In this document: in pieces, positions 1 to 64,000 of the stretch | Layout of the letters: each line of letters starts with the position of its first letter | How positions within the stretch are numbered: position 1 is the first letter of the stretch | Assembly (NCBI GenBank): GCA_964589945.1 | Contig: CAZPVG010000001.1 | Location: forward strand, 22,515 to 86,514 | Direction: 5' to 3' | DNA length: 64,000 nucleotides | Source: an uncultured bacterium | GTDB lineage: Bacteria > Eisenbacteria > RBG-16-71-46 | Made by a program: the position numbers and the translations under genes | The notes under the pieces: generated by a model | Database searches by the model: none | What the model was told of the DNA's origin: nothing | What the model saw: the letters and a program-made list of their open reading frames with translations, nothing else

Positions 1-526
1 ACGCGGCCCGCAGCCGCCCGACGGTGCGGTGCAGCACGGTGCCGACGTTGGACTCGCTGAGTCCCGTCGCTTTCGCGATCGCCCGGTTGGTCAGTCCCGC
101 GCCGTACTTGAGCGCCACCAGCTCGCGCTCGCGGTCCGGCAGCTCCGCGAGCAGCCGGGCGAGCCGCTCGAAGTCCGAGCGCCGCTCGGCCAGCTCCTCG
201 GGAGTGGGTCCCCCGGGCACTCCGGCCGCCTCCTCCAGCGGCGCGTGCGGGCGCCGCTGGCGGAAGTGGTCCACGGCCACGTTGCGCGCGATGGCGAACA
301 GCCAGGTCCCGAAGCCCGCCAGGTCCCGCCGGTACTGGTGCCGGGCCCGCCACGCCTTCTCGAAGGTTCGCGAGGCGAGGTCCTCGGCGACCGCTCCGTC
401 GCCGACCCGGTACCGGAAGAAGTTGTAGACGCGCGGCAGCTGCTCCGCGTACAGCGCGTCCCAGTCCTCCTCGGTCGCCGAGCCCAGGGCCCAGAGCCGC
501 CCGAACACCGCGTCGTGCATGGCCAT
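1..526 (-). CDS. ECF-subfamily RNA polymerase sigma-70 factor (partial; 3' end beyond window start)
   Basis: Reverse-strand translation from ATG at 526 gives MAMHDAVFGRLW...LYAEQLPRVYNFFRYRVGDGAVAEDLASRTFEKAWRARHQY (sigma region 2) and ...DRERELVALKYGAGLTNRAIAKATGLSESNVGTVLHRTVGRLRAA (region 4 HTH). The ORF runs off the window edge in this frame. Confidence 0.75.
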   Translation of the reverse strand, partial: MAMHDAVFGRLWALGSATEEDWDALYAEQLPRVYNFFRYRVGDGAVAEDLASRTFEKAWRARHQYRRDLAGFGTWLFAIARNVAVDHFRQRRPHAPLEEAAGVPGGPTPEELAERRSDFERLARLLAELPDRERELVALKYGAGLTNRAIAKATGLSESNVGTVLHRTVGRLRAA

Positions 527-832
527 GCGAGAGATGATACGGGCCAGCCCGGCACCTATCACGCCCACACCGGATGGCACCCCGAAGCCCCCGAGGTCCG
601 GCCGGGGGGCTGTTTCGCCGCCGGGGCCCCGTCGCTCCCTTCCCCTCCCGAGAGTCCCGTCCCCGCGCTCTCGCCCCAACGGCGAACGAGCCCTTCCCCC
701 GGACCTCGAGTCGTCGCCGGCCGGGCGGATCGCCACGGCAACCCCGCTCGGGGCGGCCGTTTGGCCGCCACCCGGCCTCCGGGCGGGATGTCGCGTATAC
801 TCCGCCGCTGTTTGCTAACGACGGAGCCTCCA

Positions 833-2551
833 GTGACCCGCTTCTACATCACCACGGCCATCGACTACGTGAACGGCAGCCCGCACCTCGGGCATGCCTA
901 CGAGAAGGTGCTTGCCGATGCCATCGCCCGATGGCACCGGCAGCAGGGGCATGCCACGTGGTTCCTGACCGGGACGGACGAGCACGGCCAGAAGATCGTG
1001 AAGGCCGCCGCCGCCGCAGGACAGGACCCGCAGGCGTTCGTGGACGAGGTGTCCCAGCGGTTCGTCGCCGCATGGGCCGCGCTCGACGTGAAGTACGACC
1101 AGTTCTTCCGGACCACCGACCGGCGGCACGAGCTGGCCGTCCAGGAGCTGTTCCGGCGCCTGAACGACGCGCTGAGCCCGAAGACCGGGCAGCCCGTGCT
1201 CTACGAGGAATCGTACGAGGGGCTGTACTGCGAGGGCTGCGAGAGCTTCAAGACCGAGAAGGACCTCGACGAGAAGGGCCTGTGCCCCGAGCACAAGGTG
1301 AAGCCGAAGGAGGTCAAGGAGACCAACTTCTTCTTCCGGCTCTCGGAGTACGACGAGGCGCTGCTCCGGCACCTCGAGGCCCATCCCGATTTCGTGGCGC
1401 CCGACTACCGTCGCAACGAGGTCCTGAACGTCATCAAGGGCGGCCTGCAGGACATCTCCGTCTCGCGCCCCAACCTCACCTGGGGGATCCCTCTGCCGGA
1501 TGAGATCGAGGGCGGCGAGGGACACGTCGCCTACGTCTGGGCGGACGCCCTGCTCAACTACCTGTCGGCGCTCGGCTGGCCCGAGCGCCGCTCGTCGCTC
1601 TGGTGGCTCGCGAAGGCGCAGGAGAGCGGCGGGCCCGGCGCCGCGCGGCAGGACGAGTTCCAGCACCTCGACGGGCAGGGCAAGCCCGGCGCGGCGTGGG
1701 CGGGCACCAAGGATCCCTACTTCACGAACGCGTTCCACCTGATCGGCAAGGACATCAGCCGCTTCCACTGCGTGCTGTGGCCCGCGCTGCTGCTCGCCGC
1801 CGGCGTGCCGCTGCCGCGGCAGATCTACGTGCACGGGTTCGTCTACGCGAAGGGCGAGAAGCTCGCGAAGGGCACCGGCAACGTGATCGATCCCGTGGCG
1901 CTCGCGCGCGCGCACGGACCCGACACCCTGCGCTTCTTCCTGCTCGACTCGTTCCCGACCGGGCGTGACGGCGAGTTCACCTACGAGCAGTTCGCCGAGC
2001 ACTGCAACACGCACCTCTCGAACAAGTTCGGCAACCTCGCCAGCCGCACCACCACGCTCGTGCACAAGCACTTCGGCGGCCAGGTGCCGGGCGAGTGGGA
2101 CCCGGCGTCCCTCGCGGAGCCCGCCGCGCGCGAGGCGCTCGAAGCGCTCGTCTCGGCGGCCGAGCGGGCCGCGGACGAGGTGCCGAAGGCGTGGGCGGAC
2201 CTGCGGCTCAACGAGGCGCTCGAGGCGGCGTGGACCGTGATCGAGCGCGCGAACGAGTTCACCGACCGCGCGAAGCCCTGGGAAGCCGCGAAGTCGGAGG
2301 CGCGCCGGACGGAGCTGGGCACCGTGCTCTCGGCGCTGCTCGAGACGCTGCGGCTCCTGGCCTTCTGGACGTGGCCGGCGATCCCCGGGCGCTGCGAGGC
2401 GCTGTGGGGCGTGCTCGGCCTGCCGGGGAGCCCGGGCGAGGGACACGTCGGGGAGGCGCGGCCGGCGTTCGGCCCGCAGCCGCCGCGGCCGCTCGGCGAG
2501 CCGAAGATCCTGTTCCCGCGCATCGACCTCCAGCAGGCGGCCGGCGCGTGA
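833..2551 (+). CDS. metG: methionyl-tRNA synthetase (short form, no C-terminal tRNA-binding domain)
   Basis: N-terminus VTRFYITTAIDYVNGSPHLGH (HIGH motif), a CxxC...CPxH zinc knuckle, and a HLIGKDISRFH...KLAKGTGNVIDP (KMSKS-like) region. GTG at 833 follows GGAG at 822-825; an in-frame ATG at 788 is an alternative start. Upstream ORF extension is antisense to the sigma factor. Confidence 0.9.
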   Translation: MTRFYITTAIDYVNGSPHLGHAYEKVLADAIARWHRQQGHATWFLTGTDEHGQKIVKAAAAAGQDPQAFVDEVSQRFVAAWAALDVKYDQFFRTTDRRHELAVQELFRRLNDALSPKTGQPVLYEESYEGLYCEGCESFKTEKDLDEKGLCPEHKVKPKEVKETNFFFRLSEYDEALLRHLEAHPDFVAPDYRRNEVLNVIKGGLQDISVSRPNLTWGIPLPDEIEGGEGHVAYVWADALLNYLSALGWPERRSSLWWLAKAQESGGPGAARQDEFQHLDGQGKPGAAWAGTKDPYFTNAFHLIGKDISRFHCVLWPALLLAAGVPLPRQIYVHGFVYAKGEKLAKGTGNVIDPVALARAHGPDTLRFFLLDSFPTGRDGEFTYEQFAEHCNTHLSNKFGNLASRTTTLVHKHFGGQVPGEWDPASLAEPAAREALEALVSAAERAADEVPKAWADLRLNEALEAAWTVIERANEFTDRAKPWEAAKSEARRTELGTVLSALLETLRLLAFWTWPAIPGRCEALWGVLGLPGSPGEGHVGEARPAFGPQPPRPLGEPKILFPRIDLQQAAGA

Positions 2552-2600
2552 TCGTGCGCGGCGGGGCGCGGCCGCGCTCTGCGACCGGCGCTCCAGCCCG

Positions 2601-3365
2601 ATGATCGACACCCACTGCCACCTCTGCGACAAGCGCTTCGACAAGGACCGCGCGAGCGTGCTGGACCGCGCGCGCCACGTGGGGGTCACGCATTTCGTCG
2701 AGATCGCCTACGGCCCGGGCCTCTGGGAGAAGGCGTTCGCCTTCGCGGCGGAGCACCCAAACGTCTTCCTGTGCGTCGGCGTCCACCCGAGCGAGTCGGC
2801 GAAGGTGCCGATGGACGCGCTCGCGACGCTCCGCGGACACACCGGGCACGCCCGCGTCGTCGCGATCGGCGAGACGGGCCTGGACTTCTACCGCGATTAC
2901 GCCCCGCGCGAGGACCAGGAACGCTGGTTCCGCGCGCAGCTCGCACTCGCGGACGAGGCCGGCCTGCCGGTGGTGATCCACCAGCGGAGCGCGCTCGAGG
3001 ACGTGCTCGCGATCCTCGAGGAGGCGCGCCCGAAGGCGGGAGGCGTGCTCCACTGCTTCGACCAGGACGCCGCGACCGTCGAGCGCGCCCGAGCGCTCGG
3101 CTTCAAGCTCGGCCTGGGCGGCGTACTCACCTACGGCCACGCGGAGCTGGACGAGGCCGTACGCACGGCGCCCGAGGACATGCTGATGCTCGAGACCGAC
3201 GCGCCCTACCTCGAGCCCGAGCCGCGCTCGCTGAGGCGCAACGAGCCCTCGCTGCTCACGCGCGTCGCCGCCCGGCTCTGCGAGCTGCGCGGCTGGACGC
3301 CCGCGCGGGCGGTCGAGATCACCCGCCGCAACGCCCGCGAGCTGTTCCGCCTGCCGATCGGGTGA
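2601..3365 (+). CDS. TatD-family metal-dependent hydrolase/DNase
   Basis: MIDTHCHLCDKRFDKDR...LCVGVHP...IGETGLDFY...VVIHQR...LHCF are the characteristic TatD motifs. It sits directly downstream of metG, the classical metG-tatD synteny. Confidence 0.85.
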   Translation: MIDTHCHLCDKRFDKDRASVLDRARHVGVTHFVEIAYGPGLWEKAFAFAAEHPNVFLCVGVHPSESAKVPMDALATLRGHTGHARVVAIGETGLDFYRDYAPREDQERWFRAQLALADEAGLPVVIHQRSALEDVLAILEEARPKAGGVLHCFDQDAATVERARALGFKLGLGGVLTYGHAELDEAVRTAPEDMLMLETDAPYLEPEPRSLRRNEPSLLTRVAARLCELRGWTPARAVEITRRNARELFRLPIG

Positions 3366-3432
3366 GGGGCCGGCCGGCGGCGCCGGGCGCCGCACTCAAG
3401 CCTCGCGCCGCCGGGCCGAAAACAGGAAGGCC

Positions 3433-4503
3433 ATGAACGTGCCCGATCTCGGCCACCCCTTCGGCACGGCCCTCGCCGTCGCGCTGGTCGCCGCCGCCAT
3501 CTTCGCGCTGTTCCTGATCGCTCGCGCGGTCCACCGCAACGCGGCGCGGGAGCAGAGGAGCCGGGCCGCGGAGCTGTTCCGGCTGCTCTCCGGCCGGCTG
3601 GCGGGCAACGTCCCGGTCCGCGAGCTGCGCGAGGCCGCGCGCGACTCGCAGAGCGAGCCGTTCTGGGGCGCGATCGAGGCGATCACGACGACCCTCCGGC
3701 CGCGCGAGCGCCGTGCGCTGGCGCACGCGCTCGAGCGCAGCCGCCACCTGGTCGTCGAGCGCGAGGTGCTGCGCCGCGACGACGCGCCGGCGCGGCGCGA
3801 GCTGGCGGCGAGGCGCCTGGGCATGCTGCCGGCCCGCCGCTCCCGCCGCCTGCTGCGGCGCGTGCTGGTGGCGGGACCCGAGCCGCTGCGCTTCGTCGCG
3901 GCCCGCTCGCTCGCGGCGCACCGGGACGTCGCCTCGCTGGGCTGGCTGCTCTCGCACCCCGAGTCGCTCGCGAGCCGCCCCGTGCGCGCGCTCTCGGGCC
4001 TCTTCCGCGCCTGGGGCCCGCGCGGCCGGGCGCTGCTGCTCGCCGCGCTCGAGCGCGGCGGCCTGCCGTCGCCGGTCGAGGCGGCGCTGCTCGACGCGCT
4101 GGGGGTCACGCGCTGCCTGTCGGCGCGCGGCGCGATCGAGGCGCGCCTGCACAGCGAGCGCGTGGACACGCGCGTCGCGGCGGCCCGCGCCCTGGGCCGG
4201 CTGGGCATGGGCGAGTCCATCCCGGGCCTGATGCTCGCGCTGGCCGACGACGCGTGGCCGGTGCGCGCGCAGGCGGCGAGCGCGCTTGGCCGGCTGCGCG
4301 CGGCGCCCGCGGTGGAGGCGCTCACGCAGCGCGTGACGGACCGCGCCTGGTGGGTCCGCCACCACGCCGCGTACGCGCTCGCCCTGCTGGGCGCGGAGGG
4401 CCGCGACGCCCTCTGCGAGCTGATCGCCCGCTCGCCCGACCCCTACGCCCGCGAGATGGCCCGCGAAGCCCTCGACCACGGCGGCGAGCGGCGGTCGGCC
4501 TGA
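3433..4503 (+). CDS. HEAT/PBS-lyase-like repeat protein with N-terminal TM helix
   Basis: ATG at 3433 is preceded by AGGAAGG. N-terminal hydrophobic helix (LAVALVAAAIFALFLIA), then repeated ...AARALGRLG.../...AASALGRLRAAPAVEAL...VRHHAAYALALLG HEAT-like repeats. Confidence 0.6.
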   Translation: MNVPDLGHPFGTALAVALVAAAIFALFLIARAVHRNAAREQRSRAAELFRLLSGRLAGNVPVRELREAARDSQSEPFWGAIEAITTTLRPRERRALAHALERSRHLVVEREVLRRDDAPARRELAARRLGMLPARRSRRLLRRVLVAGPEPLRFVAARSLAAHRDVASLGWLLSHPESLASRPVRALSGLFRAWGPRGRALLLAALERGGLPSPVEAALLDALGVTRCLSARGAIEARLHSERVDTRVAAARALGRLGMGESIPGLMLALADDAWPVRAQAASALGRLRAAPAVEALTQRVTDRAWWVRHHAAYALALLGAEGRDALCELIARSPDPYAREMAREALDHGGERRSA

Positions 4504-4576
4504 CCGCACGCCCTCGGCACGACCGGTCCGGACTCCCGGGTTTCGCGCGGCGCCATCACCCGCCTACACTGCGCCA

Positions 4577-5491
4577 ATGAACAGGCGATCGGGGCTCGGG
4601 CAGCGGCATTCGAAGGCTTCGGAGTACATCCGGGAGAAGGCGGCGGCGGAGGGCAGCGAGGCGAGGCGCGTGAAGGAGGCGCTCGCGGCGCGCGGGCTCT
4701 CTCCGCGCAAGCGCTTCGGGCAGAACTTCCTCGTGCGCGAGGAGCTCGCCGAGCGGATCGTCGAGCACTGCCGGCTCCGGGACGACGACGTCGTCGTCGA
4801 GATCGGCCCCGGCGCCGGGGCGCTCACCCCCCGGCTCGCGCAGCGCGCGCGGGCGCTGATCGCCGTGGAGAAGGACGCCGGGCTGGCCGCGTTCCTGCGC
4901 GAGGACCTCGAGGGCTGGGCGCGCTTCGAGCTGGTCGAGGGCGATTTCCTCGAGTTCGACCTCGCCGCGGCGGCCGCGAAGCACGGTGTCGAGAAGCTGA
5001 TCGTCGTGGGGAACATCCCCTACAACGTCACGACGCCCATCCTCGAGCGCGTGTTCGAGCAGCGGAGCGTCGTGCGGACCGCCGTCCTGCTCGTGCAGAA
5101 GGAGTACGCCGAGCGCCTGGCCGCCGCCGCCGGCAGCCCCCAGTACGGCTCGCTCACGCTGTTCGCCCGCTACCACGCGCTGCTCGAGCCGCTCATGAAC
5201 ATCCGCGCGCCGGCGTTCTGGCCGCGGCCCGACGTGGACTCGATGCTGGTCCGCGCGCACCTGCGCGAATCGCCGCCCGTCGAGGCGCCGGAGGCGTTGC
5301 TCTTCCGGATCATCCGGGGCGCGTTCCAGCAGCGGCGCAAGCAGCTCGCGAACACGCTCGAGAGCTCGCTCGGCCTGGGCCGCGACGGGGTCGAGCGGCT
5401 GGGCGCCGTCGCCGGCATCGACCTGCGCCGGCGCGGCGAGACGCTCACGCTGGAGGAGTTCGCGCGCCTCGCGCGCGCGGCCGAGGGCTGA
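4577..5491 (+). CDS. rsmA: 16S rRNA (adenine1518/1519-N6)-dimethyltransferase
   Basis: Hallmark KRFGQNFL motif, then VVEIGPGAGALT SAM-binding motif and NIPYNVTTPIL. An in-frame GTG at 4670 preceded by GGAGG is an alternative shorter start. Confidence 0.85.
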   Translation: MNRRSGLGQRHSKASEYIREKAAAEGSEARRVKEALAARGLSPRKRFGQNFLVREELAERIVEHCRLRDDDVVVEIGPGAGALTPRLAQRARALIAVEKDAGLAAFLREDLEGWARFELVEGDFLEFDLAAAAAKHGVEKLIVVGNIPYNVTTPILERVFEQRSVVRTAVLLVQKEYAERLAAAAGSPQYGSLTLFARYHALLEPLMNIRAPAFWPRPDVDSMLVRAHLRESPPVEAPEALLFRIIRGAFQQRRKQLANTLESSLGLGRDGVERLGAVAGIDLRRRGETLTLEEFARLARAAEG

Positions 5492-5511
5492 GCGGCTCCG
5501 GCCGGCCGCTC
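5490..5511 (+). terminator. GC-rich hairpin between convergent rsmA and phosphoesterase genes (candidate bidirectional terminator)
   Basis: GAGCGGC-tccggccg-GCCGCTC inverted repeat immediately after the rsmA stop and before the minus-strand stop at 5510. There is no U-tract. Confidence 0.3.
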
Positions 5512-6544
5512 AGGGCTTCGAGGCCGCGGCTTCCGTCGAGTCCCGGGGGGCCCGGCCCGGGCGGGCGCGCCGGGCCTTCACGTCCGGCCGAGCTTCCCAC
5601 GCCCCCACCATCCGGCCCATCGCGGGCTCGTCACGGACGTCCGGCCCGAGCATGACCACCTCGCTGTCCCGCGACTCGATCCTGCCCGAGGCGTCGAGGT
5701 CCAGCTTCGTGACCCCGGCGAACTGCCCCTCCTCGCCGCCGAAAACGACCGTGGTGTGGTCCAGCAGCCGACTGCGCTGCATGAGCGGCACGTTGCGCCC
5801 CGCGATGGCCACGTCGATGCCCGGCACCGCGAGCACGAGGCTCTCGGTGTCCATCTTGCCGAGCGAGGAGAGCAGCACGATCACCTGCGCGCCGCGCTTG
5901 CGCATCTCCGTCACCGCGCTGCGGGCGGCCTCGGTCGGGTCGCTCACCTCGAGCGTGTCGGCCGCGGAGCCGAGCTGCGCCCGGGGCGAGATCAGGCCGA
6001 AGACGCCGACCTTGTACGGGCCCACCGGGCGGACGAAGAAGGGCTGGGCGAGCGTCCGGTGCGGCGCGCGGCGCCAGAGATTCGCGCACACGAGCGGCAG
6101 CGGGTACTCGTTCATCGTCGCCTCGAGGAACCCGAGGCCGAACAGGAACTCCTGGTCGCTCAGGCCCACCGCGTCGAGGCGCATCGCGTGCATGGCCTTG
6201 GTCACGAACGGCGCGTCGTCGCGCTCCGACGGGCCCGCGGGGAAGAAGCCGCCCGTGTCCACGACGAGCAGGTTCGGGTAGATCTTCCGCAGGCTGTCGT
6301 CGAACGCCGCGCGGCGGGCGAGGCCGCCCTTGGGGATGTGGCAGCCGCACGGGACCGTCTTGGCGTGCACGTCGCTCGTCGAGACGATGACGAGCGGGCT
6401 CGCCCCGGCGCCGGCGGCGGGCCCCGCGGCCCGGGCGGGCGCGGGCGCCGCGAGCGCGATCGCCGCGGCGGCCGCGAGCACGGCGGGAACGGTCCGGCGC
6501 CACGCGGCAGCCGGGGACATCGGGGCCAGCCTGGGGAACGGCAT
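5510..6544 (-). CDS. secreted calcineurin-like metallophosphoesterase / 5'-nucleotidase-family protein
   Basis: Start ATG at 6544 has AAGGAG 7 nt upstream. Signal peptide MPFPRLAPMSPAAAWRRTVPAVLAAAAAIALAAPAPARA. IVSTSDVHAKT...KGGLARRAAF...NLLVVDTGGFF matches the N-terminal motifs of 5'-nucleotidase/UshA-type phosphoesterases. Confidence 0.6.
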   Translation of the reverse strand: MPFPRLAPMSPAAAWRRTVPAVLAAAAAIALAAPAPARAAGPAAGAGASPLVIVSTSDVHAKTVPCGCHIPKGGLARRAAFDDSLRKIYPNLLVVDTGGFFPAGPSERDDAPFVTKAMHAMRLDAVGLSDQEFLFGLGFLEATMNEYPLPLVCANLWRRAPHRTLAQPFFVRPVGPYKVGVFGLISPRAQLGSAADTLEVSDPTEAARSAVTEMRKRGAQVIVLLSSLGKMDTESLVLAVPGIDVAIAGRNVPLMQRSRLLDHTTVVFGGEEGQFAGVTKLDLDASGRIESRDSEVVMLGPDVRDEPAMGRMVGAWEARPDVKARRARPGRAPRDSTEAAASKP

Positions 6545-6695
6545 GGAAGCGCTCCTTCGTTTCGCGGGCACGGCGGGTGGAGGGGATACCGACCGGCAAT
6601 TCTCCCGTGGCGCGCGGCGACCCTTCAAGGCCGGAACGCCCCGGGAACGTCAGGGGCTCGCAAGAACTGCGTGGGGCCCGGGCCGGAACGCGACG

Positions 6696-6725
6696 CACCC
6701 CGCGGGCGGTGCCGCCCGCGGGGTG
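6696..6725 (-). terminator. GC-rich stem-loop downstream of response-regulator gene
   Basis: CACCCCGCGGGCGG-tg-CCGCCCGCGGGGTG near-perfect inverted repeat, about 25 nt past the stop of the minus-strand HK-RR operon. Confidence 0.35.
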
Positions 6726-6750
6726 CCGATACGACTCGACGCGGGGCGCC

Positions 6751-7446
6751 TCAGGGCTCGACGAACTTGTAGCCGACCTTGTGCACCGCGACGATGAACG
6801 GCTTCTCGAAGCCCTCGCCGAGCTTGCTGCGCAGGTTCGAGACGTGCGTGTCCACCGTGCGCGTGGTGACGCCGAGCTCCTCGTCCACGCCCCAGATCTC
6901 CTCGAGCAGCTCCTCGCGGCTCACGGTGCGGCCGCGGTGCTCGATGAGGTACTTGAGCAGCTCGAACTCCTTGAACGAGAGCGCGACCTGCTTGGTGGCC
7001 TTGTACACCTCGCGCGGCTCGAATCGCACCTCGACGTCGCCGAAGGTGTACGTGGTCGTGGCGGGCGTGCCCGTGTTCATCGGGCCGCGCGCCACCAGGC
7101 GCTTCACCCGCGCCATGAGCTCCTTGATGCTGAACGGCTTCGTCACGTAGTCGTCCGCGCCCAGGTCGAAGCCCTTGAGCACGTCCGCCTCGAAGTTGCG
7201 CGCGGTCATCACGAGCACCGGAATGTCGCGATGACGCTGCCGCAGCTCCTTGAGCACGGTGAAGCCGTCCTTCTCGGGAAGCATGATGTCGAGCAGCACG
7301 GCATCGGGCTTCTGCTTGAGGGCGAGGCGAAGGCCTTCCTGCCCGTTCTTGGCCGTGAGGACGTCGTAGCCGTCGTAACGGAAGTTGTGAGCCAGGCCGT
7401 CGAGCAGCCCCTCTTCGTCCTCGACGATGAGGATCTTCTTCTGCAT
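6751..7446 (-). CDS. OmpR-family two-component response regulator
   Basis: MQKKILIVEDEEGLLDGL...LLDIMLPEKDGF...DDYVTKPFSIKEL receiver domain plus winged-helix trans_reg_C (REELLEEIWG...VDTHVSNLRSKLG...VGYKF). GAAGGG Shine-Dalgarno before ATG at 7446. Confidence 0.9.
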   Translation of the reverse strand: MQKKILIVEDEEGLLDGLAHNFRYDGYDVLTAKNGQEGLRLALKQKPDAVLLDIMLPEKDGFTVLKELRQRHRDIPVLVMTARNFEADVLKGFDLGADDYVTKPFSIKELMARVKRLVARGPMNTGTPATTTYTFGDVEVRFEPREVYKATKQVALSFKEFELLKYLIEHRGRTVSREELLEEIWGVDEELGVTTRTVDTHVSNLRSKLGEGFEKPFIVAVHKVGYKFVEP

Positions 7447-7490
7447 TCGTATCCCTTCCCGGGGCTCGCGGCCCCCTTCGGTCCCGCGGG

Positions 7491-9071
7491 TCAGGCGGCT
7501 GGGGATCCGCCCTGCGACTCCTGCGGGGAGCCGTGGCCGCCCCGCCAGGTCGGGATCAGCATGGTGAAGATGCTGCCCTCGCCGGGGGTGCTGGCCACTT
7601 CGACGCGGCCATGATGCGCGCGGACGATCTGATCTACAAGGGAAAGCCCGAGGCCCGCCCCCTTCACCGTGTGCACCAGCCCTGTTTCGACGCGGACGAA
7701 CTTGTCGAAGATTCGCCCCAGGTCCTCGGCGGCGATTCCGATGCCCCGATCACTCACCGCGATGCTGACCATGCCGTCACGCTCGCGGGCCACGACCTTG
7801 ATCTCCTTGCGATCTCTTGAATACTTCACGGCGTTGTCCAGCAGGTTGAGGAGGCAGTGCTGGAGGGCGATGGCGTCGGCGTGGACCCGGGGCAGGCCCT
7901 GCGGGATGTCGAGGTGCCACTGGAAGCCCTCGTCCTCGAGCCGCAGCCGGTAGCTCTCGAACACGTTGCTGACGAGCTCCTCGACCGACACGGACGTCAG
8001 CCGGACCGGCTTCTGGCCGGACTCGAGGCGGGAGAAGTCGAGGATGTTGTCCACGAGCTGCGTGAGCCGGTCCGACTCCTTGAGGATCGTGCGGAGGTAC
8101 TTCTCCTCCTCCCCGGGGTTCCGGAACCGCCCCATCTCGAGCGTCTCGACGGCGAGGCGGATGACCGCGATCGGCGTCTTGAGCTCGTGGGTGACGTTCG
8201 AGACGAAGCTGGACTTCACCTGCACGAGCTCGATCTGCCGCACGATGTAGCGCACGCCGACCCAGGTCGCGCCGAGCAGCACCGCGGTCATGACTCCGAC
8301 GAACAGCATGAGCGCGAACAGGAAGCGCTGCGCGTCGGACGCCGGCGAGCTGGCGGTCGAGGTCACCCGCACGAGGTAGTGATCGAACGGCCCGGTGAGG
8401 TCGGCGCTGCGCGCGCTCGACGAGGGTCCGGGCTCGCGCACGCGCGCGACCTCGTGACCTTCGTCGTCGAACACCTGGACGCACAGGTTGCGCGTGGACT
8501 CGAGGCCGCCGTAGAGGCGGGGGCTCGAGCCGAGCCGGTCGCGCACGACGCTCGCGAGGTTCGTGGCGATGAACGCCCGCGGGTTGAACCACCAGCCGCC
8601 GGCCCCGACGACCTCGCCGTGGCGGCCCTTCAGGACGACGGCCGCGAACGGATGGTCGTGCCGGCCGCTCGGGTCCTCGCCGAAGAGCAGCATGTTCGTC
8701 TCGACCATCATCACGGACAGGTCGTCCATGTTGTCCACGGGGACGTAGTGCGGCGCCTCGAACTGCCGCGAGCGTGTCGCGAGCGCGGCGACGATGGCGG
8801 CCGGACCGCCGCCCGCGCGCGCCACGCCTTCGGCGGGGACGACGGCGTCGCGGAGCTGGAACAGCAGCTCCTGCTCGAACGCCTCGGAGACCTTCGCCGC
8901 GAGGTAGGCGTTGTAGCGCGCCGCGTCGGCCTGCACCTGGCGCACGACCCGCAGCGTGAGCAGCGTCGCCACGAACGAGAGCAGCAGCGCGGGCACGGCG
9001 ACGGCACCCACGAGCAGGGCGAGCTTGCGCTGGCGGGACAGGTTGAAGGGCGGCATGGGTGGGACGTTCAT
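7491..9071 (-). CDS. sensor histidine kinase with large periplasmic sensing domain
   Basis: N-terminal TM helix, about 260-aa periplasmic domain, second TM helix, HisKA (VTHELKTPIAVIRLAVETL) and HATPase_c (GAGLGLSLVDQIVRAHHGRVEV...GEGSIFTMLIP). Start ATG at 9071 (MNVPPMPPF); ATG at 9056 is an alternative. Sits 44 nt upstream of the regulator on the same strand. Confidence 0.85.
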   Translation of the reverse strand: MNVPPMPPFNLSRQRKLALLVGAVAVPALLLSFVATLLTLRVVRQVQADAARYNAYLAAKVSEAFEQELLFQLRDAVVPAEGVARAGGGPAAIVAALATRSRQFEAPHYVPVDNMDDLSVMMVETNMLLFGEDPSGRHDHPFAAVVLKGRHGEVVGAGGWWFNPRAFIATNLASVVRDRLGSSPRLYGGLESTRNLCVQVFDDEGHEVARVREPGPSSSARSADLTGPFDHYLVRVTSTASSPASDAQRFLFALMLFVGVMTAVLLGATWVGVRYIVRQIELVQVKSSFVSNVTHELKTPIAVIRLAVETLEMGRFRNPGEEEKYLRTILKESDRLTQLVDNILDFSRLESGQKPVRLTSVSVEELVSNVFESYRLRLEDEGFQWHLDIPQGLPRVHADAIALQHCLLNLLDNAVKYSRDRKEIKVVARERDGMVSIAVSDRGIGIAAEDLGRIFDKFVRVETGLVHTVKGAGLGLSLVDQIVRAHHGRVEVASTPGEGSIFTMLIPTWRGGHGSPQESQGGSPAA

Positions 9072-9229
9072 GCGCGGCCGAGAGTAGTGGCGTCGCGCGC
9101 GTTGCGCCACGCGGCCGGGCGGCGCCCGCCGCGGGCGGTCCGCCGCGGCGGTGCGCCCCGGGAGAATCACAGCGGCCCGGCCCGCCGAGGCGGACCGGGC
9201 CGGAAACGCGGATCAGGTCAAAGGAGAGG

Positions 9230-9943
9230 TCAGCTGTGGGTGCGGGCCGCCACCTGCGCGTCGGTGGTCGCGTGCACCTGGCGGACGATCGAGCGGTCGC
9301 TCGAGGTGATGATCAGCTGGCACCCCCGCTCGACGTTGACGACCTGCCGCACGAGCTTGCCGCTCGCGAGCGCCCCGCGCAGCCGCTTGCACGACGTGCA
9401 GAGCTTCGCCTTGCTGCTCCTGAGCGCGGAGATGACCCGGTTGTTGTAGAGGGCCACCGCGGCCTGCAGCTCGCGGACGTTCTCGGGGTTGTCCGCCGTG
9501 TACAGGATCATCGTGCCGTTGCGCAGGCCGACGACCTGCTCGTGCGCGCCGATCTGGGTCAGGTCCTCGCCGCAGGCCGCCTCGTCGGTGCAGACGGCGC
9601 AGTCGCCGTGCGCCGCCGCCGAGTGCATCGTGCAGTTGCCCGCCGCGGCCGCCGTCGCGCCGTCGGCGTAGGGGCAGCCGCCCGAGGCCATCTTCGCCTT
9701 GCAGGCCTCGGCGCTCATCGGGCAGTTGCCCGCCGCCGATGCCGGGCAGCCGTTCTGGGCGGCGGCGGTGGCGGTCGCGCCGTGCGCGCTGCAGTTGCCC
9801 TGGGCGCTGGCGGTCTTCGTGGCCGATGCCTTCGATCCGCACGAAGAGGCGTTCGCGGATTTCGCGCCTGGGCACGCGAAGGCGGCGGCGGCGAGCCAGG
9901 CGGTTGCGGCGATGGAAAGGGCGAGGAGTCGCAACAGCTTCAT
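9230..9943 (-). CDS. secreted Cys/Met/His-rich repeat protein (hypothetical; possible metal-binding)
   Basis: ATG at 9943 with GGGAGG 6 nt upstream. Signal peptide MKLLRLLALSIAATAWLAAAAFA. Then repeated GNC/GGC motifs (QGNCSAHGATA, NGCPASAAGNCPMSAEAC, GGCPYADGATAAAAGNCTMHSAAAHGDCAVCTDEAACGEDL) and a C-terminal globular region. Confidence 0.55.
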   Translation of the reverse strand: MKLLRLLALSIAATAWLAAAAFACPGAKSANASSCGSKASATKTASAQGNCSAHGATATAAAQNGCPASAAGNCPMSAEACKAKMASGGCPYADGATAAAAGNCTMHSAAAHGDCAVCTDEAACGEDLTQIGAHEQVVGLRNGTMILYTADNPENVRELQAAVALYNNRVISALRSSKAKLCTSCKRLRGALASGKLVRQVVNVERGCQLIITSSDRSIVRQVHATTDAQVAARTHS

Positions 9944-10119
9944 GTCCAACCTCCCGGAAGGTGGCGCGGACCCGGACGGGCCTCGCGAACGTCGCCTGAA
10001 GCATCGGCCGGCGTAGGGGAAAGTCTGTTCGCGGTCCTTCCGGCCGGTGTCAGTGAAGTGCAAAAGCTCCCCGGATCGGCGGCCCGCGGGCCCCGTTCGC
10101 GCGAGATTTCACCTGCTCG

Positions 10120-10148
10120 TTGACGCGTTACGGGCCGCTCCCTAGTGT
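10120..10148 (+). promoter_or_regulatory. sigma-70-like promoter candidate (TTGACG-N17-TAGTGT)
   Basis: TTGACG at 10120-10125 and TAGTGT at 10143-10148 with a 17-nt spacer, about 20 nt upstream of the ATG at 10169. Confidence 0.35.
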
Positions 10149-10168
10149 GCGCCGCGGACCGGAATCCC

Positions 10169-11359
10169 ATGCCCAAACGACGCTCGTCCTCGAAGAAGGG
10201 CCGCGGCCCCCTGTGGCTCGGACTGCTCGCCGCGCTCGCGCTGCTGCTCTTCGCCGGCGGCGAGCTGTACGGGTTCCTGCGTTCCGACGGCGCCCGGATC
10301 TTCCTGTGGCGAAACCTCTATCTCGGCGACCGGGCGCACGCCGTCCGCATCGTCGGCCGTCACGCCCGCGAAGGGCTCGCCGCGCTGGGCGTGCCCGCAT
10401 CCCGCGTCCGCGAGACGGTCATCGCCCGCGCCGGCCGGCCGCCCCTGCGCTGGACGGTGGACCTGCCGCGCGGCACCTCGCCGACGCAGGCCAACTACGC
10501 GGTGACGCAGGCGGTCCAGGCCGTGGGCGCGGAGGTGCTCGCCGCGCGCGAGGAGCCGGCGCCCGAAGGCGGACAGGTCGTCACGATGACCCTCGGGGTT
10601 CCCGGCCGGCCCACGCACGAGGTCGTGCTCGTGCGCCCGGGGGTGGATCCCGAATCGCCGGCGGCGACCGAGACGCGAGTCGCGATCGTGCTGTTCGGCC
10701 TCGCCGACGATCCGGCTTCGGCGAAAGCGCTGCTCGCACGGCCCGAGCCGTTCGCGGTGATCGCGCCCGCGATCGGCCAGGACAGCGACCCGCTGATCCG
10801 GCTCGCGCACGACTCGAAGCACCAGCTCGTGCTGCAGGTCCCGATGGAGCCCGAGGACTACCCGCGCGCGAACCCCGGCCCCGGCACGATGCTCGTCAAC
10901 ATGACCGCCGGCCGCATCGAGAAGATGACGCGCGACTACCTGGAGCACGCCGGCGGCGTGACCGCGGTGATGAACCTGCAGGGCTCCTTCGCGGCGCAGG
11001 ACGAGCCGTTCATGACCGCGTTCTACACCGAACTCAAGCACGCGGGCCTCACGTTCCTGCACCTCTCTCCGCCGCCGCGCTCGGTGGCCCGTCCGCTCGC
11101 GGCGCGCCTCGGCGTCGGCTACGACGAGCCCGACGCCATCCTCGACGACGAGGCCCGCAGCCGCACGACGAAGTCGCTCGACCGCGCGTGGGCCGCCCTG
11201 CTCGAGCGCAGGAAGGGCGGCCACACCGCCATCGTGCTGCTGCGGGCGACCCCGACGAGCGTGAAGTGGGCGCAGGAGGCGCTCGTGCCGAAGAAGCTCG
11301 AGGGTGAGGCGCACATCGTGCCGCTCTCGGCCGTGCTGCCGAAGATCGCGAAGGGCTGA
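10169..11359 (+). CDS. divergent polysaccharide deacetylase family protein (YibQ-like)
   Basis: N-terminal TM helix (PLWLGLLAALALLLFAGG), then a domain with AIVLFGLADDP...FAVIAPAIGQ...VLQVPMEPEDYPRANPGPGTML...TAVMNLQGS resembling the YibQ/DUF610-type divergent polysaccharide deacetylase fold. Confidence 0.7.
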   Translation: MPKRRSSSKKGRGPLWLGLLAALALLLFAGGELYGFLRSDGARIFLWRNLYLGDRAHAVRIVGRHAREGLAALGVPASRVRETVIARAGRPPLRWTVDLPRGTSPTQANYAVTQAVQAVGAEVLAAREEPAPEGGQVVTMTLGVPGRPTHEVVLVRPGVDPESPAATETRVAIVLFGLADDPASAKALLARPEPFAVIAPAIGQDSDPLIRLAHDSKHQLVLQVPMEPEDYPRANPGPGTMLVNMTAGRIEKMTRDYLEHAGGVTAVMNLQGSFAAQDEPFMTAFYTELKHAGLTFLHLSPPPRSVARPLAARLGVGYDEPDAILDDEARSRTTKSLDRAWAALLERRKGGHTAIVLLRATPTSVKWAQEALVPKKLEGEAHIVPLSAVLPKIAKG

Positions 11360-11401
11360 GCGGCGCGCCCGGGCGGGCGCGACCTGCTATCTTCCGCGCC
11401 G

Positions 11402-13417
11402 ATGTTCGACGGATCGAACGCTCCTCACGATTTCGCGGCGGCCACCGCGCGCGAATGGCTGCTCTCGGACGGCCGCGGCGGGTACGCCGCGGGCACGGCC
11501 TCGGGTGCGCCCACGCGCCGTGCGCACGCGCTGCTCGCGGCCCAGGCCGCATGGGGGCAGCCCGTGGCGCTCGTGCTGCGCTTCGAGGAGAAGCTCACGA
11601 CCGCCGCCGCGTCGCACGAGCTGTCGTCCTCGTGGTGGGCGCGGCCGGGCAGCGCGCCGGTGCCGCGCGCGGGGGCGTTCGAGCAGCTCGTCTCGTTCAC
11701 CGCCGACCCGTGGCCGGTGTGGACCTGGCGCTTCGACGACGTCGTGATCGAGCGCGCGCTGCGGCTCGTGGACGGCCACTCGGCGCTCGTCGCGTCGTGG
11801 ACGCTGCGCGAGGGCGGGCCGGTGCGGCTGAGCGTGGCGCCGCTGATCGCGGCCCGCGACCCGCTCTCGCTGCAGCGCGAGACGCCCGAGTTCCGCGGCG
11901 CGACGCAGGGCATCCCGGGGCGCGTGCTCGTCGAGACGCTGCCGGGCTGGCCGTCCGTGACGCTGTGGCACAACGGGGCGTACGTGCCCGCGCGCGGCTG
12001 GGCGAACGCGCTCGCCTACCCGCTCGACGCCGAGGACGCCGACGACGGCGACCCGGCCGCCGAGGGCGAGGACGCGTTCCGCCCCGGCTGGGTGCAGGCT
12101 TCGCTCGGCGCGCCCGGCGCGGCGCTGCACGTCGTGCTCTCCTCCGAGGAAGCGCTGTTCCGCTCGCTCGCCTCCGAGCTGCGGCTGGGCACGCCGCCCG
12201 CGCGCACGCTTCACGACTGCGTCGCGGCGCTGGATCGGGCGCAGCGCGGACGGCTCGGGGCCGAGCGCCGGGCGGCGCTCGAGGGGCTCGACTTCACCGC
12301 CCGGCAGGCGGCCGCGGCCCGCGGCAACGGCGCCGACCGCGTCGCACGCCGCCTCGAGCCGTTCGTGGACGCGGGCGATCCGCTCGCGGCGCCGCTCGCC
12401 GCCCAGGTGCGTGCGGCGCTGGTCACGCGCCACGGCCGGCTCACGCTGGTCGGCACCTGGCCCGAGATGGCCGAGCGCGGCTCCGACACGCTCCGCGCGG
12501 CGGCAGCGCTCGTCACGCTGCGCGACTTCGAGTCGGTGCGCGCGATCGCCCGCGGCTACCTCGACTACCTCGACGAGGGCCTCGCGCCCGAGTCGTTCGA
12601 TCCCGGAGACGGCACGCCCCGCTACGGCGACCCCGAGCCCTCGCTCTGGCTCGTGAACCTCGTGGATCTGCTCGCGCGCCGCGCCGAGGGCACCCCGGGC
12701 CAGGCGGAGTTCCTCGAGCAGGCGTGGCCGGCGCTCGAGCAGGTGCTTCACCACCTGCGCTCGGGCTCGCGGTACGGCGTCCACTGCGACCGCGAGGGGT
12801 TCCTCTGGTGCGGCGAGGGCGACACGGCGCGGGCGCGCGCGGGCACGAACGCGCTCTGGTACCACGGGCTCGTCGCCATGGCGCAGGTCGCGAAGCTGCT
12901 CGGCCGGCGCGAGAACGCGGCCTTCTACCTCGCGTGGGCGCACGAGCTGCAGCGCGGCTTCGCCGAGCGCTTCTGGGATGAGGAGGCCGGCTGCCTGTTC
13001 GAGTCGCTCACGCCCACGGGCGTCGTGCGCGGGCTGTCGGCGCCGCAGATCTGGGCGGCGGGCCTGCCGCCGACGCTGCTGCCGCTGCCGCTCGCGCAGC
13101 GGCTGCTGCGCACGGTCGAGCGCGAGCTGTCGGCGCGGGGTGGGCTGCTGGACCGGCCCGGCGAGGGCGGGCCGCGCGGCGAGTGGCTGGGCACGTGGGT
13201 CGCGGCGATGCTGCGCGTGCTCGCGCGGGAGGAAGGCGCGCCGGCCCTCGTGTACGCGCGGCTCGAGCGGGTCGTCACGCAGGTCCGCGAGCTGGGCGTG
13301 CTGCCCGGCGGCGACGCGCGCCGGCGCTTCTCGGCGCTCGCGGCGGCGGTGCTGCTGCGGGCGTGGATCGAGGACGTGGACCGCGAGGCGGTCGCGTCGG
13401 GCGCCCCCGGCCGCTGA
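11402..13417 (+). CDS. glycogen debranching enzyme-type protein (GDE N-terminal domain plus amylo-alpha-1,6-glucosidase)
   Basis: N-terminus AREWLLSDGRGGYAAGTASGAPTRRAHALL matches the archaeal-type GDE_N signature (EWL.tNG.GGYA.gT..G..TRRYHGLL). Later WLVNLVDLL...GFLWCGEGDTARARAGTNALWYHGL matches the six-hairpin glucosidase core. Confidence 0.75.
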   Translation: MFDGSNAPHDFAAATAREWLLSDGRGGYAAGTASGAPTRRAHALLAAQAAWGQPVALVLRFEEKLTTAAASHELSSSWWARPGSAPVPRAGAFEQLVSFTADPWPVWTWRFDDVVIERALRLVDGHSALVASWTLREGGPVRLSVAPLIAARDPLSLQRETPEFRGATQGIPGRVLVETLPGWPSVTLWHNGAYVPARGWANALAYPLDAEDADDGDPAAEGEDAFRPGWVQASLGAPGAALHVVLSSEEALFRSLASELRLGTPPARTLHDCVAALDRAQRGRLGAERRAALEGLDFTARQAAAARGNGADRVARRLEPFVDAGDPLAAPLAAQVRAALVTRHGRLTLVGTWPEMAERGSDTLRAAAALVTLRDFESVRAIARGYLDYLDEGLAPESFDPGDGTPRYGDPEPSLWLVNLVDLLARRAEGTPGQAEFLEQAWPALEQVLHHLRSGSRYGVHCDREGFLWCGEGDTARARAGTNALWYHGLVAMAQVAKLLGRRENAAFYLAWAHELQRGFAERFWDEEAGCLFESLTPTGVVRGLSAPQIWAAGLPPTLLPLPLAQRLLRTVERELSARGGLLDRPGEGGPRGEWLGTWVAAMLRVLAREEGAPALVYARLERVVTQVRELGVLPGGDARRRFSALAAAVLLRAWIEDVDREAVASGAPGR

Positions 13418-13816
13418 CGCACGAGGCCGCGACGCCGCGAGAGCCCGCCGAAGACGCGCCGCCATTCGCATCTTTCTCGTCCCGGACCTGCCGCGCGTGT
13501 CGTCACAGGTGACACTTTGTGTCCACTCCGGTGACAGGGGTGACCACTTCGTTGGGAGTCGCCCGTTTCAGGACCGCAACGCTCCCGGGGAGCAGCTGCC
13601 CTTCCCGCAACGTGGTGCGGGCGCGGGAGCGTTCCAGCGCTCCGGCGTGCCATCGCAGGCACGTACCTTGCTGTCCCCCGAACAACGGACGTGAAGCCGC
13701 GCTGCATGGGCACGGCATTGACGGCACGTCCAGGGCTCGTACCCGTCTTCGCATCGCCGCCGCCGGGTGGCAGTCCGGCGGCGGCCGCGGAGATTCCAGG
13801 CACGTCAGAGAAGTGC

Positions 13817-13857
13817 GAAAAGCCGCGAGCGGGTCACCTCCCAGGCTCGCGGCTTTC
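13817..13857 (-). terminator. intrinsic terminator-like hairpin downstream of asmA-family gene (readable on both strands)
   Basis: AAAGCCGCGAGC-gggtcacctcccag-GCTCGCGGCTTT: a 12-bp perfect stem 18 nt after the minus-strand stop at 13875. It is followed by TTTTC on the minus strand and TTTC on the plus strand. Confidence 0.5.
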
Positions 13858-13874
13858 GCGCGTCCGCGCGGCGG

Positions 13875-16487
13875 TCAGTGCGGTGACGTGTCGGCCGGCG
13901 CGGGCGCGGGCGGCGGCGCGCTCTTCTTCCCGAGCCCGCCGAAGAAGTTCTGCAGCGCCCCGCCGGCCGCCTTGCGCAGGCTGTCCTTCGCCGCCTCGAC
14001 CTGCTGCCGGGGCGTGGCGCCCCCGGCGCTGTCGGCGGCGAGGCCGAGCCGCTGCTGCAGCGCGCTCGCAGCGGCCTGCTTCGCCTCCGCCTCGAGCTTC
14101 GCCTTCTGCTCGGCGATCGCCTGCGAGGCCCGGCCGGCCAGGCGGTCGCGCATCGCCTGCGTGTTCCACGCGACGCGCGGCGCTTTCGCCGTGCCGCCCA
14201 CGTGCAGGTCGATGAGCGTGCGCCCCTGGTCGTCGGCCAGCGCGCCGGCCGCGAGCGCCGACTTCGCATTCAGCGCTTCGGTGACCTGCTGCGGCAGGGT
14301 GATGCTGACCGCGTAGTCGAGCGCGCCGTCGAAGCCGACCGCGCCGGACATCTTCCAGTCGCCGCTCGGCCCCGAGAGCGTCGCCTCGTCGGTGATGATG
14401 CGGCCGTTCTCGATCCGCATCGGCAGCTTGAAGTCCTTGAACTTCACCTCCCTGAGCTGCGGCACCTTCACGAGGTCGGCGATCGCCTGCAGGGTCGGCC
14501 CCGGCCCCAGCTGGCCGTCCGAGAGCGCGGCGAGCCCGACGAGCGTGAGCGTGCGCTTGAGGTCCGCGGGCTGGTCGCCCGCGCCCGAGAACGTGAGGTC
14601 GGTGCTGAGCGTGCCGCGCAGCAGGTTCTTCGCCGGCGTCCACACCGACAGGAGCGAGTCCGCGTTCACGTCGGTGACCTTCGTCCTGATCTCGTAGGCC
14701 GGCTTCGCCGTGTCGCGCAGGTCGAACTTCGCGCTGCCGGCGATGTCGCCACCGTAGCCCTGCAGCGAGAAGTTCTGCGCGTCGAGCGCCGCGGGCGCGA
14801 GCGCGACCGTGGCGCTCACGTTCTTCACGTCGAGCGCGCCCTGCCGGAGATGCGTGATGCTCACCTTGCCGCCGCCCTTCGCGTTCGGCAGGAACGGGGC
14901 GCCGGGCGTGGTGGGCAGCAGCTCGGCGAGGTCGAGGTTCGGCGAGCGGAAATCGAACGTGACGCCCGCGGGCGGCACCGAGTCCGGCTTCGCCATGAGC
15001 GCGAGCGGCCGCGTGACCGTGGCGTCGAGCGTGTAGGAGGACGCGCCCGCCTTCGCGGTGAGGCCCTTCACCTCGGCGCGCTGCGTCGAGAGCAGCACGG
15101 TGCCGTTCACGTCCTCGATCTTCTTCGGCAGGTCCTTCGCCTCGACGCTCACGTTCTTCAGCTGCGCGCGGCCGTCGAGCGCGATCGAGCCGGGATCCTT
15201 CGCGCGGCCGCTGCCGCGCACGTCGAGGTCGGCGCGGCCCCCGAGCTTCGTGCCCTGCTCGGCGACGAGCGGCGCCACCGCGGCGAGGTCCACGTTGCCC
15301 TTCACGGAGAAGTCCACGAGCGGATCCGCGAAGCGGCGCGCGAGCAGCCGCGCGCTCACCGGCTGGCCCGACACCGTGCAGGCGAGGTCGGGGATGCTCA
15401 CCGTGTCGGGCGCGAAGCGCGCACGGAACGACAGGCCGTCCACGCCCACCGGCGCCCCCGCGTACCTGAACGAGGCGTCCTGGACGCCCAGCCAGCCCGT
15501 CACCGCGGGAATCGCCGGCGGCGCGCCGGGCGCGGGCGCCGCGCCGCGGGCGGCGAGGTCGAACGCCATCGAGCCGCGACCCGAGAGGCCCTGCACGGCC
15601 TTCGCGTCGGCGACCGAGACCCACCCGAGCACCTGGCCGAAGTCCACGCCGTCGCCCTTCGCGCGCAGGTCGAAGCGCGCGTGCGGGCCCGGGTCGTCCA
15701 CGACGCCGCTCACGGCGAGCTGGGCCTTGCCGAGTTCGAGCGCGAGCCTGCCGAGCGCGAGCCGGTTCTGCTTCGCGTCGTACTTGCCGTCGTGGTCGAG
15801 CTTGAAGACGAGCTTCGAGAGGCCGTTGTCGAGGTCGCTCATGCGCGCCGCCGAGAGCGGCCCGAACGCGAGGCCGGTGATCTCGGTACGGCCCCTCGTG
15901 GCGATCCGCTGCCCGCCGCCCTCGGCCGAGAGCGAGGTCGTCGTCGCGAGCTCGAACGTCGTGCGCCGCCGGGCCTTGAGGTCGTCCACGAGGACGCGGC
16001 CGCCGCGGATCGCGAACGTGCGCACTTCGAGGTCCATCGCGGGCGGCGCCTTGGCGCCCGGCTGCGGCGGCGCGCCGAGGTTGTCCAGGTTCGTACTGCC
16101 GTCGGCGTTCAGCACCAGGTGCAGCGCCGGGTCCACGATCGCGAGCCGCGTCACGCGCACCCTGCGCCCGAGCAGCGCGAACACGTCGAGGTCGAGGTCC
16201 ACGGACTTCGCCGAGAAGGCGGCGCCGTTGGCGAACCCGCCCGGCTCGGCGAGCTCGAGCTTGCGCACCGAGAGCCGCACCGGAGGCCAGAGTCCTACGG
16301 ACGCGCCCTCGAAGCGCGCCTCGCGGCGGAGCGCGGTGTGGAGCTGGGTCTCGACGAGGGACTTGACGCGCGCCGGCGGCAGCAGGATCGCGAGCGCGAT
16401 CCAGGCGCCCACGACGATCGCCACGACGACGATGGCGGCGAGGACGAGCGGGCGCGTGAGCGCGGACTTCTTCGCGGGTGCGTTCAT
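13875..16487 (-). CDS. AsmA-family outer-membrane assembly protein
   Basis: N-terminal signal-anchor (MNAPAKKSALTRPLVLAAIVVVAIVVGAWIALAILL), long beta-rich repeats and an AsmA_2-like C-terminal region (FKDFKLPMRIENGRIITDEATLSGPSGDWKMSGAVGFDGALDYAVSITLP). The alternative overlapping minus frame 13834..16533 is Arg-rich and rejected. Confidence 0.75.
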   Translation of the reverse strand: MNAPAKKSALTRPLVLAAIVVVAIVVGAWIALAILLPPARVKSLVETQLHTALRREARFEGASVGLWPPVRLSVRKLELAEPGGFANGAAFSAKSVDLDLDVFALLGRRVRVTRLAIVDPALHLVLNADGSTNLDNLGAPPQPGAKAPPAMDLEVRTFAIRGGRVLVDDLKARRRTTFELATTTSLSAEGGGQRIATRGRTEITGLAFGPLSAARMSDLDNGLSKLVFKLDHDGKYDAKQNRLALGRLALELGKAQLAVSGVVDDPGPHARFDLRAKGDGVDFGQVLGWVSVADAKAVQGLSGRGSMAFDLAARGAAPAPGAPPAIPAVTGWLGVQDASFRYAGAPVGVDGLSFRARFAPDTVSIPDLACTVSGQPVSARLLARRFADPLVDFSVKGNVDLAAVAPLVAEQGTKLGGRADLDVRGSGRAKDPGSIALDGRAQLKNVSVEAKDLPKKIEDVNGTVLLSTQRAEVKGLTAKAGASSYTLDATVTRPLALMAKPDSVPPAGVTFDFRSPNLDLAELLPTTPGAPFLPNAKGGGKVSITHLRQGALDVKNVSATVALAPAALDAQNFSLQGYGGDIAGSAKFDLRDTAKPAYEIRTKVTDVNADSLLSVWTPAKNLLRGTLSTDLTFSGAGDQPADLKRTLTLVGLAALSDGQLGPGPTLQAIADLVKVPQLREVKFKDFKLPMRIENGRIITDEATLSGPSGDWKMSGAVGFDGALDYAVSITLPQQVTEALNAKSALAAGALADDQGRTLIDLHVGGTAKAPRVAWNTQAMRDRLAGRASQAIAEQKAKLEAEAKQAAASALQQRLGLAADSAGGATPRQQVEAAKDSLRKAAGGALQNFFGGLGKKSAPPPAPAPADTSPH

Positions 16488-16650
16488 GGGCGGGACTATA
16501 GCGCGGGCGCGCGCGGCGGCCAGCGGGCGTCACCCCGCGGGGCGCGCCGCCCGGAGCCGGCCCGGGAAGCGAACGCGGGCGGAACGGTACGCGCGGAAAC
16601 GCCCGCGACGGAATGGACCCGCCACGGACCCCGCGCTACCCTGCGGCGCC

Positions 16651-17307
16651 ATGGCGCCACTCTCCGAAAGCGTCTTCGCCGAGCTCGCCGAGCACCGGCT
16701 CGTCGCGGTCATCCGCGCCGCGCACCCGGACTGGGCGTTCGGGGCCGCGCAGGCCGTGATCCGCGGCGGCATCCGACTCGTGGAGGTGACCTACTCCGTG
16801 CCGGACGCGCCGTCGGTCATGCACCGGCTCCGCGGAGCGAATGCCGTGATCGGCGCGGGCACCGTGCTCACGCCCGACGAGGCGCGCGCGGCGCTCGAGG
16901 CCGGCGCCCAGTTCATCATCGCCCCGAACATGTCCCCCGCGATCGCGGCGATCGCCCGCGAGGCCGGCGTGCTCTACTGCCCGGGCGCCTACACGACCAC
17001 CGAGATCGTGGCCGCGCGCGACCACGGCGCGCACGTCGTGAAGGTCTATCCGGTCGGCGTCGCCGGCGGGCCCGACTACATCAAGGTCATCCGCGACCCG
17101 CTGCCGAACATCCCGATGCTCGCCGCGGGCGGCACGAACCTCGGCAACGTCGGGCCGTTCCTCGACGCGGGCTGCGTCGGCGTGGGGCTCGGCGGCTCGC
17201 TCGCCGACCCGGCGCTCGCCGCCGCCGGCCGCTTCGACGAGATCGAAGCCCGCGCGCGCGCCTTCACCGACCTCATCGAGAAGCGCAGGGCCGGGGCCAG
17301 CGCGTGA
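16651..17307 (+). CDS. eda: 2-dehydro-3-deoxyphosphogluconate / 4-hydroxy-2-oxoglutarate aldolase
   Basis: MAPLSESVFAELAEHRLVAVIRA...VEVTYSVPDAPSVM...AVIGAGTVLTPDEARAALEAGAQFIIAPN...VKVYPV...GGTNLGNVGPFLDAGCVGVGLGGSL matches the KDPG aldolase TIM-barrel signature. Confidence 0.8.
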   Translation: MAPLSESVFAELAEHRLVAVIRAAHPDWAFGAAQAVIRGGIRLVEVTYSVPDAPSVMHRLRGANAVIGAGTVLTPDEARAALEAGAQFIIAPNMSPAIAAIAREAGVLYCPGAYTTTEIVAARDHGAHVVKVYPVGVAGGPDYIKVIRDPLPNIPMLAAGGTNLGNVGPFLDAGCVGVGLGGSLADPALAAAGRFDEIEARARAFTDLIEKRRAGASA

Positions 17308-18536
17308 AGGGCCGGCTCGCCGCCGCGCTCTCGCTGCTCGTGCTGCTCGCCCCCGTCGCGCGCGCGAGCGTGGAGGAATTCTCGACGTTCGACCTCGCCC
17401 CGCTGGAGCAGGACGACGAGAACTTCCTCGACCACTGGCTGACCCGCGTGCCGCTCCGGTGGGACGACGAGTACCGGGCGGCGACCGGCGCCTTCCGGAC
17501 GAGCCAGGGCTGCTACACCTCCGGCGAGTGGTTCATGAAGAACGACTTCAAGGTGCGCGCCGCGCTCGGCCGGAAGACCTACCTCGACCTCGTCTACACG
17601 CGCATGGACGACGACGTGGCGACCTGGGAGTGGATGCGGTTCGACTTCCGCTTCGCCACCGACCACACCGGCACGTTCGGTTTCCGCTTCCAGCCCTCGC
17701 ACGACAAGAGCCAGCACGACTTCGCGCTGCTCTGGGACGGGGGCGTGCCGAACGGCCCGCTCGAGGTGAACGCCACGTTCACGCTCGAGGACGCGTTCAA
17801 CTCGCTCTGGGAGTTCCGGCAGGCGCGCGTCGGCGAGAGCTACTCGCCCTACCGCGCGCACCCCGTCGAGCCCGCGCTGCGGATCGCCTCGCACGGCGCG
17901 CACCACCGCTTCGAGCTGAACGGCAAGTGGCTCACGCCCCTGCGCCAGGACCATCTCCAGGACCCCGACACGACGCTGAACGGCACCCACACGCTGTGGG
18001 GCTCGAAGGGCTCGATGCTCGCGTCGGTGGACGTCGGCCGCTGGACGCTCGAGGGCCGCTTCGAGGACGAGCAGGTGCGCTCCTCCCACACCCGGCCGTC
18101 CCTGGCGGGCGACGACCGCCGTCTCCAGCGGCGGTGGCAGGCCGAGGCGGCGCTCCAGCGCTCGCTCGGCGGCACCTGGCGCTCCGAGCTGCGGTGGGCC
18201 TACCAGGACCGCATGGAGGACTGGCGTCCGCCACCCACCCTTGCCAACATGCGGGCGCTCGACCGCGGGCTCGCCTTCGAGATCTCGGGACAGCCGCGCG
18301 AGGACTGGCACCTCCGCGTGGGGTACCTCCACGACCGCATCCTGATCGCGGAACACGGCACGGTCCCGGCGTTCACCTGGGGCACCCGCAAGGAGTCGCG
18401 TGCCTACATCGGTCTCGAGGCGTTGTTCGGGCGCGTGCGCGTGCAGGGCATCGAGGGCATCGAGCTGGACCAGGAGCCCTACGACGTCACCTGGCATCAC
18501 GACAAGGGATTCCTGCAGCTGCAGACCACCTTCTAG
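17304..18536 (+). CDS. exported beta-rich protein, probable outer-membrane beta-barrel (hypothetical)
   Basis: GTG at 17304 overlaps the eda stop (GTGA). Signal peptide VKGRLAAALSLLVLLAPVARA. Aromatic-rich alternating pattern and a C-terminal ...FLQLQTTF ending in Phe, typical of OMP barrels. It is the 3' part of a 1444-aa artefactual ORF. Confidence 0.55.
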   Translation: MKGRLAAALSLLVLLAPVARASVEEFSTFDLAPLEQDDENFLDHWLTRVPLRWDDEYRAATGAFRTSQGCYTSGEWFMKNDFKVRAALGRKTYLDLVYTRMDDDVATWEWMRFDFRFATDHTGTFGFRFQPSHDKSQHDFALLWDGGVPNGPLEVNATFTLEDAFNSLWEFRQARVGESYSPYRAHPVEPALRIASHGAHHRFELNGKWLTPLRQDHLQDPDTTLNGTHTLWGSKGSMLASVDVGRWTLEGRFEDEQVRSSHTRPSLAGDDRRLQRRWQAEAALQRSLGGTWRSELRWAYQDRMEDWRPPPTLANMRALDRGLAFEISGQPREDWHLRVGYLHDRILIAEHGTVPAFTWGTRKESRAYIGLEALFGRVRVQGIEGIELDQEPYDVTWHHDKGFLQLQTTF

Positions 18537-18551
18537 TCCCGGAGGGCCGTC

Positions 18552-18950
18552 ATGAAGGGATTCATCGAGTTCCTGACCAAGACCAACGCTCTCGCGCTGG
18601 CCATCGCCGTGATCATCGGCGGTGCGATCGGCAAGGTTGTCAGCTCGCTCGCCGGCGACCTGCTCATGCCGCTCATCAGCCTGGTGATGCCCGCCGGCAA
18701 CTGGCGCGAGGCGAAGATCGCCCTCACGCACGCGCCGGACGGCTCGGTGGGCAAGGCCCTCGGCATCGGCGCGTTCAGCGGCGCCGTCGTGGACTTCCTG
18801 ATCATCGCCGCGGTCGTCTACTTCATCACCAGGGTGGCGATGAAGCCCGCCCCCGCGCCCCCGGCGCCGCCGACCAAGCAGTGCCCCGAGTGCCTCGAGA
18901 CGATCCCCGCCGCCGCGAAGAAGTGCCGCGCCTGCGGCAGCACCGTCTAG
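18552..18950 (+). CDS. mscL: large-conductance mechanosensitive channel MscL with C-terminal 4-Cys zinc-ribbon-like tail
   Basis: GGAGGG Shine-Dalgarno 5 nt before ATG. MKGFIEFLTKTNALALAIAVIIGGAIGKVVSSLAGDLLMPLI...DFLIIAAVVYFI matches MscL TM1/TM2. The C-terminus ends ...KQCPECLETIPAAAKKCRACGSTV (CxxC-N11-CxxC). Confidence 0.8.
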   Translation: MKGFIEFLTKTNALALAIAVIIGGAIGKVVSSLAGDLLMPLISLVMPAGNWREAKIALTHAPDGSVGKALGIGAFSGAVVDFLIIAAVVYFITRVAMKPAPAPPAPPTKQCPECLETIPAAAKKCRACGSTV

Positions 18951-18969
18951 GCGCCTTCCTTCGCGCGAC

Positions 18970-19000
18970 GGGCCGGCGGCGGACGCTCCGCCGCCGGCCC
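18970..19000 (+). terminator. GC-rich hairpin after mscL
   Basis: GGGCCGGCGGCG-gacgct-CGCCGCCGGCCC: a 12-bp perfect stem about 20 nt after the mscL stop, followed by GGCGTGTTCC. Confidence 0.4.
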
Positions 19001-19211
19001 GGCGTGTTCCGGCTCGCGACGGAGGAAGCGCCATCGCCTCCACGGGTGAGCCGGGGCCGGCGGGCGGGGACAGGACTGGTGCGGGTGAGCCGGGGCGGGG
19101 CGGGAGGCCGATCGACCGCCGGGGCCCCGGCGCTCTTCGCAGGAATCACCCCTCGACCTTAGAGTGCGCGGGAACGGCCCCTTGCACCCTACCGATCAGG
19201 AGGATTCCGCG

Positions 19212-21182
19212 ATGCGTCGCGTGATGTTCGTCGTTTTCGCGCTCGCCCTCGCCGCGCCGGCGGCCCGCGCCGCGAAGGAGTCGCGGCCCACTTCGGCCGA
19301 CGTCGTGGAGCTGCGCGGCGCCTCGTCGCTCGCGCTCTCGCCCGACGGCACCCGCGTCGCGTACGTTCTCACCACCACCACGCACGATTCGACCGCGAAG
19401 CCGAAGGACGGCGACACGAAGGCCGGCTGGAAGGTCGAGCGCCAGCTCTGGCTCGCCGACGTCGCGGCGAAGACGACCCGCCAGCTCACGTGGAACGAGG
19501 CCGGGGCCGGTGCGCCGTGCTGGTCGCCCGACGGGCGCACGCTCGCCTTCCTGCGCCGCACCGGCGGCAAGACCGGGCTGCAGCTGCTGGCGCTGGCCGG
19601 CGGCGAGGCGATGCCGCTCCCGACCGGCGACCTCGAGCCGCGGGATCCCGCGTTCTCTCCCGACGGGAAGTCCATCGCGTTCCTCGCCGACGCGCCGCTC
19701 TCCGCCGCCGAGAAGAAGGCGCGCTGGGAACGCGGCGGCGCGGAGCACTGGGGACACGAGTTCCCCGAGACGAAGCTGTGGATCGTGCCCGTCGCCGGCG
19801 GCGAGCCGCGGCAGGTGGACGCCGGCCCCGACGTCGTCGCGTTCGCGTGGTCGCCGGACGGCAGGCGGTTCGCGGTCGAGACCTGCGACAGCGGCGATCC
19901 CTACGTCGTCTCGAGCCTGACGCGCATCGCGATCGTGGACGCCGACGGCAAGGCGCCCGCGCGCGTCGTGGACCGGCCCGCGGGCTCGTTCGGCGCGCCG
20001 CTCTGGTCGCCCGACGGCCGGTGGGTCGTCGTCGCCGGCCTGAACGGCGGGCTCTCGAACCTGAACGCGCTCTACCTGTGCGATCCCGCGACCGGGAAGG
20101 TTCGCGACCTCGCGCCGGACCCCGACCGCACGTTCGGGAGCTGCGTCTGGGGCGCTGATTCGAAGTCGGTCGTCGCCGTCGTGCTCGCGCGGACCGCCAC
20201 GAAGCTCGAGCGCTTCCCGCTCGAAGGCGCGCCCTCGGAGCTCCCGTTCGACCGCGTGATCACCGGCGGCCTCGCGCCCGACGGCGCGTCGCGGCGGTTC
20301 GCGTTCGAGTCGTCCACGGACCGCACGCCGTACGAGGTGACCGTGTACGACCCCGCCGCCGGCGCGACCACGGTGGTCACCGACCTCAATCCCGAGGTCG
20401 CCTCGTGGAAGACCGGCGCGACGCAGGTCGCGCGCTGGAAGGACGCGGAAGGCGTCGAGATCGAGGGCGTGCTCACGCTCGCGCCCGGCGCGAAGGCCGG
20501 CTCGCCCGCACCGCTCATCGTGTTGCCGCACGGCGGGCCGGACGGCGTCACGAACACCGGCTTCTCGTGGCTCACGCAGTACATGGCCTCGCGCGGCTAC
20601 TCCGTGCTGCGCCCGAACTACCGGGGCTCGCTGGCCTACGGCTTCGCGTTCTACGCGGCGAACCGGAACCGCTTCGGCGAGGTCGAGCAGGCCGACGTCG
20701 AGAGCGGCGTGGACCAGCTGATCCGCGACGGCCTCGCGGACCCGAAGAAGCTCTACTTCGGCGGCTGGTCGTGGGGCGGCTACATCACCACCTGGATCGT
20801 CACGCACGTGCACCGGTACCGCGCCGCCGTGGCCGGGGCGGCCGTGTCGGACGTGTTCCATTCGTACTCGCTCAGCGACATCAACCACGGCGTCGCCGCG
20901 CAGTGGGAGTTCGAGGGCGATCCCTGGCGGCAGACGGAGCACTTCGACCGCGTGAACCCGATCCGCTACGTGACGAACGTGACCACGCCGCTGCTGCTCC
21001 TGCACGGCGAGGCCGACACGCGGGTGCCGTTCGCCGAGACCGTGCAGTTCTACCGGGCGCTCTCGGATCTCGGGAAGGAGGTCGAGTTCTGGGCATACCC
21101 GCGCGAGAACCACGGCTTCCACGAGCCGGCCCACCGCGTGGATTACATCCGGCGCTGGGTGGACTGGTACGACGCCCACTAG
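19212..21182 (+). CDS. S9-family serine peptidase (prolyl oligopeptidase / acylaminoacyl-peptidase type) with N-terminal beta-propeller
   Basis: AGGAGG 8 nt before ATG. Signal peptide MRRVMFVVFALALAAPAARA. Repeated WSPDG...propeller blades. C-terminal alpha/beta-hydrolase with the GGWSWGGY nucleophile elbow, plus later D and H (HGEADTRVP...ENHGF). Confidence 0.85.
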   Translation: MRRVMFVVFALALAAPAARAAKESRPTSADVVELRGASSLALSPDGTRVAYVLTTTTHDSTAKPKDGDTKAGWKVERQLWLADVAAKTTRQLTWNEAGAGAPCWSPDGRTLAFLRRTGGKTGLQLLALAGGEAMPLPTGDLEPRDPAFSPDGKSIAFLADAPLSAAEKKARWERGGAEHWGHEFPETKLWIVPVAGGEPRQVDAGPDVVAFAWSPDGRRFAVETCDSGDPYVVSSLTRIAIVDADGKAPARVVDRPAGSFGAPLWSPDGRWVVVAGLNGGLSNLNALYLCDPATGKVRDLAPDPDRTFGSCVWGADSKSVVAVVLARTATKLERFPLEGAPSELPFDRVITGGLAPDGASRRFAFESSTDRTPYEVTVYDPAAGATTVVTDLNPEVASWKTGATQVARWKDAEGVEIEGVLTLAPGAKAGSPAPLIVLPHGGPDGVTNTGFSWLTQYMASRGYSVLRPNYRGSLAYGFAFYAANRNRFGEVEQADVESGVDQLIRDGLADPKKLYFGGWSWGGYITTWIVTHVHRYRAAVAGAAVSDVFHSYSLSDINHGVAAQWEFEGDPWRQTEHFDRVNPIRYVTNVTTPLLLLHGEADTRVPFAETVQFYRALSDLGKEVEFWAYPRENHGFHEPAHRVDYIRRWVDWYDAH

Positions 21183-21304
21183 CGGGAACGGGGGAACGGC
21201 CCTTGCGCGCTCCCGCCCCGGACCGTAACCTGCCGTCCTTCGCGCCCTGAGGCGTTCCAAGTCCCTGTCGACCGGGGCTTTTGCCGTCCGTTCAAGGAGA
21301 ACCT

Positions 21305-22825
21305 ATGCGTGCTCGTCTCTGGCTCCTCCCGCTGGTGCTGGCCGCCCTCGTCGGGGCGGGTGCAGCCGCGGCCGAGCCCCTCGGAGCCCACTGGGAGCTG
21401 TCGCCGTTCGGCGGCTTCACCATCTTCGATCCCAAGCTGCGCTACCCGGGCAGCGACCTGCCCCTGGCCGACGACCTCTACATGGGCGGCCGGCTGAGCT
21501 ACGAGTCGCGGTCGTGGATCGGGCTCGAAGCCGCGGCGGGAACGACGCCGACCGCGCAGGACATCCCGAGCGGGGCGCTCGAATACGACTTCTTCCACGC
21601 TTCCGGCAACCTGGTGATCTCGCCGGCGAAGAGCCGCTGGGGCACGCCGTACGCGTTCGTGGGCGGCGGCTACGTGCAGCTCAAGCCGTCCTCGGGCGAG
21701 AAACGCGAGACCGGCTCCATTGAGTTCGGCGGCGGCGTGAAGATGTGGATGACGGACGTGATCGGCCTGCGCTTCGAGGCGCGGGACATCTCGTTCAAGC
21801 CACTCGAGAACGTCGGGGGCCAGAGCCACTACCACAACGTCGTGCTCGGCGCCGGCCTGACGCTGGCGATCGGCGCGACGCCGCGCGACACCGACGGCGA
21901 CGGCGTGCCCGACAAGAAGGACAAGTGCCCGGACACGCCGAAGGGCGCCGTGGTGGACGCGACCGGCTGCCCGATCGATTCCGACGGCGACGGCGTGTAC
22001 GACGGGCTCGACAAGTGCCCGAACACGCCGAAGGGCGCCACCGTGGACGCGACCGGCTGCCCGAGCGACAGCGACGGCGACGGCGTCTTCGACGGCATCG
22101 ACAAGTGCGCGGACACGCCGAAGGGCGCGACCGTGGACGCGACCGGCTGCCCGAAGGACTCCGACGGCGACGGCGTGCTCGACGGCCTCGACCAGTGCCC
22201 GAACACGCCGGTCGGCGCGAAGGTGGATTCCGCCGGCTGCCCGATCGACAGCGACGGCGACGGCGTGTACGACGGGCTCGACAAGTGCCCGGATACGCCC
22301 GCCGGCCTGAAGGTGGACGCCAACGGCTGCCCGATCGAGGTCATGGAGAAGGAGACGGAGCTGCTCGATACGGGCCTCATCCGCCTCGACAACGTGAACT
22401 TCGACACGGGCAAGGCGGACATCCTGCCGGAGTCCTACCCGACGCTCGATGCCGTCGGAGCGGTCATGCTCAAGTGGCCGCAGCTGCGCATCGAGGTCGG
22501 CGGCCACACGGACTCGCGCGGAAGTCGCGCGACGAACCTCAAGCTGTCCCAGGCCCGCGCCGACTCGGTGCTCGCTTACATCCTGCGGAAGTACCCGCAG
22601 CTGCCGCGCGACCAGTTCACGGTGAAGGGCTACGGCTCGAGCCGGCCGCTGGTGCCGAACACGAACGATCTCAACATGGCCAAGAACCGCCGCGTCGAGT
22701 TCGTCGTGCTCAACAAGGAAGTGCTGAAGAAGGAAGTCGAGAAGCGCCGCCTGCTGAAGGAAGGCGAGGGCGCCCCGAGCGACACCACGCAGGGCGCGCC
22801 GCCCGATTCCACGAAGCAGGACTAG
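21305..22825 (+). CDS. OmpA-family outer-membrane protein with N-terminal beta-barrel, five thrombospondin type-3 (TSP3) repeats and C-terminal OmpA domain
   Basis: AAGGAG 5 nt before ATG; signal peptide. Five repeats of DxDGDGVxDxxDKCPxTPxGAxVDAxGCP. C-terminus NFDTGKADILPESYPTLDAVGAVMLKWPQLRIEVGGHTDSRGS...NRRVEFVV is the OmpA peptidoglycan-binding signature. Confidence 0.85.
   Translation: MRARLWLLPLVLAALVGAGAAAAEPLGAHWELSPFGGFTIFDPKLRYPGSDLPLADDLYMGGRLSYESRSWIGLEAAAGTTPTAQDIPSGALEYDFFHASGNLVISPAKSRWGTPYAFVGGGYVQLKPSSGEKRETGSIEFGGGVKMWMTDVIGLRFEARDISFKPLENVGGQSHYHNVVLGAGLTLAIGATPRDTDGDGVPDKKDKCPDTPKGAVVDATGCPIDSDGDGVYDGLDKCPNTPKGATVDATGCPSDSDGDGVFDGIDKCADTPKGATVDATGCPKDSDGDGVLDGLDQCPNTPVGAKVDSAGCPIDSDGDGVYDGLDKCPDTPAGLKVDANGCPIEVMEKETELLDTGLIRLDNVNFDTGKADILPESYPTLDAVGAVMLKWPQLRIEVGGHTDSRGSRATNLKLSQARADSVLAYILRKYPQLPRDQFTVKGYGSSRPLVPNTNDLNMAKNRRVEFVVLNKEVLKKEVEKRRLLKEGEGAPSDTTQGAPPDSTKQD
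21887..22333 (+). repeat. tandem array of about 117-nt TSP3-repeat coding units (5 copies) inside the ompA-family gene
   Basis: Reiterated GACGGCGACGGCGT...GACAAGTGCCC...ACGCCGAAGGGCGC...GTGGACGCGACCGGCTGCCCG blocks. Coordinates are approximate. Confidence 0.6.
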
Positions 22826-22844
22826 GGCGCGACGCCAGGACGGG

Positions 22845-22870
22845 GGCCGGCGCGGGCGACCGCGCCGGCC
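22845..22870 (+). terminator. GC-rich hairpin between convergent ompA-family and DUF2892 genes
   Basis: GGCCGGCGCGG-gcga-CCGCGCCGGCC: an 11-bp stem followed by CTTCGTG, 20 nt after the stop at 22825. Confidence 0.35.
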
Positions 22871-22913
22871 CTTCGTGCGTCCGCGCGGGCCGCCGGGCGC
22901 GCGACCGCGCGAC

Positions 22914-23117
22914 TCAGCCGCGGGGCTTCGCCTGCGGCGGGCGGGCCGTCGAGATACCGAACGGCAGGTAGAGCGGGCACCAGCGGACGGAGGCCGTGAG
23001 GAGCGGGACGAGCCCGATCGCGCCCCACCAGTTCTTCGCACCGAGGCCCCAGATCACCAGGGCGAGGCCCACGATGATGCGGACCGCGCGATCCGTCGTG
23101 CCCATGTTGCACTTCAT
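22914..23117 (-). CDS. DUF2892-family small membrane protein (YgaP-like TM domain)
   Basis: GGAGG 6 nt before ATG at 23117. MKCNMGTTDRAVRIIVGLALVIWGLGAKNWWGAIGLVPLLTASVRWCPLYLPFGISTA matches the DUF2892 pattern (G..DR..R...G......G......W.....GL..L.TG...fCP.Y..lG..T). Confidence 0.65.
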   Translation of the reverse strand: MKCNMGTTDRAVRIIVGLALVIWGLGAKNWWGAIGLVPLLTASVRWCPLYLPFGISTARPPQAKPRG

Positions 23118-23308
23118 GACGCTCCTCCTCGGGTGAGGGTCCGGCGGGCCGACGGATGCCCCCGCCGGCCACGGGGCCAGCATCGCTCGCCCGGTGGCCC
23201 CCGTCTGCGGGCGCGGTCACGCACGGGAGAATTCATTCCGGGTCATCGGCGCGCCCCTTGCGCGACGCGGCGTCCCGGGCGAGGCTGCCGCCATCACCGG
23301 GAGGAGCC

Positions 23309-24058
23309 ATGTCGATCCAGGACGAAAGGGACCTCGAGGGCCTGCGCGCCGCCGGGCGGGCGGTGCGGGCGGCGCTCGAGGCGATGCGCGACGCGGTCGC
23401 GCCGGGCGTGACGACGGCGGAACTGGACGCGATCGGCGAGCGCGTGATGCGCGAGCACGGGGCGCGCTCCGCGCCACGCCTCGTCTACCGGTTCCCGGGC
23501 GTCAACTGCATCAGCGTGAACGACGAGGTCGTGCACGGCATCCCGTCGGCGAGGCGCCGCCTGGCCGAGGGCGACCTCGTGAAGCTCGACGTCACGTTCG
23601 AGAAGGGCGGCTACATGGCGGACGCCGCGATCACGGTGCCGGTGGGCCGCGTGTCCGACCGGGTGCTCGCGCTCGCGGCCTGCGCGGAGCGGGCCTTCGC
23701 CGAGGCGCTGCGCGAGGCGCGGCCGGGACGGCGCGCTCGCGACGTGGGCCGCGCGGTCGAGCGCGTCGTGCGGAGCCAGGGCTTCTCGGTGGTGCCGGCG
23801 CTGCAGGGCCACGGCATCGGGCGCACGATCCACGAGGACCCGATGATGCCGAACTGGGACGACCCGGCGGCGGACGGGGTCCTGACCGAGGGCCTTGTCC
23901 TCACCGTGGAGCCGATCCTCGCGATGGGCAGCGGCGACTCGTACGAGGACGCGGACGGCTGGACGATCCGCACCGCGGACGGCTCGCTCGCGGCGCACCA
24001 CGAGCACACGCTCGTCGTGACGGCGTCGGGGCCGCTACTGCTGACGGCGGCGGCGTAG
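23309..24058 (+). CDS. map: type I methionine aminopeptidase
   Basis: GGGAGGAG before ATG. ...GVTTAELD...CISVNDEVVHGIP...GDLVKLDVTFEKGGYMADAAITVPVG...HGIGRTIHEDP...VLTVEP...HHEHTLVVT matches the MAP1 metal-binding and His motifs. Confidence 0.9.
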   Translation: MSIQDERDLEGLRAAGRAVRAALEAMRDAVAPGVTTAELDAIGERVMREHGARSAPRLVYRFPGVNCISVNDEVVHGIPSARRRLAEGDLVKLDVTFEKGGYMADAAITVPVGRVSDRVLALAACAERAFAEALREARPGRRARDVGRAVERVVRSQGFSVVPALQGHGIGRTIHEDPMMPNWDDPAADGVLTEGLVLTVEPILAMGSGDSYEDADGWTIRTADGSLAAHHEHTLVVTASGPLLLTAAA

Positions 24059-24104
24059 GGGCGCGACGGCTCGCGCGGGCGAGAAGCCCGGGGAGCGCCG
24101 CGGC

Positions 24105-25292
24105 TCAGGTGGTCTCCCACCTCCGTGCCAGCCTCCTCGCGATCGCGAAGAACAGGACGCCGAAGGCGGTGAGCATGGCGAGCTGCGGCCAGAGGGCGGC
24201 GAGGGACTGGTCGCGCCAGAAGACCTTGAGGTAGCCGTCGAGCGCCCACGAGTTGAAGCCGACGAGCGAGAGCTTCTGCATCGTCTCGCTCATGAGCGGG
24301 CGCGGGTACATGCTGCCGCCGACGCCCGACAGGGTGAGCACGACGAGGTTCGCGAGGCCCTGCAGCTGCTGGCGCGTGCGCGCGGCCGTCGCGATCACGA
24401 GACCGAAGGCGGCGCAGCAGCCGGCGGTGAAGACCGTCACGACGGCGAATCCGGCGAGGTGCGGGAGCAGCGGCAGCCGGAAGACGAGCGCCCCCCAGGC
24501 GAACATGACGGCGATCTGCAGCACGCCGAGCCGCGTGATGTGGAGCCACTTCGCGAACAGCAGCCGGCCCATGCCGACGCGGCTCGACAGCACGCGCTCG
24601 AGCGTGCCGCTCTCGTTCTCCTCGATCAGCGAGCCGCCGGAGTTGCTGGCGGTGAACATCAGGAACATCACGGCGATCGCCGCCGCGTAGAACGCCACGA
24701 AGCCGTTCGGGCGGTCCTCGCGCCTGCCGACGACCGGCACTTCGCGGGTGCGCGCGGGCATCAGGTCCTCGACGGGCGTCGCGGCCGACGCGGCCCCGAA
24801 CTCCGCGGCCTCGGCCCGGCCGGCGTTCAGCACCGCGCGCTGGAGGAGCCCGGCAGCCATGCGGGGCGCCACGGGGTCCGAGGGGTCGGTCAGCAGGATC
24901 ACGGCCTCGCCCCGGCCGTCGAAGCGCGAGAGCGAGGTGTCGATGCCGGCCGGCAGGACGATCGCCACCGAGCAGGCGCCCTCGCGCACGAGCGCCTCGG
25001 CCCGTGCACGGTCGAGGACGACCTGCGTCGTGTCGGCGGGACCACGGCGCCAGGTGGTGTGCACGCGCAGGCTCGGGTCCTCGGCGAGCGCGGTCACGAC
25101 GCGGGCGCTCGTCTCGGTGCGGGACTCGTCCACGACGAGCACACTCACGCTGCGTGTCGCGACGTCCTGCTGCTGCCCGAAGATCATCGCGAAGATCGAG
25201 AAGAAGACGATGGGCACGACGAACACGAGCACCTGCACGGAGCGATCGCGCCACAGGTTCGTCCAGGCGACGCGCATCAGGGTCCGGATCAT
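24105..25292 (-). CDS. ABC-2 type transporter permease
   Basis: Six or more hydrophobic segments with a large extracytoplasmic loop after TM1, the typical ABC-2 (YhhJ/NatB-like) architecture. ATG at 25292 overlaps the ATPase stop (ATGA). GGAG Shine-Dalgarno. Confidence 0.75.
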
Positions 25293-26200
25293 TCGCGGAG
25301 CTCCTTTCCGGTGAGCGCGAGGAAGACCTCGTGCAGGCTCGAGGCGCGCACCTCGAGATCGAGCACGGCGAGCCCGGCCTCGCGCACGCGCCCGAGCAGC
25401 GCGGGCAGCTCGCCCGCGACGTCCGCGATGCTGGCCGTCAGCTCACCGCCGCCGTCGGCCAGCGCGAGGCCGGCCGGCGCCGCGGCGGCGGGACGGTCGA
25501 GCCGCAGCCGGACCCGGCGATCCGCCAGGCCGGCCTGCGCGACGAGCTCGGGCAGCGTCCCCGACGCGAGCACGCGGCCGTGGTCCACGATCACGACCCG
25601 CTGGCTGCGGGCCTCGGCCTCGGCAAGATCGTGGGTCGTCAGGAGCAGCGATACGCCGGACGCCCGCAGCGCCGAGAGCATGTCGTGGATCCGCTCGCGG
25701 CTCTGCGGGTCCACGCCCACGGTGGGCTCGTCGAGCAGCAAGACCTTCGGCTCGTGCAGCACCCCGCAGGCGATGTTGAGACGGCGCTTCATTCCGCCGG
25801 AGAACGTACGGACCTGCGCCTTCGCGCGCTCGGCCAGCCCCGTCCACTCCAGCGCCCGGCGCACGCGCGCGGCGAGCGCTGGGCCTGCGACCCCGCCGAG
25901 CCGGCCGAAGGCCTCGAGGTTCTCGCGCGCCGTGAGCGAGGGGTACAGCGCGATCTCCTGCGGCACGATGCCCAGCTCGGGCCGGGGCGACTCGGGCGCG
26001 AGGTCGCGCCCGAACAGCGAGAGCCGCCCGCCGTCGAGACGCACGCGGCCCGCGAGCGCGCGCACCAGCGTGGTCTTGCCGGCGCCATTCGGACCCAGGA
26101 GCGCCAGCATCTCGCCCTGGCGCAGGTCGAGGGAGACACCCCGCAGCGCTTCGACGGCGCCGAAGCGCTTGCGGGCCCGATCGACCTCGAGTACCGCCAT
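25289..26200 (-). CDS. ABC transporter ATP-binding protein
   Basis: GGAGGAGG 5 nt before ATG at 26200. Walker [11 protein letters not shown]-loop, signature [12 protein letters not shown], Walker [12 protein letters not shown] and H-loop TTHDL. Confidence 0.85.
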
Positions 26201-26469
26201 GACCGCCTCCTCCATTCGCCCCTCCGGGCCGGGCCGGCCGGGTCCGGGGCACGCGCGCAGGATCACCGCCGGGAGCCGGCGGGACGACGGTCATGCGCCG
26301 GACGGTCTCGGGAGGCGGACGAACGGTCGCCCGGGACGCCGGGAGGCTGGGAGGCCGTTCTTGCCGCCTTGCCGGGTCCGGCGCGTTCGTCCTATGTTCT
26401 GCCGCATTCGCACCGCGCATCCCGCTCGACATCGACGTCGCTTCTCTCGGCCCACAGGAGGTGGACCCC

Positions 26470-27945
26470 ATGCGCTCACGTGTCGCTCTGTCGTCGCTGC
26501 TGCTCGCGGCCGCCGTCGCATTCGCGGCAGGCACCGCGAGCGCCGCGGCCCCGGAAGGGAGCCTCTTCTGGCTCACCCCCATGGCGGGCTACGGCTTCTT
26601 CTCGGACAAGCATCAATACCCGGTCGACCGTGCCCTGGCCGACGCGCCCGTATTCGGCGCCCGGCTCGGGGCGCGTCTCAACCCGTGGTGGGATCTCGAG
26701 GTCGCCGGTTCGTATTCGAAGCCGGACGAGATCGCAAATCCCGACCACAGCTACTCGGCCAAGGTCATGGACGTGTCGGGCAACCTGATGTTCACGCCCA
26801 TCCAGTGGAACATCGGCGCGCCCTATTTCGCCGCGGGCGGCGGCTACGTGCGCTACGAAACCGACGTCACCGGCGTGGACGAGAGCCACTTCGGCACGTT
26901 CGAGGCGGCGATCGGGTGGCGCTCGTGGATGAGCAGCCACCTCGCGCTGCGGCTCGAGGCGCGCAACATCCTGTCGCTCCCGGACCGCCACTGGGGCACG
27001 GCGTCGAACAAGGCCGACCAGCAGGTGTGGGCCGGCCTCGACTTCGCCTGGGGCGGCAAGCCGAAGGACACCGACATGGACGGCGTGCCGGACAAGAAGG
27101 ACAAATGCCCGGACACGCCGCAGGGCGCCACGGTGGATGCCAACGGGTGCCCGACCGATTCCGACGGTGACGGCGTCTGGGACGGCCTCGACAAGTGCCT
27201 CGGCACGCCGAAGGGCGCGACCGTGGATGCCAGCGGCTGCCCGAAGGACACCGACGGTGACGGCGTCTACGACGGCATCGACAAGTGTCCCGACACGCCG
27301 AAGGGCGCGACCGTGGACGCGACCGGGTGCCCGAAGGACTCCGACGGCGACGGCGTCTACGACGGTCTCGACAAATGCCCGAACACGCCCACCGGCGCGA
27401 CGGTGGACGCCAGCGGCTGCCCGAAGGACTCCGACGGCGACGGCGTCTACGACGGCCTCGACCAGTGCCCCGACACGCCCGCCGGCCTCAAGGTGGACGC
27501 CGACGGCTGCCCGATCGAGGTGACCGAGAAGGAGACGGAACTGCTCGACACGGGCATGATTCGGCTCCAGGGCGTCAACTTCGCGACGGGCAAGGCCGAC
27601 CTGGCGCCGGATTCGTATTCGGCCCTCGACGCGGTCGGCGCCGTGCTGCGCAAGTGGCCGCAGCTGCGCATCGAGATCGGCGGCCACACGGATTCGCGCG
27701 GCTCGGCGAGTTCGAACCAGAAGCTGTCCGAGGCCCGGGCGGAGTCGGTGCGGAACTACCTGCTCAACAAGTTCCCCGAGATCAAGCCCGAGCAGCTCAC
27801 CGCGAAGGGCTACGGTGAGTCCCGGCCGATCGCCCCGAACAACAGCGCGCTCAACATGGCGAAGAACCGGCGCGTCGAGTTCGTGGTGCTCAACAAGGAC
27901 GTCCTGAAGAAGGAAATCGAGAAGCGCAAGATGCTGAAGAAGTAG
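26470..27945 (+). CDS. OmpA-family outer-membrane protein with TSP3 repeats (paralogue of 21305..22825)
   Basis: AGGAGG before ATG; signal peptide MRSRVALSSLLLAAAVAFAAGTASA. Same barrel, five TSP3 repeats and OmpA domain as the upstream paralogue, with about 80-85% nucleotide identity over repeat and C-terminal regions by eye. Confidence 0.85.
   Translation: MRSRVALSSLLLAAAVAFAAGTASAAAPEGSLFWLTPMAGYGFFSDKHQYPVDRALADAPVFGARLGARLNPWWDLEVAGSYSKPDEIANPDHSYSAKVMDVSGNLMFTPIQWNIGAPYFAAGGGYVRYETDVTGVDESHFGTFEAAIGWRSWMSSHLALRLEARNILSLPDRHWGTASNKADQQVWAGLDFAWGGKPKDTDMDGVPDKKDKCPDTPQGATVDANGCPTDSDGDGVWDGLDKCLGTPKGATVDASGCPKDTDGDGVYDGIDKCPDTPKGATVDATGCPKDSDGDGVYDGLDKCPNTPTGATVDASGCPKDSDGDGVYDGLDQCPDTPAGLKVDADGCPIEVTEKETELLDTGMIRLQGVNFATGKADLAPDSYSALDAVGAVLRKWPQLRIEIGGHTDSRGSASSNQKLSEARAESVRNYLLNKFPEIKPEQLTAKGYGESRPIAPNNSALNMAKNRRVEFVVLNKDVLKKEIEKRKMLKK
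27067..27511 (+). repeat. tandem TSP3-repeat coding array (5 copies) inside the second ompA-family gene
   Basis: Reiterated DTDGDGVxDxxDKCPDTPxGATVDAxGCP coding units. Coordinates are approximate. Confidence 0.6.
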
Positions 27946-27971
27946 CGCTCTTCGATCCGGAATCGCGGGAC

Positions 27972-27999
27972 GGGGCCGCGGCAGCGATGCCGCGGCCCC
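27972..27999 (+). terminator. GC-rich hairpin after second ompA-family gene
   Basis: GGGGCCGCGG-cagcgatg-CCGCGGCCCC: a 10-bp perfect stem 27 nt after the stop at 27945. Confidence 0.4.
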
Positions 28000-28263
28000 G
28001 TTCGCTTCCGGCGCGGTTTCCCGCAGCGGCTGCGGCACCCGCCCCAGACCGGGCGCCCCGGGTCCGGCGCGCGACGCACGACCACCGGCGCCGGCCTGCC
28101 CGCCGCCGCCGCAAGCCGGTGCCCCGCAGGAGCCCACGGGGCCCCCGGGGGGCGTGCGTCCCGCAAGGCCTCCGGGGCACGGCCGTTGCGCTGGAAGGGG
28201 TTATCGCGACGCCCGCCGCCTCCCCGGCCGGCGCTCGCGGGACCGACCCAGGAGGCAACCCCC

Positions 28264-28830
28264 GTGATCTCCCAGTCCATCCGCGGAGCCCTCTCGCTGG
28301 CCCTGGCCGCCGGCCTCTTCGTCGCCGGCTGCTCGGCCCTGCCCTCGTCCCGGAGCGCTTCCGGCGCCGAATCGCGGGCGACGGCCGCCCCCGGCCCGCC
28401 CTCCGGCCGGGCCGCGACCGCGACGGCCGCCGCCCAGGAGGCCGGGGCGTCGCGAACGGTCTACGTCCGGGCGATCTACGGCGGCACCGTGAGCGCCGGG
28501 AACTTCAGCGTCGTGATTCCGCCCGGCGCCCTGAAGGCCGACGGCATCGTCACCGTCCGCCAGGGTGATCTCTCACAGCCGGTCGTGGACGTGAGCATCA
28601 CCCCCGAGGACCGCAACGACTTCCTGAAGCCCGTGCAGCTCGTGGCGGACGCCGCGCCGATGGACCGCGCGCTCCTCGCGAACGCATCCCTGAGCTGGTG
28701 GGACCCGGACTCGTCGAAGTGGACGCCCTGCCCGGGTTCGCACGTGAACGTGGCAGACGCCACCGTGCAGGCACCGCTCAGGCACTTCTCAAGGTACCGC
28801 GTCGAGAGCGCCGGCCGCTCGGGCTGGTAG
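28264..28830 (+). CDS. lipoprotein (hypothetical)
   Basis: GTG at 28264 with AGGAGG 7 nt upstream. Signal peptide VISQSIRGALSLALAAGLFVAGC with the lipobox L-F-V-A-G-C. No recognisable catalytic motif. Confidence 0.5.
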   Translation: MISQSIRGALSLALAAGLFVAGCSALPSSRSASGAESRATAAPGPPSGRAATATAAAQEAGASRTVYVRAIYGGTVSAGNFSVVIPPGALKADGIVTVRQGDLSQPVVDVSITPEDRNDFLKPVQLVADAAPMDRALLANASLSWWDPDSSKWTPCPGSHVNVADATVQAPLRHFSRYRVESAGRSGW

Positions 28831-28962
28831 GCGCGACCCCGGGCGACCCGGGCGGCGGGCCGGCCCCCGGCCCGCCGCGAGGCTTTGGTGGGCGGCTCCG
28901 GCGATGGCAAGATGCGGCGGACGCCGCCGTCCGCCCCCGGCCCCCAACGCAGAGGCCCGCCC

Positions 28963-30150
28963 ATGAGCATCGCCACGCCCGTCTTCACGGGTCCCGAGAT
29001 CGACGAGCTGATCGCCGTCCGTCGGGACCTTCACCAGCATCCCGAACTCGGCTTCGAGGAGGTCCGCACGTCGGGGCTGATCGCGACGAAGCTGCGCGCA
29101 CTCGGCCTCGAGCCCCGGACCGGCGTCGGCCGCACCGGCGTCGTCGCGGTGCTGCAGGGCGGCCGGCCCGGCAAGACGGTGCTTCTGCGCGCCGACATGG
29201 ATGCGCTGCCGATCCAGGAGGCGAACGACACGCCGTACTGTTCGCTCTCGGACGGGCGGATGCACGCGTGTGGGCACGACTGCCACGTCAGCATCCTGCT
29301 TGCGGTGGCGAAGCGCCTCGTCGCCGAGGGGAAGGACCTGCCGGGCCGGGTCGTGTTCGTCTTCCAGCCGGCCGAGGAGCTCGGGGGCCCGAAGGGCGGC
29401 GCCGAGGCGATGATCCAGGACGGGCTGCTCGACGACCCGAAGCCCGACGCCGCGTTCGGGCTGCACGTGTGGCAGGACCTGCCCGTCGGCACGGTCGGCG
29501 TGACGGCGGGGCCGTGGATGGCCGCCGTGGACGAGTTCACCGTCAAGGTGCGGGGGCGCGGCGCGCACGGCGCGATGCCGCAGGCGAGCCGCGACCCGGT
29601 CGTGTGCCTCGCGCACATGGTGACCGCGCTCCAGACGATCGTCTCGCGCAATGCCGACCCGTTCCACCAGGCCGTCGTGAGCGTGACCCGGCTGGGCGCC
29701 GGCACCGCGTTCAACATCATCCCCGAGACCGCGTGGATGAACGGAACGATCCGCGTCTTCGACCTCGACCTGCACGCCGCCATCCCCGGCATGTTCGAGC
29801 GGGTCGTGAAGGGCGTCGCGCAGGCCCTCGGGTGCGAGGCCGAGATCCTCTTCGAACGCGGCAACCTGCCCACGGTCAACGACGCCGCGATGTGTGCCTA
29901 CCCGCGGGCCGCCGCCGTCGAGGTCGTCGGGGAGGCGAGGGTCCGCGACGACGTGCGCACGATGGGCGGCGAGGACTTCTCGGCCATCCTCGCCAGGGTC
30001 CCCGGCGTGTTCATCGCGATCGGCTCGCGCAACGAGCAGCGGGGGCTGGTCTGGGACCATCATCACCCGAGGTTCGACGTGGACGAGGAGTGCCTGCGCA
30101 TCGGCGCCGAGGTGCTGCTCGGCACGGCGAAGAGGTTTCTCGCGTCATGA
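28963..30150 (+). CDS. M20D-family amidohydrolase (N-acyl-amino-acid amidohydrolase / hippurate hydrolase type)
   Basis: IAVRRDLHQHPELGFEE...LLRADMDALPIQE...HACGHD...FVFQPAEE...GAHGAMP...MGGEDF are the M20D metal-binding motifs. Confidence 0.85.
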   Translation: MSIATPVFTGPEIDELIAVRRDLHQHPELGFEEVRTSGLIATKLRALGLEPRTGVGRTGVVAVLQGGRPGKTVLLRADMDALPIQEANDTPYCSLSDGRMHACGHDCHVSILLAVAKRLVAEGKDLPGRVVFVFQPAEELGGPKGGAEAMIQDGLLDDPKPDAAFGLHVWQDLPVGTVGVTAGPWMAAVDEFTVKVRGRGAHGAMPQASRDPVVCLAHMVTALQTIVSRNADPFHQAVVSVTRLGAGTAFNIIPETAWMNGTIRVFDLDLHAAIPGMFERVVKGVAQALGCEAEILFERGNLPTVNDAAMCAYPRAAAVEVVGEARVRDDVRTMGGEDFSAILARVPGVFIAIGSRNEQRGLVWDHHHPRFDVDEECLRIGAEVLLGTAKRFLAS

Positions 30151-31505
30151 GGCCCCTCGCGACGGTCCACGCCCTCGCCCTGCTCCCCGCGCTCGCGCTG
30201 GTTCTCGCGGCCGCGCTTCCCGCGCGGGCCCAGGACGACTTCCCGCAGGACTGGCGCGAGGCGCAGACCCGGCTCCGCGACGCGGTCCGCGACACGGTCG
30301 GGCACGGCGACGACGCCGGGCGCCTCTCGACGCTCGGCCAGGCGCTCGTCCGGCTCGGCCGCTGGAACGACGCCACGAAGGTGCTCGACCGCGTCCTCGC
30401 GCTCCAGCCGAACGACCGCCCGTCGCTGGCGGCGCTCGGCAAGATCGCGCTCTACCACGAGCGGACCGGCGAGGCCGAGAGCCTGCTCGTCGCGGCCGGC
30501 GACGCCGAAGGCGCCGTGCGCGACCTCTACGCCGCGCGACTTCGGACCGGCGACTGGAAGGGCGCCGCCGCGCTCGCCGAGGAGGCGAACGACGAGGGAC
30601 GCCTGCCGCTGCTCGAGCGGCTCCAGCAGCTCGACGCGTTCCAGGTGCTGAAGGGCCCCGCCACGGCGAAGCTCCGATTCGCCCGCGCGTACCCGGTCCC
30701 GCTCGTGAAGGCGAGCCTGAACGGCCACCAGGTGCTCGTCGCGCTCGACCCGGGCTGCCCGGGTGTCCTCGTGGACCCGACGAACGTGCGCGCCGCGCAC
30801 CTCGAGGAGCTGCCCGGGGAGCGCGCGGTGTTCTGGATCGGCTCGCACGTGGCCGCCGGCAACGCGATCGCGCAGCAGGTCGAGCTCGGCGGCATCCAGA
30901 TCGCCAACGTGCCGGTGGCGACCACCTCGCTCCACCGTTACAGCCTCGACGTGAACCCGCTTGGCCGGGACATCGGCATGGTCCTGGGGCTCGACCTGCT
31001 CGAGCGGCTGGGCGTGCGCATCGACTTCAAGAAGCAGTACCTCGAGCTTCGCCGCGAGCGGGCCGTGACGGACCGCTCCTCGGCCTCGATCGCGCCGCGC
31101 GTGCCGTTCGAGCGCTGGACCGAGAACCAGCTGGTCGTGTGGGGCAGCATCGGCGGCGGACGGCGGTTGTCGATGATCGTCGGCACGGGGCTCCCCGGGG
31201 CCGGCTTCGGCGGGCCGTACGACACGTTCGAGGAGCTGGGGCTGAAGCCCGGCAAGATGGCGAACCTCATGCGCGGCGTGGGCACCGCGCTGCAGGGCCG
31301 TCCCTGGGCCGCGGCCACGGTGCCGACCCTGTCGGTCGGAAGCGTCGTGGGGGACCGCGTGAACGGCTGGATGGGCGCGATGGACCCCGGCGAGGCCTGG
31401 CGGGAAGGCGTGCGGCTCGATGGGCTCCTCGGTCCCGACTGGTTCAGCCGCCGGCGCGTCACGTTCGACTGGGTCCGGCACGAGCTGATCTTCGAGTCGC
31501 GCTGA
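30147..31505 (+). CDS. secreted TPR-repeat protein with C-terminal retropepsin-like (clan AA aspartic-protease-like) domain
   Basis: ATG overlaps the M20 stop (ATGA). Signal peptide MRPLATVHALALLPALALVLAAALPARA. TPR-like LGQALVRLGRWNDATKVLDRVLALQPND. Retropepsin-like block VKASLNGHQVLVALDPGCPGVLVD...LGGIQIANVPV...GMVLGLDLLERLGVRIDFKK, with DPG in place of DTG/DSG. Confidence 0.6.
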   Translation: MRPLATVHALALLPALALVLAAALPARAQDDFPQDWREAQTRLRDAVRDTVGHGDDAGRLSTLGQALVRLGRWNDATKVLDRVLALQPNDRPSLAALGKIALYHERTGEAESLLVAAGDAEGAVRDLYAARLRTGDWKGAAALAEEANDEGRLPLLERLQQLDAFQVLKGPATAKLRFARAYPVPLVKASLNGHQVLVALDPGCPGVLVDPTNVRAAHLEELPGERAVFWIGSHVAAGNAIAQQVELGGIQIANVPVATTSLHRYSLDVNPLGRDIGMVLGLDLLERLGVRIDFKKQYLELRRERAVTDRSSASIAPRVPFERWTENQLVVWGSIGGGRRLSMIVGTGLPGAGFGGPYDTFEELGLKPGKMANLMRGVGTALQGRPWAAATVPTLSVGSVVGDRVNGWMGAMDPGEAWREGVRLDGLLGPDWFSRRRVTFDWVRHELIFESR

Positions 31506-31516
31506 CGCGGCCGGAC

Positions 31517-31554
31517 GAAGGGCCCGGCGGCCGGATCGCGGCCGCCGGGCCTTC
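31517..31554 (+). terminator. GC-rich hairpin between convergent genes
   Basis: GAAGGGCCCGGCGGCC-ggatcgc-GGCCGCCGGGCCTTC: an approximately 15-bp stem with one bulge, between the stops at 31505 (+) and 31569 (-). Confidence 0.4.
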
Positions 31555-31568
31555 GCGCGCGCCGGGAC

Positions 31569-32126
31569 TCAGTCCCCGTCGTGGTCGCGCTCCTCGTGCC
31601 CCCCGCCGCGCGCGGCGGGGCGGCCGGCCTCCGCGCCGCCCCCGCGCTCGGCCGTGCCCGGGTTCTTCACGAGCACGCCCCCCACCTTCACGTTCGCGCC
31701 GTAGTCGAAGACGAGGTCGCCGCCCCGGAACCCGGTGACGCCGACCAGCACGGCGGCCGCGAGCTGGAGCAGGAGCGCCACCATGCCGACCGCCGCGGCG
31801 GCGCCGCCCGAAAGGCGCGTCGTGGCCGCGTAGGCGACGACCGCCGCGCCCGCCGCCCAGAGCGTGTACTTCGCGAACTCGGCGTGTTCGTCGATCGCCT
31901 CCTCGGGAACACCCTGCTTTCGCTCCGGGACGTGGTGCGCGGCGTGTCCGGACTGGAACGCGAACCAGGCGCCGAGGAAGCCGAACACGAGCAGGAGCAT
32001 GGAGGTCTTCCGCACCCACTCGCGGTCGAAGAGCCGGCCGACGAGGGCGAAGAACGCGCTGAAGACCAGCAGCGCGACGGGGGTGTGGACGATCATCGGG
32101 TGGTACGGGCCGAGGAACTGGAACAT
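31569..32126 (-). CDS. DUF2231-family membrane protein
   Basis: GGAGG 8 nt before ATG at 32126. MFQFLGPYHPMIVHTPVALLVFSAFFALVG... N-terminal HP.iVH.P.al signature of DUF2231, with 4 TM helices. Confidence 0.65.
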   Translation of the reverse strand: MFQFLGPYHPMIVHTPVALLVFSAFFALVGRLFDREWVRKTSMLLLVFGFLGAWFAFQSGHAAHHVPERKQGVPEEAIDEHAEFAKYTLWAAGAAVVAYAATTRLSGGAAAAVGMVALLLQLAAAVLVGVTGFRGGDLVFDYGANVKVGGVLVKNPGTAERGGGAEAGRPAARGGGHEERDHDGD

Positions 32127-32265
32127 CGCTGCGCCTCCGGTGGGGGTGGCTCGAGCCGGCGACGCTAGTGCCGGCGCGCGGGGCCGGCAAGGTCGCCCCC
32201 GGGCCGCGGCGCGACGGCCCCGTCGGGGCGTGAACCCGGGGGCCGGTCTCGACTACCCTGCCCGC

Positions 32266-32949
32266 GTGACGCCCCCCCGCCCCCATCCGGTGCGCTCGGT
32301 GGTCTCGGCGCTCGTCGTGCTCGCGCTCGACGCCGCCCTGCTCGCGCTCGGCTTCGGCGACCCGCGAATGCTCCTGATCGACCCGCGCGCACTCGCGCTT
32401 CTCGTCGTGTGGGGCGTGGCCGGAGTCGCGCTGGCCCTGCTGCGGCCGGCGCGCGGCCAGGCCCCCGCGCGCGCCCGGCCGGATCCGTTCGTCATGGTGG
32501 CGCTCTTCCTGCTGCCGATGGCCGCCGCGCCGCTCGGGGCCTTCGGCGCGCGCCGGGCCCTGTTCACGCTGCCGTGGGCGAACACCGTGTCGTGGTGGGG
32601 AATCGTCGCGGTCGCCGCCGGGCTCGGCCTGCGCATCGCCGCGATGGTCCGCCTCGGGCGCCGCTTCGCGCCCGTGGTCGCGCTCCAGGACCGGCACGCG
32701 CTCGAGACCGGCGGGCCCTACGCGCTCGTCCGCCACCCCGGCTACCTCGGCGCGCTGCTCGCCTGCCTCGGTGCGTCCATCGCCTTCGGCAGCGGCTTCG
32801 CGCTGCCGGTGCCCGCGCTCATGCTCGTGGCGCAGCTCGTGCGCGTGCGGCGCGAGGAGCGGCTGCTCGCGGAGGCCTTCGGGGAGGAGTGGGCCCGGTA
32901 CGCGTCGCGCACGGGGGCGCTGCTGCCGCGCCTCCTCCCGCGCGGCTGA
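32266..32949 (+). CDS. isoprenylcysteine carboxyl methyltransferase (ICMT)/phospholipid methyltransferase-family membrane protein
   Basis: Five TM segments. C-terminal LETGGPYALVRHPGYLGALL...VRVRREERLLAEAFGEEWARYASRT matches the ICMT/PEMT signature (TtGpY..vRHP.Y.G...EE..L...FG..Y..Y). GTG at 32266; an in-frame ATG at 32368 is an alternative start. Confidence 0.7.
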   Translation: MTPPRPHPVRSVVSALVVLALDAALLALGFGDPRMLLIDPRALALLVVWGVAGVALALLRPARGQAPARARPDPFVMVALFLLPMAAAPLGAFGARRALFTLPWANTVSWWGIVAVAAGLGLRIAAMVRLGRRFAPVVALQDRHALETGGPYALVRHPGYLGALLACLGASIAFGSGFALPVPALMLVAQLVRVRREERLLAEAFGEEWARYASRTGALLPRLLPRG

Positions 32950-33018
32950 CGGCGCCCCCGCCGCCGGCGACGATCGCGGCTTGGCCGGGCCGCGGGGGCT
33001 GCACTAGACTGGCGCCCC

Positions 33019-33762
33019 ATGCGCATTCTCTACCACGTGATGTCGGCGCCACCGCCCCTCGGGCTGCTGTTCCTCGCCGCCTCCGAGCGCGGGCTCCGCT
33101 ACGTGGAGTTCATGGACAGGCGCAGCCTCAAGCGCACGATCGCCCTGCACGCCGCCGACGACCCGGACGCGGCGTGGGAGCCGTCCGTGCGCGAGCTGCG
33201 GCCGATCGCGGAGCAGCTCGATCGCTACTTCTGCGGCACGCAGAAGTCGTTCCACCTCCCGCTCGACCCGGTCGGCACCGAGCACCAGCACAAGGTCTGG
33301 GCCGCGCTCGGCGCGATTCCGTACGGCGAGACCCGCAGCTACGGCGAGGTCGCGAAGGCCATCGGGGAGCCGCGCAGCGCGCGAGCCGTCGGCCTCGCCG
33401 CCAACCAGAACCCGCTGGTCATCGTGGTGCCCTGCCACCGCGTGATCGGCGCGGACGGCCGGCTCGTCGGCTACAACGGCGGCATTCCGCGCAAGAAGGC
33501 GCTGCTGGCGCTCGAAGCGCGCTTCCGCGGCCTCCAGGACGTGGACGGCGACCGCGTGATCGAGCAGCTGCACGTGAAGGTCCGTCGTCCCGCCGATTCC
33601 CCGCGCCGCCGGCGCCCGGGCGGCCCCGCGAAGCCCGCGGCCCGGCGCCGCACCGCCCCGTCCGCCCGCGCGGCCGAGCGGGCGCCCGCGATGGTCGCCT
33701 CCGGAACGAAGGGTCGCCGGACCGCCACGGCCTCGTCGCGCAAGCCGACCCGCAGGACCTGA
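33019..33762 (+). CDS. ogt: methylated-DNA-protein-cysteine methyltransferase with about 65-aa basic C-terminal tail
   Basis: IPYGETRSYGEVA...NQNPLVIVVPCHRVIGADGRLVGY contains the PCHRV active site. Followed by an Arg/Pro/Ala-rich extension (RRPADSPRRRRPGGPAKPAARRR...). Confidence 0.85.
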   Translation: MRILYHVMSAPPPLGLLFLAASERGLRYVEFMDRRSLKRTIALHAADDPDAAWEPSVRELRPIAEQLDRYFCGTQKSFHLPLDPVGTEHQHKVWAALGAIPYGETRSYGEVAKAIGEPRSARAVGLAANQNPLVIVVPCHRVIGADGRLVGYNGGIPRKKALLALEARFRGLQDVDGDRVIEQLHVKVRRPADSPRRRRPGGPAKPAARRRTAPSARAAERAPAMVASGTKGRRTATASSRKPTRRT

Positions 33763-33798
33763 TCCGGCCCTCCGGCCGGCCGCGCCCCCGCCGCCCCG

Positions 33799-34851
33799 TC
33801 AGCGGAAGTGGTCCCAGCCGTGGCCCGGCAGCGGCGTCTCCCCGCCGTCGGCGTGCTGCAGGACGATCCGGCCCGCGTCCGCCGTGAAGCGGCCGATCGC
33901 GTGCAGCGGCGCCCCTGCCTCGCGGGCCGCGTTCGCGCAGGCGTCGAACCGCTCGGGGTCGATGGCGAGCAGCAGCTCGTAGTCGTCCCCCGGTGCGAAG
34001 CGGAACTCCGCGAGCAGCGCCTTCGGATCCGCGGCGGCACCGCGGTCCTTGCGCAGCGCCGCGAGGTCGCGCGCCGCCTTCGCGAGCAGCGAGTCGTCCG
34101 GCAGCTTCGCCTCGCGGAGCACCGCGCCCGTGCCGCTCGCCTCGCAGACGTGCGCGAGGTCGCCCGCGAGGCCGTCGGAGAGATCCACCGCCGCCCGCAC
34201 GCCGCCGGCGGCATCCATCGCGTGCGCCGCGCGCACGCGGCTCGGCGGGTTGGCGAAGGCCTCGGCGAGCCCGAGCGGCGCGTTGCCGAGCGCCGGCGGC
34301 TCGGTGGAGCCCGCGAGCGCGAGCGTCGCCGCGGCGCGCCCCGGGTGCCCGGTGACCGCGAGCACGTCGCCCGGGCGGGCCCCCTTGCGCGTCCAGTGCC
34401 CGCCGCGCGCCACGTCGCCGATGAGCGTGACGCTGAACCAGGCCGGCCCGTCGGTGGCGGCGAGGTTGCCGCCGACGACGGCCGCGCCGTCCATCTCGAA
34501 GACGGCCGCCATCGAGCGCTCGATCGCGCGCAGCCCGGCGGGATCGGCGGCGACCGGCGCGCCGATCGAGACGAGCGCCCAGCGCGGGATCGCCGCCATG
34601 GCCGCGAGGTCGCTCAGGTTCGCGACCGCGAGCCGGCGCCCCGTCGCCTCCGGGTCGAGCAGGTCCGGGCGCCAGTGCCGCCCCTCGACGAACGCGTCGG
34701 TCGTGACCACGAGGTCGCGGCCCACGCGCGGCCGCAGCACCGCCGCGTCGTCGCCCGGGCCCACGACCACGCCCTCGCCTCGCGGGAGCGCGGAGACGAT
34801 GTCGCGGATGCGCTCGAACTCGCCCTGCGGCGCGCGCACGTCATCCGGCAT
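33799..34851 (-). CDS. thiL: thiamine-monophosphate kinase
   Basis: GGGAGG before ATG at 34851. MPDDVRAPQGEFERIRDI...GPGDDAAVL...LVVTTDAFVEGRHW...ANLSDLAAMAA matches ThiL/AIR-synthase-related motifs. Start overlaps the upstream MFS stop by 11 nt. Confidence 0.85.
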   Translation of the reverse strand: MPDDVRAPQGEFERIRDIVSALPRGEGVVVGPGDDAAVLRPRVGRDLVVTTDAFVEGRHWRPDLLDPEATGRRLAVANLSDLAAMAAIPRWALVSIGAPVAADPAGLRAIERSMAAVFEMDGAAVVGGNLAATDGPAWFSVTLIGDVARGGHWTRKGARPGDVLAVTGHPGRAAATLALAGSTEPPALGNAPLGLAEAFANPPSRVRAAHAMDAAGGVRAAVDLSDGLAGDLAHVCEASGTGAVLREAKLPDDSLLAKAARDLAALRKDRGAAADPKALLAEFRFAPGDDYELLLAIDPERFDACANAAREAGAPLHAIGRFTADAGRIVLQHADGGETPLPGHGWDHFR

Positions 34852-36076
34852 GGCGTTCCTCCCACTCGCGGCCCGGCGGCAGCAGCACCGCGAGCAGCAC
34901 GGCGGCGACGAGGGCGAGCGAGGCGCCCACCACGAACGGCGCCGACGCGCCGACGTGGTCCCACAGCTCGCCGGCCACGACGCTCGCGGGCAGCAGCGCC
35001 AGGCCGACGACCGTCGCGTGCACGCCGAACGCCGTCGCGCGCAGGTCGCGCGGAACCAGGTCGGCGATGAGGCTCTTCGCCTGCCCCTCGACGAGCGCGC
35101 TGTGCACCGCGAGCAGCAGGAAGGCCGCGACGACACCCCACTTCGAGGCGTCGAACGCGAGCAGCGCGTACGTGCCGGCGAACACGGCGTACGCCGCGAG
35201 CAGCAGCGGCCGGCGACCGACGCGGTCGGAAAGCCCGCCGAAGGGCAGCGCGAGCGCGGCGTAGACGAGGTTGAAGGCGAGGTAGACGAGCGAAACGTGG
35301 CTGGCGCTCCAGCCCGCTTTCTCGGTGCGGAGCAGCACGAACGCGTTGCTGCTGTTGCCGAGCTGGAAGACCGCGTCCACGACGAGGAAGCGCCGGAACG
35401 CCGGGCCCAGGGCCCCGGCCTGCTGCCGGAGCGTGCGGGCCACGCGCGGCGCGGCCGGCGAGGCCTTCACGAAGAGCACGATCGCGAGCACGCCGAGCGC
35501 GGCGGGGATGCCCGAGGCGAGGAAGACCCGCCGGTAGCCCTCGGCGCCGAGCGACTGCCAGCGCGAGAGCAGCCACCAGGCGACGAGGGGCCCGATCGCG
35601 GCGCCGATCGTGTCCATCGCCCGGTGCAGGCCGAACGCGCGGCCGAGGTAGGCCGGGGCCGTGCAGTCGGCGATGAGCGCGTCGCGGGGCGGCGTCCGCA
35701 GCGCCTTGCCCAGCCGGTCCGAGAAGCGCATCGCAAGCACGAACGTCCACGACGTGGCGACGGCCATGGTGGCCTTCGCGACGCCCGAGAACGCATACCC
35801 GAGAGCGGCGAACGGCTTGCGGCTTCCGAGGCGGTCCGAGAGCCAGCCCGAGGTGAGCCGCAGCACCGACGCCGTGGACTCGGCGATGCCCTCGATGATC
35901 CCGAGGCTCGCGACGGAAGCGCCGAGCGTGACCGTGACGAACATCGGCAGGATGGGCACCAGCATCTCGCTCGAGATGTCGGTGAAGAGCGACGTGAACC
36001 CGAGCGCCACGACGTTCGGGTGGACGCCGTCCGGCGGGTCGTGCGGGCGGGTCGCGGGCTCCGGGGGTTCGGACAT
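34841..36076 (-). CDS. MFS transporter
   Basis: 12 predicted TM helices with a GWLSDRLGSRKP motif in loop 2-3 (MFS motif A). Start ATG at 36076 (MSEPPEP...). The N-terminal 273 aa of the track ORF are antisense artefact. Confidence 0.75.
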   Translation of the reverse strand: MSEPPEPATRPHDPPDGVHPNVVALGFTSLFTDISSEMLVPILPMFVTVTLGASVASLGIIEGIAESTASVLRLTSGWLSDRLGSRKPFAALGYAFSGVAKATMAVATSWTFVLAMRFSDRLGKALRTPPRDALIADCTAPAYLGRAFGLHRAMDTIGAAIGPLVAWWLLSRWQSLGAEGYRRVFLASGIPAALGVLAIVLFVKASPAAPRVARTLRQQAGALGPAFRRFLVVDAVFQLGNSSNAFVLLRTEKAGWSASHVSLVYLAFNLVYAALALPFGGLSDRVGRRPLLLAAYAVFAGTYALLAFDASKWGVVAAFLLLAVHSALVEGQAKSLIADLVPRDLRATAFGVHATVVGLALLPASVVAGELWDHVGASAPFVVGASLALVAAVLLAVLLPPGREWEERHAG

Positions 36077-36241
36077 GGCCGGCAGACTAGCAGCCGGCCG
36101 CGCGGCGCGCGCGGGCCGCACCGACGGCGGCCCCGCTCCACCCCGGGCCGGGGCGCGTGCTAGCTTGCGTGCGCTCCGGCCCGCGCTTCGCGCACGCGCG
36201 GCGCCCCGCTCCGACGAAAACGATGCGCGAAGGGGATCGCC

Positions 36242-37024
36242 ATGCCGGTGACGTACACGAGCTACCTCAAGGTGGACGAGCTTCTGAAGCTGCAGCAGCC
36301 GCTCTCGGACGGCCCGCAGCACGACGAGATGCTGTTCATCGTCATCCACCAGGTGTACGAGCTGTGGTTCAAGGAGCTGTTGCACGAGCTCGACTGGCTG
36401 GTCGAGCAGTTCGACCGCCGCGACGCGCCGCGGGCCCTGGGCACGCTCAGGCGCACGCTGACGATCCTCAAGGTGGCCGTCGCGCAGGTGGACGTGCTCG
36501 AGACGATGACGCCGCTCGAGTTCCTTTCGTTCCGCGAGCGGCTCGAGTCCGGGAGCGGCTTCCAGTCGTACCAGTTCCGCGAGTTCGAGTTCCTGCTCGG
36601 GCACAAGCACCCGTCCGCGCTGAACCGCTACGCGCCGGACAGCGACGCGCGCAGGCGGCTGCAGGAGCGCTTCGACCGGCCGACGGTCTGGGACGCGTTC
36701 CTGCGCTTCCTGGCCGGGCGCGGCTACCGCGTGCCCGCCGAGCTGCTCGGGCGCGACGTGCGGGAGCCGATCGCGCCATCGCCGGCCCTGCAGGCGGTGC
36801 TCGTGGACGTCTACCGGCGCGACGTGGCGACCGCGAGCGTCTGCGAGCGGCTGCTCGACCTGGACGAGGGCCTGCAGGAGTGGCGCTACCGCCACGTGAA
36901 GATGGTCCAGCGCACGATCGGCTCGAAGCCGGGCACCGGCGGCTCGGCCGGCGCCGCGTACCTCATGAGCACGCTGAACCGGCCGCTCTTTCCCGACCTC
37001 TGGGAGATCCGGGCGCAGCTGTGA
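36242..37024 (+). CDS. kynA: tryptophan 2,3-dioxygenase
   Basis: MPVTYTSYLKVDELLKLQQPLSDGPQHDEMLFIVIHQVYELWFK...FLSFRERL...GSGFQSYQFREFEF...WRYRHVKMVQRTIG..GTGGS matches bacterial TDO essentially end to end. Confidence 0.9.
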   Translation: MPVTYTSYLKVDELLKLQQPLSDGPQHDEMLFIVIHQVYELWFKELLHELDWLVEQFDRRDAPRALGTLRRTLTILKVAVAQVDVLETMTPLEFLSFRERLESGSGFQSYQFREFEFLLGHKHPSALNRYAPDSDARRRLQERFDRPTVWDAFLRFLAGRGYRVPAELLGRDVREPIAPSPALQAVLVDVYRRDVATASVCERLLDLDEGLQEWRYRHVKMVQRTIGSKPGTGGSAGAAYLMSTLNRPLFPDLWEIRAQL

Positions 37025-38226
37025 GCGCCGGGCCGTACACGCTCGAGGCGCTGCGCGCCGAGCCCAACGCGCTCGCGCCCTCCTACGCGCGCTTCCGCGT
37101 CTCGGAGCGCGTGCTGCTCACGGGACACTCGCACCAGGCGTGGCCCGACGCCGCCCGTGAGGGCCAGGTGGCCGCGTGGGACGACGCCGCGCGCGACGTG
37201 GACGACAAATGGGCGAACGCCTTCGCGCAGGCCGACCTCGTGCGCGAGGGGTTCGCGCGGCGGATCGGCGCGGCCACGGCCGAGGTGGCGCTCGGGCAGA
37301 ACACGCACGAGCTGGTCACGCGGTTCCTCTCGGCGCTGCCGCTCGAGGCGCGGCCGCGGCTCGTGACGACGGACGGCGAGTTCCACACGGTGCGGCGCCA
37401 GCTCGACCGGCTCGCCGAGACCGGGCGGCTGGAGGTCGCGCGCGTCGCCGCGCGGCCCGTCGAGGGCCTCGCCGCGCGGCTCGCCGACGCGGTGGACGCG
37501 CGCACCGCCGCGGTGCTGGTCTCCTCGGTGCTGTTCGAGACCGCCGAGATCGTGCCCGGCCTCGGCGCGCTCGCGGCGGCGTGCCGGGCGGCCGGTGCGG
37601 AGCTGCTCGTGGACGCGTACCACCAGGTCAACGTGGTGCCGTGCGACATCGCGGCCGACGGCCTCGCGGACGCCTTCGTCGTGGGCGGCGGCTACAAGTA
37701 CTGCCAGCTCGGCGAGGGCAACGCCTTCCTCCGCGTCCCGCCCGGGCGCGAGCGGCTGCGCCCCGTGCTCACCGGCTGGTTCGCCGAGTTCGCGCGCCTC
37801 GCCGACCGCCCGGCGGACGGCGTGCCCTACGGCGAGGGCCCCGCGCGCTGGGCCGGCTCGACGTGGGATCCCACCGCGCACTACCGCGCGGCGCGCGTGT
37901 TCGCTTTCTTCGACCGAGGCGCGCTGACGCCGCGGTTCCTCCGCGAGGTGAGCCGGCACCAGGTCGGGCGACTCGCGGCCGCGTTCGACGCCCTCGGCCT
38001 CGACCCGGGCGTGGTCGCGCGCGAGCGCGGGAGGCCGCTCGAGCGGCTCGGCGGATTCCTCGCGCTGCGATCGCCGCGCGCCGCGGAGCTGTGCGCCGCG
38101 CTGCGAACGCGCGGCGTGTGGACGGATCATCGCGGGCAGGTGCTGCGGCTCGGACCGGCCCCGTACCTCTCCGACGCCCAGCTCGACCGGGCCGTCGAAG
38201 TCCTCGGCCAGGCCGCCCGCTCCTGA
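37021..38226 (+). CDS. kynU: kynureninase (PLP-dependent, class-V aminotransferase fold)
   Basis: GTG at 37021 overlaps the kynA stop (GTGA). FVVGGGYKYCQLGEGNAFLRVPP...LTGWFAE aligns with Pseudomonas kynureninase [24 protein letters not shown]...LSGWFGH, including the PLP lysine. Confidence 0.75.
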   Translation: MSAGPYTLEALRAEPNALAPSYARFRVSERVLLTGHSHQAWPDAAREGQVAAWDDAARDVDDKWANAFAQADLVREGFARRIGAATAEVALGQNTHELVTRFLSALPLEARPRLVTTDGEFHTVRRQLDRLAETGRLEVARVAARPVEGLAARLADAVDARTAAVLVSSVLFETAEIVPGLGALAAACRAAGAELLVDAYHQVNVVPCDIAADGLADAFVVGGGYKYCQLGEGNAFLRVPPGRERLRPVLTGWFAEFARLADRPADGVPYGEGPARWAGSTWDPTAHYRAARVFAFFDRGALTPRFLREVSRHQVGRLAAAFDALGLDPGVVARERGRPLERLGGFLALRSPRAAELCAALRTRGVWTDHRGQVLRLGPAPYLSDAQLDRAVEVLGQAARS

Positions 38227-38492
38227 TTGCGGCCCCTCCAGGGGCTGCCGATTCCGGTCCCCGGCATGGGCCCACATCGGTCTATTCCACGGGACTGCGT
38301 CGACCGAGAACCCGATGCCGTTCAAGCGATCCGCTGCATTTCCTGAACAGGAACAAAACGTGTTTGCTCCCCGGGGACCGGGTGGCGTCGGCGTTCTCCA
38401 TCCGTCAGACCTGACCGCCAAGTCGTTTGACCCAAGCACGAAACGGAAGGCAACTCTTGGCATCCGCCCGGAGAATGGCGTAGTTTCAGAGC

Positions 38493-39332
38493 ATGTCCGG
38501 AGCCGAAACGCGCACAAAGCCGACGCCACGAGCGTCCGCCGACGACCCGGTCGCGAGCCGGATCCGGCTTCGACGGCTCGAGCTGGGCTGGTCGCTCAAG
38601 CGACTGAGTGAGGCGACCGGCGGCCTCGCGCCCTCGTTCCTGTTCAACATCGAGAACGGGCGCAAGGTGCCGAGCGAGGACGTCGCGGCGCGTATCGCGC
38701 ACGCGCTCGAGGACGGGCAGTACGAAGCCACGTACCGGGCCTGGGCGCGCGCGAAGAGCCGGGGCCGCACGGGCCGCATCGACCACGACGCGATGCTGCG
38801 GGCGTGGGAGCAGCTCCGGAACCCGTTCGGCGGGTCTCCTTCGGAGACGCTCGAAGTTCCGGCTCCCCCGCCGACGAACGGCGCGCCTTCGCGCGACGGC
38901 AGCCGCCTGCGGGTGCCCGTGCTCGCCTCCCCGCGCGATCCCGGCGACACCGTGCGCCCCGTGCCCGAGATGATCATCAACACGCTGAGCCTGGACCCGA
39001 GCCTGTGGGGCCACGACGCGGCCCTCGCGCGGGAACGGTTCGAGAGGCTCCGCCGCCCCTTCGCCTATCCGCTCGACGACGAGCAGGCGGCCCGCGTTTC
39101 GATGCCCGGCGGCTACCTCGCGGTGGTCACCCGCGAGCCCGTCGAGGCGCCCGACCCGCGCGCGGCGTACGTGATGCACCACGACGACCGGCTCGAGGTG
39201 GTCGGCGGCGACGCGCTGGCGGGCGGCCCGATCCCGCCGGCGCTGCGGCGCGCGGGGCTCGACACCGCGGAGAAGCTGATCGCCGCCGTGATCGGCCGCA
39301 TCGACCTGATCCTGCCCGACGTCCGCCAGTGA
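38493..39332 (+). CDS. XRE-family helix-turn-helix transcriptional regulator with uncharacterised C-terminal domain
   Basis: IRLRRLELGWSLKRLSEATGGLAPSFLFNIENGRKVPSEDVAARIAHAL is a Cro/C1-type HTH. The C-terminal about 170 aa has only weak resemblance to LexA/S24-like folds (RVPVLASP...VSMPGGYLAVV). Confidence 0.7.
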   Translation: MSGAETRTKPTPRASADDPVASRIRLRRLELGWSLKRLSEATGGLAPSFLFNIENGRKVPSEDVAARIAHALEDGQYEATYRAWARAKSRGRTGRIDHDAMLRAWEQLRNPFGGSPSETLEVPAPPPTNGAPSRDGSRLRVPVLASPRDPGDTVRPVPEMIINTLSLDPSLWGHDAALARERFERLRRPFAYPLDDEQAARVSMPGGYLAVVTREPVEAPDPRAAYVMHHDDRLEVVGGDALAGGPIPPALRRAGLDTAEKLIAAVIGRIDLILPDVRQ

Positions 39333-39366
39333 CGCGGCGCGGGGTGGTCGGGCCGGGCCGTCGGGC

Positions 39367-40656
39367 GTGAGCCCGGCCGCGGCGCCCGGAAGTGGCGGGG
39401 GCCCCTTCCGCGTCGCCCCGATCGAGGCGCCGACGCGCGAGTCGGTGAAGCCGCGCGCCCCCGAGGAGCGTCCGCCGATCGAGCCCTACCGCGTGCTCTT
39501 CCCGCTCGGGGCGCTGATCGCGATCGCCGGGGTGCTGCCCTGGGTGCCCGCGGCGTTCGCCCGCGGGCCCTGGCCCGGGACGCTGCACGCGGACCTCATG
39601 ATCCAGGGCTTCGAGCTCTGCTTCGTCGCCGGCTTCCTGCTCACCGCGATGCCGGCCTTCACGCACGGCGCGAAGTGCCGCACCTGGGAGCTGGCTTCGG
39701 CCGTCACGGGCGCCGCAGCCTTCGCCTCGCTGCGCGCGCTCGGGCTCGAGGTCGCGGCCGGCGCCGTGTTCGCCGGCACGCTGCTCCTCACGATGGTCGC
39801 GATCGCCCGCCGCGTGCGGCCCGGCGCGGCCGCGCCGCCCGAGGAGTTCCTGCTCGTCGGGACGGGCCTCGCGCTCGGCGTGCTCGGCGGCGTTCTGGAG
39901 TCGCTCGTCGCGGCGGGCGTGCTCGCCGAGCCCGTTCCACGATTCGCCTCGCGCCTCGTCTCGCGCGGCACGATGCCCGCCCTCGTGCTCGGGCTGGGCG
40001 GGCTCCTCGTCCCGACGTTCGCGATGATGAAGGACCCGCTCGCCATCGCGGGCGTCGCGCGCGCGGGCGAGCGGCTGCCGCGAAGGGCATTCGCGCTCTC
40101 GATCGCCGCGCTGCTCGTCGGCGCGCTCGCCTGCGAGGCGAGGGGCGCGCCGGCGCTCGGCGCCTGGGTGCGCGCGGCGGCGGGCCTCGCGAGCACGATG
40201 CTCGCCTGGAAGCTCTGGCGGCGGCCCGGCCGCAACGTTCGCCTGTCGTGGGCGCTGTGGGCGTCGGGATGGTGCGTTGCGCTCGGGCTCGTGGCCGCCG
40301 CGGCGTTCCCGGGGGCGGAGATCGCCGCCTGGCACGTCGTCTTCGTGGGCGGCTACGGGCTGCTCACGCTCGCCATCGCGACCCGCGTCGTCGTCTCGCA
40401 CGGGGGACACGCGCTCGCCGAGGAGGGCCGGGTGCTCGGCGCCGGCGTGCTGGGCGGCGTCGCGCTCGCGCTGGTGCTGCGCGTCTCGTCCCCGGGGCTC
40501 GCGCCGGCCGACCTGGCGCGCGACGCCGTCGCCGCGCTCGCGTGGGCCGCCGCCTGGGCGGCCTGGCTCGTAGGGGCCTGGCCCCGGGTGCGGCGCCCGG
40601 CGCGGCCGGCACTGGTTCCCGCGCCCGCGCGGCCGTCACGCCCGGACCGGCGCTGA
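39367..40656 (+). CDS. NnrS-family heme-copper membrane protein (NO-stress associated)
   Basis: Ten or more TM helices. LHADLMIQGFELCFVAGFLLTAMPAFTHG matches the NnrS signature (H..l.ifGf....i.GFLLTA...). The start is uncertain: GTG at 39367 or GTG at 39445. Confidence 0.65.
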   Translation: MSPAAAPGSGGGPFRVAPIEAPTRESVKPRAPEERPPIEPYRVLFPLGALIAIAGVLPWVPAAFARGPWPGTLHADLMIQGFELCFVAGFLLTAMPAFTHGAKCRTWELASAVTGAAAFASLRALGLEVAAGAVFAGTLLLTMVAIARRVRPGAAAPPEEFLLVGTGLALGVLGGVLESLVAAGVLAEPVPRFASRLVSRGTMPALVLGLGGLLVPTFAMMKDPLAIAGVARAGERLPRRAFALSIAALLVGALACEARGAPALGAWVRAAAGLASTMLAWKLWRRPGRNVRLSWALWASGWCVALGLVAAAAFPGAEIAAWHVVFVGGYGLLTLAIATRVVVSHGGHALAEEGRVLGAGVLGGVALALVLRVSSPGLAPADLARDAVAALAWAAAWAAWLVGAWPRVRRPARPALVPAPARPSRPDRR

Positions 40657-40666
40657 CGCGCCCGGA

Positions 40667-41365
40667 TCAGCTGCGGCCGAACTCGTCCCCCGCCGGGGCT
40701 TCCTCGGCGTGATGCTTGATGACCCGCGCCTCGGCGATGAACACGACCTCCTCGGCGATGTTCGTCGCGAGGTCGCCGATCCGCTCGAGGTTGCGGCTCA
40801 CGAGCACGAGCGTCATGGCGGGCTCGATGTCGCCCGGGTTCGCGACCATGCGCGCGAGCAGCTCGCCGAACAGGCGGCGGTTGAGGTGGTCCACCTCGTC
40901 GTCGCGCCGGCACAGCCGGCGGGCCGAGTCGGCGTCGCGCCGCACGAACGCGTCGAGCGCGTCGCGCAGCATCCCGATCGCCCCCTCGGTCATCTGCCCG
41001 AGGTCCGGCAGCGGGCGGAGGGCCGGCCACCTCACGAGCTCCTGCGCGCAGCCCGCGATGTTGACCCCGTGATCACCGACGCGCTCGAGGTCATTCGAGA
41101 TCTTGATCGCCGACGTGATGAGCCGCAGGTCGCGCGCGAGCGGCTGCTGGAGCGCGAGCAGGCCGATGCAGCGCTCTTCGATCTCGATCTCGAGCCGGTC
41201 GATGGCCCGGTCGTCCGCGCGCACTTCGGCGGCCAGGGCGGCGTCGCGGCGCTGCAACGCCTCGACCGCCTTGCGCACGATGCGCTCGGAGAGGCCGCTC
41301 ATCTGGAGGAGCTGGGTCTTCAGCTCGTCGATCTGCTGCTCGAAGTGCCGTTCCATCGTCCCCAT
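40667..41365 (-). CDS. phoU: phosphate signalling complex protein PhoU
   Basis: Two PhoU repeats (ERIVRKAVEAL...DDRAIDRLEIEIEERCIGLLA... and ...DDEVDHLNRRLFGELLARM...RIGDLATNIAEEVVF). Immediately downstream of pstB. Start ATG at 41365 (alternative 41356). Confidence 0.85.
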   Translation of the reverse strand: MGTMERHFEQQIDELKTQLLQMSGLSERIVRKAVEALQRRDAALAAEVRADDRAIDRLEIEIEERCIGLLALQQPLARDLRLITSAIKISNDLERVGDHGVNIAGCAQELVRWPALRPLPDLGQMTEGAIGMLRDALDAFVRRDADSARRLCRRDDEVDHLNRRLFGELLARMVANPGDIEPAMTLVLVSRNLERIGDLATNIAEEVVFIAEARVIKHHAEEAPAGDEFGRS

Positions 41366-41415
41366 CGGACTCGAGGGTTCCGACGCCGCGCGCCGGCTGT
41401 CGTCGTGCCCGGAGA

Positions 41416-42294
41416 TCACCCGAACCGTCCCGTGATGTATTCCTCGGTGAGGTGCTCCCGGGGGTTCGTGAAGATCTGCCGCGTGTCGCCGGTTTCGACC
41501 AGGTGGCCCTGCATCAGGAACGCGGTGCGGTCCGAGACGCGCGCGGCCTGCTGCATGTTGTGGGTGACGATCACGATGGTATAGCGATCCTTGAGCCGGA
41601 GCACGAGTTCTTCGACGCGGGTGGTCGAGGCCGGGTCGAGCGCGGAGGCGGGCTCGTCCATGAGCAGGACCTCGGGCTCGACGGCGATGCAGCGCGCGAT
41701 GCAGAGCCTCTGCTGTTGCCCCCCCGACAGCCGGTGCGCGGGCAGGCCCAGCCGGTCGTGGACTTCGTCCCAGAGCGCCGCGTCGCGCAGGCTGGACTCG
41801 ACGCGCCGCTCGAGCTCGCCCCGGTTGCGAAGGCCGCCGAGGCGCAGTCCGTAGGCGACGTTGTCGAACACCGACATCGGGAAAGGATTCGGGCGCTGGA
41901 ACACCATTCCGACCCGGCGACGCAGGTCCACGACGTTCGTCGCGGGCGAGAGCAGGTCGAGCGGGCCGAGCCGGATCTCGCCGCTCGTGCGCACGCCCGG
42001 GATGAGGTCGTTCATCCGGTTGTACGAACGCAGCAGCGTGCTCTTGCCGCAGCCGGAGGGACCGATGATGGCGGTCACGCTGTGCTCGAGGATGTCGAGC
42101 GTGATGCCCTTGAGCACCTCGTGCACGCCGTAGCTCAGGCGGAAGTCGCGCGTGACGAGGTGCGGCGCCCGCGTCGCCGGGGCGGCATCGCCCTCCCGGG
42201 ACGCGGCCGCCACCGGCCGCGGCGGAAGCGCGGCCGGTCCGGGGGCCGGGGAAGCGGCCGGCCTGGTCGTCGGGGGGTTCTCGAGCATCGTCAT
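41416..42294 (-). CDS. pstB: phosphate ABC transporter ATP-binding protein
   Basis: [13 protein letters not shown] Walker [17 protein letters not shown] signature and [12 protein letters not shown] Walker B. ATG overlaps the pstA stop (ATGA). About 45-aa low-complexity N-terminal extension. Confidence 0.9.
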
Positions 42295-43151
42295 GGGTTC
42301 CGCCGGGCCACCACGCGCATCGCCGCCGACAGCGCGGCCACCACGAGGATGAGCGTCAGCGCGCCGGTCCAGGCCTGGGCGTTCCAGTCCGGGTACGGGG
42401 CGCGAGCATAGTCGAAGATCATCACCGGCAGCGAGGCGATCGGCTGGTCGAGCCTCGTGGACCAGAAGCGGTTGCCGAGCGCCGTGAAGAGCAGCGGCGC
42501 GGTCTCGCCCGCGGCCCGGGCGATCGCGAGCAGGCAGGCGGTCGTGATGCCGCCACGGGCCGCGGGAAGGACGATCTGGTGGATCACCTTCCAGCGCGGG
42601 GCCCCGAGCGCGAGCGCCGCGTGGCGGTACGACTGGGGCACCAGGCGGACGACCTCCTCGGTCGCGCGCACGATCGTCGGCAGCATCAGGATGCCCAGCG
42701 CGATGCCGCCGGCGATCGCGGAGAACCGTCCCATGGGCACGACCACGAGCCCGAACACCGCGACGCCCACGACGATGGACGGCACGCCGGCGAGGACGTC
42801 GTTCACGAGGCGCACGAGCGTGGCCATGCGGCCCCGGCCGATCTCGGCGAGGTAGAGCCCGGCGCCGATGCCGAGCGGAACGGCGAACGCGGCGCCGATC
42901 GCGACCAGGACGAGGGTGCCCACGACCGCATTTGCCATGCCGCCGCCGGGCTCGCCCACGGGCTTCGGCAGGTGGGTGAAGAACTCCGGTCGCAGCCCGG
43001 CGCCGCCCGCGCGCACGAGGTGCGCGAGGATGAGCAGGAGCGGCGCGACGACGACGAGCGCCGCGAGCAGGCAGAGCGCGGTCACGCCGTGGTCCGCGAG
43101 CTGGCGCAGGCGCGTCCGGCGCGCCACCGCGTCAGGCCGCGCCGGCGACAT
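42291..43151 (-). CDS. pstA: phosphate ABC transporter permease PstA
   Basis: 6 TM helices with the EAA-like loop ([17 protein letters not shown]). Sits between pstC and pstB. Confidence 0.9.
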
Positions 43152-44148
43152 CGCGCACCCCCTTCGTCATGCGGTGGAGCACGAGGCGCGCGATCCCGTT
43201 GAGCACGAACGTCACCACGAACAGCGCCAGGGCGATCTCGATGAGGGCCGCCGTGTGCAGCTTCTCGGTCGCCTCGGTGAACTCGTTGGCGATGACGCTC
43301 GCCATCGTCGCGCCGGGCGCGAGCAGCGAGGCCGTCAGGCGGTTCGAGTTCCCGATCACCATCGTGACGGCCATGGTCTCGCCGAGCGCGCGTCCCAGGC
43401 CGAGGACGATCGCCCCCATCAGGCCGGGACGGGCACCGGCGAGCACGACGCCGATCGCCTCGGCGCGGGTGGCCCCCAGCGCGAGCGCGGCCTCGCGGAA
43501 CGCCGGCGGCATCGCGCGCAGCACCTCGCGCGCGAGTGACACGATGGTCGGCAGGACCATGATCGCGAGCACGATTCCCGCGTTCAGCACGCCGAGTCCG
43601 AAGGGAAAACCCTGGAAGAGCGGCAGGAAGCCGAAGTGCGCGATCAGCCACGGCTCGACGAGGCCGCGCAGCACCGGCGCGAGCACGAAGATGCCCCAGA
43701 GCCCGTAGACGATGCTGGGGATCGAGGCGAGCAACTCGATGAGGTACGAGAGCACCGTGTCCACTCGGCGCGGCGCCATCTCGGTCAGGTAGACCGCGGC
43801 CCCGAGACTCGCCGGTACGGCGAGGATCATCGCGAGCGCCGACGTCGTCAGCGTTCCCACCAGGTACGGCAGCGCGCCGAAGCGGCCCGCGACCGGGTCC
43901 CACTCCGTGCCGATGAAGAACCGCAGCCCGAAGGCCTGCAGCGACGGCAGCGCGCCCCGCCAGGTCTCGTAGACGAGCAGCAGGACGACCGCGAAGACCG
44001 AGCCCGCCGCGGCGGCGAGGAGCGCGGCGTGCGCGCCGTCCGCGAGGGGCGCGCGACGGGCGGCGCGCGCGGCGGCCGCACGGAGCGGGCTTCCGCCCGC
44101 CCCGCCGGTCGCCGCGCGGTCCGCGATGCCGCCGGTCGTCACGCTCAC
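43132..44148 (-). CDS. pstC: phosphate ABC transporter permease PstC
   Basis: GTG at 44148 overlaps the pstS stop (GTGA). ...LPYLVGTLTTSALAMILAVPASLGAAVYLTEMAP...LLASIPSIVYGLWG...GLGRALGETMAVTMVIGNS aligns along the length with E. coli PstC. The upstream part of the track ORF is antisense artefact. Confidence 0.85.
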   Translation of the reverse strand: MSVTTGGIADRAATGGAGGSPLRAAAARAARRAPLADGAHAALLAAAAGSVFAVVLLLVYETWRGALPSLQAFGLRFFIGTEWDPVAGRFGALPYLVGTLTTSALAMILAVPASLGAAVYLTEMAPRRVDTVLSYLIELLASIPSIVYGLWGIFVLAPVLRGLVEPWLIAHFGFLPLFQGFPFGLGVLNAGIVLAIMVLPTIVSLAREVLRAMPPAFREAALALGATRAEAIGVVLAGARPGLMGAIVLGLGRALGETMAVTMVIGNSNRLTASLLAPGATMASVIANEFTEATEKLHTAALIEIALALFVVTFVLNGIARLVLHRMTKGVRDVAGAA

Positions 44149-45191
44149 TTGGCCCCGAGCGGTTTGCCGGCCGCGAGGAGGGTCTTCAGCGAGTGCTCGT
44201 TCACCGCGACGAGCGAGGCGGGCAGCGGCGCGTAGTCGAGGTCCGCCGCGTACGACTGCCCGTCGTGCATCGCCCAGTTGATGAAGTTGGTGAGCTGGCG
44301 GGCGCGCGCGGGATCCTTCATGTCCTGGTAGACGAGCAGGAAGGTCAGCCCGCAGATCGGGTAGGCGCCCGGGTCGCCCGAGTTCACGATCGGCGTCCGC
44401 ACGTCCTTCTGGAGCTCCTTCGACACGCCGTCCATCGCCGCCGTGACCGCGGCCATCGTCGGCTCGACGTACTTCCCGGCCTTGTTCTGCAGGCTCGCGT
44501 ACGGGAGCCTGTTCTGCTTCGCGTACGCGAGCTCCACGTAGCCGATGGCGCCGGGCGTCTGCCGCACGACCCCCGAGACGCCGTCGTTGCCCTTGCCGCC
44601 GACGCCGGCCGGCCAGCTCACCGCCGTGCCGGACCCGACGCTCGACTTCCACCGGGGGCTCACCGCCGACAGGTACATCGTGAAGATGTTCGTCGTCCCG
44701 CTGCCGTCGGCGCGGTGCACCACGAGGATCGGCCCTTTCGGCAACGCAACGCCGGGATTCGCGGCGACGATGCGCCGGTCGTTCCACGCCTGGATGCGGC
44801 CGAGGTAGATGTCCGCCAGCACGTCGGGCGTGAGCTTCAGGCGACCCCTCAGCGTGGGCAGGTTGTACGCGAGCACGATCGCGCCGCCCACGGTCGGGAA
44901 GTGCACGACCCGCCTCGGCATCGCCTCGAGCGCGGCGTCGGACAACGCGGCGTCGCTCGCACCGAAGTCCACGGTCCCCGACTTCAGCTGCTGGATGCCG
45001 GCCCCGCTTCCGATGGACTGGTAGTTGATCGCGACGCCCGTCTTCTGGTGGTAGACGTCGAACCACTTCGAGTAGAGCGGGTACGGAAAGGTGGCGCCGG
45101 CCCCCGTGAGCTGCTGGGCGGCTCCGGGGCCCGCCAGGGCCGCGCCAGCGAGGAGGGCGAGCGCGGCGGCGATGCGAACGGGTCGGGTCAT
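44145..45191 (-). CDS. pstS: phosphate-binding periplasmic protein PstS
   Basis: AGGAAAGGA Shine-Dalgarno before ATG at 45191. Signal peptide MTRPVRIAAALALLAGAALA. ...GAGATFPYPLYSKWF...GSGAGI...GASDA...ADGSGTT... are PstS phosphate-binding motifs. Confidence 0.85.
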   Translation of the reverse strand: MTRPVRIAAALALLAGAALAGPGAAQQLTGAGATFPYPLYSKWFDVYHQKTGVAINYQSIGSGAGIQQLKSGTVDFGASDAALSDAALEAMPRRVVHFPTVGGAIVLAYNLPTLRGRLKLTPDVLADIYLGRIQAWNDRRIVAANPGVALPKGPILVVHRADGSGTTNIFTMYLSAVSPRWKSSVGSGTAVSWPAGVGGKGNDGVSGVVRQTPGAIGYVELAYAKQNRLPYASLQNKAGKYVEPTMAAVTAAMDGVSKELQKDVRTPIVNSGDPGAYPICGLTFLLVYQDMKDPARARQLTNFINWAMHDGQSYAADLDYAPLPASLVAVNEHSLKTLLAAGKPLGAK

Positions 45192-45214
45192 GGTCTTCGT
45201 TCCTTTCCTGCGGC

Positions 45215-46333
45215 TCAGGATTGGGGCCTGCTGAACTTGTAGTAGAAGGTCAGGCGCGCCTGCAGGTCGTGGTGCGGCGGCACGACGCCGGCGCCGACGC
45301 GGCGGTACTGCATCGCCTCGACGTTCGGCATGACGTGGACGTTCTTCGTCGGCTGCCAGTCCACGCCCGCGATCCAGAGCTGCTGCCGGACGCGGTTCGG
45401 GGCGTTCCGGTCCGGGTCCCACAGGTCGACCCGGGCGAAGCCCGCGAGGTCGGGCCGGGGCGCGATGCGCGCGAAGATCGAGTGCCCGACCTGGTCCACG
45501 TACGGGCCCGTGGCGGTGTGCTGCACGTACTGGACGAACTCGTACCCGACCGCGCCGTGCCGGGGCAGGTCGTAGCCGGCGAACAGCTTCCACGTCGCCC
45601 GGTCGCGGTGGCCGTACACGTTCTCGTAGTCGGCGTAGGGCTCGACGCGCAGGGCCTTCCAGCGGAGCGGCAGCGCGAGGCCGACGCGCTTCTGGCGGTT
45701 CGTCTCGCTCCGGTTGCCCGTTCCGTTGGCGACCATCACCGCGTAGCCGGCGTGCCGCCCGGGATCCACCGCGCCCTTGAGCACGAAGCCCTGGTCCGCC
45801 GACGGCCCGACTCCGCGGAAGTCGGCGATCGTCTTCTCGATCGCGCGATGGCCCCAGTAGCCCTCGGAGTTCTCGAACATCGGCGTCGTCACGATGCCGA
45901 CGTAGAGGTCCGCGTGCGTGTAGAGGTTCTTCACGGCGAGGTAGGCGGCCTTCACGGCCACGCCGATCTTGCCGTCGGAGGTGAGCGACCTGCCGTCCGC
46001 CTCGAGGCGGAAGCGGGTCGCGTACTTCGCGCTGAGGTCGTTGTCGAGCTGGAAGTACGCCCGGCGCATCTGGAAGCCGTTCAGGTCGCGGGTGACGACC
46101 TTCTTGCCGTCGATGTTCGCCTGGCCGAGGTCGTTGCCGGCCGCGTCGTAGACGTGCGCGGGGTCTCCGGAAAGGTTGTCGTACCAGTCCCCGAAGATGT
46201 AGCCGCTGATCTTGCCGCGCGGGAAGTCCGATGGAGTCGGCGCCACGGCCGTGGGCGTGGCCGCCTGCTGGGCGTGCGCGAGCGTCGCAACCAGGAGGAG
46301 GCAGAGGGTCCAGCTGGCGACGGGTGCTCTCAT
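45215..46333 (-). CDS. phosphate-selective porin O/P family outer-membrane protein
   Basis: Signal peptide MRAPVASWTLCLLLVATLAHA. Beta-barrel pattern ending ...RLTFYYKF. Immediately upstream of pstSCAB-phoU on the same strand, like OprO/OprP in Pho regulons. Confidence 0.75.
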   Translation of the reverse strand: MRAPVASWTLCLLLVATLAHAQQAATPTAVAPTPSDFPRGKISGYIFGDWYDNLSGDPAHVYDAAGNDLGQANIDGKKVVTRDLNGFQMRRAYFQLDNDLSAKYATRFRLEADGRSLTSDGKIGVAVKAAYLAVKNLYTHADLYVGIVTTPMFENSEGYWGHRAIEKTIADFRGVGPSADQGFVLKGAVDPGRHAGYAVMVANGTGNRSETNRQKRVGLALPLRWKALRVEPYADYENVYGHRDRATWKLFAGYDLPRHGAVGYEFVQYVQHTATGPYVDQVGHSIFARIAPRPDLAGFARVDLWDPDRNAPNRVRQQLWIAGVDWQPTKNVHVMPNVEAMQYRRVGAGVVPPHHDLQARLTFYYKFSRPQS

Positions 46334-46490
46334 GTTCCGGTCGGGTCCTCTCGTGGGCCGGTCACCGCGCGTCACGGGTGGCGGCCTGTGTCCGGTCGTC
46401 GCTCGAGGGCCTGAGGGAGCGATGCGGGGATGGGGCCGGCGAACCGGCCGGGGGAAACCGTGCCCGGGACCCGTCGGGACGGGCCGCTGT

Positions 46491-46718
46491 TCATCGCGCG
46501 TCGTCGTTCCTCCGCGTGCGCCGCGTGTCGAGCGAGCGGCGGCGCGCCGACTGGACGACCCGCTCGTAGTCGATTCCCGCGGCGGCGAGCGCCGCGCTCC
46601 AGCTGCCCCACATGCGGCGGGCGCGTGCGTAGAGTGCGGGCTGCTCGAGGTGCACGCGGAACATCCGGCCGTCCCGCGCCGCCTCGCGGATCAGGTCGAG
46701 CGCCCGGGCGCGTTCCAT
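46491..46718 (-). CDS. small protein with homing-endonuclease-associated (HNH_repeat-like) motif
   Basis: MERARALDLIREAARDGRMFRVHLEQPALYARARRMWGSWSAALAAAGIDYERV: the ...Y.rarr.WGSWs.Al.aAGi core resembles the FGSW..Al.aAG motif of HNH_repeat/HEARO-type ORFs. The start is uncertain: an in-frame GTG at 46796 would add 26 aa. Confidence 0.45.
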   Translation of the reverse strand: MERARALDLIREAARDGRMFRVHLEQPALYARARRMWGSWSAALAAAGIDYERVVQSARRRSLDTRRTRRNDDAR

Positions 46719-46970
46719 GAGCGGGGGTCGGCCGCGCCGGCGCCGGGCCGACGGCCGCAGTTCTTCCTCGTCGGCTTCCGAATGGGAGAGAGTCACGTGG
46801 CCTCACGACGGGTTGGGGCTCGCCCCGGGCGAAGAGCCCCGGGACCGGGCGGACGCCGGGCGGAGGTCGCCCGTGCGGGTTCGGCGGGGAATGTCCCCCA
46901 CCCCCTGTTACCGCCCGATGAACACCGCATTACTTTTGCGGCAACCGTCGAAGAGCCGCCGAACCGGGGC

Positions 46971-48731
46971 CTAACGCGGGGCGGTCGCCGCGGCGGGGAG
47001 CTCGAAACGGAAGGCGCTTCCCCGTCCGGGGGCGCTCTCGACCGAGACGCTCCCTCCGTGGAGGCCGACGATGTGCTTCACGATCGACAGCCCCAGCCCG
47101 GTCCCCCCCTGCTCCCGTGAGCGCGCCTTGTCCAGGCGATAGAAGCGCTCGAAGACGCGCGCCTGGTCCTCGGCCGGGATGCCGGGCCCGGTGTCGCGCA
47201 CCTCACACCAGGCGTGCCCCGCGTCGGCCCCGGCGGAGACGGTGACCCCGCCGCGCTCGGTGTACTTGACCGCGTTGTCCACGAGGTTCGCCACGACCTG
47301 CGCGAGCCGCGCGCGATCGGCCTCCACGTCGACCGGCGGCCCGGGCAGCAGCTCCAGCGCCAGCCCGGCGCGGTGCGCGGCCTCGCGGAAGCTCGCGACG
47401 TGCTCCGCGAGCAGCTCGCGGAGGTCGAAGCGCGTGCGCCGGAGCGGCGCGCCCTCGCGCTCGAGCTCGGCGAGCGACAGCAGGTCGTCCACGAGCGCCT
47501 GCAGCCGCACGGCCTGGTCGCGGATCACGCGCACGAAGTGCTCGCGGTGCTCGGCGTCCTCGAGCCCGCCGTCGAGCAGCGTCTCGGCGTAGCCGCGCAG
47601 CGAGGTGAGCGGCGTGCGCAGCTCGTGCGAGACGTTGGCCACGAAATCCTGGCGCATGCGCGTCACGCGCTCGGCCTCGGTGAGGTCGTGCAGCACCAGC
47701 AGGACCGCGCCGCCGCCGGCCTCGCCGAGCGGCGTCGCGCCCGCGCGCAGGACGCGCGACTCGGGCGACCAGATGCGCAGGTCCTCGACGAGGCCGCTGC
47801 CCCGCGCGCGGGCGCGGGCGACGAGGTCGCCGATCTCGGGCACGCGCGCGAACTCGAGCAGCGGCGTCCCGGAGGCGGCGGGCCGGGGTGCGCCGAGCAG
47901 CACCGCGAGGCTGTGGTTGCAGTGGAGCAGCCGCCCCTCGGAATCCACGAGCGCGACGCCGTCGGACATGTGCGCGAGCACGTACTCGCGCTCGTCGCGT
48001 TCGCGGCGCAGCGCGTCGAGCCGTTCCCGCAGCTCGCGCGCCATCACGTTGAGCGCCGTGCCGAGCCGCCCCAGCTCGTCCTCGGGCCGCTCGAGGGCGC
48101 GGGCGCCCGAGTCTCCCGACCCGATGCGCCGGGCGACGGCCTCGAGCTCGATGACGCGGCCGACCTGCCGCCGCGAGAGCGTGAACGCGACGAGGAGCGA
48201 GGCCGCGATCGCGAACAGGGCGGCGAACAGGAGCCCGCGCCACTGCAGCCGGCCGAGGTCGCGCAGGAAGCCCAGCGATTCGGCGACGCGCACGACCGCG
48301 AACGGCGCGCCGGGCCACGCCGGGACCGCGACGTACTGCAGATCGATCCCCAGCGACACGCTCCTGCGCACCGCGCTCTTCGCGTGGCCCGCGAGGGCGC
48401 CCCTCACCTCGGGCCGGTTCGCGTGGTTCTCGAGGTAGGCCGTGTCGGCCCGCGAGTCGGCGAACACGCGCCCGTCGGCACGGATCAGCGTCACGCGCAG
48501 GCCGGTCCGCCGGTCCACGTCCTGCACCGCCGCCAGCCAGCCCGCGCGGTGCAGCGCCGGCGCGTCCCGGAGGCGTCGCGCGACCAGCGGGGCCTCGCGC
48601 TCGAGCACGCGGGCATTGCGGGAGAGCAGGTCGCGGCGCTCGATCTGCAGCTCGATCGCGACCAGCGTGGCGAGCGCGGCGACGACGGAGAGCGCGAGCG
48701 CGAGGAAGAGGCGCAGCCGGATCGAGCGCAC
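46971..48731 (-). CDS. phoR: PhoR-like sensor histidine kinase
   Basis: Two N-terminal TM helices, a PAS-like region, HisKA (VANVSHELRTPLTSLRGYAETL) and HATPase_c (GGTGLGLSIVKHIVGLHGGSVSVESAPGRGSAFRFEL). 11 nt downstream of phoB. Confidence 0.85.
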   Translation of the reverse strand: MRSIRLRLFLALALSVVAALATLVAIELQIERRDLLSRNARVLEREAPLVARRLRDAPALHRAGWLAAVQDVDRRTGLRVTLIRADGRVFADSRADTAYLENHANRPEVRGALAGHAKSAVRRSVSLGIDLQYVAVPAWPGAPFAVVRVAESLGFLRDLGRLQWRGLLFAALFAIAASLLVAFTLSRRQVGRVIELEAVARRIGSGDSGARALERPEDELGRLGTALNVMARELRERLDALRRERDEREYVLAHMSDGVALVDSEGRLLHCNHSLAVLLGAPRPAASGTPLLEFARVPEIGDLVARARARGSGLVEDLRIWSPESRVLRAGATPLGEAGGGAVLLVLHDLTEAERVTRMRQDFVANVSHELRTPLTSLRGYAETLLDGGLEDAEHREHFVRVIRDQAVRLQALVDDLLSLAELEREGAPLRRTRFDLRELLAEHVASFREAAHRAGLALELLPGPPVDVEADRARLAQVVANLVDNAVKYTERGGVTVSAGADAGHAWCEVRDTGPGIPAEDQARVFERFYRLDKARSREQGGTGLGLSIVKHIVGLHGGSVSVESAPGRGSAFRFELPAAATAPR

Positions 48732-48742
48732 GCGCGCTCCGG

Positions 48743-49441
48743 TCAGGCGCCCACCGCCCCCGCGGGAGCGACGAACTTGTACCCCGCGCCGGTCACGGTC
48801 TCGATGAAGGCGTGGTCCGCCCCGAGCTTCTGGCGCAGGCGGCGAACGTGCACGTCCACGGTGCGCGTCTCGCCGAGGTAGTCGTAGCCCCAGACCTTGC
48901 GCAGCAGCTCCTCGCGCGAGACGACCCGTCCGGGGTGGCGCATCAGGAACGCGAGCAGCTCGAACTCCCGCGGCGTGAGGGCGAGCCGCCGCCCCGCGAC
49001 CGAGGCCTCGCGGGCCGCCGGGTCCACGCGCAGCGCGCCCTGCTCGAGCGCGTGCCCCGCCTGCGAGGGCTTCGCCCGCCGCAGCAGCGCGCGCAGCCGC
49101 GCGATCAGCTCGCGCGGGCTGAAGGGCTTGGTGAGGTAGTCGTCCGCGCCGTGCTCGAAGCCGAGCAGTTTGTCCATCTCGGCGCCACGCGCCGTCAGCA
49201 CGATCACCGGGACGTCCGCGGTCGCGGGCTCGCCGCGCACCTCGCGGAGGATCTCGAGGCCGTTCAGGCCCGGCAGCATCAGGTCGAGGACGACGGCGTC
49301 CGGGCGCGAGGCGAACAGCTGCTCGAGCCCCTCTTCGCCGTCCGCGAACGCCGCGACGCGGAAGCCGGACCGCTCGAGGTTGTAGCGCAGGAGATCGCGG
49401 ATCTCCTTCTCGTCCTCGATCACCATCACGAGCTCGCTCAT
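48743..49441 (-). CDS. phoB: PhoB-like OmpR-family response regulator
   Basis: GGAGG 4-5 nt before ATG at 49441. MSELVMVIEDEKEIRDLL...VLDLMLPGLNG...DDYLTKPFSPRELIARL receiver domain plus winged helix (REELLRKVWGYDYLGETRTVDVHVRRLRQKLG...AGYKF). Only the C-terminal 232 aa of the 654-aa track ORF are real. Confidence 0.9.
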   Translation of the reverse strand: MSELVMVIEDEKEIRDLLRYNLERSGFRVAAFADGEEGLEQLFASRPDAVVLDLMLPGLNGLEILREVRGEPATADVPVIVLTARGAEMDKLLGFEHGADDYLTKPFSPRELIARLRALLRRAKPSQAGHALEQGALRVDPAAREASVAGRRLALTPREFELLAFLMRHPGRVVSREELLRKVWGYDYLGETRTVDVHVRRLRQKLGADHAFIETVTGAGYKFVAPAGAVGA

Positions 49442-49621
49442 GGGACCTCCGTCGGGCGGGGATGCTACGGGGCCCCCGCGCGCGCGGTCAAAAGCGATGG
49501 CGCGGGCCCGCGGGCCGCGGCGCCCCGCCCCGCGCCCGTGCCGCCCTCGGCGCTGGTGGAACCGCTGGCCCCGCGGTTTCCGGCAGCGTAGAGTCCCGGA
49601 CCCCGCGGCTGCGGGGCCTTC

Positions 49622-50500
49622 ATGACCCTGTACGACGAGACCCGTACCTTCGCGCTCGACCGGCTCGAGCCCCCCGACGTTCCCGAGGCGCTGTCGTTCC
49701 TCGACGACGACCCCGTGGCGAACGTGTACCTCGTCGCGCTCGTGCTCCGCGATGCGTTCGCGCGGCCGCGCGACGAGTTCTGGGCGGCCCGCCGGGCGGG
49801 ACGGATCACGGCCCTCCTCTACCTCGGCGGCCACTCGGGCGCCGTGCTGCCGCTCGGCGACGACCGGGACGCGCTGCGCGCGCTCGGCGCGATGGCCTGC
49901 GCGCGCGTGCCGGAGCTGCCCGTCCGATTCCAGGTGACCGGGCCGTACGAGGCCGTTGCGGCGATGCTCGCGACGTTCCCCGGACCCGACCTCCCGCCGC
50001 GGCTGCGCCGGCGGCAGATCTACATGTCGCTCCCCCCGGGCGCGCTGCCCATGGTCCCCCGGCTGCCGGAGCTGCGGCCCGCGCGCCGCGAGGACTACGC
50101 GCTCGTCTACGAGTCGGGCGCCCGGCTGCGCGCCGAGGAACTGCTCGAGGACCCGCGCGACATCGATCCCGCCGGTTACGCGCGAAGGACCGAGGAGGAC
50201 TGCCGCGACGGGCACACGTGGGTGTGGCGCGACGCGCGCGGGCTGGTCTTCCGCGCGAGCGTGAGCGCGCTGACCGCCGACGCCGCGCAGGTCTCCGGCG
50301 TCTGGACGGCCCCGGCCTGGCGCAGCCAGGGCGTTGCGCGGCGCGCGCTGGCGGAGCTGTGCGCGCGCCTGCAGCAGCGCTCGCGGGAGGTGTGCCTGTT
50401 CGTCAACGATGGCAACGCGCCGGCCATCGCGCTCTACCACCGCCTCGGGTTCGCCGACCGGCTGGCCTGGGGATCGGCCTTCTTCGTCCGCCCGGAATGA
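49622..50500 (+). CDS. GNAT-family N-acetyltransferase (two-domain)
   Basis: C-terminal GVWTAPAWRSQGVARRALAELCARLQ...VCLFVNDGNAPAIALYHRLGF matches acetyl-CoA-binding motifs A and B. Divergent from phoB. Confidence 0.7.
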   Translation: MTLYDETRTFALDRLEPPDVPEALSFLDDDPVANVYLVALVLRDAFARPRDEFWAARRAGRITALLYLGGHSGAVLPLGDDRDALRALGAMACARVPELPVRFQVTGPYEAVAAMLATFPGPDLPPRLRRRQIYMSLPPGALPMVPRLPELRPARREDYALVYESGARLRAEELLEDPRDIDPAGYARRTEEDCRDGHTWVWRDARGLVFRASVSALTADAAQVSGVWTAPAWRSQGVARRALAELCARLQQRSREVCLFVNDGNAPAIALYHRLGFADRLAWGSAFFVRPE

Positions 50501-50600
50501 GGCGCCGCCGGGCTTGACCGCGGCGCGCGGGGTTGGCAGGTTCGGCGCGACGCTCCCCGCGCGTTCACGGACGAACCGATTCGAAGGGAGACTTCCACCG

Positions 50601-51239
50601 ATGAAGCGTCTTCTGGTCCTCGCCGCCCTCCTCGCAGGGACGCTGGCGGCGAACGCGGCTTGCGCGCAGGTGTTCGGACAGTTCACGGGCGCCGAGCCGC
50701 TCAACATGAACGCCCGGCTCTTCGGCGCCTACGCCGGCTTCTCGAAGAGCGAATCCGAGCTGCTCGCCCAGCTCCGCCTGAGCTTCTACCCCGGCGTGGA
50801 CTTCGGCTTCCAGGGCGGCCTCTCGCGCGTGAGCATCGGCGACAACAACCGCACCACGGTCAAGCTCGGGGGCGACTTCAAGGCGATCGCCGCGAGGCGG
50901 TCCGAAACGATGCCGTTCGACCTGTCGCTCGGCGCGGCGATCGGCGTGAGCTCGGCCGACAACTTCAACCTGCTCAGCGTCGGGCCCGAGATCGTCGGCA
51001 GCCGCCGGTTCGCGACCGGCTCGGGCTCGGACCTGACGACGTACGCGGGCCTGCTCGTGCTCTTCACGCGCAGCGACCTCGGCAGCACGAACACCACCGA
51101 CGTCTCCGTCCCTCTGCGCTTCGGCCTCTCGTTCGCGCCGAACGCCGACCTCAGCCTGCTGGCCGAGCTCCAGGTGGCGCTCAGCGACCAGATCAACGAC
51201 GACCTCAAGCTGACGGTGGGGGCCAACTTCCCGTTCTGA
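50601..51239 (+). CDS. outer-membrane beta-barrel protein (OmpW/porin-like small barrel)
   Basis: Signal peptide MKRLLVLAALLAGTLAANAACA. Alternating hydrophobic beta-strands. C-terminal ...LKLTVGANFPF ends in Phe. Confidence 0.6.
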   Translation: MKRLLVLAALLAGTLAANAACAQVFGQFTGAEPLNMNARLFGAYAGFSKSESELLAQLRLSFYPGVDFGFQGGLSRVSIGDNNRTTVKLGGDFKAIAARRSETMPFDLSLGAAIGVSSADNFNLLSVGPEIVGSRRFATGSGSDLTTYAGLLVLFTRSDLGSTNTTDVSVPLRFGLSFAPNADLSLLAELQVALSDQINDDLKLTVGANFPF

Positions 51240-51724
51240 GCCGGCCGGCCCTCCCGGGACCGCTCCGCGACGGCCTCCGGCTGTCACCACAACCGCCGGG
51301 ACGGCAACGCGATACGACGGTGCCTTTCGGGGCTTGTGGCCCCATGGGGCGGATGCTAGCCTCTCGCCCCTCGCAGACGAAGCCCTCCAGGGCCGACGCG
51401 CGAGACTCTCTGGCAAAGACCACAAGATATTCGTAGCAAACGCCTTAGGTGCGCTATGCGCGGCGGTCGCCCGTGGCCGCTTCCGCCCGTGCATCGCCGC
51501 CCCACCCCCGCTGTGGACAACCTGTGGAGGAAGTGCTTCGAGCCACCAGTTACCGCATTGTTTGGCTTGGCTTTCCAGCGTTTCACCTAATTGTGGATAT
51601 TCACGGCTTCACATTTCCACAAACTGCCCCCACCGCCGGGCCCGGGGCCGCGATTGAGCACTGTTCTCGCCGCCCCGAACCCTGTGGACAAAGCTCGAAA
51701 CCATCACCTGCAAGGATCGTGGAC
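51240..51724. other. oriC part 1: DnaA-box cluster upstream of dnaA
   Basis: Reduced-GC noncoding stretch. DnaA-box-like 9-mers TGTGGACAA (51512-51520), TGTGGAGGA (51523-51531), TGTGGATAT (51592-51600), TTTGTGGAA on the minus strand (51615-51623) and TGTGGACAA (51683-51691). Confidence 0.6.
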
Positions 51725-53125
51725 ATGGCCGTCCAACCCGTTCAGCCGGAGGACCAATCGCGCCTCTGGGAGCAGGTCCTGCTGTCCGTCATGGGCCGCC
51801 TCGGCAGCCGTCAGGCCTACGACACCTGGTTCAAGCCGATCGTGCCCCGCGAGCTGAGTTCGCGGCTCGTCGACCTCGAAGTCCCCAACGCCTTCTTCGT
51901 GGACTGGATCCACGAGCACCACCTCTCGACCCTGCGGCTGGCCCTGCACGACGTCATGGGCGTGACGCCCGAGGTGCGGTTCACGCCGCGCGAGCCCGCC
52001 GCAGCGCCGCCGCTGCGGGCCGCCGGCCTGAACGCCGCGCCCCGGGGCGGGCCCGCCCCGCCGCCGTCCGTGACGCGCGCGAACCGGCTGTGGCTGGAGA
52101 CGCCGCTCAACCCGCGGCACACGTTCGAGACCTTCGTCGTCGGCCCCAGCAACCGCTTCACGCACGCCGCCAGCCGGGGCGTCGCCGAGCGTCCGGGCGC
52201 CCTGTACAACCCGCTCTTCATCCACGGCGGCTCGGGTCTGGGCAAGACGCACCTGCTCCACGCGATCGGGCACGAGGTCAAGCGCGTGCGCCCGGAGGCG
52301 CGGGTCCAATACGTGCCGGCCGAGCGATTCACGAACGAGCTGATCTACGCGATCCAGCACGGGGAGACGCTCCCGTTCCGGAACCGCTACCGCGGCGTGG
52401 ACGTGCTGCTGATCGACGACGTGCAGTTCCTGGCCGGCAAGGAGAGCACGCAGGAGGAGTTCTTCTACACGTTCAACGCCCTCCGCGACGTGCACAAGCA
52501 GGTCGTCGTGACCGCCGACGAGCCCCCGAAGGACATCGAGGGGCTCGAGGATCGCCTGATTTCGCGTTTCAACCAGGGGCTCGTGGCCGACCTCAAGCAG
52601 CCCGACCTGGAGACGCGCATCGCGATCCTGCGCAACCGGTGCGAGCAGGAGGGCGCGGGCCTCATGCTGCAGGACGACGTCCTGCTGCTGCTGGCCGACC
52701 GCATCCGGGGCAACGTCCGCGACCTCGAGGGATGCCTCGTGCGGCTCCTCGCGTGGGCGTCGCTGGCCCAGCGCGAGATCACGCTCGAGCTCGCCGAGGA
52801 GGTCCTGGGCCAGTACGTCGGCGTGGAGCCGGACCAGCTCACGCCGGAGCGCATCCTCGCGGCCGTCGGGGAGCGTTTCGGCGTGAAGGGCGAGGCTCTC
52901 GTGGGCAAGCGGCGGACGCAGGTCATCGCGCTGCCCCGCCAGGTGGCGATGTACCTCCTGCGCCAGCTCACGGACCTCTCGCTCGCCGAGATCGGCCGCA
53001 TCTTCGGCGGCCGGGATCACACGACGGTGCTCTATGCGTGCGAGAAGATCGCGCGCCTGGTCAACACCGAGGACGCGCTGCGGGAGAAGATCAACGGGCT
53101 CATTTCCACGCTCGCCTCTGGATGA
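51725..53125 (+). CDS. dnaA: chromosomal replication initiator protein DnaA
   Basis: AAGGA before ATG. ...NPLFIHGGSGLGKTHLLHAIG (Walker A), VLLIDDVQFL (Walker B), a sensor/arginine region and the C-terminal DNA-binding domain ...IALPRQVAMYLLRQLTDLSLAEIGRIFGGRDHTTVLYA. Confidence 0.95.
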   Translation: MAVQPVQPEDQSRLWEQVLLSVMGRLGSRQAYDTWFKPIVPRELSSRLVDLEVPNAFFVDWIHEHHLSTLRLALHDVMGVTPEVRFTPREPAAAPPLRAAGLNAAPRGGPAPPPSVTRANRLWLETPLNPRHTFETFVVGPSNRFTHAASRGVAERPGALYNPLFIHGGSGLGKTHLLHAIGHEVKRVRPEARVQYVPAERFTNELIYAIQHGETLPFRNRYRGVDVLLIDDVQFLAGKESTQEEFFYTFNALRDVHKQVVVTADEPPKDIEGLEDRLISRFNQGLVADLKQPDLETRIAILRNRCEQEGAGLMLQDDVLLLLADRIRGNVRDLEGCLVRLLAWASLAQREITLELAEEVLGQYVGVEPDQLTPERILAAVGERFGVKGEALVGKRRTQVIALPRQVAMYLLRQLTDLSLAEIGRIFGGRDHTTVLYACEKIARLVNTEDALREKINGLISTLASG

Positions 53126-53488
53126 GGTGTGAATAACCTGTGGATGGGTGGGGAGATCGCCCCCTCGAACGTCACGGTGTCGAAATGCCGTGGACAAGCG
53201 GGCGGTACTCCCCAGCCACCGCGGCGCGTCCAAACCCTTGCGCCGAACCTGTTTGAAGCCCAGTTCGTGACGTTTCGCACACCTTCCACAGCCCCTACTA
53301 CGACTGTCTTCTTTACTTATTGAAAGACAATAAGTTAGAAGGCCTTAAAGGGGTGCGAAATCGCTTGCAGCCCGCAGGGGGGCTGCCTATGATGCTGCCG
53401 CCTTCCCCCACCCCCCCAGCGCGGCCCGACTCGCGACGGCGGAAGCTGCAGAAAGACATGAAGTTCCCAATCGTCAGGGAGTGACCGT
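53126..53488. other. oriC part 2: DnaA boxes plus AT-rich DNA-unwinding element between dnaA and dnaN
   Basis: TGTGGATGG (53139-53147), CGTGGACAA (53189-53197), CTGTGGAA on the minus strand (about 53284-53291). Then the only clearly AT-rich stretch in the window, CTGTCTTCTTTACTTATTGAAAGACAATAAGTTAGAAGGCCTTAAAG (about 53304-53350), containing a 7-bp inverted repeat ACTTATT/AATAAGT. Confidence 0.65.
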
Positions 53489-56884
<3,396 letters not shown>

Positions 56885-56885
<1 letters not shown>

Positions 56886-57496
56886 TGCGACGCTTCCCGA
56901 CGCTGTTCACCGCGCTGGCCCTCGCGGCCTGCGCCGGCGCGGCCCACGCGGGCCCCGCCATCCCGCCCCCCGACATCACCCTCTCGGCCGGCGCCACGTT
57001 CGGCGCCGACTCGAGCCCCTCGGGCGGCGGCGCCTCGGCCTCGCTCTCGGCTCTGTGGCCACTCGACGATCGCTGGCGCTTCGGCGTCGTGGGCTACGTG
57101 GACGACATCGGGACCTCCTACATCGAGCTCAGGGATCCCAACGACGGCACGCCGCTGGGGCCGGCCGCGAGCCTGCACCGCTGGACCTGGGGTGCCGCGT
57201 GGCGCGTCGAGGGCGACGCCTGGCAGCGCGGCCGCTGGACCGCGGGCGGGGCCGGCGCGCTGGGCTGGTGGCGCGTCGAGGACGACCGCCGCGGCCAGGT
57301 CCTCGCCGCCGCGAGCGCCGTGGGCTTCCGGCTGGGCGCGCAGGTGCGGCACGCGTTCGACCGCGGCCGCTCGCTGGGCCTCGAGATCGGCTATCACCAG
57401 CTGGCGAAGGACAAGCACACGAGTTGGGACCGCGTGACGCGCTACGCCACCGCCGCGCTCCAGTACCGGTGGGCGAGGCGCGACCTCCAGGATTGA
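56885..57496 (+). CDS. small exported Trp/Gly-rich protein (hypothetical) inserted between gyrB and gyrA
   Basis: ATG overlaps the gyrB stop (TGATG). Signal peptide MRRFPTLFTALALAACAGAAHA. Beta-rich (WRFGVVGYVDDIG...WTWGAAWRVEGDAW...GWWRVEDD). No recognisable domain. Confidence 0.5.
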
Positions 57497-57572
57497 CGAT
57501 CGCCCGCCGGCCCGGGCGCACAGGAGGTGCGCCGGGACACCGGGCCGTGGGAACCAGGAAAAGGAACGGGAC

Positions 57573-60089
57573 ATGGCGCTGAACGATCGGTCGAAAATCG
57601 TCGACATGAACATCGAAGACGAGATGAAGACCAGCTACATCAACTACTCGATGTCGGTCATCGTCTCGCGCGCGCTGCCGGACGTCCGCGACGGCCTGAA
57701 GCCCTCGCAGCGGCGCATCCTGGTCGCGATGAACGACCTCAACCTCTCGCCCGGCCGCGGCTACCGCAAATGCGCGAAGATCGCCGGCGACACGTCGGGC
57801 AACTACCACCCGCACGGCGAGGGGGTCGTCTACCCGACCCTCGTGCGCCTCGCGCAGGACTGGGTCATGCGCTACCCGCTGGTGGACGGGCAGGGTAACT
57901 TCGGCTCGATCGACGGCGACGCGCCGGCGGCCATGCGATACACCGAGGCGCGCCTGACGGCCCTGGCGATGGAGATGCTCGCCGACCTCGAGAAGAACAC
58001 CGTCGATTTCCGGCCGAACTACGACGAGACGCGCGAGGAGCCGTCCGTCCTGCCGTCGGTCGTCCCGAACCTGATCGTGAACGGGTGCTCCGGCATCGCC
58101 GTCGGCATGGCGACCGAGGTCCCGCCGCACAACCTCCGCGAGATCTGCGACGCGATCGTCGCGGTCATCGACCGGCCCGACCTGCCGGAAGCCGAGTTGC
58201 TGCGCATCGTGAGCGGCCCTGACTTTCCCACGGGCGGCATCATCTACGGCACCCAGGGCATCCGCGACTGCTACCGCACCGGCCGCGGCATCATGAAGGT
58301 CCGCGCCAAGGTGCAGGTCGAGGAGGGCAAGGGCGGCCGCATGAGCCTGGTGGCCACCGAGATCCCATTCCAGGTGAACAAGGGCGGGCTGCTCGAGAAG
58401 ATCGCCGACATGGTGCGGAGCGGCCGGGTCGCCGGCATCAGCGACCTGCGCGACGAGTCCGACCGCGACGGCATGCGGATCGTGATCGAGCTGAAGAAGG
58501 ACGCGAACCCGAAGGTCGTGCTGAACAACCTCTTCGTGCACACGCCGCTGCAGACCTCGATCGGCGCGATCATGCTCGCGCTCGTGGACAACCGCCCCCA
58601 GGTGCTGACGCTGCGCGGCGTCCTCGACGAGTACGTGCGGCACCGCCGCGAGGTCGTGCGCCGGCGCACGGAGTTCGACCTCGCCGAGGCCGAGCGCCGC
58701 GCCCACATCCTCGAGGGGCTCAAGATCGCGCTCGACAACCTCGACGCGGTCATCGCGCTCATCCGCGGGTCCAAGGACATCGAGACAGCGCGCCAGGGCC
58801 TCATGAGCCGCTTCAAGCTCACGGAGATCCAGGCGAACGCGATCCTCGAGATGCGCCTGCAGCGCCTGACCGGCCTCGAGCGCGAGAAGATCGAGAAGGA
58901 GTACCTCGAGGTCATCCAGCTCATCGAGAAGCTGCGCTCCGTCCTGGCCAGCGAGAAGAAGATGCTGGGCATCATCCAGGACGAGGTCCGCCGGATCCGC
59001 GACCGGTTCGGCGACGAGCGGCGCACGCAGATCGTGGCCGAGGACGGCGAGATCAACTACGAGGACACCATCGAGCAGAAGGACATGGTGATCACGATCT
59101 CGCACGCCGGCTACATCAAGCGCCAGGAGGTCTCGGCCTACCGCGCCCAGCGGCGGGGCGGCAAGGGCGTGATCGGCGCGCGCACGAAGGACGACGACTA
59201 CATCGAGCACCTGTTCATCGCGAACACGCACGCCTACCTGCTGTTCCTGACCGACAAGGGGCGCTGCTACTGGCTCAAGGTGCACGAGATCGAGCAGGCC
59301 GGCCGCATGGCGAAGGGCCGCCCGCTCGTGAACCACCTCGAGGGCCTCGGGCGCAACGAGAACGTGCAGGCGGTCGTCGCGGTGAAGACCTTCGACGACC
59401 AGCACTACCTGGTCTGCGCGACGCGCAAGGGCCTCATCAAGAAGACGGTGCTCTCGGCTTACGGCAACGTGCGCAAGACCGGCATCAACGCCGTCCTGCT
59501 CGAGGAGGGCGACGCCCTGTTCGAGGCGATGATCACGGACGGGACCCAGGACGTGATCCTCGCGAAGAAGAAGGGGCTCGCGGTCCGTTTCCACGAGAAG
59601 GAAGTGCGCGCGATGGGCCGCACCGCCCGCGGCGTGAAGGCGGTGACGCTCGACGACGCCTCCGACGAGGTCGTGAGCATGGTCGGCGTGAAGCGCCAGG
59701 CCACGCTCCTTGCCGTGACGGAGAACGGCTACGGCAAGCGCAGCGAGCTCTCCGAGTACCGTGTCTCCCACCGCGGCGGCAAGGGCATCATCACGATCAA
59801 GACGACGGAGCGGAACGGCAACGTCGTCGCGGTGAAGGAGGTCGTGGACGGCGACGAGCTCATGATCATCACGCGCCAGGGCCAGATGATCCGCATGCCG
59901 GTGAAGGGCATCTCGGTCCTCGGCCGCAACACGCAGGGCGTACGCCTGGTGAACCTGTCGGAGCCGTCCGAGGGCGAGCTGCTTCCCGACGTGGTCTCCG
60001 GCGTCACGCGGGTCGTCTCGGAGGACGAGGTGGCCGACGCCGGCGCGACCGACGCCGATGCGAACGGGGTCGGACCCGGCGAGGCCTGA
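57573..60089 (+). CDS. gyrA: DNA gyrase subunit A
   Basis: AGGAAAAGGA Shine-Dalgarno. ...[37 protein letters not shown]...[30 protein letters not shown] includes the active-site Tyr region and QRDR. C-terminal beta-pinwheel repeats. Confidence 0.95.
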
Positions 60090-60099
60090 TCGTAACGAC

Positions 60100-60741
60100 A
60101 TGGCGAAGATCTCGGAGTCCACCGTCAGTCGCCTCTCGCACTACTACCGGGTGCTCGAGGAGGTGGCCGCCGAGGGCGGCAAGGTGATCTCGTCGCAGCT
60201 GCTGGCCGAGCGGGAGGGCATCACCTCGGCGCAGGTGCGCAAGGACCTGTCGTACTTCGGGTCCTTCGGCCGCCGCGGGCTCGGCTACAGCGTGGAGCAC
60301 CTGCGCGCGCAGATCCGCGCGATCCTCGGCCTCGACCGGCGCTGGCGCGTCGCGGTGATCGGGGCGGGCCACATCGGCTCCGCGCTGCTCGCGTACCGCG
60401 GCTTCGCCTCGCAGGGGTTCGACATCGTGGCCGTCTTCGACGTGGATCCGGCCCGCGTGGGGCACCCTGACGGCGCGCTGAGCGTGCGCCACGTGTCGCA
60501 GCTCTCGGCGGAGGACGCCATCGACATCGGCGTCATCGCGACGCCCGTCCGGGCGGCCCAGGAGGTCGCGGACGCCCTCGTGGCCGCGGGCGTCCGCGGC
60601 CTCCTCAACTTCGCGCCCCGCAAGCTGCGCGTGCCCGACGACGTGTGGGTGCGCACGGTGGACATGACGACCGAGTTCGAGAGCCTGTCGTTCGCGCTCT
60701 CGCAGCCGCACGGGCCGCGCCGGAGGCGCCCGGCCGGGTGA
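60100..60741 (+). CDS. rex: redox-sensing transcriptional repressor Rex
   Basis: MAKISESTVSRLSHYYRVL...GKVISSQLLAEREGITSAQVRKDLSYFGSFGRRGLGYSVEHL winged-helix plus Rossmann VAVIGAGHIGSALL... Confidence 0.85.
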   Translation: MAKISESTVSRLSHYYRVLEEVAAEGGKVISSQLLAEREGITSAQVRKDLSYFGSFGRRGLGYSVEHLRAQIRAILGLDRRWRVAVIGAGHIGSALLAYRGFASQGFDIVAVFDVDPARVGHPDGALSVRHVSQLSAEDAIDIGVIATPVRAAQEVADALVAAGVRGLLNFAPRKLRVPDDVWVRTVDMTTEFESLSFALSQPHGPRRRRPAG

Positions 60742-61613
60742 GCGACCGCCGCGGCGAGCCCGCGGCCGTCGCGGCGATGGTGGTCGCGACGCTCCTGTGG
60801 GGCGGGACCTTCGTCGCGATCCGGGACACCGTGGAGGCGATCCCGCCCGCGACGCTCGTGTGCGGCCGCTTCGCGGTGGGGGCTGCCGTCTTCGCCGCGC
60901 TGCTCGCGCTGCGGGGCCGCCCGCCCGCGGCGCGCGACGTGTGGGCCGGCGTCGGCAGCGGCGCGCTGATGGTCGGCGGCTATTTCTTCCAGGCCGAGGG
61001 CCTGCTCTCGACGAGCGCGGGCAGCTCGGCGTTCCTGACCTGCGCCGGCACGCTGCTCGCGGCATTCTTCGCCTGGCCGATGCTCGGCCAGCGCCCGGGG
61101 CGGCTGCTCGTCGCCGGGATCGCGATCGCCATGGCCGGGTCGGCGCTGCTCTCGCTGCGCTCGGGCTTCCAGCTGGGCCGCGGCGAGCTGCTGACGCTGC
61201 TCGGGGCGGCGCTGTACGCGCTGCAGGTCGTCGCGCTCGGGCGCTGGGCGCCGGGCGCGGACCCGATCGTGCTCACCGGCGCGCAGGCGGCGACCGTCGC
61301 CCTGGTGCTCGCGCCGTTCACGGGCGACGCCGTGCGCACGTTCGAGGCGCTCGACGGCGCGGGATGGGCGCGATTCGCCTACCTCGCCGTGGCCGGCAGC
61401 ACGATCGCGCCGCTCCTGCAGGTGCTCGCGCAGCGGCGCCTGCCGCCCGGCCGCGTCGGGCTGCTGTTCGCGCTCGAGCCGGTCTTCGCCCTGCTCTTCG
61501 CGCTGACGATCGGCGCCGAGCGTTTCGAGGCCAGGTGGTGGACCGGCGCGGGCCTCATTCTCCTCGCGGTCGTGACGGTGGAGTGGCGCGCGGCCGCTTC
61601 AGCTCGTCGCTGA
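60738..61613 (+). CDS. EamA-family (DMT superfamily) transporter
   Basis: GTG at 60738 overlaps the rex stop (GTGA); ATG at 60777 is an alternative. Ten TM helices in two EamA repeats (...LLWGGTFVAIR... / ...LEPVFALLFALTIGAERF...). Confidence 0.75.
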   Translation: MSDRRGEPAAVAAMVVATLLWGGTFVAIRDTVEAIPPATLVCGRFAVGAAVFAALLALRGRPPAARDVWAGVGSGALMVGGYFFQAEGLLSTSAGSSAFLTCAGTLLAAFFAWPMLGQRPGRLLVAGIAIAMAGSALLSLRSGFQLGRGELLTLLGAALYALQVVALGRWAPGADPIVLTGAQAATVALVLAPFTGDAVRTFEALDGAGWARFAYLAVAGSTIAPLLQVLAQRRLPPGRVGLLFALEPVFALLFALTIGAERFEARWWTGAGLILLAVVTVEWRAAASARR

Positions 61614-63006
61614 GCCAGCCCGCGAAGCGCTCGCCCTCGGCGGGGCCGCCGCGGAAGAGCGCCGCGCCGTGCCCGGGCGCCCGCGCGTCGGCGACGCGCG
61701 TCTGTGCGGGGGGCAGAGCCGCGACGACGTGATCCACCGTGAGGTTCTCGAGAATGCCCTCCGGGCCGGTCTCGAAGAACGCGGGAACTCCCGAGGCCGC
61801 CAGCGAACCGCGCAGCCAGCCGGCGTCCTCGGGGGCGATCTCGGGCCCCGCGAGCAGCACGGCGCGCACGCGCGCGTCCCGGCCGGCCGCGAGCACCGCG
61901 GCCATCGCGTCGGGGCCGACGCCGACGAAGACGCCCCGCGGCGAGGTGACGCCGGCCGCCCGGGCCACCGCCGTCAGCACGGAGGCGTAGTCCGCCGCGA
62001 GCTGGCGCTGGGCCGCCTCCTGGCCGCTCGCGCGCAGGAGGGCCGGCTCGGCCGCGCCGCCGGAGCCGCGCACGCCGCGCGGCTCGAACAGCGCCACGGA
62101 GAGTCCACCCCGGTGGAGCTGCACGAGCAGGCTGTCGCACGCCGCGACGGCATCGTCGTCCGCCGGCGCGGCGACGACGGCGATCGGGGCGCCGCGCGGC
62201 CCGGTCGCGAGCCAGCCCGCCAGGGTCGCCCCGCCTTCGGCGCCCACGTCCACGCGCTTCGCGCCGAGGGTCCACATCGGGCCGAGCGCGAGGGTGTCGG
62301 CCTTCGCGCAGGCCGCGGCGATCCAGCGATCCCACGTCGTGCCGAGCGACAGGCGCGCCGCGACGCTGCCGGCGAGGCGCGCGATCCCGGGATCGCGACC
62401 GCGCGTCTCGATGGCGAGGGGCGCGAGGAGCCGCCAGGCGGCCTGGAGGTCCCCGGCGCCGACCGCGAGCGGCGCGATCCGGGATGCCCAGAGCGGACGA
62501 TCCGCGAGGGTGGAGTAGGGGCGAAAGAGCGGGGAGCGGCGCAGGTCGAACAACGGGCGGGCCGCGGCCAGGTCGCCGCGCAACCCGCGCAGCCAGGCGT
62601 CCCGCAGCCGCAACGCCTCGGCGAAGCCCCCGGAGGCCGTCGGCAGGAGCGAGGCGGTCAGCGCCGCGGCGCTGTCGAGATCGCCGTCCGCCGACCGGGC
62701 GATCCGCGCGTCGATCGCCGCGATCGCCTCCTTGGCGTCGCCGCGCACCGCCCGGGCGCGAGCGAAGGCCACGAGCGCGCTGTCGATCTTCCCGCCCCTC
62801 ACCAGGCTCACGCCGAGGTGGTACCAGGCCTCGCCGGCGTCGAGGCCCGGGCCTGCCGAGTCGGCGAAGGCGCGAAGCCGCGCGCGCAGGTCCGCCGGGT
62901 CGTGCGCCTGGAGCAGCAGGTGGCGCACGGGCGTCACGGGCTCGGCCCCGGCTGTCGCGGCGGCGAGGAGGGCGAAGGCGGTCAGGGCGAGGCGGAGGCG
63001 TGTCAT
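61555..63006 (-). CDS. secreted hypothetical protein (downstream of ABC ATPase gene)
   Basis: ATG at 63006 overlaps the ATPase stop (ATGA). Signal peptide MTRLRLALTAFALLAAATAGA. Ala/Leu-rich helical content. The 3' end overlaps the convergent EamA gene by 59 nt. No recognisable catalytic motif. Confidence 0.45.
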   Translation of the reverse strand: MTRLRLALTAFALLAAATAGAEPVTPVRHLLLQAHDPADLRARLRAFADSAGPGLDAGEAWYHLGVSLVRGGKIDSALVAFARARAVRGDAKEAIAAIDARIARSADGDLDSAAALTASLLPTASGGFAEALRLRDAWLRGLRGDLAAARPLFDLRRSPLFRPYSTLADRPLWASRIAPLAVGAGDLQAAWRLLAPLAIETRGRDPGIARLAGSVAARLSLGTTWDRWIAAACAKADTLALGPMWTLGAKRVDVGAEGGATLAGWLATGPRGAPIAVVAAPADDDAVAACDSLLVQLHRGGLSVALFEPRGVRGSGGAAEPALLRASGQEAAQRQLAADYASVLTAVARAAGVTSPRGVFVGVGPDAMAAVLAAGRDARVRAVLLAGPEIAPEDAGWLRGSLAASGVPAFFETGPEGILENLTVDHVVAALPPAQTRVADARAPGHGAALFRGGPAEGERFAGWLSDELKRPRATPPSRPRGE

Positions 63007-63734
63007 CGGATCTCCCCGGTTCGGATCGTGTCGAGGAACGCGCGCTCGAGGACCGACAGGTCCTCGCCCGGCGCGCCCCATTCTTCCCTCGGCATCTCCC
63101 GCGCGACGCGGCCGGTGCTCAGCAGGACGACGCGGTCACACAGCCGTTCGACGGTCTCGGTGACGTGGCTGGAGAACAGGACCGCGGCGCCCGCGCGCGC
63201 GAGCGCGCGCAGCTCGGCCTTCGCCTCGAGCGCCGACGGCGCGTCGAAGCCCTCGAGCGCCTCGTCGCACAGCAGGGCCGCCGGCCGGTGGAGGATGGCC
63301 GCGAGGAACGACGTCTTCTTGCGCATCCCGTGGGAGTAGCCGCTCACGGGGTCGTCGAGCCGGTCGTCGAGGTCGAAGCGGCGCGCGAGGTCGTGGGCGC
63401 GCTCGCGGGCCGCGGACGGATCCAGCCCGCGCACCGCGGCCACGAACGCGAGGTGCTCGGCCGCCGAGAGCTCCTCGTGGAACGTCGGTTCCTCCGCCGC
63501 GTAGCCGAGCCCGGCCCGGGCCGCGAGCGGCTCCGCCCACACGTCGTGGCCGGCGATCGTCACGGAGCCCTCGTCGGGCGGCTGCAGGCCCGCGGCCGTC
63601 CTCAGCAGCGTGCTCTTGCCCGCGCCGTTCGCGCCGAGCAGGCCGACGATCTCGCCCCCGCGCACCTCCAGCGAGACGCCGTCGAGCGCGAGGCGGTCGC
63701 CGTAGGCGCGGCGAAGTCCACGGACCGCGATCAT
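63003..63734 (-). CDS. ABC transporter ATP-binding protein
   Basis: ATG at 63734. MIAVRGLRRAYGDRLALDGVSLEVRGGEIVGLLGANGAGKSTLL (Walker A)... LSGYSHGMRKKTSFLAA (signature-like)... LLCDEALEGFD (Walker B)... SSHV (H-loop). Confidence 0.8.
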   Translation of the reverse strand: MIAVRGLRRAYGDRLALDGVSLEVRGGEIVGLLGANGAGKSTLLRTAAGLQPPDEGSVTIAGHDVWAEPLAARAGLGYAAEEPTFHEELSAAEHLAFVAAVRGLDPSAARERAHDLARRFDLDDRLDDPVSGYSHGMRKKTSFLAAILHRPAALLCDEALEGFDAPSALEAKAELRALARAGAAVLFSSHVTETVERLCDRVVLLSTGRVAREMPREEWGAPGEDLSVLERAFLDTIRTGEIR

Positions 63735-64000
63735 CGCGCCCACTCCGGCTCGCGCCAGCGGCCGAGCCGCATCGACGAATGGATGAGCCCCGCGAGCAGC
63801 ACGGGCCAGCCGAGCAGCGGAATCATGAGGCTCGCCGCGACCGCCGCGCCGAGCCACGCCGCGTAGATCGCCTCGGCCGCGTCGGCGCGCGGCACCAGCG
63901 TGAGCCCGTAGTGGAGGCCGAGCAGCGCGACGGCGCCCCCCGAGAATGCCCACCTCGGCACGAGCGCGACGCGGGCCAGGTCCGGCAGGCCCTGGGCCAG
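63731..64000 (-). CDS. membrane protein, probable ABC-2 permease C-terminus (partial; 5' end beyond window)
   Basis: The open frame runs off the window end. Hydrophobic C-terminus ...AIYAAWLGAAVAASLMIPLLGWPVLLAGLIHSSMRLG. Its stop overlaps the downstream ATPase start (ATGA). Confidence 0.35.
   Translation of the reverse strand: MAQGLPDLARVALVPRWAFSGGAVALLGLHYGLTLVPRADAAEAIYAAWLGAAVAASLMIPLLGWPVLLAGLIHSSMRLGRWREPEWAR

What the first reader, a model, noticed from the sequence alone, without database searches (positions are those of the whole stretch)
6751..9943. Secreted Cys/Met/His-rich repeat protein directly upstream of an HK-RR pair with a large periplasmic sensor domain
The 238-aa exported protein carries reiterated G-N-C / G-G-C / C-P-M-S / H-G-D-C-A-V-C motifs, like periplasmic metal-binding proteins and chaperones. 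It has its own strong Shine-Dalgarno (GGGAGG). It lies 158 nt upstream of a histidine kinase with an about 260-aa periplasmic domain and an OmpR-type regulator. This could be a metal or redox-responsive envelope stress module of a type not obviously matching CusRS or CopRS.
Basis: inference. Interest (0 to 1): 0.5.

Follow-up and report, generated by a model that had tools for sequence, protein, structure and literature searches.

The report
Exported cysteine-rich protein with dedicated sensor
The three genes are real and stay together across an uncultured bacterial phylum (Candidatus Eisenbacteria): an exported protein with a previously undescribed four-cysteine domain sits in front of its own sensor kinase and regulator, but whether it handles metals or redox stress is still only inferred.

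Summary
On the minus strand lie a 237-aa exported Cys/Met/His-rich protein (9230..9943), a histidine kinase (7491..9074) and an OmpR-type regulator (6751..7446).

The protein has two parts. The N-terminal part is a variable, disordered Ala/Ser/Thr/Cys/Met stretch. The C-terminal ~120-aa alpha/beta domain is confidently predicted and is a tandem duplication of [CxxC-helix, beta-hairpin, helix]. It matches no Pfam or NCBIfam family and no solved structure.

The order Cys-rich gene, kinase, regulator is kept in 53 species-level genomes, nearly all Candidatus Eisenbacteria. The regulator is the best-conserved protein of the neighbourhood (mostly 81-98% identity).

Two new cis elements are conserved across the phylum:
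- a promoter block with hexamers T(T/G)(G/A)CAC phased at 0, +11 and +33 bp, then a -10-like GATGCT;
- a GC-rich terminator-like hairpin between the Cys-rich gene and the kinase.

My best reading is an autoregulated three-component module. The abundant periplasmic four-cysteine protein would be both the output of the kinase-regulator pair and a co-sensor for a metal or thiol-oxidation signal.

It is not CusRS/CopRS, PhoBR, HMA, TusA, CopM or CpxP/ZraP. The metal or redox role is untested. The phylum-wide, housekeeping-like conservation argues against a simple resistance module.

The parts
10047..10065 (-). Distal promoter block TTTTGCAC-N5-TGACAC. The hexamers TTGCAC (10063..10058) and TGACAC (10052..10047) are 11 bp apart. 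Candidate binding site for the response regulator.
   Evidence: Exact match in the window. TTTTGCA[CGT] is found in 41 of 43 distinct upstream regions, at -118 to -171 from the ATG in all but two.
10025..10030 (-). Promoter-proximal third hexamer, 33 bp from the first. It is degenerate in this window (GAACAG); the phylum consensus is TGACAC. It lies where a -35 element would be.
   Evidence: Alignments. The exact pattern TGACA[CGT]-N15-17-TGACA occurs upstream of the Cys-rich gene in 47 of 65 fetched loci, some of them redundant; only 3 loci carry any other copy.
10000..10005 (-). -10-like hexamer GATGCT inside the conserved block GCCGAT(G/A)(C/A)T.
   Evidence: The column block GCCGAT is conserved at 80% or more in the 41-sequence alignment. 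No transcription start site has been mapped.
9950..9955 (-). Shine-Dalgarno GGGAGG, 6 nt before the ATG.
   Evidence: CCGGGAGGT in about 40 of 43 upstream regions.
9875..9943 (-). Signal peptide (aa 1-23), ending with the signal peptidase I site AFA|C.
   Evidence: Sequence. MK.LRL...A.A|C is conserved in homologues. The AxA site is read from the sequence; no signal-peptide predictor was run.
9635..9874 (-). Variable, disordered Ala/Ser/Thr/Gly/Lys region (aa 24-103) with widely spaced Cys, Met and His.
   Evidence: pLDDT below 50 for aa 23-66 and 89-98. Length and sequence vary between homologues. Family medians: 124 aa, 9 Cys, 5 Met, 4 His; C-x3-M-x3-C in 76 of 143 proteins; almost no CxxC or CxC.
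9233..9634 (-). Conserved C-terminal part (aa 104-237). It holds the cluster C104-x-M-H-x4-H-x-D-C115-x2-C118-x-D-E-x2-C124 and the folded duplicated unit [CxxC-helix, beta-hairpin, helix] x2.
   Evidence: AlphaFold2 pLDDT 94-98 over aa 121-220; the domain-only model has pLDDT 87.4 and pTM 0.78. Invariant columns. Comparison of the two halves: local hhalign P = 4.5e-5 (probability 69%); the global alignment puts CxxC on CxxC.
9590..9601 (-). First CxxC motif (C115-A-V-C118), immediately before and running into the first long helix of the domain.
   Evidence: It is replaced by CxxH in P0069, P0181, P0185 and P0193.
9389..9400 (-). Second CxxC motif (C182-T-S-C185). It opens the most conserved stretch of the protein, LCxxCKx[LM]RGAxASGKLxRE.
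   Evidence: In one search the four cysteines were fixed by the selection regex; the other positions were not.
9173..9202 (-). GC-rich hairpin (13-bp stem) followed by a tail with only moderate T content. It acts as an intrinsic terminator or attenuator between the Cys-rich gene and the kinase.
   Evidence: MFE -35.7 kcal/mol, z = -4.05. Present after the stop codon in nearly all loci. The consensus stem has 12 pairs, 8 of them with compensatory changes, in 38 sequences.
7491..9074 (-). Sensor histidine kinase: TM1, a periplasmic domain of about 208 aa (8328..8951), TM2, then HisKA and HATPase directly. Pfam reports no HAMP or PAS domain.
   Evidence: An alternative ATG lies at 9056 (JGI gene call).
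6751..7446 (-). OmpR/PhoB-type response regulator, the most conserved protein of the neighbourhood.
   Evidence: Identity across loci is 81-98%, apart from L019 (61%) and the 41-aa partial match in L065 (76%).

Best explanation
This is a three-component signalling module conserved across Candidatus Eisenbacteria.

Proposed mechanism:
1. A promoter carrying phased direct-repeat hexamers T(T/G)(G/A)CAC at 0, +11 and +33 bp drives the first gene. I infer that the adjacent OmpR-type regulator binds these hexamers.
2. The first gene has a very strong ribosome-binding site. Its product is exported through Sec into the periplasm.
3. A conserved GC-rich hairpin right after this gene stops or attenuates most transcripts. 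The kinase and regulator are therefore made at a much lower level, by read-through.
4. The exported protein has a disordered, thiol- and thioether-rich N-terminal tail. It also has a folded C-terminal domain in which two CxxC motifs, one per repeat, provide four conserved ligands.
5. I infer that these four ligands hold a metal ion, probably Zn(II) or a thiophilic ion such as Cu(I). I further infer that metal occupancy or thiol oxidation changes how the domain contacts the kinase's periplasmic domain, through its invariant surface RGAxASGKLxRE.

On this reading the protein is both the main output of the system and its co-sensor or feedback element.

Shown: gene anatomy, export signal, predicted domain fold and duplication, cysteine conservation, gene linkage, and both cis elements.

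Inferred: regulator binding to the hexamers, metal binding, and contact with the kinase.
For: Linkage:
- The order Cys-rich gene, kinase, regulator holds in all 53 species-level genomes found, wherever the contig extends.
- Insertions occur on both sides of the trio (deacetylase|Cys-rich in L041 and L035; regulator|RsmA in many loci). No gene-sized insertion occurs inside it; the Cys-rich-to-kinase spacer is about 50-450 nt.

Promoter:
- The block CTTTTTGCAC-N5-TGACAC-N16-TGACAC...GCCGATGCT lies at a nearly fixed distance from the ATG.
- The exact N15-17 repeat lies upstream of the Cys-rich gene in 47 of 65 loci; only 3 loci carry any other copy. In the window that pattern is expected by chance 0.02 times.
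- Direct repeats with an 11-bp period are how OmpR/PhoB-family dimers bind DNA (established knowledge). A nearly invariant regulator would explain why the site stays conserved.

Hairpin. In some loci the whole spacer is only 50-60 nt, leaving little room for a separate kinase promoter.

Metal-ligand pattern:
- C115, C182 and C185 are invariant and C118 at least 90% conserved.
- Among distant relatives the only invariant columns are one Cys of each motif and the two hairpin glycines. Motif 1 is CxxC or CxxH. A Cys-to-His swap is typical of metal ligands, not of disulfide pairs.
- There is no bias toward even cysteine numbers (65 even, 53 odd, p = 0.31), so obligatory disulfide pairing is not indicated.
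- C104, H107, H112, D114, D120 and C124 around motif 1 are 56-95% conserved.

The kinase sensor domain has no conserved Cys, His or Met of its own. This fits indirect sensing through a partner.
Against: - No metal-resistance, efflux or redox-repair gene is linked. The neighbours are a divergent polysaccharide deacetylase, a glycogen debranching enzyme, AsmA, RsmA and TatD.
- Such high, phylum-wide conservation of the regulator is more typical of an essential envelope or cell-cycle system than of metal homeostasis.
- The hexamer array could be part of the core promoter or the site of another regulator.
- In this window the promoter-proximal hexamer is degenerate (GAACAG).
- Distant relatives of the domain in other phyla are not next to a kinase-regulator pair. 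The domain therefore does not require such a partner.
- In the periplasm of an aerobe, CxxC pairs may simply form structural disulfides.
- All homologous loci share the wider synteny, so linkage is partly phylogenetic inertia.
Confidence: 0.4

Rival explanations
1. Accessory subunit of a core envelope or cell-cycle two-component system, in the manner of LpqB with MtrB or YycH/YycI with WalK. The folded domain, perhaps stabilised by structural zinc or by disulfides, binds the kinase's periplasmic domain and tunes its activity. The cysteine-rich tail is only a flexible linker. The signal sensed has nothing to do with metals or redox state.
For: - The regulator is 81-98% identical across the phylum and is better conserved than RsmA (65-87%) or TatD (70-87%) in the same loci.
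- The context is housekeeping and envelope genes.
- The regulator's best NCBIfam matches include YycF, MtrA and RpaB, and the kinase's include WalK, MtrB and NblS. All are below their cut-offs.
- The invariant polar surface RGAxASGKLxRE looks like a protein interface.
- MtrAB-LpqB is a known conserved three-component precedent (PMC5845573).
Against: - This reading does not explain why the variable tail keeps a median of 9 Cys, 5 Met and 4 His while its sequence drifts.
- It does not explain the dense Cys/Met/His/Asp cluster next to motif 1.
- The very strong SD and the terminator point to a protein made in large excess over the kinase. That suits a sponge or an output better than a stoichiometric subunit.
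Confidence: 0.25
2. Periplasmic thiol-disulfide (oxidative or electrophile stress) sensor or buffer. The CxxC pairs, possibly zinc-loaded, and the many spaced cysteines are oxidised by oxidants. Oxidation switches the protein's conformation and thereby kinase signalling, as in zinc-CxxC redox centres and the HbpS-SenS-SenR pathway.
For: - Each CxxC motif sits at the start of a helix, a position also used by redox-active CxxC motifs (established knowledge).
- There are many cysteines with no parity constraint.
Against: - CxxH variants in relatives fit metal ligation better than disulfide chemistry.
- The predicted fold is not thioredoxin-like.
- No linked Dsb, peroxidase or methionine sulfoxide reductase genes were seen.
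Confidence: 0.2
3. No functional link. The Cys-rich gene is an independent, separately terminated transcription unit. It merely lies upstream of the kinase-regulator pair because the whole region is syntenic within one lineage.
For: - The entire neighbourhood (AsmA, GDE, deacetylase, RsmA, HEAT, TatD) is syntenic in the same genomes.
- A terminator-like hairpin follows the Cys-rich gene.
- Distant relatives of the domain stand alone.
Against: - Rearrangements and insertions occur on both sides of the trio but never within it, across lineages in which the Cys-rich protein is only 33-72% identical to the window's.
- Spacers of 50-60 nt leave little room for an independent kinase promoter.
- The direct-repeat promoter architecture fits control by an OmpR-type regulator.
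Confidence: 0.1

Closest known systems
copMRS of Synechocystis sp. PCC 6803 (CopM with CopRS)
   Same: The first gene encodes an exported periplasmic protein rich in metal ligands. It is followed in the same orientation by a two-component system that controls the operon. CopM binds Cu(I) and confers resistance by itself (PMC4335983).
   Different: - The gene order within the pair differs: copM-copR-copS there, kinase then regulator here.
- The text does not give CopM's domain family. Here no Pfam family of any kind matches at E<=1, and the ligands are mainly Cys in a new alpha/beta domain.
- There is no linked RND efflux operon.
- The regulator is conserved across a whole phylum.
- A terminator hairpin follows the first gene.
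MtrAB-LpqB of Actinobacteria, and WalRK-YycHI of Firmicutes
   Same: A phylum-wide, highly conserved OmpR-family two-component system is encoded next to a dedicated extracytoplasmic accessory protein. LpqB interacts with MtrB and lowers its activity (PMC5845573).
   Different: - The accessory gene lies upstream here, not downstream.
- The protein is soluble with a signal peptidase I site, not a lipoprotein or membrane-anchored.
- It is cysteine-rich with a double CxxC.
- There is no sequence or fold relationship. NCBIfam scores for MtrA, MtrB, YycF and WalK are all far below their cut-offs.
HbpS-SenS-SenR of Streptomyces
   Same: A secreted accessory protein acts as the sensory component for a membrane kinase and its regulator, and responds to redox and metal stress (PMC4991794 and PMC3754957).
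   Different: Per those papers, HbpS is an octameric protein that deals with haem and iron. Here there is no haem-binding CxxCH motif, and the predicted fold is a small duplicated alpha/beta domain.
CpxP, Spy and ZraP with CpxAR and ZraSR
   Same: A periplasmic protein is both induced by a two-component system and feeds back on its kinase. ZraPSR is described as sensing zinc-induced envelope stress (PMC12314577).
   Different: - From my own knowledge, those proteins are all-helical LTxxQ proteins transcribed divergently from the kinase-regulator genes.
- The predicted fold here is alpha/beta.
- No Pfam family matches.
HMA (CopZ, MerP) and TusA small alpha/beta domains
   Same: A CxxC motif precedes a helix, which is followed by a beta-hairpin and a second helix. 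Multi-repeat relatives of the hairpin-'DDP'-helix unit weakly hit Pfam TusA (P0202: 36.3 bits, gathering score 28.6) and HMA (P0206: 25.2 bits, gathering score 24.8).
   Different: - The window protein has no Pfam hit.
- hhalign probabilities are 3.4% for TusA and 0.6% for CopZ, each over 25 residues only.
- The unit lacks the first and last strands of the HMA fold.

Membership tests
CusRS/CopRS heavy-metal two-component systems (NCBIfam TIGR01386 / TIGR01387) | The kinase scores above the curated cut-off of the heavy-metal sensor kinase model over its full length, including the sensor and HAMP regions. | tested here: not met
   132.9 bits against a cut-off of 292.55. Only residues 285-505, the catalytic core, align. 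Pfam reports no HAMP domain.
CusRS/CopRS heavy-metal two-component systems (NCBIfam TIGR01386 / TIGR01387) | The regulator scores above the cut-off of the heavy-metal response regulator model. | tested here: not met
   170.6 bits against a cut-off of 279.2.
CusRS/CopRS heavy-metal two-component systems (NCBIfam TIGR01386 / TIGR01387) | Conserved His, Met or Cys metal ligands in the periplasmic sensor domain. | tested here: not met
   In 57 distinct kinase sequences, the only conserved residues among C, H, M and W in the periplasmic domain are W161 and W162.
PhoR/PhoB phosphate regulon system | Scores above the PhoR and PhoB equivalog cut-offs, with the PhoR architecture (cytoplasmic PAS domain). 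| tested here: not met
   - Kinase: 192.7 against 334.2 (TIGR02966) and 215.7 against 400 (PnpS).
- Regulator: 188.8 against 296.2.
- Pfam reports no PAS domain.
- A much better PhoR/PhoB-like pair lies at 46971..49441 in the same window: 300.9, 370 and 256.9 bits.
HMA heavy-metal-associated domain (PF00403) | Match to the Pfam model, or the beta-alpha-beta-beta-alpha-beta fold with MxCxxC in the first loop. | tested here: not met
TusA sulfur-carrier family (PF01206) | Match to the model, including the CPxP active-site motif. | tested here: not met
   No Pfam hit for the window protein. hhalign gives 3.4% probability over 25 residues (one search is CopZ; one search is TusA). The sequence has no CPxP motif. 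Only distant multi-repeat relatives reach the Pfam gathering score.
CopM and other Pfam-defined periplasmic metal-binding families | Match to any Pfam family, such as the one that covers CopM. | tested here: not met
   Zero Pfam families at E<=1.
CpxP/Spy/ZraP periplasmic modulators | An all-helical protein with LTxxQ motifs (features recalled from my own knowledge). | tested here: not met
   No Pfam hit. The predicted fold is a four-stranded alpha/beta sandwich. The sequence has no LTxxQ motif.
Metallothionein-like proteins | Dense CxC and CxxC clusters that wrap metal-thiolate clusters. | tested here: not met
   In the tails of 143 family members, Cys-Cys spacings peak at 8 and at 13-16. A spacing of 3 (CxxC) occurs once, and a spacing of 2 (CxC) never.
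Bacterial lipoproteins | A lipobox [LVI][ASTVI][GAS]C at the end of the signal peptide. | tested here: not met
   - The site is A-[F/L/Q/Y/H]-A|C, which is an AxA signal peptidase I site with a bulky residue at -2.
- The +1 Cys is replaced by G or S in some members.
- This was read from the sequences; no predictor was run.
Three-component systems (exported accessory protein, kinase, regulator) | Conserved genetic linkage of the accessory gene with the kinase-regulator pair across the lineage. | tested here: met
   Found in 53 of 53 species-level genomes wherever the contig extends. There is no gene-sized insertion within the trio.
Three-component systems (exported accessory protein, kinase, regulator) | Physical or functional interaction of the accessory protein with the kinase's sensor domain. 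| not testable with these tools
One fragment (P0175) fuses the C-terminal domain in frame to the start of the kinase's periplasmic domain, but it could not be traced to a contig.
Tetrahedral Cys4 or Cys3His metal site | Four conserved ligands brought together in space. | tested here: inconclusive
   The ligand conservation and the Cys/His swap are shown.

The most novel reading that the evidence does not exclude
The C-terminal double-CxxC domain founds a new class of periplasmic metal- or thiol-switch domain. In Eisenbacteria it would be the true ligand-sensing subunit of an essential two-component system that defines the phylum.

The underlying hairpin-'DDP'-helix unit also occurs as multi-repeat proteins with Cys/His/Met-rich linkers, for example in a candidate division Zixibacteria MAG and an Acidobacteriota MAG. 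It would then be a widespread, so far unrecognised module for handling metals in the periplasm.
Probability: 0.2. Interest if true: 0.65.

Novelty: new variant of a known kind. Interest (0 to 1): 0.48.

Why it matters
- The kind of system, an exported accessory protein encoded with its own kinase and regulator, is known. This one uses a domain with no Pfam or NCBIfam family and no solved structural relative. It is fixed across an entire uncultured phylum, and its regulator is better conserved than the housekeeping genes next to it. It is therefore a candidate core signalling system of Candidatus Eisenbacteria.
- The domain family has 337 cluster representatives at E<=0.001, and the relatives that carry an organism name come from more than one phylum. 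It deserves a family definition.
- The conserved hexamer array gives a concrete, testable operator. It could be used to predict the regulon from genomes alone, which is a rare handle on the physiology of an uncultured lineage.
- If the four-cysteine site proves to be a metal or redox switch, it would add a new periplasmic sensing chemistry to two-component signalling.

Tried and rejected
- **Family searches.** Pfam and NCBIfam on the Cys-rich protein gave nothing. A PDB sequence search with the domain profile gave nothing.
- **HMA and TusA.** These ideas came from the CxxC-helix-hairpin-helix layout and from weak Pfam hits of distant repeat proteins. hhalign and the fold searches rejected them.
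- **PhoBR.** The kinase and regulator match PnpS, PhoR and PhoB best, but all scores are below the cut-offs, and a better PhoR/PhoB-like pair lies elsewhere in the window.
- **Sigma-54 promoter.** I considered this for the TTGCA element. The GG-to-GC spacing does not fit (read by eye).
- **Sigma-70 scan.** The consensus scan found no promoter in 6500..10400, and its terminator rule missed the hairpin because the T-tract is weak.
- **DNA tandem repeats** as the origin of the quasi-repeats: not found.
- **Rfam.** Nothing over the whole window or over the two spacers.
- **Contexts of distant relatives.** They are monocistronic and not beside a kinase-regulator pair. The linkage could therefore not be confirmed independently outside Eisenbacteria.
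- **Homologues of the kinase sensor domain.** Only 14 close fragments were found, which was uninformative. The precomputed PF26343 flag on one of them did not reproduce.
- **P0175 fusion fragment.** The look-up found no record.
- **Cysteine parity test** for obligatory disulfides: no bias.

Full report
**1. What is in the sequence**

The window is about 73% G+C. Between 6751 and 9943 the minus strand carries three ORFs.

- **Cys-rich ORF, 9230..9943 (237 aa).** A GGGAGG Shine-Dalgarno lies 6 nt before the ATG. The product starts with a Sec-type signal peptide ending AFA|C.
- **Histidine kinase, 7491..9074 (527 aa).** HisKA covers residues 287-353 and HATPase 400-509. Pfam reports nothing for the first 280 residues.
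- **Response regulator, 6751..7446.** It has Response_reg plus Trans_reg_C, the OmpR/PhoB type.

From the sequence and the alignment, the kinase has two hydrophobic segments, at about residues 18-41 and 250-273. They bracket a periplasmic domain of about 208 aa. TM2 runs almost directly into HisKA, and Pfam reports no HAMP or PAS domain.

The 158-nt spacer is 155 nt plus the stop codon.

**2. Anatomy of the Cys-rich protein**

Seventy-one homologues were found, all unannotated. Those that carry a name come from Candidatus Eisenbacteria MAGs.

The alignment and AlphaFold2 divide the mature protein into two parts.

*Residues 24-103: the variable tail.*
- It is a low-complexity Ala/Ser/Thr/Gly/Lys stretch, with pLDDT below 50 for residues 23-66 and 89-98.
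- Its length and sequence drift between homologues, but its composition is kept. Across 143 family members the medians are 124 aa, 9 Cys, 5 Met and 4 His.
- Cys-Cys spacings peak at 8 (C-x3-M-x3-C in 76 of 143 proteins) and at 13-16. CxxC and CxC are almost absent.
They are not DNA tandem repeats.

*Residues 104-237: the conserved part.*
- It opens with the ligand cluster C104-x-M-H-x4-H-x-D-C115-x2-C118-x-D-E-x2-C124.
- It then forms a confidently predicted domain (pLDDT 94-98 over residues 121-220). The order of elements is helix, strand, strand, helix, helix, strand, strand, helix.
- Each CxxC motif (115-118 and 182-185) sits at the start of the first helix of one half.
- The two halves align with each other. 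The local hhalign P-value is 4.5e-5 (probability 69%), and the global alignment puts CxxC on CxxC. The domain is therefore a tandem duplication of a [CxxC-helix, hairpin, helix] unit.
- C115, C182 and C185 are invariant and C118 at least 90% conserved in the homology-based alignment.
- The most conserved stretch of the whole protein is LCxxCKx[LM]RGAxASGKLxRE. Most of its conserved residues are polar or small, and it looks like an interaction surface.

**3. Is the domain known?**

No.

- Pfam and NCBIfam give nothing.
- A PDB sequence-profile search gives nothing.

An exhaustive profile search found 337 cluster representatives at E<=0.001, about 100 of them the core Eisenbacteria type. The rest fall into two groups.
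- Exported proteins of 150-230 aa with the same double-motif layout. One close relative is named as coming from a candidate division Zixibacteria MAG.
- Multi-repeat proteins made of the hairpin-'DDP'-helix unit, separated by Cys/His/Met/Gly-rich linkers. One cluster member is named as coming from an Acidobacteriota MAG.

Among the distant single-domain relatives, the only invariant columns are one Cys of each motif and the two hairpin glycines. Motif 1 is CxxC or CxxH. P0069 within the core family also has CxxH. Such Cys/His exchange is the signature of metal ligands rather than disulfide partners.

Cysteine counts show no preference for even numbers (65 against 53, p = 0.31).

The resemblance to HMA and TusA is only local. 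hhalign gives 0.6% and 3.4% probability, so membership is rejected.

**4. Linkage**

A scan of one genome per species found the core family in 53 genomes, nearly all labelled Candidatus Eisenbacteria (the candidate phylum is Candidatus Eiseniibacteriota).

A tblastn map of ten window proteins on all loci shows the following.
- The order is always: divergent polysaccharide deacetylase | Cys-rich gene, kinase, regulator.
- Insertions occur between the deacetylase and the Cys-rich gene (L041, L035) and between the regulator and RsmA (many loci).
- No gene-sized insertion occurs inside the trio. The spacer is about 50-450 nt.

Identity to the window proteins:

| Protein | Identity range |
|---|---|
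| Regulator | 81-98% (apart from L019 at 61% and a 41-aa partial match at 76%) |
| TatD | 70-87% |
| RsmA | 65-87% |
| Kinase | 46-90% |
| Cys-rich protein | 33-72% |

The regulator is the best-conserved protein of the region. The caveat is that the whole neighbourhood is syntenic, so part of the linkage is inheritance. Distant relatives of the domain in other lineages are monocistronic and give no independent confirmation.

**5. Two conserved cis elements (new)**

*Promoter block.* Upstream of the Cys-rich gene, 41 of 43 distinct intergenic regions carry TTTTGCA[CGT], at -118 to -171 from the ATG in all but two. Aligning them gives the block CTTTTTGCAC-N5-TGACAC-N16-TGACAC-GCTTT-N~13-GCCGAT(G/A)(C/A)T.
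- The three hexamers T(T/G)(G/A)CAC start at 0, +11 and +33 bp, so they lie on one face of the helix.
- They are followed, at promoter-like spacing, by a -10-like GATGCT.
- The exact pattern TGACA[CGT]-N15-17-TGACA lies upstream of the Cys-rich gene in 47 of 65 fetched loci. Only 3 loci carry any other copy, each in or beside the AsmA/GDE gap.
- In the window that pattern is expected by chance 0.02 times.
- The window copy is 10047..10065. Its promoter-proximal hexamer is degenerate (GAACAG, 10025..10030).

Direct repeats with an 11-bp period are how OmpR/PhoB-type regulators bind DNA (established knowledge). Metal-responsive repressors typically use palindromes instead. With a nearly invariant regulator next door, autoregulation is the natural inference, but it is an inference.

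*Hairpin.* Right after the stop codon, nearly every locus has a GC-rich hairpin GGGCCGG(T/C)(C/T)CGC-loop-GCG(G/A)(A/G)CCGGCCC with a T-containing tail.
- In the window it spans 9173..9202, with MFE -35.7 kcal/mol and z = -4.05.
- In 38 sequences the 12-pair consensus stem has compensatory changes at 8 pairs.
- Because some spacers are only 50-60 nt long in total, the kinase and regulator are most likely expressed by read-through.
- The hairpin would thus set a high ratio of Cys-rich protein to kinase. The strong SD of the first gene, and the absence of an obvious SD before the kinase ATG, point the same way.

**6. What the two-component system is not**

- NCBIfam scores are far below the curated cut-offs for heavy-metal systems (132.9 against 292.55; 170.6 against 279.2). 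They are also below the PhoR/PhoB cut-offs (192.7 against 334.2; 188.8 against 296.2).
- A second pair at 46971..49441 is a much better PhoR/PhoB-like candidate (300.9, 370 and 256.9 bits).
- The sensor domain has conserved motifs (GAGGWWF, YGGLE, GPF) but no conserved Cys, His or Met. This argues against direct metal ligation by the kinase.

**7. Interpretation**

The best-supported model (confidence 0.4) is an autoregulated three-component module. The abundant exported double-CxxC protein would be both the main output and a periplasmic co-sensor. Its four conserved ligands would hold a metal, and metal occupancy or thiol oxidation would modulate its contact with the kinase.

Rivals:
- a metal-independent accessory subunit of a core envelope system, like LpqB with MtrB (0.25);
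- a thiol-disulfide stress sensor or buffer, like zinc-CxxC redox centres or HbpS-SenS-SenR (0.2);
- mere synteny (0.1).

The stress-module framing is weakened by the housekeeping-like, phylum-wide conservation and by the absence of any linked detoxification genes.

**8. Comparison and novelty**

In function, the closest analogues are copMRS (PMC4335983), MtrAB-LpqB (PMC5845573), HbpS-SenS-SenR (PMC4991794) and CpxP/ZraP-type feedback proteins. The protein is not a member of any of these families. I rate it a new variant of a known kind: a known system logic built on an undescribed domain, with a newly defined operator and attenuator. Interest is moderate (0.48). It is a solid new family and a handle on an uncultured phylum, but no function has been demonstrated.

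Noticed in passing
window 13418..13874 (array at 13510..13536, + strand): The 457-nt gap between the convergent GDE and AsmA genes holds a second copy of the TGACAC-N16-TGACA array, plus TGACC 10 bp further on. It is conserved at the nucleotide level but not convincingly at the protein level with related loci (74% over 263 nt with L001; shorter blocks with L004/L005 and L006). A bidirectional hairpin lies at about 13818..13860. Rfam finds nothing. This may be a small RNA controlled by the same regulator.
   Followed up: partly
window 5510..6541 (-): The gene just downstream of the regulator encodes an exported UshA/5'-nucleotidase-like metallophosphatase domain with the motif VPCGCHIPKGG. Its best NCBIfam match is 'UshA-like (seleno)protein PCGU' (111 bits, cut-off 275), so here Cys stands where relatives have selenocysteine. 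It is present only in the closest relatives (L001-L003).
   Followed up: partly
window 46971..49441 (-): A second OmpR-type two-component system lies about 38 kb away. It is a near-threshold PhoR/PhoB-like pair: kinase 370 bits against PnpS (cut-off 400) and 300.9 against TIGR02966 (cut-off 334.2); regulator 256.9 bits against PhoB (cut-off 296.2).
   Followed up: partly
protein P0175 (metagenomic fragment, 113 aa): In this fragment the C-terminal end of the Cys-rich domain runs in frame into the start of the kinase's periplasmic domain, skipping TM1. It is either a natural fusion, which would support a periplasmic interaction, or an assembly or deletion artefact. Its contig could not be retrieved.
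   Followed up: partly
window 10118..10126 (CGTTGACGC on the + strand): A conserved TTGACG element, like a -35 box, lies near the start of the divergent polysaccharide deacetylase gene (10166..11359). It was found, within one mismatch, in 34 of 43 upstream regions. Its distance from the Cys-rich promoter block varies, so the two promoters look independent.
   Followed up: partly
window 9950..9962 and homologous loci: The sequence just 5' of the Shine-Dalgarno is also conserved (ACCTTCC-GGGAGGT). The upstream half resembles the 16S anti-SD and is nearly complementary to the SD. The two halves are adjacent with no loop between them, so the meaning is unclear.
   Followed up: no
proteins P0199, P0202, P0206, P0212, P0215, P0216 (other lineages): These exported proteins consist of 4-6 tandem copies of a unit of about 35 aa, 'GVxRxVxNTxNGVxIxITSDDPxxVExIQ', separated by Cys/His/Met/Gly-rich linkers. 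JGI names two of them 'TusA-related sulfurtransferase', but only P0202 (TusA) and P0206 (HMA) reach a Pfam gathering score, and only just. This looks like an uncharacterised periplasmic repeat family.
   Followed up: partly

Follow-up and report, generated by a model that had tools for sequence, protein, structure and literature searches.

The locus considered here raises the question of whether an MscL channel can carry a genuine four-cysteine zinc ribbon at the point where the canonical protein carries a C-terminal amphipathic helix and, if so, what such a tail would do for the channel. The gene in question lies within the 64-kb stretch of DNA that was analysed as a whole (hereafter, the window), begins with an ATG start codon (ORF 18552..18950, plus strand) and encodes 132 residues, in which an MscL core (residues 1-96) is joined through a Pro/Ala linker (97-110) to a Cys4 zinc ribbon (111-132). 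The ORF, translation and tail sequence given in a first-pass annotation were matched exactly, and its central proposal, namely that of an MscL core with a 4-Cys zinc-ribbon module in place of the C-terminal helix, was borne out by Pfam, by alignment to E. coli MscL, and by AlphaFold2 (AF2) modeling combined with Foldseek. The features assigned to the gene and its surroundings are collected in Table 1.

A search of the accessible literature found no paper describing or testing a zinc-ribbon-tailed MscL, while an MscL model is mentioned in passing, in one preprint, as a member of Pfam's zinc beta-ribbon clan. What the MscL C-terminal domain does has itself long been debated, with contributions to oligomeric state and stability, service as a pre-filter and the tuning of gating all having been considered, and with homologues differing in this respect (PMC6167328).

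Table 1. Features of the mscL-type gene and its surroundings in the window, and the evidence on which each assignment is based.
Feature	Coordinates	Strand	Evidence
KDPG/KHG aldolase gene (eda)	16651..17307	+	Gene call; Pfam Aldolase PF01081, E 5e-33
410-aa secreted outer-membrane beta-barrel gene	17304..18536	+	Separated by 15 nt from the mscL ATG
GGAGG, Shine-Dalgarno-like	18541..18545	+	6 nt 5' of the mscL ATG, read from the sequence
mscL-type gene, 132 codons plus stop	18552..18950	+	ORF listing, sequence, Pfam, E. coli MscL structures, AF2/Foldseek
Channel core, residues 2-96	18555..18839	+	DSSP assignment from the AF2 model; E. coli MscL alignment
Pro/Ala-rich linker MKPAPAPPAPPTKQ, residues 97-110, homologous to E. 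coli EEPAAAPAPTKE	18840..18881	+	E. coli MscL alignment
Cys4 zinc ribbon CPECLETIPAAAKKCRACGSTV, residues 111-132, CxxC-N10-CxxC	18882..18947	+	Profiles, conservation, AF2, Foldseek
GC-rich hairpin just 3' of the mscL stop	18963..19007	+	15-bp perfect inner stem, RNA fold

The channel core

The Pfam MscL model (PF01741) matched residues 1-119 of the predicted product with an E-value of 3.9e-24 (85.8 bits against a cut-off of 27.4), and when solved structures were searched by sequence, the best matches were E. coli MscL entries (E 1e-13). The NCBIfam MscL equivalog models likewise matched the window protein, but all did so below their cut-offs (TIGR00220: 64.3 against 71; NF001843: 72.6 against 142). 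An AF2 model, generated from an alignment of 91 ribbon-bearing proteins, presented a mean pLDDT of 86 over the whole protein, with DSSP assigning an amphipathic N-terminal helix (residues 2-10), TM1 (13-45), a periplasmic beta-hairpin (56-70) and TM2 (72-96) to the core. In a Foldseek comparison with the PDB, the core matched M. acetivorans MscL (4y7k; E 3.6e-4) and M. tuberculosis MscL (2oar; E 3.7e-3), both with a probability of 1.00.

Residue-by-residue alignment placed E. coli F7, F10, N15, L19, V23, G26 and K31 opposite F4, F7, N12, L16, V20, G23 and K28 of the window protein, respectively. L16 and V20 are hence found at what we take to be the hydrophobic gate positions of the E. coli channel, namely L19 and V23. 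Elsewhere in this region, E. coli D18 is replaced by Ala, as is G22, the latter position being occupied by Gly in most relatives. Moreover, the TM1 signature of the closest relatives has diverged (TNALALA versus GNVVDLAV). Across 91 aligned sequences sharing 32-81% identity, the sole invariant residue of the core is G73.

Given this diverged TM1 signature and the scores falling under the NCBIfam equivalog cut-offs, some functional divergence of the subclade containing the window protein is possible. Taken further, the same observations, including the D18-to-Ala change, could describe a diverged MscL-like paralogue that no longer acts as an osmotic release valve and in which the ribbon marks a different, subclade-specific function. 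Such a paralogue is, however, very unlikely, since the protein has kept its gate-aligned residues, K28, the N-terminal helix and the fold as a whole, since other ribbon-bearing members present a fully canonical core (with as much as 68% identity to E. coli MscL), and since no second MscL lies within the 64-kb window. No further ribbon-bearing ORF was found there either. The gene product would rather be a working member of the MscL family, that is, an inner-membrane valve for emergency solute release that is opened by tension.

The cysteine-rich tail and its exchange for a helix

The first-pass annotation had raised a sequencing frameshift as a possible source of the tail. Each of the 32 codons specifying residues 101-132 has G or C in third position (GC3 = 1.0), with GC3 being 0.96 for residues 1-100 and the window as a whole being 73% GC. 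Neither an MscL-type helix nor any MscL-like tail was encoded by the other two frames of this region. Furthermore, two independent assemblies encode exactly this protein, and the same motif recurs in hundreds of orthologues. On these four grounds, a frameshift, read-through and a chance pattern of cysteines were each ruled out, such that an artefactual origin of the tail can be given practically no credence.

Between the two CxxC knuckles lie ten residues (LETIPAAAKK), and not the 11 originally counted, yielding CxxC-N10-CxxC. The Pfam UPF0547 model (PF10571) matched residues 109-129 with 27.9 bits, just under its cut-off of 29, with the DZR and Zn_Ribbon_1 models scoring lower still. Precomputed Pfam annotation pairs MscL with UPF0547 in some relatives; several close ones are assigned PF10571 and one is assigned PF13248. 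The proposal that the cysteine quartet should be retained in orthologues was upheld in all 91 aligned sequences and in 119 of the 120 closest homologues. Indeed, C111, C114, A122, C125 and C128 are invariant among the 91 relatives (32-81% identity), from which a tail consensus of [TS]-[KR]-x-C-P-x-C-x3-[IV]-P-x2-A-x-[RK]-C-x2-C-[TG]-S was derived. Just upstream of the first cysteine, Thr occupies position -3 in 64 of 91 sequences and Lys or Arg position -2 in 89 of 91; overall, a basic residue is 98% conserved at positions -2 and +13. Within the ribbon itself, conservation beyond the cysteines is seen at the Pro that follows the first Cys, at Ile/Val +7, at Ala +11 and at Lys/Arg +13, with the remaining positions being variable in the same alignment. 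As these conserved positions are in part common to the unrelated ribbons of RadD, L40e and RanBP2 (Ala +11 and Lys/Arg +13 being present in all three), they look like constraints imposed by the fold, judging from sequence.

The AF2 model depicts the tail as a beta ribbon of short strands, and not as a helix, with pLDDT values of 95-97. When the tail was considered by Foldseek, it superposed on the zinc ribbon of E. coli RadD (7R7J) with a deviation of 0.7 Å over 26 residues, and on the Nup153/RanBP2 zinc fingers, the Trabid NZF zinc finger and archaeal L40e with deviations of 0.8-1.3 Å. A profile constructed from 50 tails in turn retrieved RadD residues 432-451 and a RanBP2 zinc finger (E 0.006), followed by L40e. 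The ribbon is probably zinc-bound.

Alignment to E. coli MscL also defines the junction at which the tail is attached. Residues 2-110 of the window protein align with E. coli residues 5-118, with the alignment running through the PAxAPxPTK linker and ending where the C-terminal helix of the E. coli protein starts. Among the ribbon-bearing proteins gathered, the distance from the DF motif of TM2 to the first cysteine is most often 30 residues and mostly falls between 29 and 36, while the E. coli helix, by our own count on the sequence, starts some 35 residues past the same motif. At the same time, proteins with different tails can present very similar cores. A helix-tailed protein (P0187) and a ribbon-tailed one (P0223) share 63% identity in the core, and another ribbon-tailed relative (P0178) is 68% identical to E. 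coli MscL over 118 residues, with this alignment ending at APT[KR]E, whereupon a helix follows in the one and CPEC in the other. In a neighbor-joining tree of the core, based on 95 columns and drawn without support values, helix-tailed proteins are interspersed among ribbon-tailed ones, a result that is less firm than the two pairwise comparisons. A search for the helix motif among the ribbon-bearing proteins gathered revealed none with both tails. Given such near-identical cores, tails that are mutually exclusive in the sample and tethers of similar length, the helix and the ribbon behave, at the sequence level, as alternative modules at a single junction. Nature thus appears to have performed the same swap experiment many times over, placing either a ribbon or an amphipathic helix at one junction on cores that are up to 68% identical.

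The reading favored here treats the window protein as an MscL valve that opens under tension in the usual way, its folded cytoplasmic end being supplied by a structural zinc knob instead of the helical bundle, an account that is probably correct, although well short of certain. Each subunit would contribute one independently folded, probably zinc-bound knob of 22 residues, suspended from a Pro/Ala linker that is homologous to that of E. coli MscL and similar to it in length. In a pentamer, as assumed by homology, five such knobs would lie below the cytoplasmic mouth of the pore. There, the ribbon would most likely do the job of the helical tail, serving as a compact, folded cytoplasmic end that caps and organizes the C-termini, with a possible further part in setting stability, the gating threshold or sieving. 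The addition of a metal or redox input would be less likely. The free exchange of ribbon and helix on nearly identical cores points to a structural equivalent rather than to a new regulatory input, such that the two tails are most likely equivalent in function. According to PMC6167328, MscL can gate without its helical domain, which the M. acetivorans protein lacks, such that the five-helix bundle is not strictly a defining property of MscL.

The absolute conservation of the zinc ligands would also fit a regulatory site. The first-pass annotation had proposed that gating or oligomerization could be coupled to metal or redox state. In such a sensor, oxidation of the thiols or the loss or gain of zinc would unfold the knob and so shift the gating threshold or the stability of the pentamer, thereby coupling solute release to oxidative or metal stress. 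Apart from the four invariant cysteines, the position of the ribbon speaks for this possibility, as the alignment and the model place it in the cytoplasm, near the gate-proximal end of TM2, where five copies would be present per channel. Cysteine-zinc centers are, moreover, known to act as redox switches in Hsp33 and RsrA. Known redox-switch motifs include HxxxCxxC of the ZAS anti-sigma factors and CxCx27-32CxxC of Hsp33, yet inspection of the tail KQCPECLETIPAAAKKCRACGSTV revealed neither. Instead, both the sequence and the fold of the tail match those of the RadD, L40e and RanBP2 ribbons, all of which we take to be structural zinc sites. The ribbon is, furthermore, interchangeable with a cysteine-free helix on cores that are 63-68% identical, and no conserved redox or metal genes adjoin mscL in the 80 related loci described below. 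Nothing observed in the analysis speaks specifically for metal or redox control of gating, and a sensory role is accordingly considered improbable.

Distribution, genomic surroundings and fusions

The first-pass annotation had considered a metal-binding tail on MscL to be an uncommon architecture, a view that did not survive a survey of relatives. In whole lineages, this is instead the standard form of MscL, with at least several hundred species genomes, from many phyla, encoding it. CxxC-N10-CxxC is present at the C-terminus of 119 of the 120 closest homologues (65-100% identity), and in 106 of the best 150 representatives of 50%-identity clusters in an exhaustive HMMER search covering 1.84 billion representatives, with most of those among the 150 that lack the motif looking like fragments or frameshifted calls. 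A pattern scan built on the set of closer relatives and covering one genome per species (185,579 species) returned 511 loci with a relative. Among the best 80 of these 511 loci, the ribbon is complete in 76, the other four comprising two truncations at contig ends, one extraction failure and one Cys-to-Arg change. These best 80 loci come from Ca. Eisenbacteria, Acidobacteriota (Thermoanaerobaculia, Vicinamibacterales and Bryobacterales) and Verrucomicrobiota, and further from Melainabacteria, cyanobacteria, Methylomirabilota, Omnitrophota and Bacteroidota MAGs. More distant ribbon-bearing clusters, whose members are named MscL, include Ignavibacteriales and Bacteroidota MAGs, as well as Deltaproteobacteria and Polyangia (Myxococcota-type MAGs). 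Ribbon-tailed MscL is a large and old subfamily that is strictly conserved and found in many bacterial phyla. Close relatives of the window protein are named 'MscL family protein' by NCBI, while the more distant ribbon-bearing proteins are named MscL; as annotation goes no further than these two names, the ribbon has passed unremarked in databases.

In the window, mscL is apparently the last gene of an eda-barrel-mscL operon, with the eda gene overlapping the start of the 410-codon barrel gene by 4 nt. The 410-residue product of the latter contains a signal peptide and ends in TTF, has no Pfam match, and is modeled as an all-beta protein (pLDDT 90, pTM 0.86). All of its 190 homologues are annotated as 'hypothetical', and every one for which an organism is named comes from Ca. 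Eisenbacteria. The protein is thus described as a porin-like barrel from a family specific to Ca. Eisenbacteria. Downstream of mscL lies a gene encoding a PD40/S9 peptidase. The hairpin that immediately follows the mscL stop codon has a folding energy of -50.1 kcal/mol (z -4.3; 0 of 200 shuffled sequences equally stable) and likely represents a transcript end or stabilizer. It contains no T-run, which is why it was missed by the terminator scan; consensus promoter and terminator scanning around the operon yielded nothing, and no Rfam family reached its gathering score in a scan of the window.

When all ORFs of the 80 related loci were clustered, the upstream eda-barrel arrangement was seen to recur in 15-16 of the 80, all from the closest clade, and no neighboring gene was conserved family-wide. 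The second-largest cluster of neighbors, considered as a potential partner gene, proved to be a spurious antisense ORF.

A separate observation concerns proteins in which the ribbon-tailed channel is extended. Four cluster representatives of 436-444 residues led to at least 84 proteins (90%-identity clusters, 41-68% identity, some on contigs of 118-655 kb) that share a layout comprising MscL, the ribbon, two or three residues, a hydrophobic segment ending in AxA|Q, and a DUF481 (YdiY-like) outer-membrane barrel. The few fusions for which an organism is named come from Deltaproteobacteria or Polyangia MAGs, and one fusion gene is present on two independent assemblies. The ribbon is retained in all 84, directly before the membrane segment, and what follows AxA matches the start of free-standing DUF481 proteins in their mature form. 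As such, the fusions look like a preprotein composed of a channel, a signal peptide and a barrel, and may be natural polyproteins from which cleavage by signal peptidase yields a channel for the inner membrane and a barrel for the outer one. In these proteins, the ribbon must sit at the membrane face and not in an axial bundle, so the role of the ribbon may differ from that of the helix bundle. A literature search found no paper that treats DUF481 together with MscL. The 410-residue barrel shares no BLASTP similarity with the fused DUF481 barrel and was accordingly rejected as its homologue, while an HMM of the DUF481 part found no match in the window or in the 80 loci. At the single locus where the surroundings of a free-standing DUF481 relative were considered (P0499), an FTR1 permease gene, and not mscL, lies upstream.

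These surroundings bear on the main alternative to a structural knob, namely that the ribbon serves in docking or as a membrane anchor. By binding a cytoplasmic protein, anionic lipid (via its Lys/Arg residues) or an envelope partner, the ribbon would localize the channel or connect it to, for instance, outer-membrane barrels. Among the closest structural relatives of the ribbon, the RanBP2/Nup153 and NZF fingers appear in solved complexes with Ran or ubiquitin, while L40e is part of the ribosome. The basic residues at -2 and +13 are near-invariant, the ribbon directly precedes a membrane segment in every one of the 84 fusions, and two links to outer-membrane barrels exist, these being the DUF481 fusion and the porin-like barrel gene lying 15 nt upstream of mscL in the window. 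Against docking stands the variability of ribbon positions beyond those that define the fold, which argues against a single conserved partner. Likewise, outside the closest clade no conserved neighbor is seen among the 80 loci, DUF481 is absent from those loci, the free-standing DUF481 relative adjoins the permease gene rather than mscL, and the same basic residues also occur in unrelated ribbons. Docking or anchoring is, on balance, rather unlikely.

A bolder version draws together the position of the ribbon before a signal-peptide-like segment in the 84 fusions, the barrel gene 15 nt upstream and the near-invariant basic residues to cast the ribbon as a module at the membrane face by which the inner-membrane valve would be connected to the cell envelope. 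Although this notion is doubtful, were it true, the ribbon could position or regulate MscL within a coordinated, two-membrane route of solute release or, alternatively, gating could respond to zinc or redox state. The structural knob remains the preferred reading.

Ribbon-tailed MscL compared with known systems

The ribbon-tailed protein represents a conserved variant and not a new kind of system, being a widespread and apparently unstudied form of a very well-known channel. The matched natural pairs noted above (P0178 and E. coli MscL; P0187 and P0223) offer a means for testing what the cytoplasmic end contributes to the channel. In addition, the ribbon would provide a metal-dependent, chemically addressable handle on MscL, which has found use as an engineered nanovalve.

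With canonical MscL (E. coli; M. tuberculosis, 2OAR; PF01741, TC 1.A.22), the window protein shares the N-terminal amphipathic helix, TM1, the periplasmic loop and TM2, together with the residues at the E. coli gate positions, the Pro/Ala linker ending in TK, and the fold. It differs in its slightly diverged TM1 signature and in NCBIfam equivalog scores that are too low and, above all, at its C-terminus, where the amphipathic helix that contributes to the five-helix cytoplasmic bundle of the canonical channel is absent and a Cys4 ribbon is found at the same junction.

The ribbon itself resembles those of RadD, RanBP2/Nup153, NZF and L40e (Pfam UPF0547, zinc_ribbon_2 and DZR) in its CxxC-N10-CxxC spacing. 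With the RadD, RanBP2 and L40e ribbons, it further has in common a basic residue ahead of the third Cys and an Ala located three positions upstream of that Cys, with some 25 residues superposing. Yet, the RadD, RanBP2, NZF and L40e ribbons are found in proteins that are soluble or ribosomal and have Ran, ubiquitin or RNA as ligands, whereas that of the window protein is tethered to the cytoplasmic end of a channel. In terms of layout, a parallel can be drawn with the C-terminal tail of SecA, which consists of a flexible linker and a metal-binding domain of some 20 residues containing the motif CxCxSGx8C[H/C]. In both instances, a protein working at the inner membrane carries, on a flexible linker, a tiny, Cys-rich, metal-binding C-terminal knob (in the case of the ribbon, a predicted one). 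The motifs are, however, different and the sequences unrelated, such that the likeness is one of analogy only.

Closest in structure, as the top Foldseek match of the window model, is the MscL of M. acetivorans (4Y7K/4Y7J), which naturally has no C-terminal helical domain. Whereas that protein lacks the entire C-terminal domain (PMC6167328), the window protein has in its place a conserved, folded replacement.

Open reading frames around mscL

With its GC content of 73%, the window contains spurious ORFs of great length on either strand, and the length of an ORF is not in itself evidence for a gene here. Among the long ORFs found between positions 17000 and 20500 is a spurious frame of 655 aa that runs antisense across mscL, while another shares the frame of the upstream outer-membrane beta-barrel gene (see table below).

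Features of the window and of related loci
Feature	Location	Strand	Remarks
Spurious 1444-aa ORF	window 14202-18536	+	frame shared with barrel gene
GC stem-loop	window 18963-19007	+	15-bp perfect stem and outer 5-bp stem; -50.1 kcal/mol, z -4.3
PD40 beta-propeller and S9 prolyl-oligopeptidase-family peptidase gene	window 19164-21182	+	Peptidase_S9 E 6e-51
MscL-ribbon-DUF481 fusion gene	locus L083 6001-7335		
MscL-ribbon-DUF481 fusion gene	locus L084 543-1877		

Region downstream of mscL

Immediately past the mscL stop codon lies a GC stem-loop, which was not picked up in a consensus terminator scan since it lacks a T-run. The gene downstream of this hairpin encodes a PD40/S9 peptidase. When the 80 best of the 511 loci encoding a relative were searched by tblastn, a similar peptidase gene was detected in only two (L007 and L038), in neither of which does it directly follow mscL.

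Fusions of MscL to DUF481 barrels

At least 84 relatives of about 440 aa each (P0147, P0153, P0168, P0214 and P0403-P0486) share one layout. MscL comes first, then the Cys4 ribbon; next is a hydrophobic stretch that resembles a signal peptide and has AxA (followed by Q) at its end, and last an outer-membrane beta-barrel of the DUF481 (YdiY-like) type. Only a few of these proteins have a named source, in each case a Deltaproteobacteria or Polyangia MAG. A literature search found no paper naming both 'DUF481' and 'MscL'. Beyond AxA, the fusions align with free-standing DUF481 proteins at their mature N-termini, suggesting the fusion to be a preprotein from which signal peptidase would release two products, a channel in the inner membrane and a barrel in the outer one.

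MscL may not be the sole partner of DUF481 barrels, which may pair with various inner-membrane transporters, given how an FTR1 iron-permease gene lies 13 nt upstream of the gene for a free-standing DUF481 barrel (P0499, JGI 3300056388).

Follow-up and report, generated by a model that had tools for sequence, protein, structure and literature searches.

Anciently diverged TSP3-repeat OmpA paralogues flank map at an inherited locus in the Eisenbacteria

The window, the 64-kb stretch of Eisenbacteria DNA analysed here, carries two genes for outer-membrane proteins, OmpA-a and OmpA-b, which are old paralogues and not recent copies, and which form an ordinary, largely stable feature whose layout has been passed down in a large part of the Eisenbacteria sampled. 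We consider it probable that the two are anciently diverged paralogous tethers of the cell envelope, that the identity of their common module is mostly due to constraint and codon bias, and that they are weak recombination substrates. Both proteins are ordinary new members of a protein architecture that is itself already known (PDB 5WTL).

OmpA-a (21305..22825, + strand; 506 aa) starts at an ATG with a Shine-Dalgarno-like AGGAG upstream (AAGGAGA), and OmpA-b (26470..27945, + strand; 491 aa) at an ATG with AGGAGG upstream. Each is an intact ORF encoding a signal peptide, a beta-barrel of a or b type, five TSP3 units and an OmpA-like domain, with Pfam matches above cut-off to OMP_b-brl, TSP_3 and OmpA (37.3, 63.3 and 64.9 bits in OmpA-a; 40.2, 66.3 and 78.9 bits in OmpA-b), in agreement with the shared architecture assigned to these genes in the original prediction. 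The signal peptide of OmpA-a is without a lipobox, and neither protein carries a lipobox Cys. OmpA-a ends in an a-type C-terminal tail (EGEGAPSDTTQGAPPDSTKQD), and OmpA-b ends in KRKMLKK*, without a tail. The a-type barrel region (21377..21883, + strand; aa 25-193) has 31-35% amino acid identity to the b barrel. The TSP3 array of OmpA-a (21887..22336, + strand) consists of five units of 90 nt (30 aa), every one of which carries a DxDxDGxxDxxD motif and two Cys, and that of OmpA-b (27067..27516, + strand) likewise of five 90-nt units, the motifs lying at an exact 30-aa spacing in both (aa 195/225/255/285/315 and aa 200/230/260/290/320). An internal tandem array of about 117 nt had been proposed; TRF instead returns a period of 90 nt in both genes (5.0 copies at 21886-22338 in OmpA-a, 4.6 copies at 27100-27514 in OmpA-b, with matches of 83-84% in both arrays). 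The OmpA-like domain of OmpA-a, predicted to bind peptidoglycan (22400..22690, + strand; aa 366-462; PF00691, E = 9e-18), aligns to PDB 5wtl and conserves GHTDS.G...N..LS..RA. An S9 peptidase with a PD40 propeller (19164..21182, + strand; Pfam) lies upstream of OmpA-a, as it also does in the closest relative, L002, while OmpA-b is followed by a 214-aa protein without a Pfam match (28186..28830, + strand) and by an M20 peptidase (28885..30150, + strand; Pfam) whose place downstream of the b copy is conserved.

The two genes lie in direct orientation with 3,644 nt between them, and the content of this segment is as first described: a DUF2892 gene, map and an ABC-2 exporter. The first gene (22914..23183, - strand; 89 aa) encodes a YgaP-like transmembrane protein (formerly DUF2892; PF11127 YgaP-like_TM, 82.2 bits) and is lineage-specific cargo, missing at this place in L002. 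The second is map, for a type I methionyl aminopeptidase (23309..24058, + strand; TIGR00500, 271.7 bits against a cut-off of 171.35), with an ATG start at 23309 preceded by GGGAGGAG; in relatives it is the sole cargo gene constantly found between both OmpA copies. An ABC-2 type transporter permease (24105..25292, - strand; 395 aa; PF12698 (ABC2_membrane_3), 131.3 bits) has an identical counterpart on Logan contig L001, and the adjoining DrrA-like ABC transporter ATPase (25289..26215, - strand; PF00005 (ABC_tran), 118.8 bits; TIGR01188, 238.8 bits, below cut-off) is 308 aa long by the gene call in L001, its longest ORF extending to 26266.

In a blastn comparison the two genes match over 876 nt at an identity of 82.2% (E = 0; positions 583-1455 in OmpA-a and 598-1470 in OmpA-b), a value far beyond chance and within the 80-85% originally estimated for the repeat and OmpA regions. 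The shared tract (21887..22759 paired with 27067..27939, both + strand) spans the TSP3 units and the OmpA domain in register, with 162 mismatches, and its longest identical run is 35 nt (22112..22146, + strand; partner 27292-27326), which with the next 29 nt makes a 65-nt stretch with one mismatch. Similarity is limited to this part of the genes, the barrels being about 52% identical in nucleotides; blastn detected none in the flanks outside the coding tract, and these two are the only copies of the gene in the 64-kb window. Across genomes, nucleotide identity over TSP3 and OmpA is 0.73-0.81 (mean 0.784) for a and b of the same genome, 0.71-0.78 (mean 0.758) for a and b of different genomes, and 0.79 for a-a and b-b orthologues. 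Because copies from different species also reach about 76-79%, the 82% of the window pair is barely above them and close to a family plateau.

Alignment and phylogeny, the checks proposed in the original prediction, both identify old paralogues, an outcome that the prediction itself had named as counting against it. The barrels of OmpA-a and OmpA-b differ by a dN of 0.88, and a-type barrels, single-copy genes included, are monophyletic with 94% bootstrap support. Synonymous sites are at or near the expectation from codon bias, the same codon being used at identical residues 36 times against 36 expected in the barrel, 71 against 64-65 in the OmpA domain and 103 against 80-86 in TSP3. In many Eisenbacteria MAGs each barrel type has orthologues of its own (62-88% identity for those of OmpA-a), and the C-terminal ends are type-specific across species. 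At least five further species-level MAGs retain the order a...map...b, with a-map-ABC2-ABC-b common to L013, L014 and L017, a...map-b-M20 common to L005 and L007, and partial layouts in L003, L011, L012 and L015; the layouts have lasted even though identity between orthologues is down to 55-75%. Logan contig L001 (SRR9700627), which was assembled independently from the same population, is 99.94% identical to and collinear with window positions 22262-27321, with 3 mismatches, and ends at the 35-nt run.

Both proteins would be of a known kind of outer-membrane-to-cell-wall tether with three modules each, in which an N-terminal beta-barrel would be seated in the outer membrane, the five TSP3 units would form a rigid, calcium-binding and disulfide-braced spacer across the periplasm, and the OmpA-like domain would bind peptidoglycan. 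The copies would thus differ mainly in the barrel, the part predicted to face the membrane and the outside, and would have in common a slow-evolving periplasmic module, whose 82% nucleotide identity probably results mostly from purifying selection that is strong and a codon bias that is extreme (GC3 ~0.94), possibly with a contribution from old, occasional gene conversion; recent duplication is not indicated. Besides map, the pair frames a small group of genes that are mostly envelope-related and differ from species to species, and crossovers between the copies are probably rare and visible, if at all, only on an evolutionary time scale.

The closest structural counterpart is the TSP3 and OmpA periplasmic part of an OmpA family protein in PDB 5WTL, which we take to be from Capnocytophaga gingivalis and to which residues 194-467 align (E = 4e-43); the pair of Cys in every unit and the motif GHTDS.G...LS..RA are conserved. 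The proteins described here differ in coming from another phylum, in having 30-aa units with a longer conserved segment between motifs (KCPDTPKGATVDATGCP), and in occurring as two paralogues with different barrels at one locus. The plan of barrel, TSP3 and OmpA has also been reported for the 5WTL class, the structure paper being given in the reference list of PMC12045341 as Dai et al. 2017, Cell Calcium 66:78. Classical OmpA of E. coli and Omp38/OmpA of Acinetobacter likewise join an outer-membrane barrel to a periplasmic, peptidoglycan-binding OmpA-like domain, and the C-terminal domain matches PDB entries 3td3, 4erh and 3nb3; in those proteins, however, a short Pro/Ala-rich hinge stands in place of the five-unit TSP3 spacer, and the NCBIfam model for Omp38 scores far below its cut-off. 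The best NCBIfam match, the PA1041 family peptidoglycan-binding anchor lipoprotein (NF053612; 199-208 bits), is through the TSP3-like units and OmpA domain, but falls below the cut-off of 250 and describes lipoproteins without a barrel, whereas a barrel is present here and a lipobox Cys is not. Identity with Myxococcus xanthus TraB, the partner of TraA in outer membrane exchange, was rejected, since the NCBIfam TraB model gives 187-197 bits against a cut-off of 700, matches only the TSP3/OmpA part, and no traA-like gene is adjacent.

Several signals speak against constraint as the main cause of the module's identity, beginning with the apparent age of the C-terminal module, which is too low for that of the barrel. 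With rates calibrated on WIN-L014 orthologues (WIN being the window), barrel distances place the a/b split at about 2.2 times the age of the WIN-L014 speciation, while the TSP3 and OmpA parts date it to about 0.8-1.0 times that age, and the module is not at a hard identity ceiling, as its identity to sequences of other phyla is no more than 50-64%. Repeated gene conversion confined to TSP3 and OmpA could instead be the main cause of the ~80% identity, with barrels too diverged to pair left to drift; we hold this to be possible but clearly the less likely account. Among site patterns of sequence quartets, 'concerted' ones, in which the two copies from a single genome have the same state, lie well above noise in the TSP3 and OmpA parts, though not in the barrel, at nucleotide as well as amino acid level (WIN-L017 TSP3: 9 orthology, 26 concerted, 5 noise), but the closely related species L013, L014 and L017 display clean orthology (35-46 orthology against 3-5 concerted). 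Hardly any residues between aa 194 and 481 are diagnostic of type, and monophyly of a and b has 0-19% support in C-terminal trees against 94% for barrels, a loss of signal that hints at occasional gene conversion. L007a and L007b group in 79% of OmpA-domain bootstraps, but a cluster of WINa, L002a and WINb appears in only 25% of TSP3 bootstraps, and the window pair has only 4 shared-derived residues. The higher identity of a and b within than between genomes also favours conversion, but the excess is only 2-5 points and could reflect shared codon usage and lineage-specific constraints. Also in favour is the TSP3 dS of the window pair, which at 0.32 is as low as that of the closest orthologue pair. 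In a permutation test the 65-nt stretch gives p = 0.013 over the whole tract but 0.08 within TSP3 only, and positional correspondence is preserved unit by unit (a1-b1 86%, a3-b3 92%, a5-b5 90%). Segments are exchanged by gene conversion between the babA and babB paralogues of Helicobacter pylori and between duplicated tuf genes, which have long near-identical tracts and conversion measurable in culture. The pair resembles these in its direct-repeat paralogy, its conserved and divergent modules, exchange hints only in the conserved module, and hybrids, but differs in its identity of ~82%, with tracts of at most 35 nt, and in the indirect nature of the evidence for exchange.

It had further been suggested that the pair acts as a recombination substrate, and we regard active recombination in present populations, which would delete or amplify the 3.6-kb segment and alter the number of TSP3 units, as improbable. 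Over evolutionary time the suggestion gains from hybrids and single-copy loci. Three genes join an a barrel to a b-type end, and two of them are flanked as a deletion would leave them. In L080/P0064 the a flank (Rnf, DUF2330) is followed by a gene with an a barrel and an OmpA domain of b type, and then by the 3' flank of b; in L081/P0039 an a barrel and b-type end are followed by an orthologue of the 214-aa protein gene downstream of b, while P0123, whose overall identity to P0039 is at least 90%, retains a normal a tail. The third, P0043, is a protein record only, and the other two lie on soil metagenome contigs of 2.3-4.4 kb that may be assembly chimeras; misjoins in a de Bruijn graph are a plausible source where k-mers are shared, and it is precisely at k-mers of this kind that the Logan contig breaks. 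End type is moreover not a perfect marker, because three b-barrel genes with a-like tails sit in a normal b context where flanks exist. In L006, L008 and L009 there is one gene only, with an a barrel, and M20 follows it directly. For the present day, the evidence is mostly against the suggestion: the copies are 18% divergent, and with a longest identical run of only 35 nt the pair is predicted to be a poor substrate, recombination in B. subtilis falling ~45,000-fold at 20.8% divergence and needing >40 bp of identity (MEPS) (PMC4824099). Logan contig L001, the sole independent assembly of the population, is collinear, and the layout is conserved between divergent species. No duplication product occurs among 78 loci, and a JGI metagenome scan found neither parental nor recombinant junctions. 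As to slipped-strand variation in repeat number, unit number does vary among homologues (3-4 in ~16% of a-type and ~30% of b-type, 6-11 in a few), but five units are kept in 21 of 22 copies at syntenic loci, and the 90-nt units, being 72-92% identical among themselves, are not slippage-prone. The original observation is partly confirmed, being right for the most part, and its interpretation is partly supported. Given the too-young module, concerted patterns, C-terminal clustering, hybrids and single-copy loci, recombination between the copies probably played some part, alongside the constraint that we prefer as the main cause.

A recent origin of the pair by duplication, tandem or segmental, of one OmpA gene in the lineage, which the 82% identity, like domain order, like unit number and direct orientation might suggest, is very unlikely and was rejected on barrel phylogeny and synteny, together with the low barrel identity, the state of synonymous sites, the dissimilar flanks, and the separate orthologues and distinct ends of each type in many species. 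Origin of the second copy, or of the TSP3 similarity, in a collapsed or chimeric MAG assembly is just as hard to credit: TSP3 units do share k-mers of at least 31 nt within and between the genes, at which assemblers break, but the independent Logan assembly repeats the arrangement, and both intact genes have their own orthologues in the same layout in other MAGs.

The two paralogues lie on the same strand of a window of approximately 73% G+C, OmpA-a at 21305-22825 (an ORF of 506 aa) and OmpA-b at 26470-27945 (491 aa), each with its ATG start codon 7-9 nt downstream of an AGGAG-type ribosome-binding site. The best relatives of the proteins encoded in the window are found in MAGs labelled Candidatus Eisenbacteria. 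As originally predicted, both genes encode a barrel, five thrombospondin type 3 (TSP3) units and an OmpA domain, with Pfam scores above cut-off in every case: PF13505 (OMP_b-brl) at 37.3 bits in OmpA-a and 40.2 in OmpA-b (cut-off 28.7), PF02412 (TSP_3) at 63-66 bits in both (cut-off 25), and the C-terminal PF00691 at 64.9 and 78.9 bits (cut-off 27.2). In each protein the five DxDxDGxxDxxD motifs recur at intervals of exactly 30 residues, and every unit has two Cys. Both proteins have a Sec-type, non-lipoprotein signal peptide, and the N-termini read from the sequence, MRARLWLLPLVLAALVGAGAAAAEP and MRSRVALSSLLLAAAVAFAAGTASAAAP, are free of Cys. The periplasmic TSP3 and OmpA part of an OmpA family protein, PDB 5wtl, aligns with residues 194-467 (E = 4e-43), including the predicted peptidoglycan-contact motif GHTDS.G...LS..RA, which here reads GHTDSRG...LSQARA. 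Both copies therefore combine the barrel, the OmpA-like domain with its Asp/Arg motif and the Sec signal that characterise OmpA family outer-membrane proteins, and their tandem motifs with a Cys pair per unit are those of the bacterial TSP3-repeat spacer of 5WTL. By homology only, this spacer would be predicted to bind calcium in a disulfide-dependent manner. The extreme C-termini differ by type, ending in an ...EGxxAP...DSTK tail in a copies and in ...RKMLQK* in b copies.

This architecture is already known: the 5WTL protein described by Dai et al. reportedly has it, and public annotation names the relatives "OmpA family protein / TSP3 repeat-containing protein". Two more specific families were considered. 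TraB, of outer membrane exchange, matched below its cut-off (NF033763, 196.7 and 186.3 bits against 700), with no adjacent traA and with peptidase, map and ABC genes as neighbours. The PA1041 family anchor lipoprotein likewise matched below cut-off (NF053612, 199.1 and 207.7 bits against 250), and this family is a lipoprotein without a barrel, whereas OmpA-a and OmpA-b have a barrel and no lipobox was seen. As these NCBIfam matches are only below cut-off, both proteins fall outside both families; they are plain OmpA family, TSP3 repeat-containing proteins, and the scientific weight of the pair is small.

The 3,644 nt between the two copies hold four genes: a YgaP-like/DUF2892 membrane protein (22914-23183, minus strand), the type I methionyl aminopeptidase gene map (23309-24058; TIGR00500, 271.7 bits, cut-off 171.35), an ABC-2 permease (24105-25292, minus) and its partner ABC ATPase (25289-26215 or 26266, minus). 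Neither a third TSP3-OmpA copy nor a second map was found within the 64-kb window. A consensus scan of 21000-28400 found no promoters or terminators, a result that is uninformative at 73% GC. Between 17076 and 31738, on both strands, every real gene is overlapped by antisense and out-of-frame ORFs as long as 900 aa; these are the usual by-product of approximately 73% G+C and no evidence of genes.

The similarity of the two genes is confined to their periplasmic modules. In blastn, positions 583-1455 of the a gene match 598-1470 of the b gene at 82.2% over 876 nt, and gapless in-register comparison of the shared tract gives 162 mismatches, so that its identity is 81.5-82.2%, depending on the comparison; the identity of 80-85% originally estimated by eye was therefore accurate, but applies only to the stretch that begins with the first TSP3 unit and runs to the end of OmpA-b. 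In the barrels, identity is approximately 52% for nucleotides and 31-35% for amino acids. The tandem array in each gene, which had been put at a period of about 117 nt, in fact has a period of 90 nt, with approximately five copies at 83-84% matches. Units in the same position are 86% (a1-b1), 92% (a3-b3) and 90% (a5-b5) identical between the genes, against 72-87% between units of one gene. This preserved correspondence implies that the five-unit array is older than the duplication, and that the units have not been recently homogenised.

Synonymous sites, barrel phylogeny and synteny all show that the copies are old. We compared the number of identical codons at residues shared by both proteins with that expected from codon usage alone. 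The barrel had 36 against 36 expected and the OmpA domain 71 against 64-65, with a modest excess in the TSP3 part (103 against 80-86). GC3 is 0.93-0.94 in both genes, a bias which by itself leads to high third-position identity, and NG86 dS, which plateaus at approximately 0.3-0.8 from codon bias, is a relative guide only and not a clock. The original prediction had named old paralogy as the outcome that would speak against it, and this is what phylogeny found: in a survey of 78 related loci, taking one genome per GTDB species, a-type genes from at least 12 MAGs formed a clade apart from b-type genes in the barrel tree, with 94% bootstrap support. A recent segmental duplication is rejected, as the second copy is not restricted to one lineage and the pair is not near-identical DNA of low synonymous divergence. 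Constraint and extreme GC3 bias can keep old paralogues approximately 80% identical in DNA, of which this pair is a clean example, and visual inspection of a high-GC genome can misread such identity as recent duplication.

Synteny is in agreement with this age. Both types occur in the same order in five other loci, arranged as a-map-(GT87)-ABC2-ABC-b in L013, L014 and L017, with the M20 peptidase gene next in L014, and as a...map-b-M20 with other cargo in L005 and L007; partial layouts are seen, as far as the contigs reach, in L002 (the closest relative), L003, L004, L011, L012 and L015. In the syntenic genomes, map, M20 and S9 peptidase orthologues are only 54-77% identical to those of the window, so that the layout has outlasted a long divergence. 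Further pairs of homologues sharing a contig include P0002/P0128, P0007/P0130, P0045/P0157 and P0063/P0219. Three loci (L006, L008 and L009) have a single a-barrel gene, immediately upstream of M20. The survey documents that Eisenbacteria, an uncultured phylum, have conserved two predicted OmpA tethers that are spaced by TSP3 units and differ in their barrels.

The cargo between the copies varies by species, map being its sole constant. It includes a GT87 glycosyltransferase in L013, L014 and L017 (L013:8232-9533, L017:6050-7315), an MprF-like LPG_synthase_C protein (L007:2171-3979), a FlgD_ig/Por_Secre_tail protein (L005:3263-5944) and a 1,729-aa NHL-repeat/GDSL protein (L003:11647-19168). 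The YgaP-like/DUF2892 gene of the window is a 353-nt extra piece (22903-23256) relative to L002, in which OmpA-a leads directly to map, and is also absent from that position in L004, L013 and L014. Upstream of OmpA-a lies an S9-family peptidase with a PD40 beta-propeller (19164-21182), and several Gemmatimonadales loci (L053, L058, L064, L066 and L067) have two adjacent OmpA genes followed by an S9 peptidase; S9 peptidase with TSP3-OmpA is a neighbourhood common to different phyla. Between OmpA-b and M20, 28186-28830 encodes a 214-aa protein with a signal- or lipoprotein-like N-terminus and without a Pfam match, for which an orthologue (44% identical) was found in L081 and in none of the other loci examined (E<=1e-10, at least 50% query coverage).

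The 82% identity of these old copies is not exceptional. Over the TSP3 and OmpA parts, a and b copies are 0.73-0.81 identical in nucleotides within a genome (0.812 in the window) and 0.71-0.78 between genomes (mean 0.758), and a-a and b-b orthologues each average 0.79. The window pair therefore exceeds by just a few points what any two family members of different species show, and constraint on the periplasmic module together with codon bias accounts for most of its identity. Some observations point to exchange between the copies. Kimura distances with rates calibrated on the orthologues of the window and L014 (our own calculation) place the a/b split approximately 2.2 times deeper than the speciation of these two genomes by the barrels, and at approximately 0.8-1.0 times by the TSP3 and OmpA parts. 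Nor has the module reached a ceiling, as its identity in other phyla is only 50-64%. Quartet site patterns in which both copies of one genome are alike are well above noise in TSP3 and OmpA, in nucleotides and amino acids, with no such excess in the barrel. In C-terminal trees the a/b grouping has only 0-19% support; the a and b copies of L007 fall together in 79% of OmpA-domain bootstraps.

For the window pair itself the signal of exchange is weak. Both window copies group with the a copy of L002 in just 25% of TSP3 bootstraps, and they share four derived residues. For a stretch of 65 nt with a single mismatch, p is 0.013 when the whole tract is considered and 0.08 when TSP3 alone is. Rate variation among sites confounds a hypergeometric test for positions derived in the two copies, which carries little weight. 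Constraints shared within a lineage would be one alternative to conversion. Another is that the barrels diverged in a burst once the gene had been duplicated; b barrels still evolve faster, with b-b nucleotide identity of 0.58 against 0.72 for a-a. Between the window and L014, amino acid identity is 0.46 for the b barrel (26551-27063) and 0.62 for the a barrel (21377-21883). Given these alternatives we rate occasional, old gene conversion between the copies as plausible only, and somewhat less probable than its absence.

Recombination between the copies was raised as a possibility in the original prediction, in which the direct repeats could delete or amplify the intervening 3.6-kb segment. 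The substrate available is 18% divergent, with a longest identical run of 35 nt and only four runs reaching 24 nt. In B. subtilis, the drop in recombination is log-linear and reaches approximately 45,000-fold at 20.8% divergence; the minimal processing segment (MEPS) is given as >40 bp (PMC4824099). With its longest identical tract below this MEPS, the pair is a poor candidate for a recombination-prone direct repeat. The sole independent view of this population, the Logan contig L001 (SRR9700627), is collinear with 22262-27321 at 99.94% identity. It begins and ends inside TSP3 arrays, one end (27291-27321) falling exactly at the 35-nt shared run, where 31-mers become common to both genes, which indicates that the TSP3 repeats break up assemblies made from short reads and could give rise to chimeras. 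Amplification products were absent from the loci surveyed. A 190-nt IUPAC pattern around the 35-nt run, which would fit either parental form and either recombinant junction, matched none of them in JGI metagenomes. The repeats in this genome are old, apparently stable and poor recombination substrates.

This possibility fares somewhat better elsewhere, since 3 of the best 120 OmpA-a homologues have an a barrel and a b-type end. In L080 (protein P0064), a-type upstream genes (Rnf and DUF2330, as in L004, L013 and L014) precede an a barrel 80-86% identical to that of the L014 a copy, while the OmpA domain is 86-92% identical to the b copies of L012 and L013 and the 3' flank still matches the b flank. 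In L081 (P0039), an a barrel is followed by approximately 45 last residues that are b-like and then by a gene orthologous to the one for the 214-aa protein downstream of OmpA-b in the window; P0123, a relative at least 90% identical to P0039, keeps an a tail. These two hybrids, from ERZ27257700 (L080) and JGI 3300047678 (L081), are on soil-metagenome contigs of 2.3 and 4.4 kb, and the third, P0043, is a protein record only. Both L080 and L081 are the expected product of a crossover between a and b with loss of the intervening segment, and also of a de Bruijn misjoin. Because the shared k-mers of at least 31 nt in TSP3 units interrupt or wrongly join assemblies from short reads, caution is needed with any hybrid OmpA gene that a metagenome catalogue lists for such genomes.

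The single-copy genes of L006, L008 and L009 have a-like tails, which might mark them as a-type genes rather than chimeras. This use of the tail is weakened by L082 (1-2609), where a b barrel in its normal context, with an ABC ATPase upstream and M20 downstream, has a long, Pro-rich tail like that of the single-copy a-barrel gene in L008. The M20 of L082 is 83% identical to that of L008 and L009 (loci compared around 10001-11600), and related genomes therefore differ in the barrel type preceding M20. The original interpretation is partly supported: across the phylum, these data hint at a role for conversion and infrequent crossovers in shaping the locus. A more complete scheme, which we consider improbable, is a system of two barrels on one stalk, in which conversion limited to the module would keep both copies fit for one cell wall and rare crossovers within the module would exchange or join barrels, with the envelope genes between the copies being lost or taken along. 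Were this correct, Eisenbacteria lineages would acquire surface barrels of different kinds on one shared anchor, and the hybrids L080, L081 and P0043 and the single-copy L006, L008 and L009 would be real products.

Slipped-strand variation in repeat number, also originally predicted, is not borne out: units of 90 nt that are 72-92% identical are not prone to slippage, and a contingency locus of this kind is rejected, as unit number differs only between distant homologues. Five units are present in all syntenic copies but one, in 98 of 120 a-type homologues and in 72 of 104 b-barrel homologues. The remaining homologues mostly have 3-4 units and a few have 6-11, with protein length changing in steps of approximately 30 aa. 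Unit number changes between lineages, with five strongly preferred. Among the longest arrays, of 7-11 motifs, are those of P0085 (791 aa), P0191 (791 aa) and P0078 (562 aa), and P0085 has a PF15965 domain where the barrel would be.

Follow-up and report, generated by a model that had tools for sequence, protein, structure and literature searches.

DnaA-box clusters flanking dnaA at a very probable chromosomal replication origin of an uncultured Eisenbacteria-like bacterium

Genes and DnaA boxes around dnaA

The window, the 64-kb stretch of DNA that was analysed, contains dnaA, which encodes 466 amino acids (TIGR00362, E = 9e-150), and dnaN for the beta sliding clamp (53489-54640, plus strand; TIGR00663, E = 6e-75), both identified by an NCBIfam equivalog search. 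The genes gyrB and gyrA were likewise identified as NCBIfam equivalogs. An outer-membrane-type gene is found immediately upstream of dnaA, dciA lies directly after dnaN, and the two genes singled out in the next sentence are dnaA and dnaN. An independent Logan contig gives identical calls for these two genes. Twenty-five related Candidatus Eisenbacteria genomes share the order omp, dnaA, dnaN, dciA, gyrB. Rfam and tRNA scans of the 64-kb window returned zero matches. The two spacers that border dnaA have the sizes given in a preliminary description of this DNA, as their coordinates bear out (Table 1).

Table 1. Features of the dnaA region, in window coordinates
Feature	Coordinates	Strand	Details
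Upstream spacer (before dnaA)	51240-51724		485 bp
Promoter-like site upstream of dnaA	51334-51362	+	TTGTGG (51334-51339), 17-nt spacer ending TGC, TAGCCT (51357-51362)
Tandem boxes U1 and U2	51512-51531	-	U1 TGTGGACAA (51512-51520), U2 TGTGGAGGA (51523-51531); 11 bp start to start
Inverted box pair U3 and U4	51592-51621		U3 TGTGGATAT (51592-51600), U4 ATTTCCACA (51613-51621); both conserved in the relatives' alignment
Box U5	51683-51691	-	TGTGGACAA; 34 nt before the dnaA start codon
dnaA	51725-53125	+	Gene dividing the two DnaA-box clusters
dnaA-dnaN spacer	53126-53488		363 bp
Head-to-tail array D1, D2, D2b	53128-53157	-	D1 TGTGAATAA (53128), D2 TGTGGATGG (53139), degenerate D2b TGGGGAGAT (53149); 11 and 10 bp spacing
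Box D3	53189-53197	-	CGTGGACAA; core with at most 1 mismatch in 18/25 relatives
Degenerate box D4	53206-53214	+	TACTCCCCA in the window; relatives' consensus TtcTCCACA
Abutting boxes D5 and D6	53273-53290	+	D5 TTTCGCACA (53273-53281), D6 CCTTCCACA (53282-53290); face the candidate unwinding site
GC-rich spacer and DnaA-trio-like trinucleotides	53291-53306	+	GCCC (53291-53294), then CTA CTA CGA CTG; complementary strand 3'-GAT GAT GCT GAC-5'
AT-rich element, candidate DUE	53307-53342		T-rich top strand (TCTTCTTTACTTATTGA)
Promoter-like site for dnaN	53365-53393	+	TTGCAG (53365-53370), 17-nt spacer, TATGAT (53388-53393)

Both spacers carry DnaA boxes, five within 51512-51691 and about seven within 53128-53290. 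The 9-mers of the preliminary description are all present at the positions it gave: U1, U3, U5 and the TTCCACA-type U4 upstream of dnaA, and D2, D3 and the TTCCACA-type D6 in the dnaA-dnaN spacer. To these we add U2 and D1, together with the degenerate boxes D2b, D4 and D5.

No other element of the region is as well conserved as the upstream boxes, and for U1, U2 and U5 the core is exact in 20-23 of 25 relatives. In the alignment, the TCCACA core is exact at U1 in 23 of 25 relatives and at U2 in 22 of 25. The core of U5, a box that closely precedes the ribosome-binding site GCAAGGA (51710-51716), is exact in 20 of the 22 relatives that align there. The U3/U4 inverted pair is the second-lowest-GC spot of the window, and all five upstream boxes sit downstream of the conserved promoter-like site, within the ~360-nt dnaA leader. 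On the other side of dnaA, the relatives' consensus for the D1-D2b array is gcTGTGGAtAACCtGTGGAgGg.tGgGGAga, and the D4 core has at most one mismatch in 24/25 relatives.

The clustering of boxes around dnaA, which had been noted before, is not a matter of chance: 7 of the 17 TGTGGA/TCCACA cores in the 64 kb fall within the 848 bp of both spacers (binomial P = 1.2e-9). Non-coding occurrences of this core in the window number 7, all inside the two spacers. An unbiased k-mer search of the spacers of 26 genomes ranked TCCACA/TGTGGA at the top, with 177 observed versus 5 expected, and a box weight matrix trained on the relatives only (consensus TTATCCACA) places the two 500-bp regions of highest box density in the window at these spacers. 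Spacer lengths and box positions are kept in the 25 relatives, even though DnaA identity is only 64-75%. Further copies of CGTGGACAA lie outside the spacers (8047, 8731, 47275, 55106, 56096 and 58583); all are on the coding strand of their genes, and they are probably codon-driven rather than DnaA sites.

Trinucleotides, AT-rich element and promoter-like sites

In the dnaA-dnaN spacer, a box pair is followed by a 4-nt GC spacer, CTA-type trinucleotides and AT-rich DNA, an order that at the level of sequence matches the published unwinding module (PMC8287927; PMC6669920). The dnaN promoter-like site comes next. The 4-nt GC-rich gap between the box and the first trio is also present in the relatives. 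In the basal unwinding system (BUS), a box with at most 2 mismatches lies within 0-16 bp of the trios, and an optional second box may have up to 4 mismatches (PMC8287927). Several relatives follow this box rule, for example with TTGTCCACA and then directly CCGTCCACA at D5/D6; in the window, D5 and D6 have 3 mismatches each against TTATCCACA, with the TCCACA core of D6 intact. In functional terms, the BUS is defined by DnaA-dependent strand separation that needs both boxes and trios.

The trinucleotide array of the window is degenerate. We looked for the runs of at least three consecutive trios that the BUS calls for, defined loosely as 3'-NAN-5' or strictly as 3'-[G/A]A[T/A]-5'. No such run is present in the window, where the run is two (CTA CTA), and among the relatives 2/25 have one by the strict definition and 6/25 by the loose one. 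The register of the array is itself kept: trio 1 is CTA in 24/25 relatives and trio 4 is CT[A/G] in 22/25, with trios 2 and 3 variable.

The AT-rich element occupies the same position in 25/25 relatives. The preliminary description had singled it out as the only such element in the 64 kb, and it is indeed the window's lowest-GC stretch of 30-100 bp, with a GC content of 0.23 over 53311-53340 compared to 0.37 for the next lowest. No duplex in the 64 kb is less stable (nearest-neighbour dG -32.9; mean -51.0, sd 3.4). Conservation within the element goes beyond composition alone and extends to sequence, in the motifs TTcTTAyTTATTGA and ACTTAGAAG, and the T-rich stretch is followed by gAcTTAGAag in the relatives and by AAGTTAGAAGG in the window. 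An inverted repeat had also been reported here; it is present as a perfect 8-bp repeat (53315-53322 / 53328-53335, 5 nt between), but is absent in most relatives. For this reason we rejected a hairpin as a conserved feature of the element (z = -3.9 in the window, but a mean z of 0.1 in the relatives). IHF-like matches take the form CAA-N4-TTA at the same position in 14/26 genomes and the full consensus WATCAANNNNTTR in 4/26, and to place an IHF-like site in the element is speculation.

Upstream of dnaA, CTTGTc-N17-TGCTAGCcT is kept in the 25 relatives despite variable spacer sequence, as is CTTGC-N17/18-CCTAt.ATGC before dnaN. A strict scan of 51100-53600 for consensus promoters and terminators called nothing, so it is from conservation alone that both promoters are proposed. 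A hairpin in the dnaA leader has modest support from single-sequence folds; for the dnaN leader, RNAalifold gives 5 invariant pairs with essentially no covariation and one double change.

Strand asymmetry and known origins

A chromosomal origin is marked by a switch of strand compositional asymmetry or by a copy-number peak. The switch in gene orientation proposed for this locus holds, but only locally. The pst/pho block (40667-49441) is on the minus strand and dnaA through eamA (51725-61613) is on the plus strand, but dnaA is immediately preceded on its left by two plus-strand genes, and genes from 61555 onward are on the minus strand again. The left 51 kb is mixed, with ~25.8 kb on the plus and ~20.2 kb on the minus strand, these tallies being approximate, from a codon-usage gene model checked against Pfam. 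GC skew within the window is flat (-0.0002 left, +0.012 right), and the cumulative curve passes through the locus without a turning point. Taken overall and at third codon positions by gene strand, the skew is likewise flat and dominated by transcription strand. The divergent forks put forward in the preliminary description are therefore neither supported nor refuted. A search of the 64-kb window for parS, allowing up to 3 mismatches, found no site.

As in Bacillus subtilis, with incAB upstream of dnaA and incC in the dnaA-dnaN spacer, box clusters lie on both sides of the gene and the putative unwinding site is in the spacer; incC likewise combines a tandem box pair, a short GC spacer, CTA-type trinucleotides and AT-rich DNA (PMC6669920; PMC8287927). 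More distant boxes further upstream in the spacer are another likeness. The genome here, unlike that of B. subtilis, is 73% GC, which accounts for the shortness of the AT-rich element (~35 nt), and the trio array is degenerate. There is also no rpmH/rnpA upstream and no recF downstream, but an outer-membrane-type gene and dciA instead, and the helicase loader is of the DciA type, whereas helicase loading in B. subtilis uses DnaD/DnaB/DnaI.

Helicobacter pylori differs from the bacterium studied here in its AT-rich genome and in having a gene other than dnaN downstream of oriC2. Its oriC1-dnaA-oriC2 region resembles the present locus in belonging to a Gram-negative bacterium, in having two clusters split by dnaA, and in the downstream position of the DUE (PMC4285127; PMC13643167). 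The oriC1/oriC2 of Clostridioides difficile was predicted and partly tested as bipartite, with DnaA-dependent melting in the dnaA-dnaN spacer; there too a trio array follows the boxes and precedes the DUE, and the window's trinucleotides resemble its trio sequence, 5'-CACCTACTACTATTACTACTATGA-3' (PMC7561715). However, C. difficile has a long canonical run (CTA CTA CTA TTA CTA CTA) and many more upstream boxes, compared to two consecutive canonical trios here. Mycobacterium and Streptomyces share high GC and an origin between dnaA and dnaN (PMC4285127), but theirs is described as a single intergenic module, whereas the present locus has a further, better-conserved cluster upstream of dnaA.

Proposed mechanism and alternatives

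We conclude that this locus is very probably the chromosomal replication origin of an uncultured Eisenbacteria-like bacterium, built as in B. subtilis. An oriC with box clusters on both sides of dnaA and an unwinding element in the dnaA-dnaN spacer had been proposed from this one sequence, and the 25 related genomes support and strengthen that proposal. From the anatomy and its conservation across the lineage, we infer DnaA binding, the melting site, the promoters and any need for the upstream cluster. The binding sites of DnaA would be the phased boxes (53128-53214) and the abutting pair (53273-53290). Starting from these, an ATP-DnaA oligomer would grow across the GCCC spacer and CTA CTA, on the complementary strand, and open the AT-rich element next to them. 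The opened element would be where DnaB is then loaded, presumably with DciA, whose gene follows dnaN directly. For the five upstream boxes, which are stronger and lie inside the dnaA leader, autoregulation of dnaA is the most likely role, and they may also form a second half of the origin that contacts the downstream complex by looping, in the manner of B. subtilis and H. pylori. This explanation as a whole, with an origin region whose unwinding module lies in the dnaA-dnaN spacer and whose upstream boxes most likely autoregulate dnaA, seems to us likely to be right.

A bipartite oriC has two DnaA-box clusters split by a spacer gene, usually dnaA, and one cluster carries the DUE (PMC4285127; PMC13643167). 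Judged as an arrangement, the locus fits this description, as had been suggested: two clusters flank dnaA, and the least stable, lowest-GC duplex lies in the downstream one. The term further implies that both subregions are needed in vivo and that DnaA bridges them by looping. The origin could instead be continuous and confined to the dnaA-dnaN spacer, the arrangement of Mycobacterium and Streptomyces, with the upstream boxes only repressing dnaA transcription, a possibility to which we give somewhat less than an even chance. That spacer alone has about seven boxes plus the candidate unwinding module, and beside none of the boxes in the upstream spacer is there a GC spacer, a trio or an AT-rich stretch. 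Moreover, the upstream boxes are all within the leader, and U5 is at a good position for a roadblock. Yet a purely repressive role sits uneasily with the conservation of the upstream boxes, the strongest in the region, with their tandem, 11-bp phasing in the manner of origin arrays, and with the similarly placed clusters of B. subtilis and H. pylori, which are essential in vivo and dispensable for in vitro unwinding (PMC6669920).

It is very unlikely that the two clusters do no more than control the transcription of dnaA and dnaN, with the true origin elsewhere as in E. coli. Each cluster is accompanied by a conserved promoter-like site, and the window lacks a skew signal and parS, all of which would suit such control sites, but the succession of box pair, GC spacer, CTA trinucleotides and least stable duplex is typical of an unwinding module rather than of an operator, and is kept in 25 genomes. 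Twelve boxes also exceed the usual need of autoregulation. We consider it unlikely, too, that the AT-rich element is mainly a protein-binding site, either for a bending protein or for a regulator of the dnaN promoter 25-50 bp downstream. The conserved motifs and the IHF-like matches speak for such a site; against it, few genomes have the strict IHF-like match, the relatives do not keep the palindrome, and the element lies ~58-93 nt upstream of the inferred transcription start, past the usual UP-element position. Protein binding at the element is also compatible with a role as DUE.

One joint reading, which we regard as improbable, is that origin opening in Eisenbacteria uses a deviant array for single-strand recognition, in which positions 1 and 4 are always canonical CTA trios and the units between are non-canonical, CGG or TGA. 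The two conserved motifs of the AT-rich element would in addition be a site for a lineage-specific origin factor or for DciA/DnaB loading, and the dnaN promoter would help melting by transcribing away.

In a full-text literature search, no paper turned up in which Eisenbacteria appear alongside oriC, dnaA or a replication origin. The architecture described here is that of an ordinary origin and leaves the current understanding of replication start unchanged. What it provides is a concrete, comparatively supported origin map in a candidate phylum without a cultured member. Such a map may serve to anchor or rotate genome assemblies, to estimate growth rates from metagenomic coverage (peak-to-trough ratio), and to test the generality of the box-trio-AT-rich unwinding module in high-GC, Gram-negative DciA lineages.

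Architecture of the dnaA locus

We consider it likely that the locus centred on dnaA serves as the origin region and that its duplex opens in the dnaA-dnaN spacer. An identical DnaA is present on an independent Logan contig, where the gene calls agree with those in the window (73% GC). The best matches to this DnaA (64-75% identity) come from metagenome-assembled genomes, most labelled Candidatus Eisenbacteria. Among the top 25 loci, the order small outer-membrane-type gene, dnaA, dnaN, gyrB is kept in most; one of them, L012, starts too near dnaA for the upstream gene to be visible. Most spacers of these relatives fall in the ranges of about 455-530 and 343-375 bp; a few outliers reach up to 650 bp. 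The upstream gene, whose label comes from its sequence alone, gave no match in Pfam and NCBIfam searches. Because dciA, which overlaps the dnaN stop codon, occupies the interval between dnaN and gyrB, gyrB probably starts near 54966 rather than at the long-ORF start at 54729.

Features of the dnaA locus, in window coordinates
Feature	Position	Strand	Remarks
Small gene, ~200 aa	50601-51239	+	Upstream of dnaA; syntenic in most relatives
Upstream spacer	51240-51724		485 bp, 5' of dnaA
GCAA-N4-6-TTGC-like palindrome	51303-51318		GGCAACGCGATACGAC; semi-conserved
Promoter-like site	51334-51362		TTGTGG, 17-nt spacer ending TGC, TAGCCT; conserved
Stem-loop	51363-51410		Variable sequence
Boxes U1, U2	51512, 51523		Tandem pair, 11 bp apart
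Boxes U3, U4	51592, 51613		Inverted pair
Box U5	51683		Single; 34 nt before dnaA start codon
dnaA	51725-53125	+	NCBIfam equivalog, above cut-off
dnaA-dnaN spacer	53126-53488		363 bp
Boxes D1, D2, D2b	53128, 53139, 53149		Head-to-tail; spacing 11 and 10 bp
Box D3	53189		Single
Box D4	53206		Degenerate; opposite to preceding boxes
Boxes D5, D6	53273-53281, 53282-53290		Abutting; oriented as D4
GCCC spacer, then CTA CTA CGA CTG			Between D5/D6 and AT-rich element
AT-rich element	53307-53342		Candidate unwinding element
Promoter-like site for dnaN	53365-53393		TTGCAG, 17 nt, TATGAT; conserved
dnaN leader	53443-53488		Nearly invariant in 25 genomes
dnaN	53489-54640	+	NCBIfam equivalog, above cut-off
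dciA (DUF721), 101 aa	54637-54942	+	Pfam DciA E = 1e-22
gyrB		+	NCBIfam equivalog, above cut-off
Small gene, ~200 aa	56885-57496	+	Between gyrB and gyrA; weak OMP_b-brl match
gyrA		+	NCBIfam equivalog, above cut-off

Clustering of DnaA boxes and the AT-rich element

The DnaA-box 9-mers listed in the preliminary description were all found where it placed them. Overlooked there were TGTGGAGGA at 51523, TGTGAATAA at 53128, and three degenerate boxes that become visible only by comparison with relatives. Of the 17 copies of the core hexamer TGTGGA/TCCACA in the 64 kb, seven fall within the two spacers, which together span 848 bp (binomial P = 1.2e-9), and none falls in the remainder of the window's ~5.9 kb of non-coding DNA. 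In an unbiased word count over 52 spacers, with their coding flanks as background, the same hexamer was the top word (177 observed versus 5 expected). A weight matrix built from the relatives only has the consensus TTATCCACA, the canonical DnaA box; a scan of the window with this matrix places the two densest 500-bp regions in the two spacers, which hold 9 of the 23 matches of at least 11 bits. Six extra copies of CGTGGACAA (8047, 8731, 47275, 55106, 56096 and 58583), all on the coding strand of genes (histidine kinase, phoR-like, gyrB, gyrA), look codon-driven rather than like DnaA sites, a warning for counting boxes with one mismatch allowed where the genome is GC-rich.

The AT-rich stretch was correctly singled out: whichever segment length between 30 and 100 bp is taken, no other part of the window has so low a GC content (0.23 over 53311-53340, followed by 0.37 in the upstream spacer). 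Nearest-neighbour energies likewise make it the least stable duplex (-32.9 kcal/mol versus a mean of -51.0, sd 3.4). The inverted repeat reported within it is a perfect one of 8 bp (53315-53322 and 53328-53335), which forms a strong hairpin in the window (z = -3.9). We rejected this hairpin as a conserved feature, since the majority of relatives lack it (mean z = 0.1). A motif at 53333-53342, on the downstream edge of the element, is conserved in sequence across the lineage as gAcTTAGAag; the window has AAGTTAGAAGG here, and the 8-mers ACTTAGAA and CTTAGAAG of the consensus have no copy anywhere in the 64 kb.

In the dnaA-dnaN spacer, boxes are followed by GCCC, triplets, the AT-rich element, a promoter-like site and the leader. 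Its boxes are less well kept than those upstream of dnaA and thus weaker: the core is exact in only 5-11 of 25 relatives, although it mostly differs by no more than one mismatch. In this genome D2b and D4 share one variant core, TGGGGA/TCCCCA, in opposite orientations, and their regions (53145-53155 and 53208-53218) make up an inverted repeat with arms of 11 nt separated by 52 nt. The dnaN leader reads CGGAAc...GGCCGGACaTgaagTTCC...GTCAGGGAGTGACC; its CCGGAC is a potential pairing partner of GTCAGG, a stretch overlapping the ribosome-binding site, and this pairing has essentially no covariation across the nearly invariant alignment.

Bipartite or continuous origin

The published structural description of a bipartite origin is two box clusters separated by dnaA, one with an unwinding element (PMC4285127, PMC13643167), and the bipartite arrangement proposed for this locus fits it. 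In function, such an origin is further defined by a need for both halves in vivo (PMC6669920). Nothing else at the locus is conserved as well as the upstream boxes (U1, U2 and U5 have an exact core in 20-23 of 25 relatives), and none of them is followed by AT-rich DNA, trinucleotide repeats or a GC spacer. All five follow the conserved promoter-like site and a stem-loop, and sit in the putative transcribed dnaA leader, a position that suits autoregulation at least as well as an origin role. We rate a purely continuous origin, with the upstream cluster autoregulatory, as somewhat less likely than not. The stem-loop directly follows the promoter-like site in most relatives and may be a 5' structure on a long dnaA leader; its mean folding z is -1.37, with 13 of 26 genomes below -1.5, and no consensus structure emerged from RNAalifold, for which the alignment was poor. 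The palindrome, found in many relatives ~20-30 nt upstream of the promoter-like -35, could be a regulator site.

At the dnaA loci compared from Elusimicrobia, Nitrospinota, Clostridia, cyanobacteria and Betaproteobacteria, boxes lie on both sides of the gene in some and only downstream in many; boxes on both sides are therefore a known, non-universal arrangement. A full-text literature search found no paper pairing Eisenbacteria with oriC, dnaA or replication origin. The switch in gene orientation described at the locus holds in part: the pst/pho block (40667-49441) is on the minus strand and dnaA through eamA (51725-61613) on the plus strand, but the two genes immediately left of dnaA are on the plus strand and the left 51 kb carries genes in both orientations, the Pfam-confirmed plus-strand ones including metG, tatD and ksgA. 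Beyond 61555 genes revert to the minus strand. GC skew is flat within the window (-0.0002 left and +0.012 right of the locus), third-position skew tracks the transcription strand only, and the 64 kb contain no parS site.

A possible route to unwinding

In the basal unwinding system (BUS), a pair of boxes is followed by a GC gap of 4 nt, by CTA-type triplets and then by AT-rich DNA, which is the layout seen here. The system's definition comes from B. subtilis, and it is predicted for 85% of 2070 origins (PMC8287927, PMC6669920). The trio region of C. difficile, 5'-CACCTACTACTATTACTACTATGA-3', closely resembles the sequence at this site (PMC7561715). Strict membership is not established, because the two trio-proximal boxes have three mismatches each to TTATCCACA, the window has no more than two canonical trios in a row, and runs of at least three are seen in 2 of 25 relatives under the strict motif or 6 of 25 under the loose NAN rule. 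BUS-like operation is plausible, since the trio register is conserved (24 of 25 relatives have CTA as trio 1, and 22 of 25 have a middle T in trio 4). From this anatomy we infer that DnaA bound at 53273-53290 would extend onto the complementary strand, 3'-GAT GAT...-5', and would open 53307-53342, where the helicase would then be loaded; the dciA gene after dnaN suggests a loader of the DciA type.
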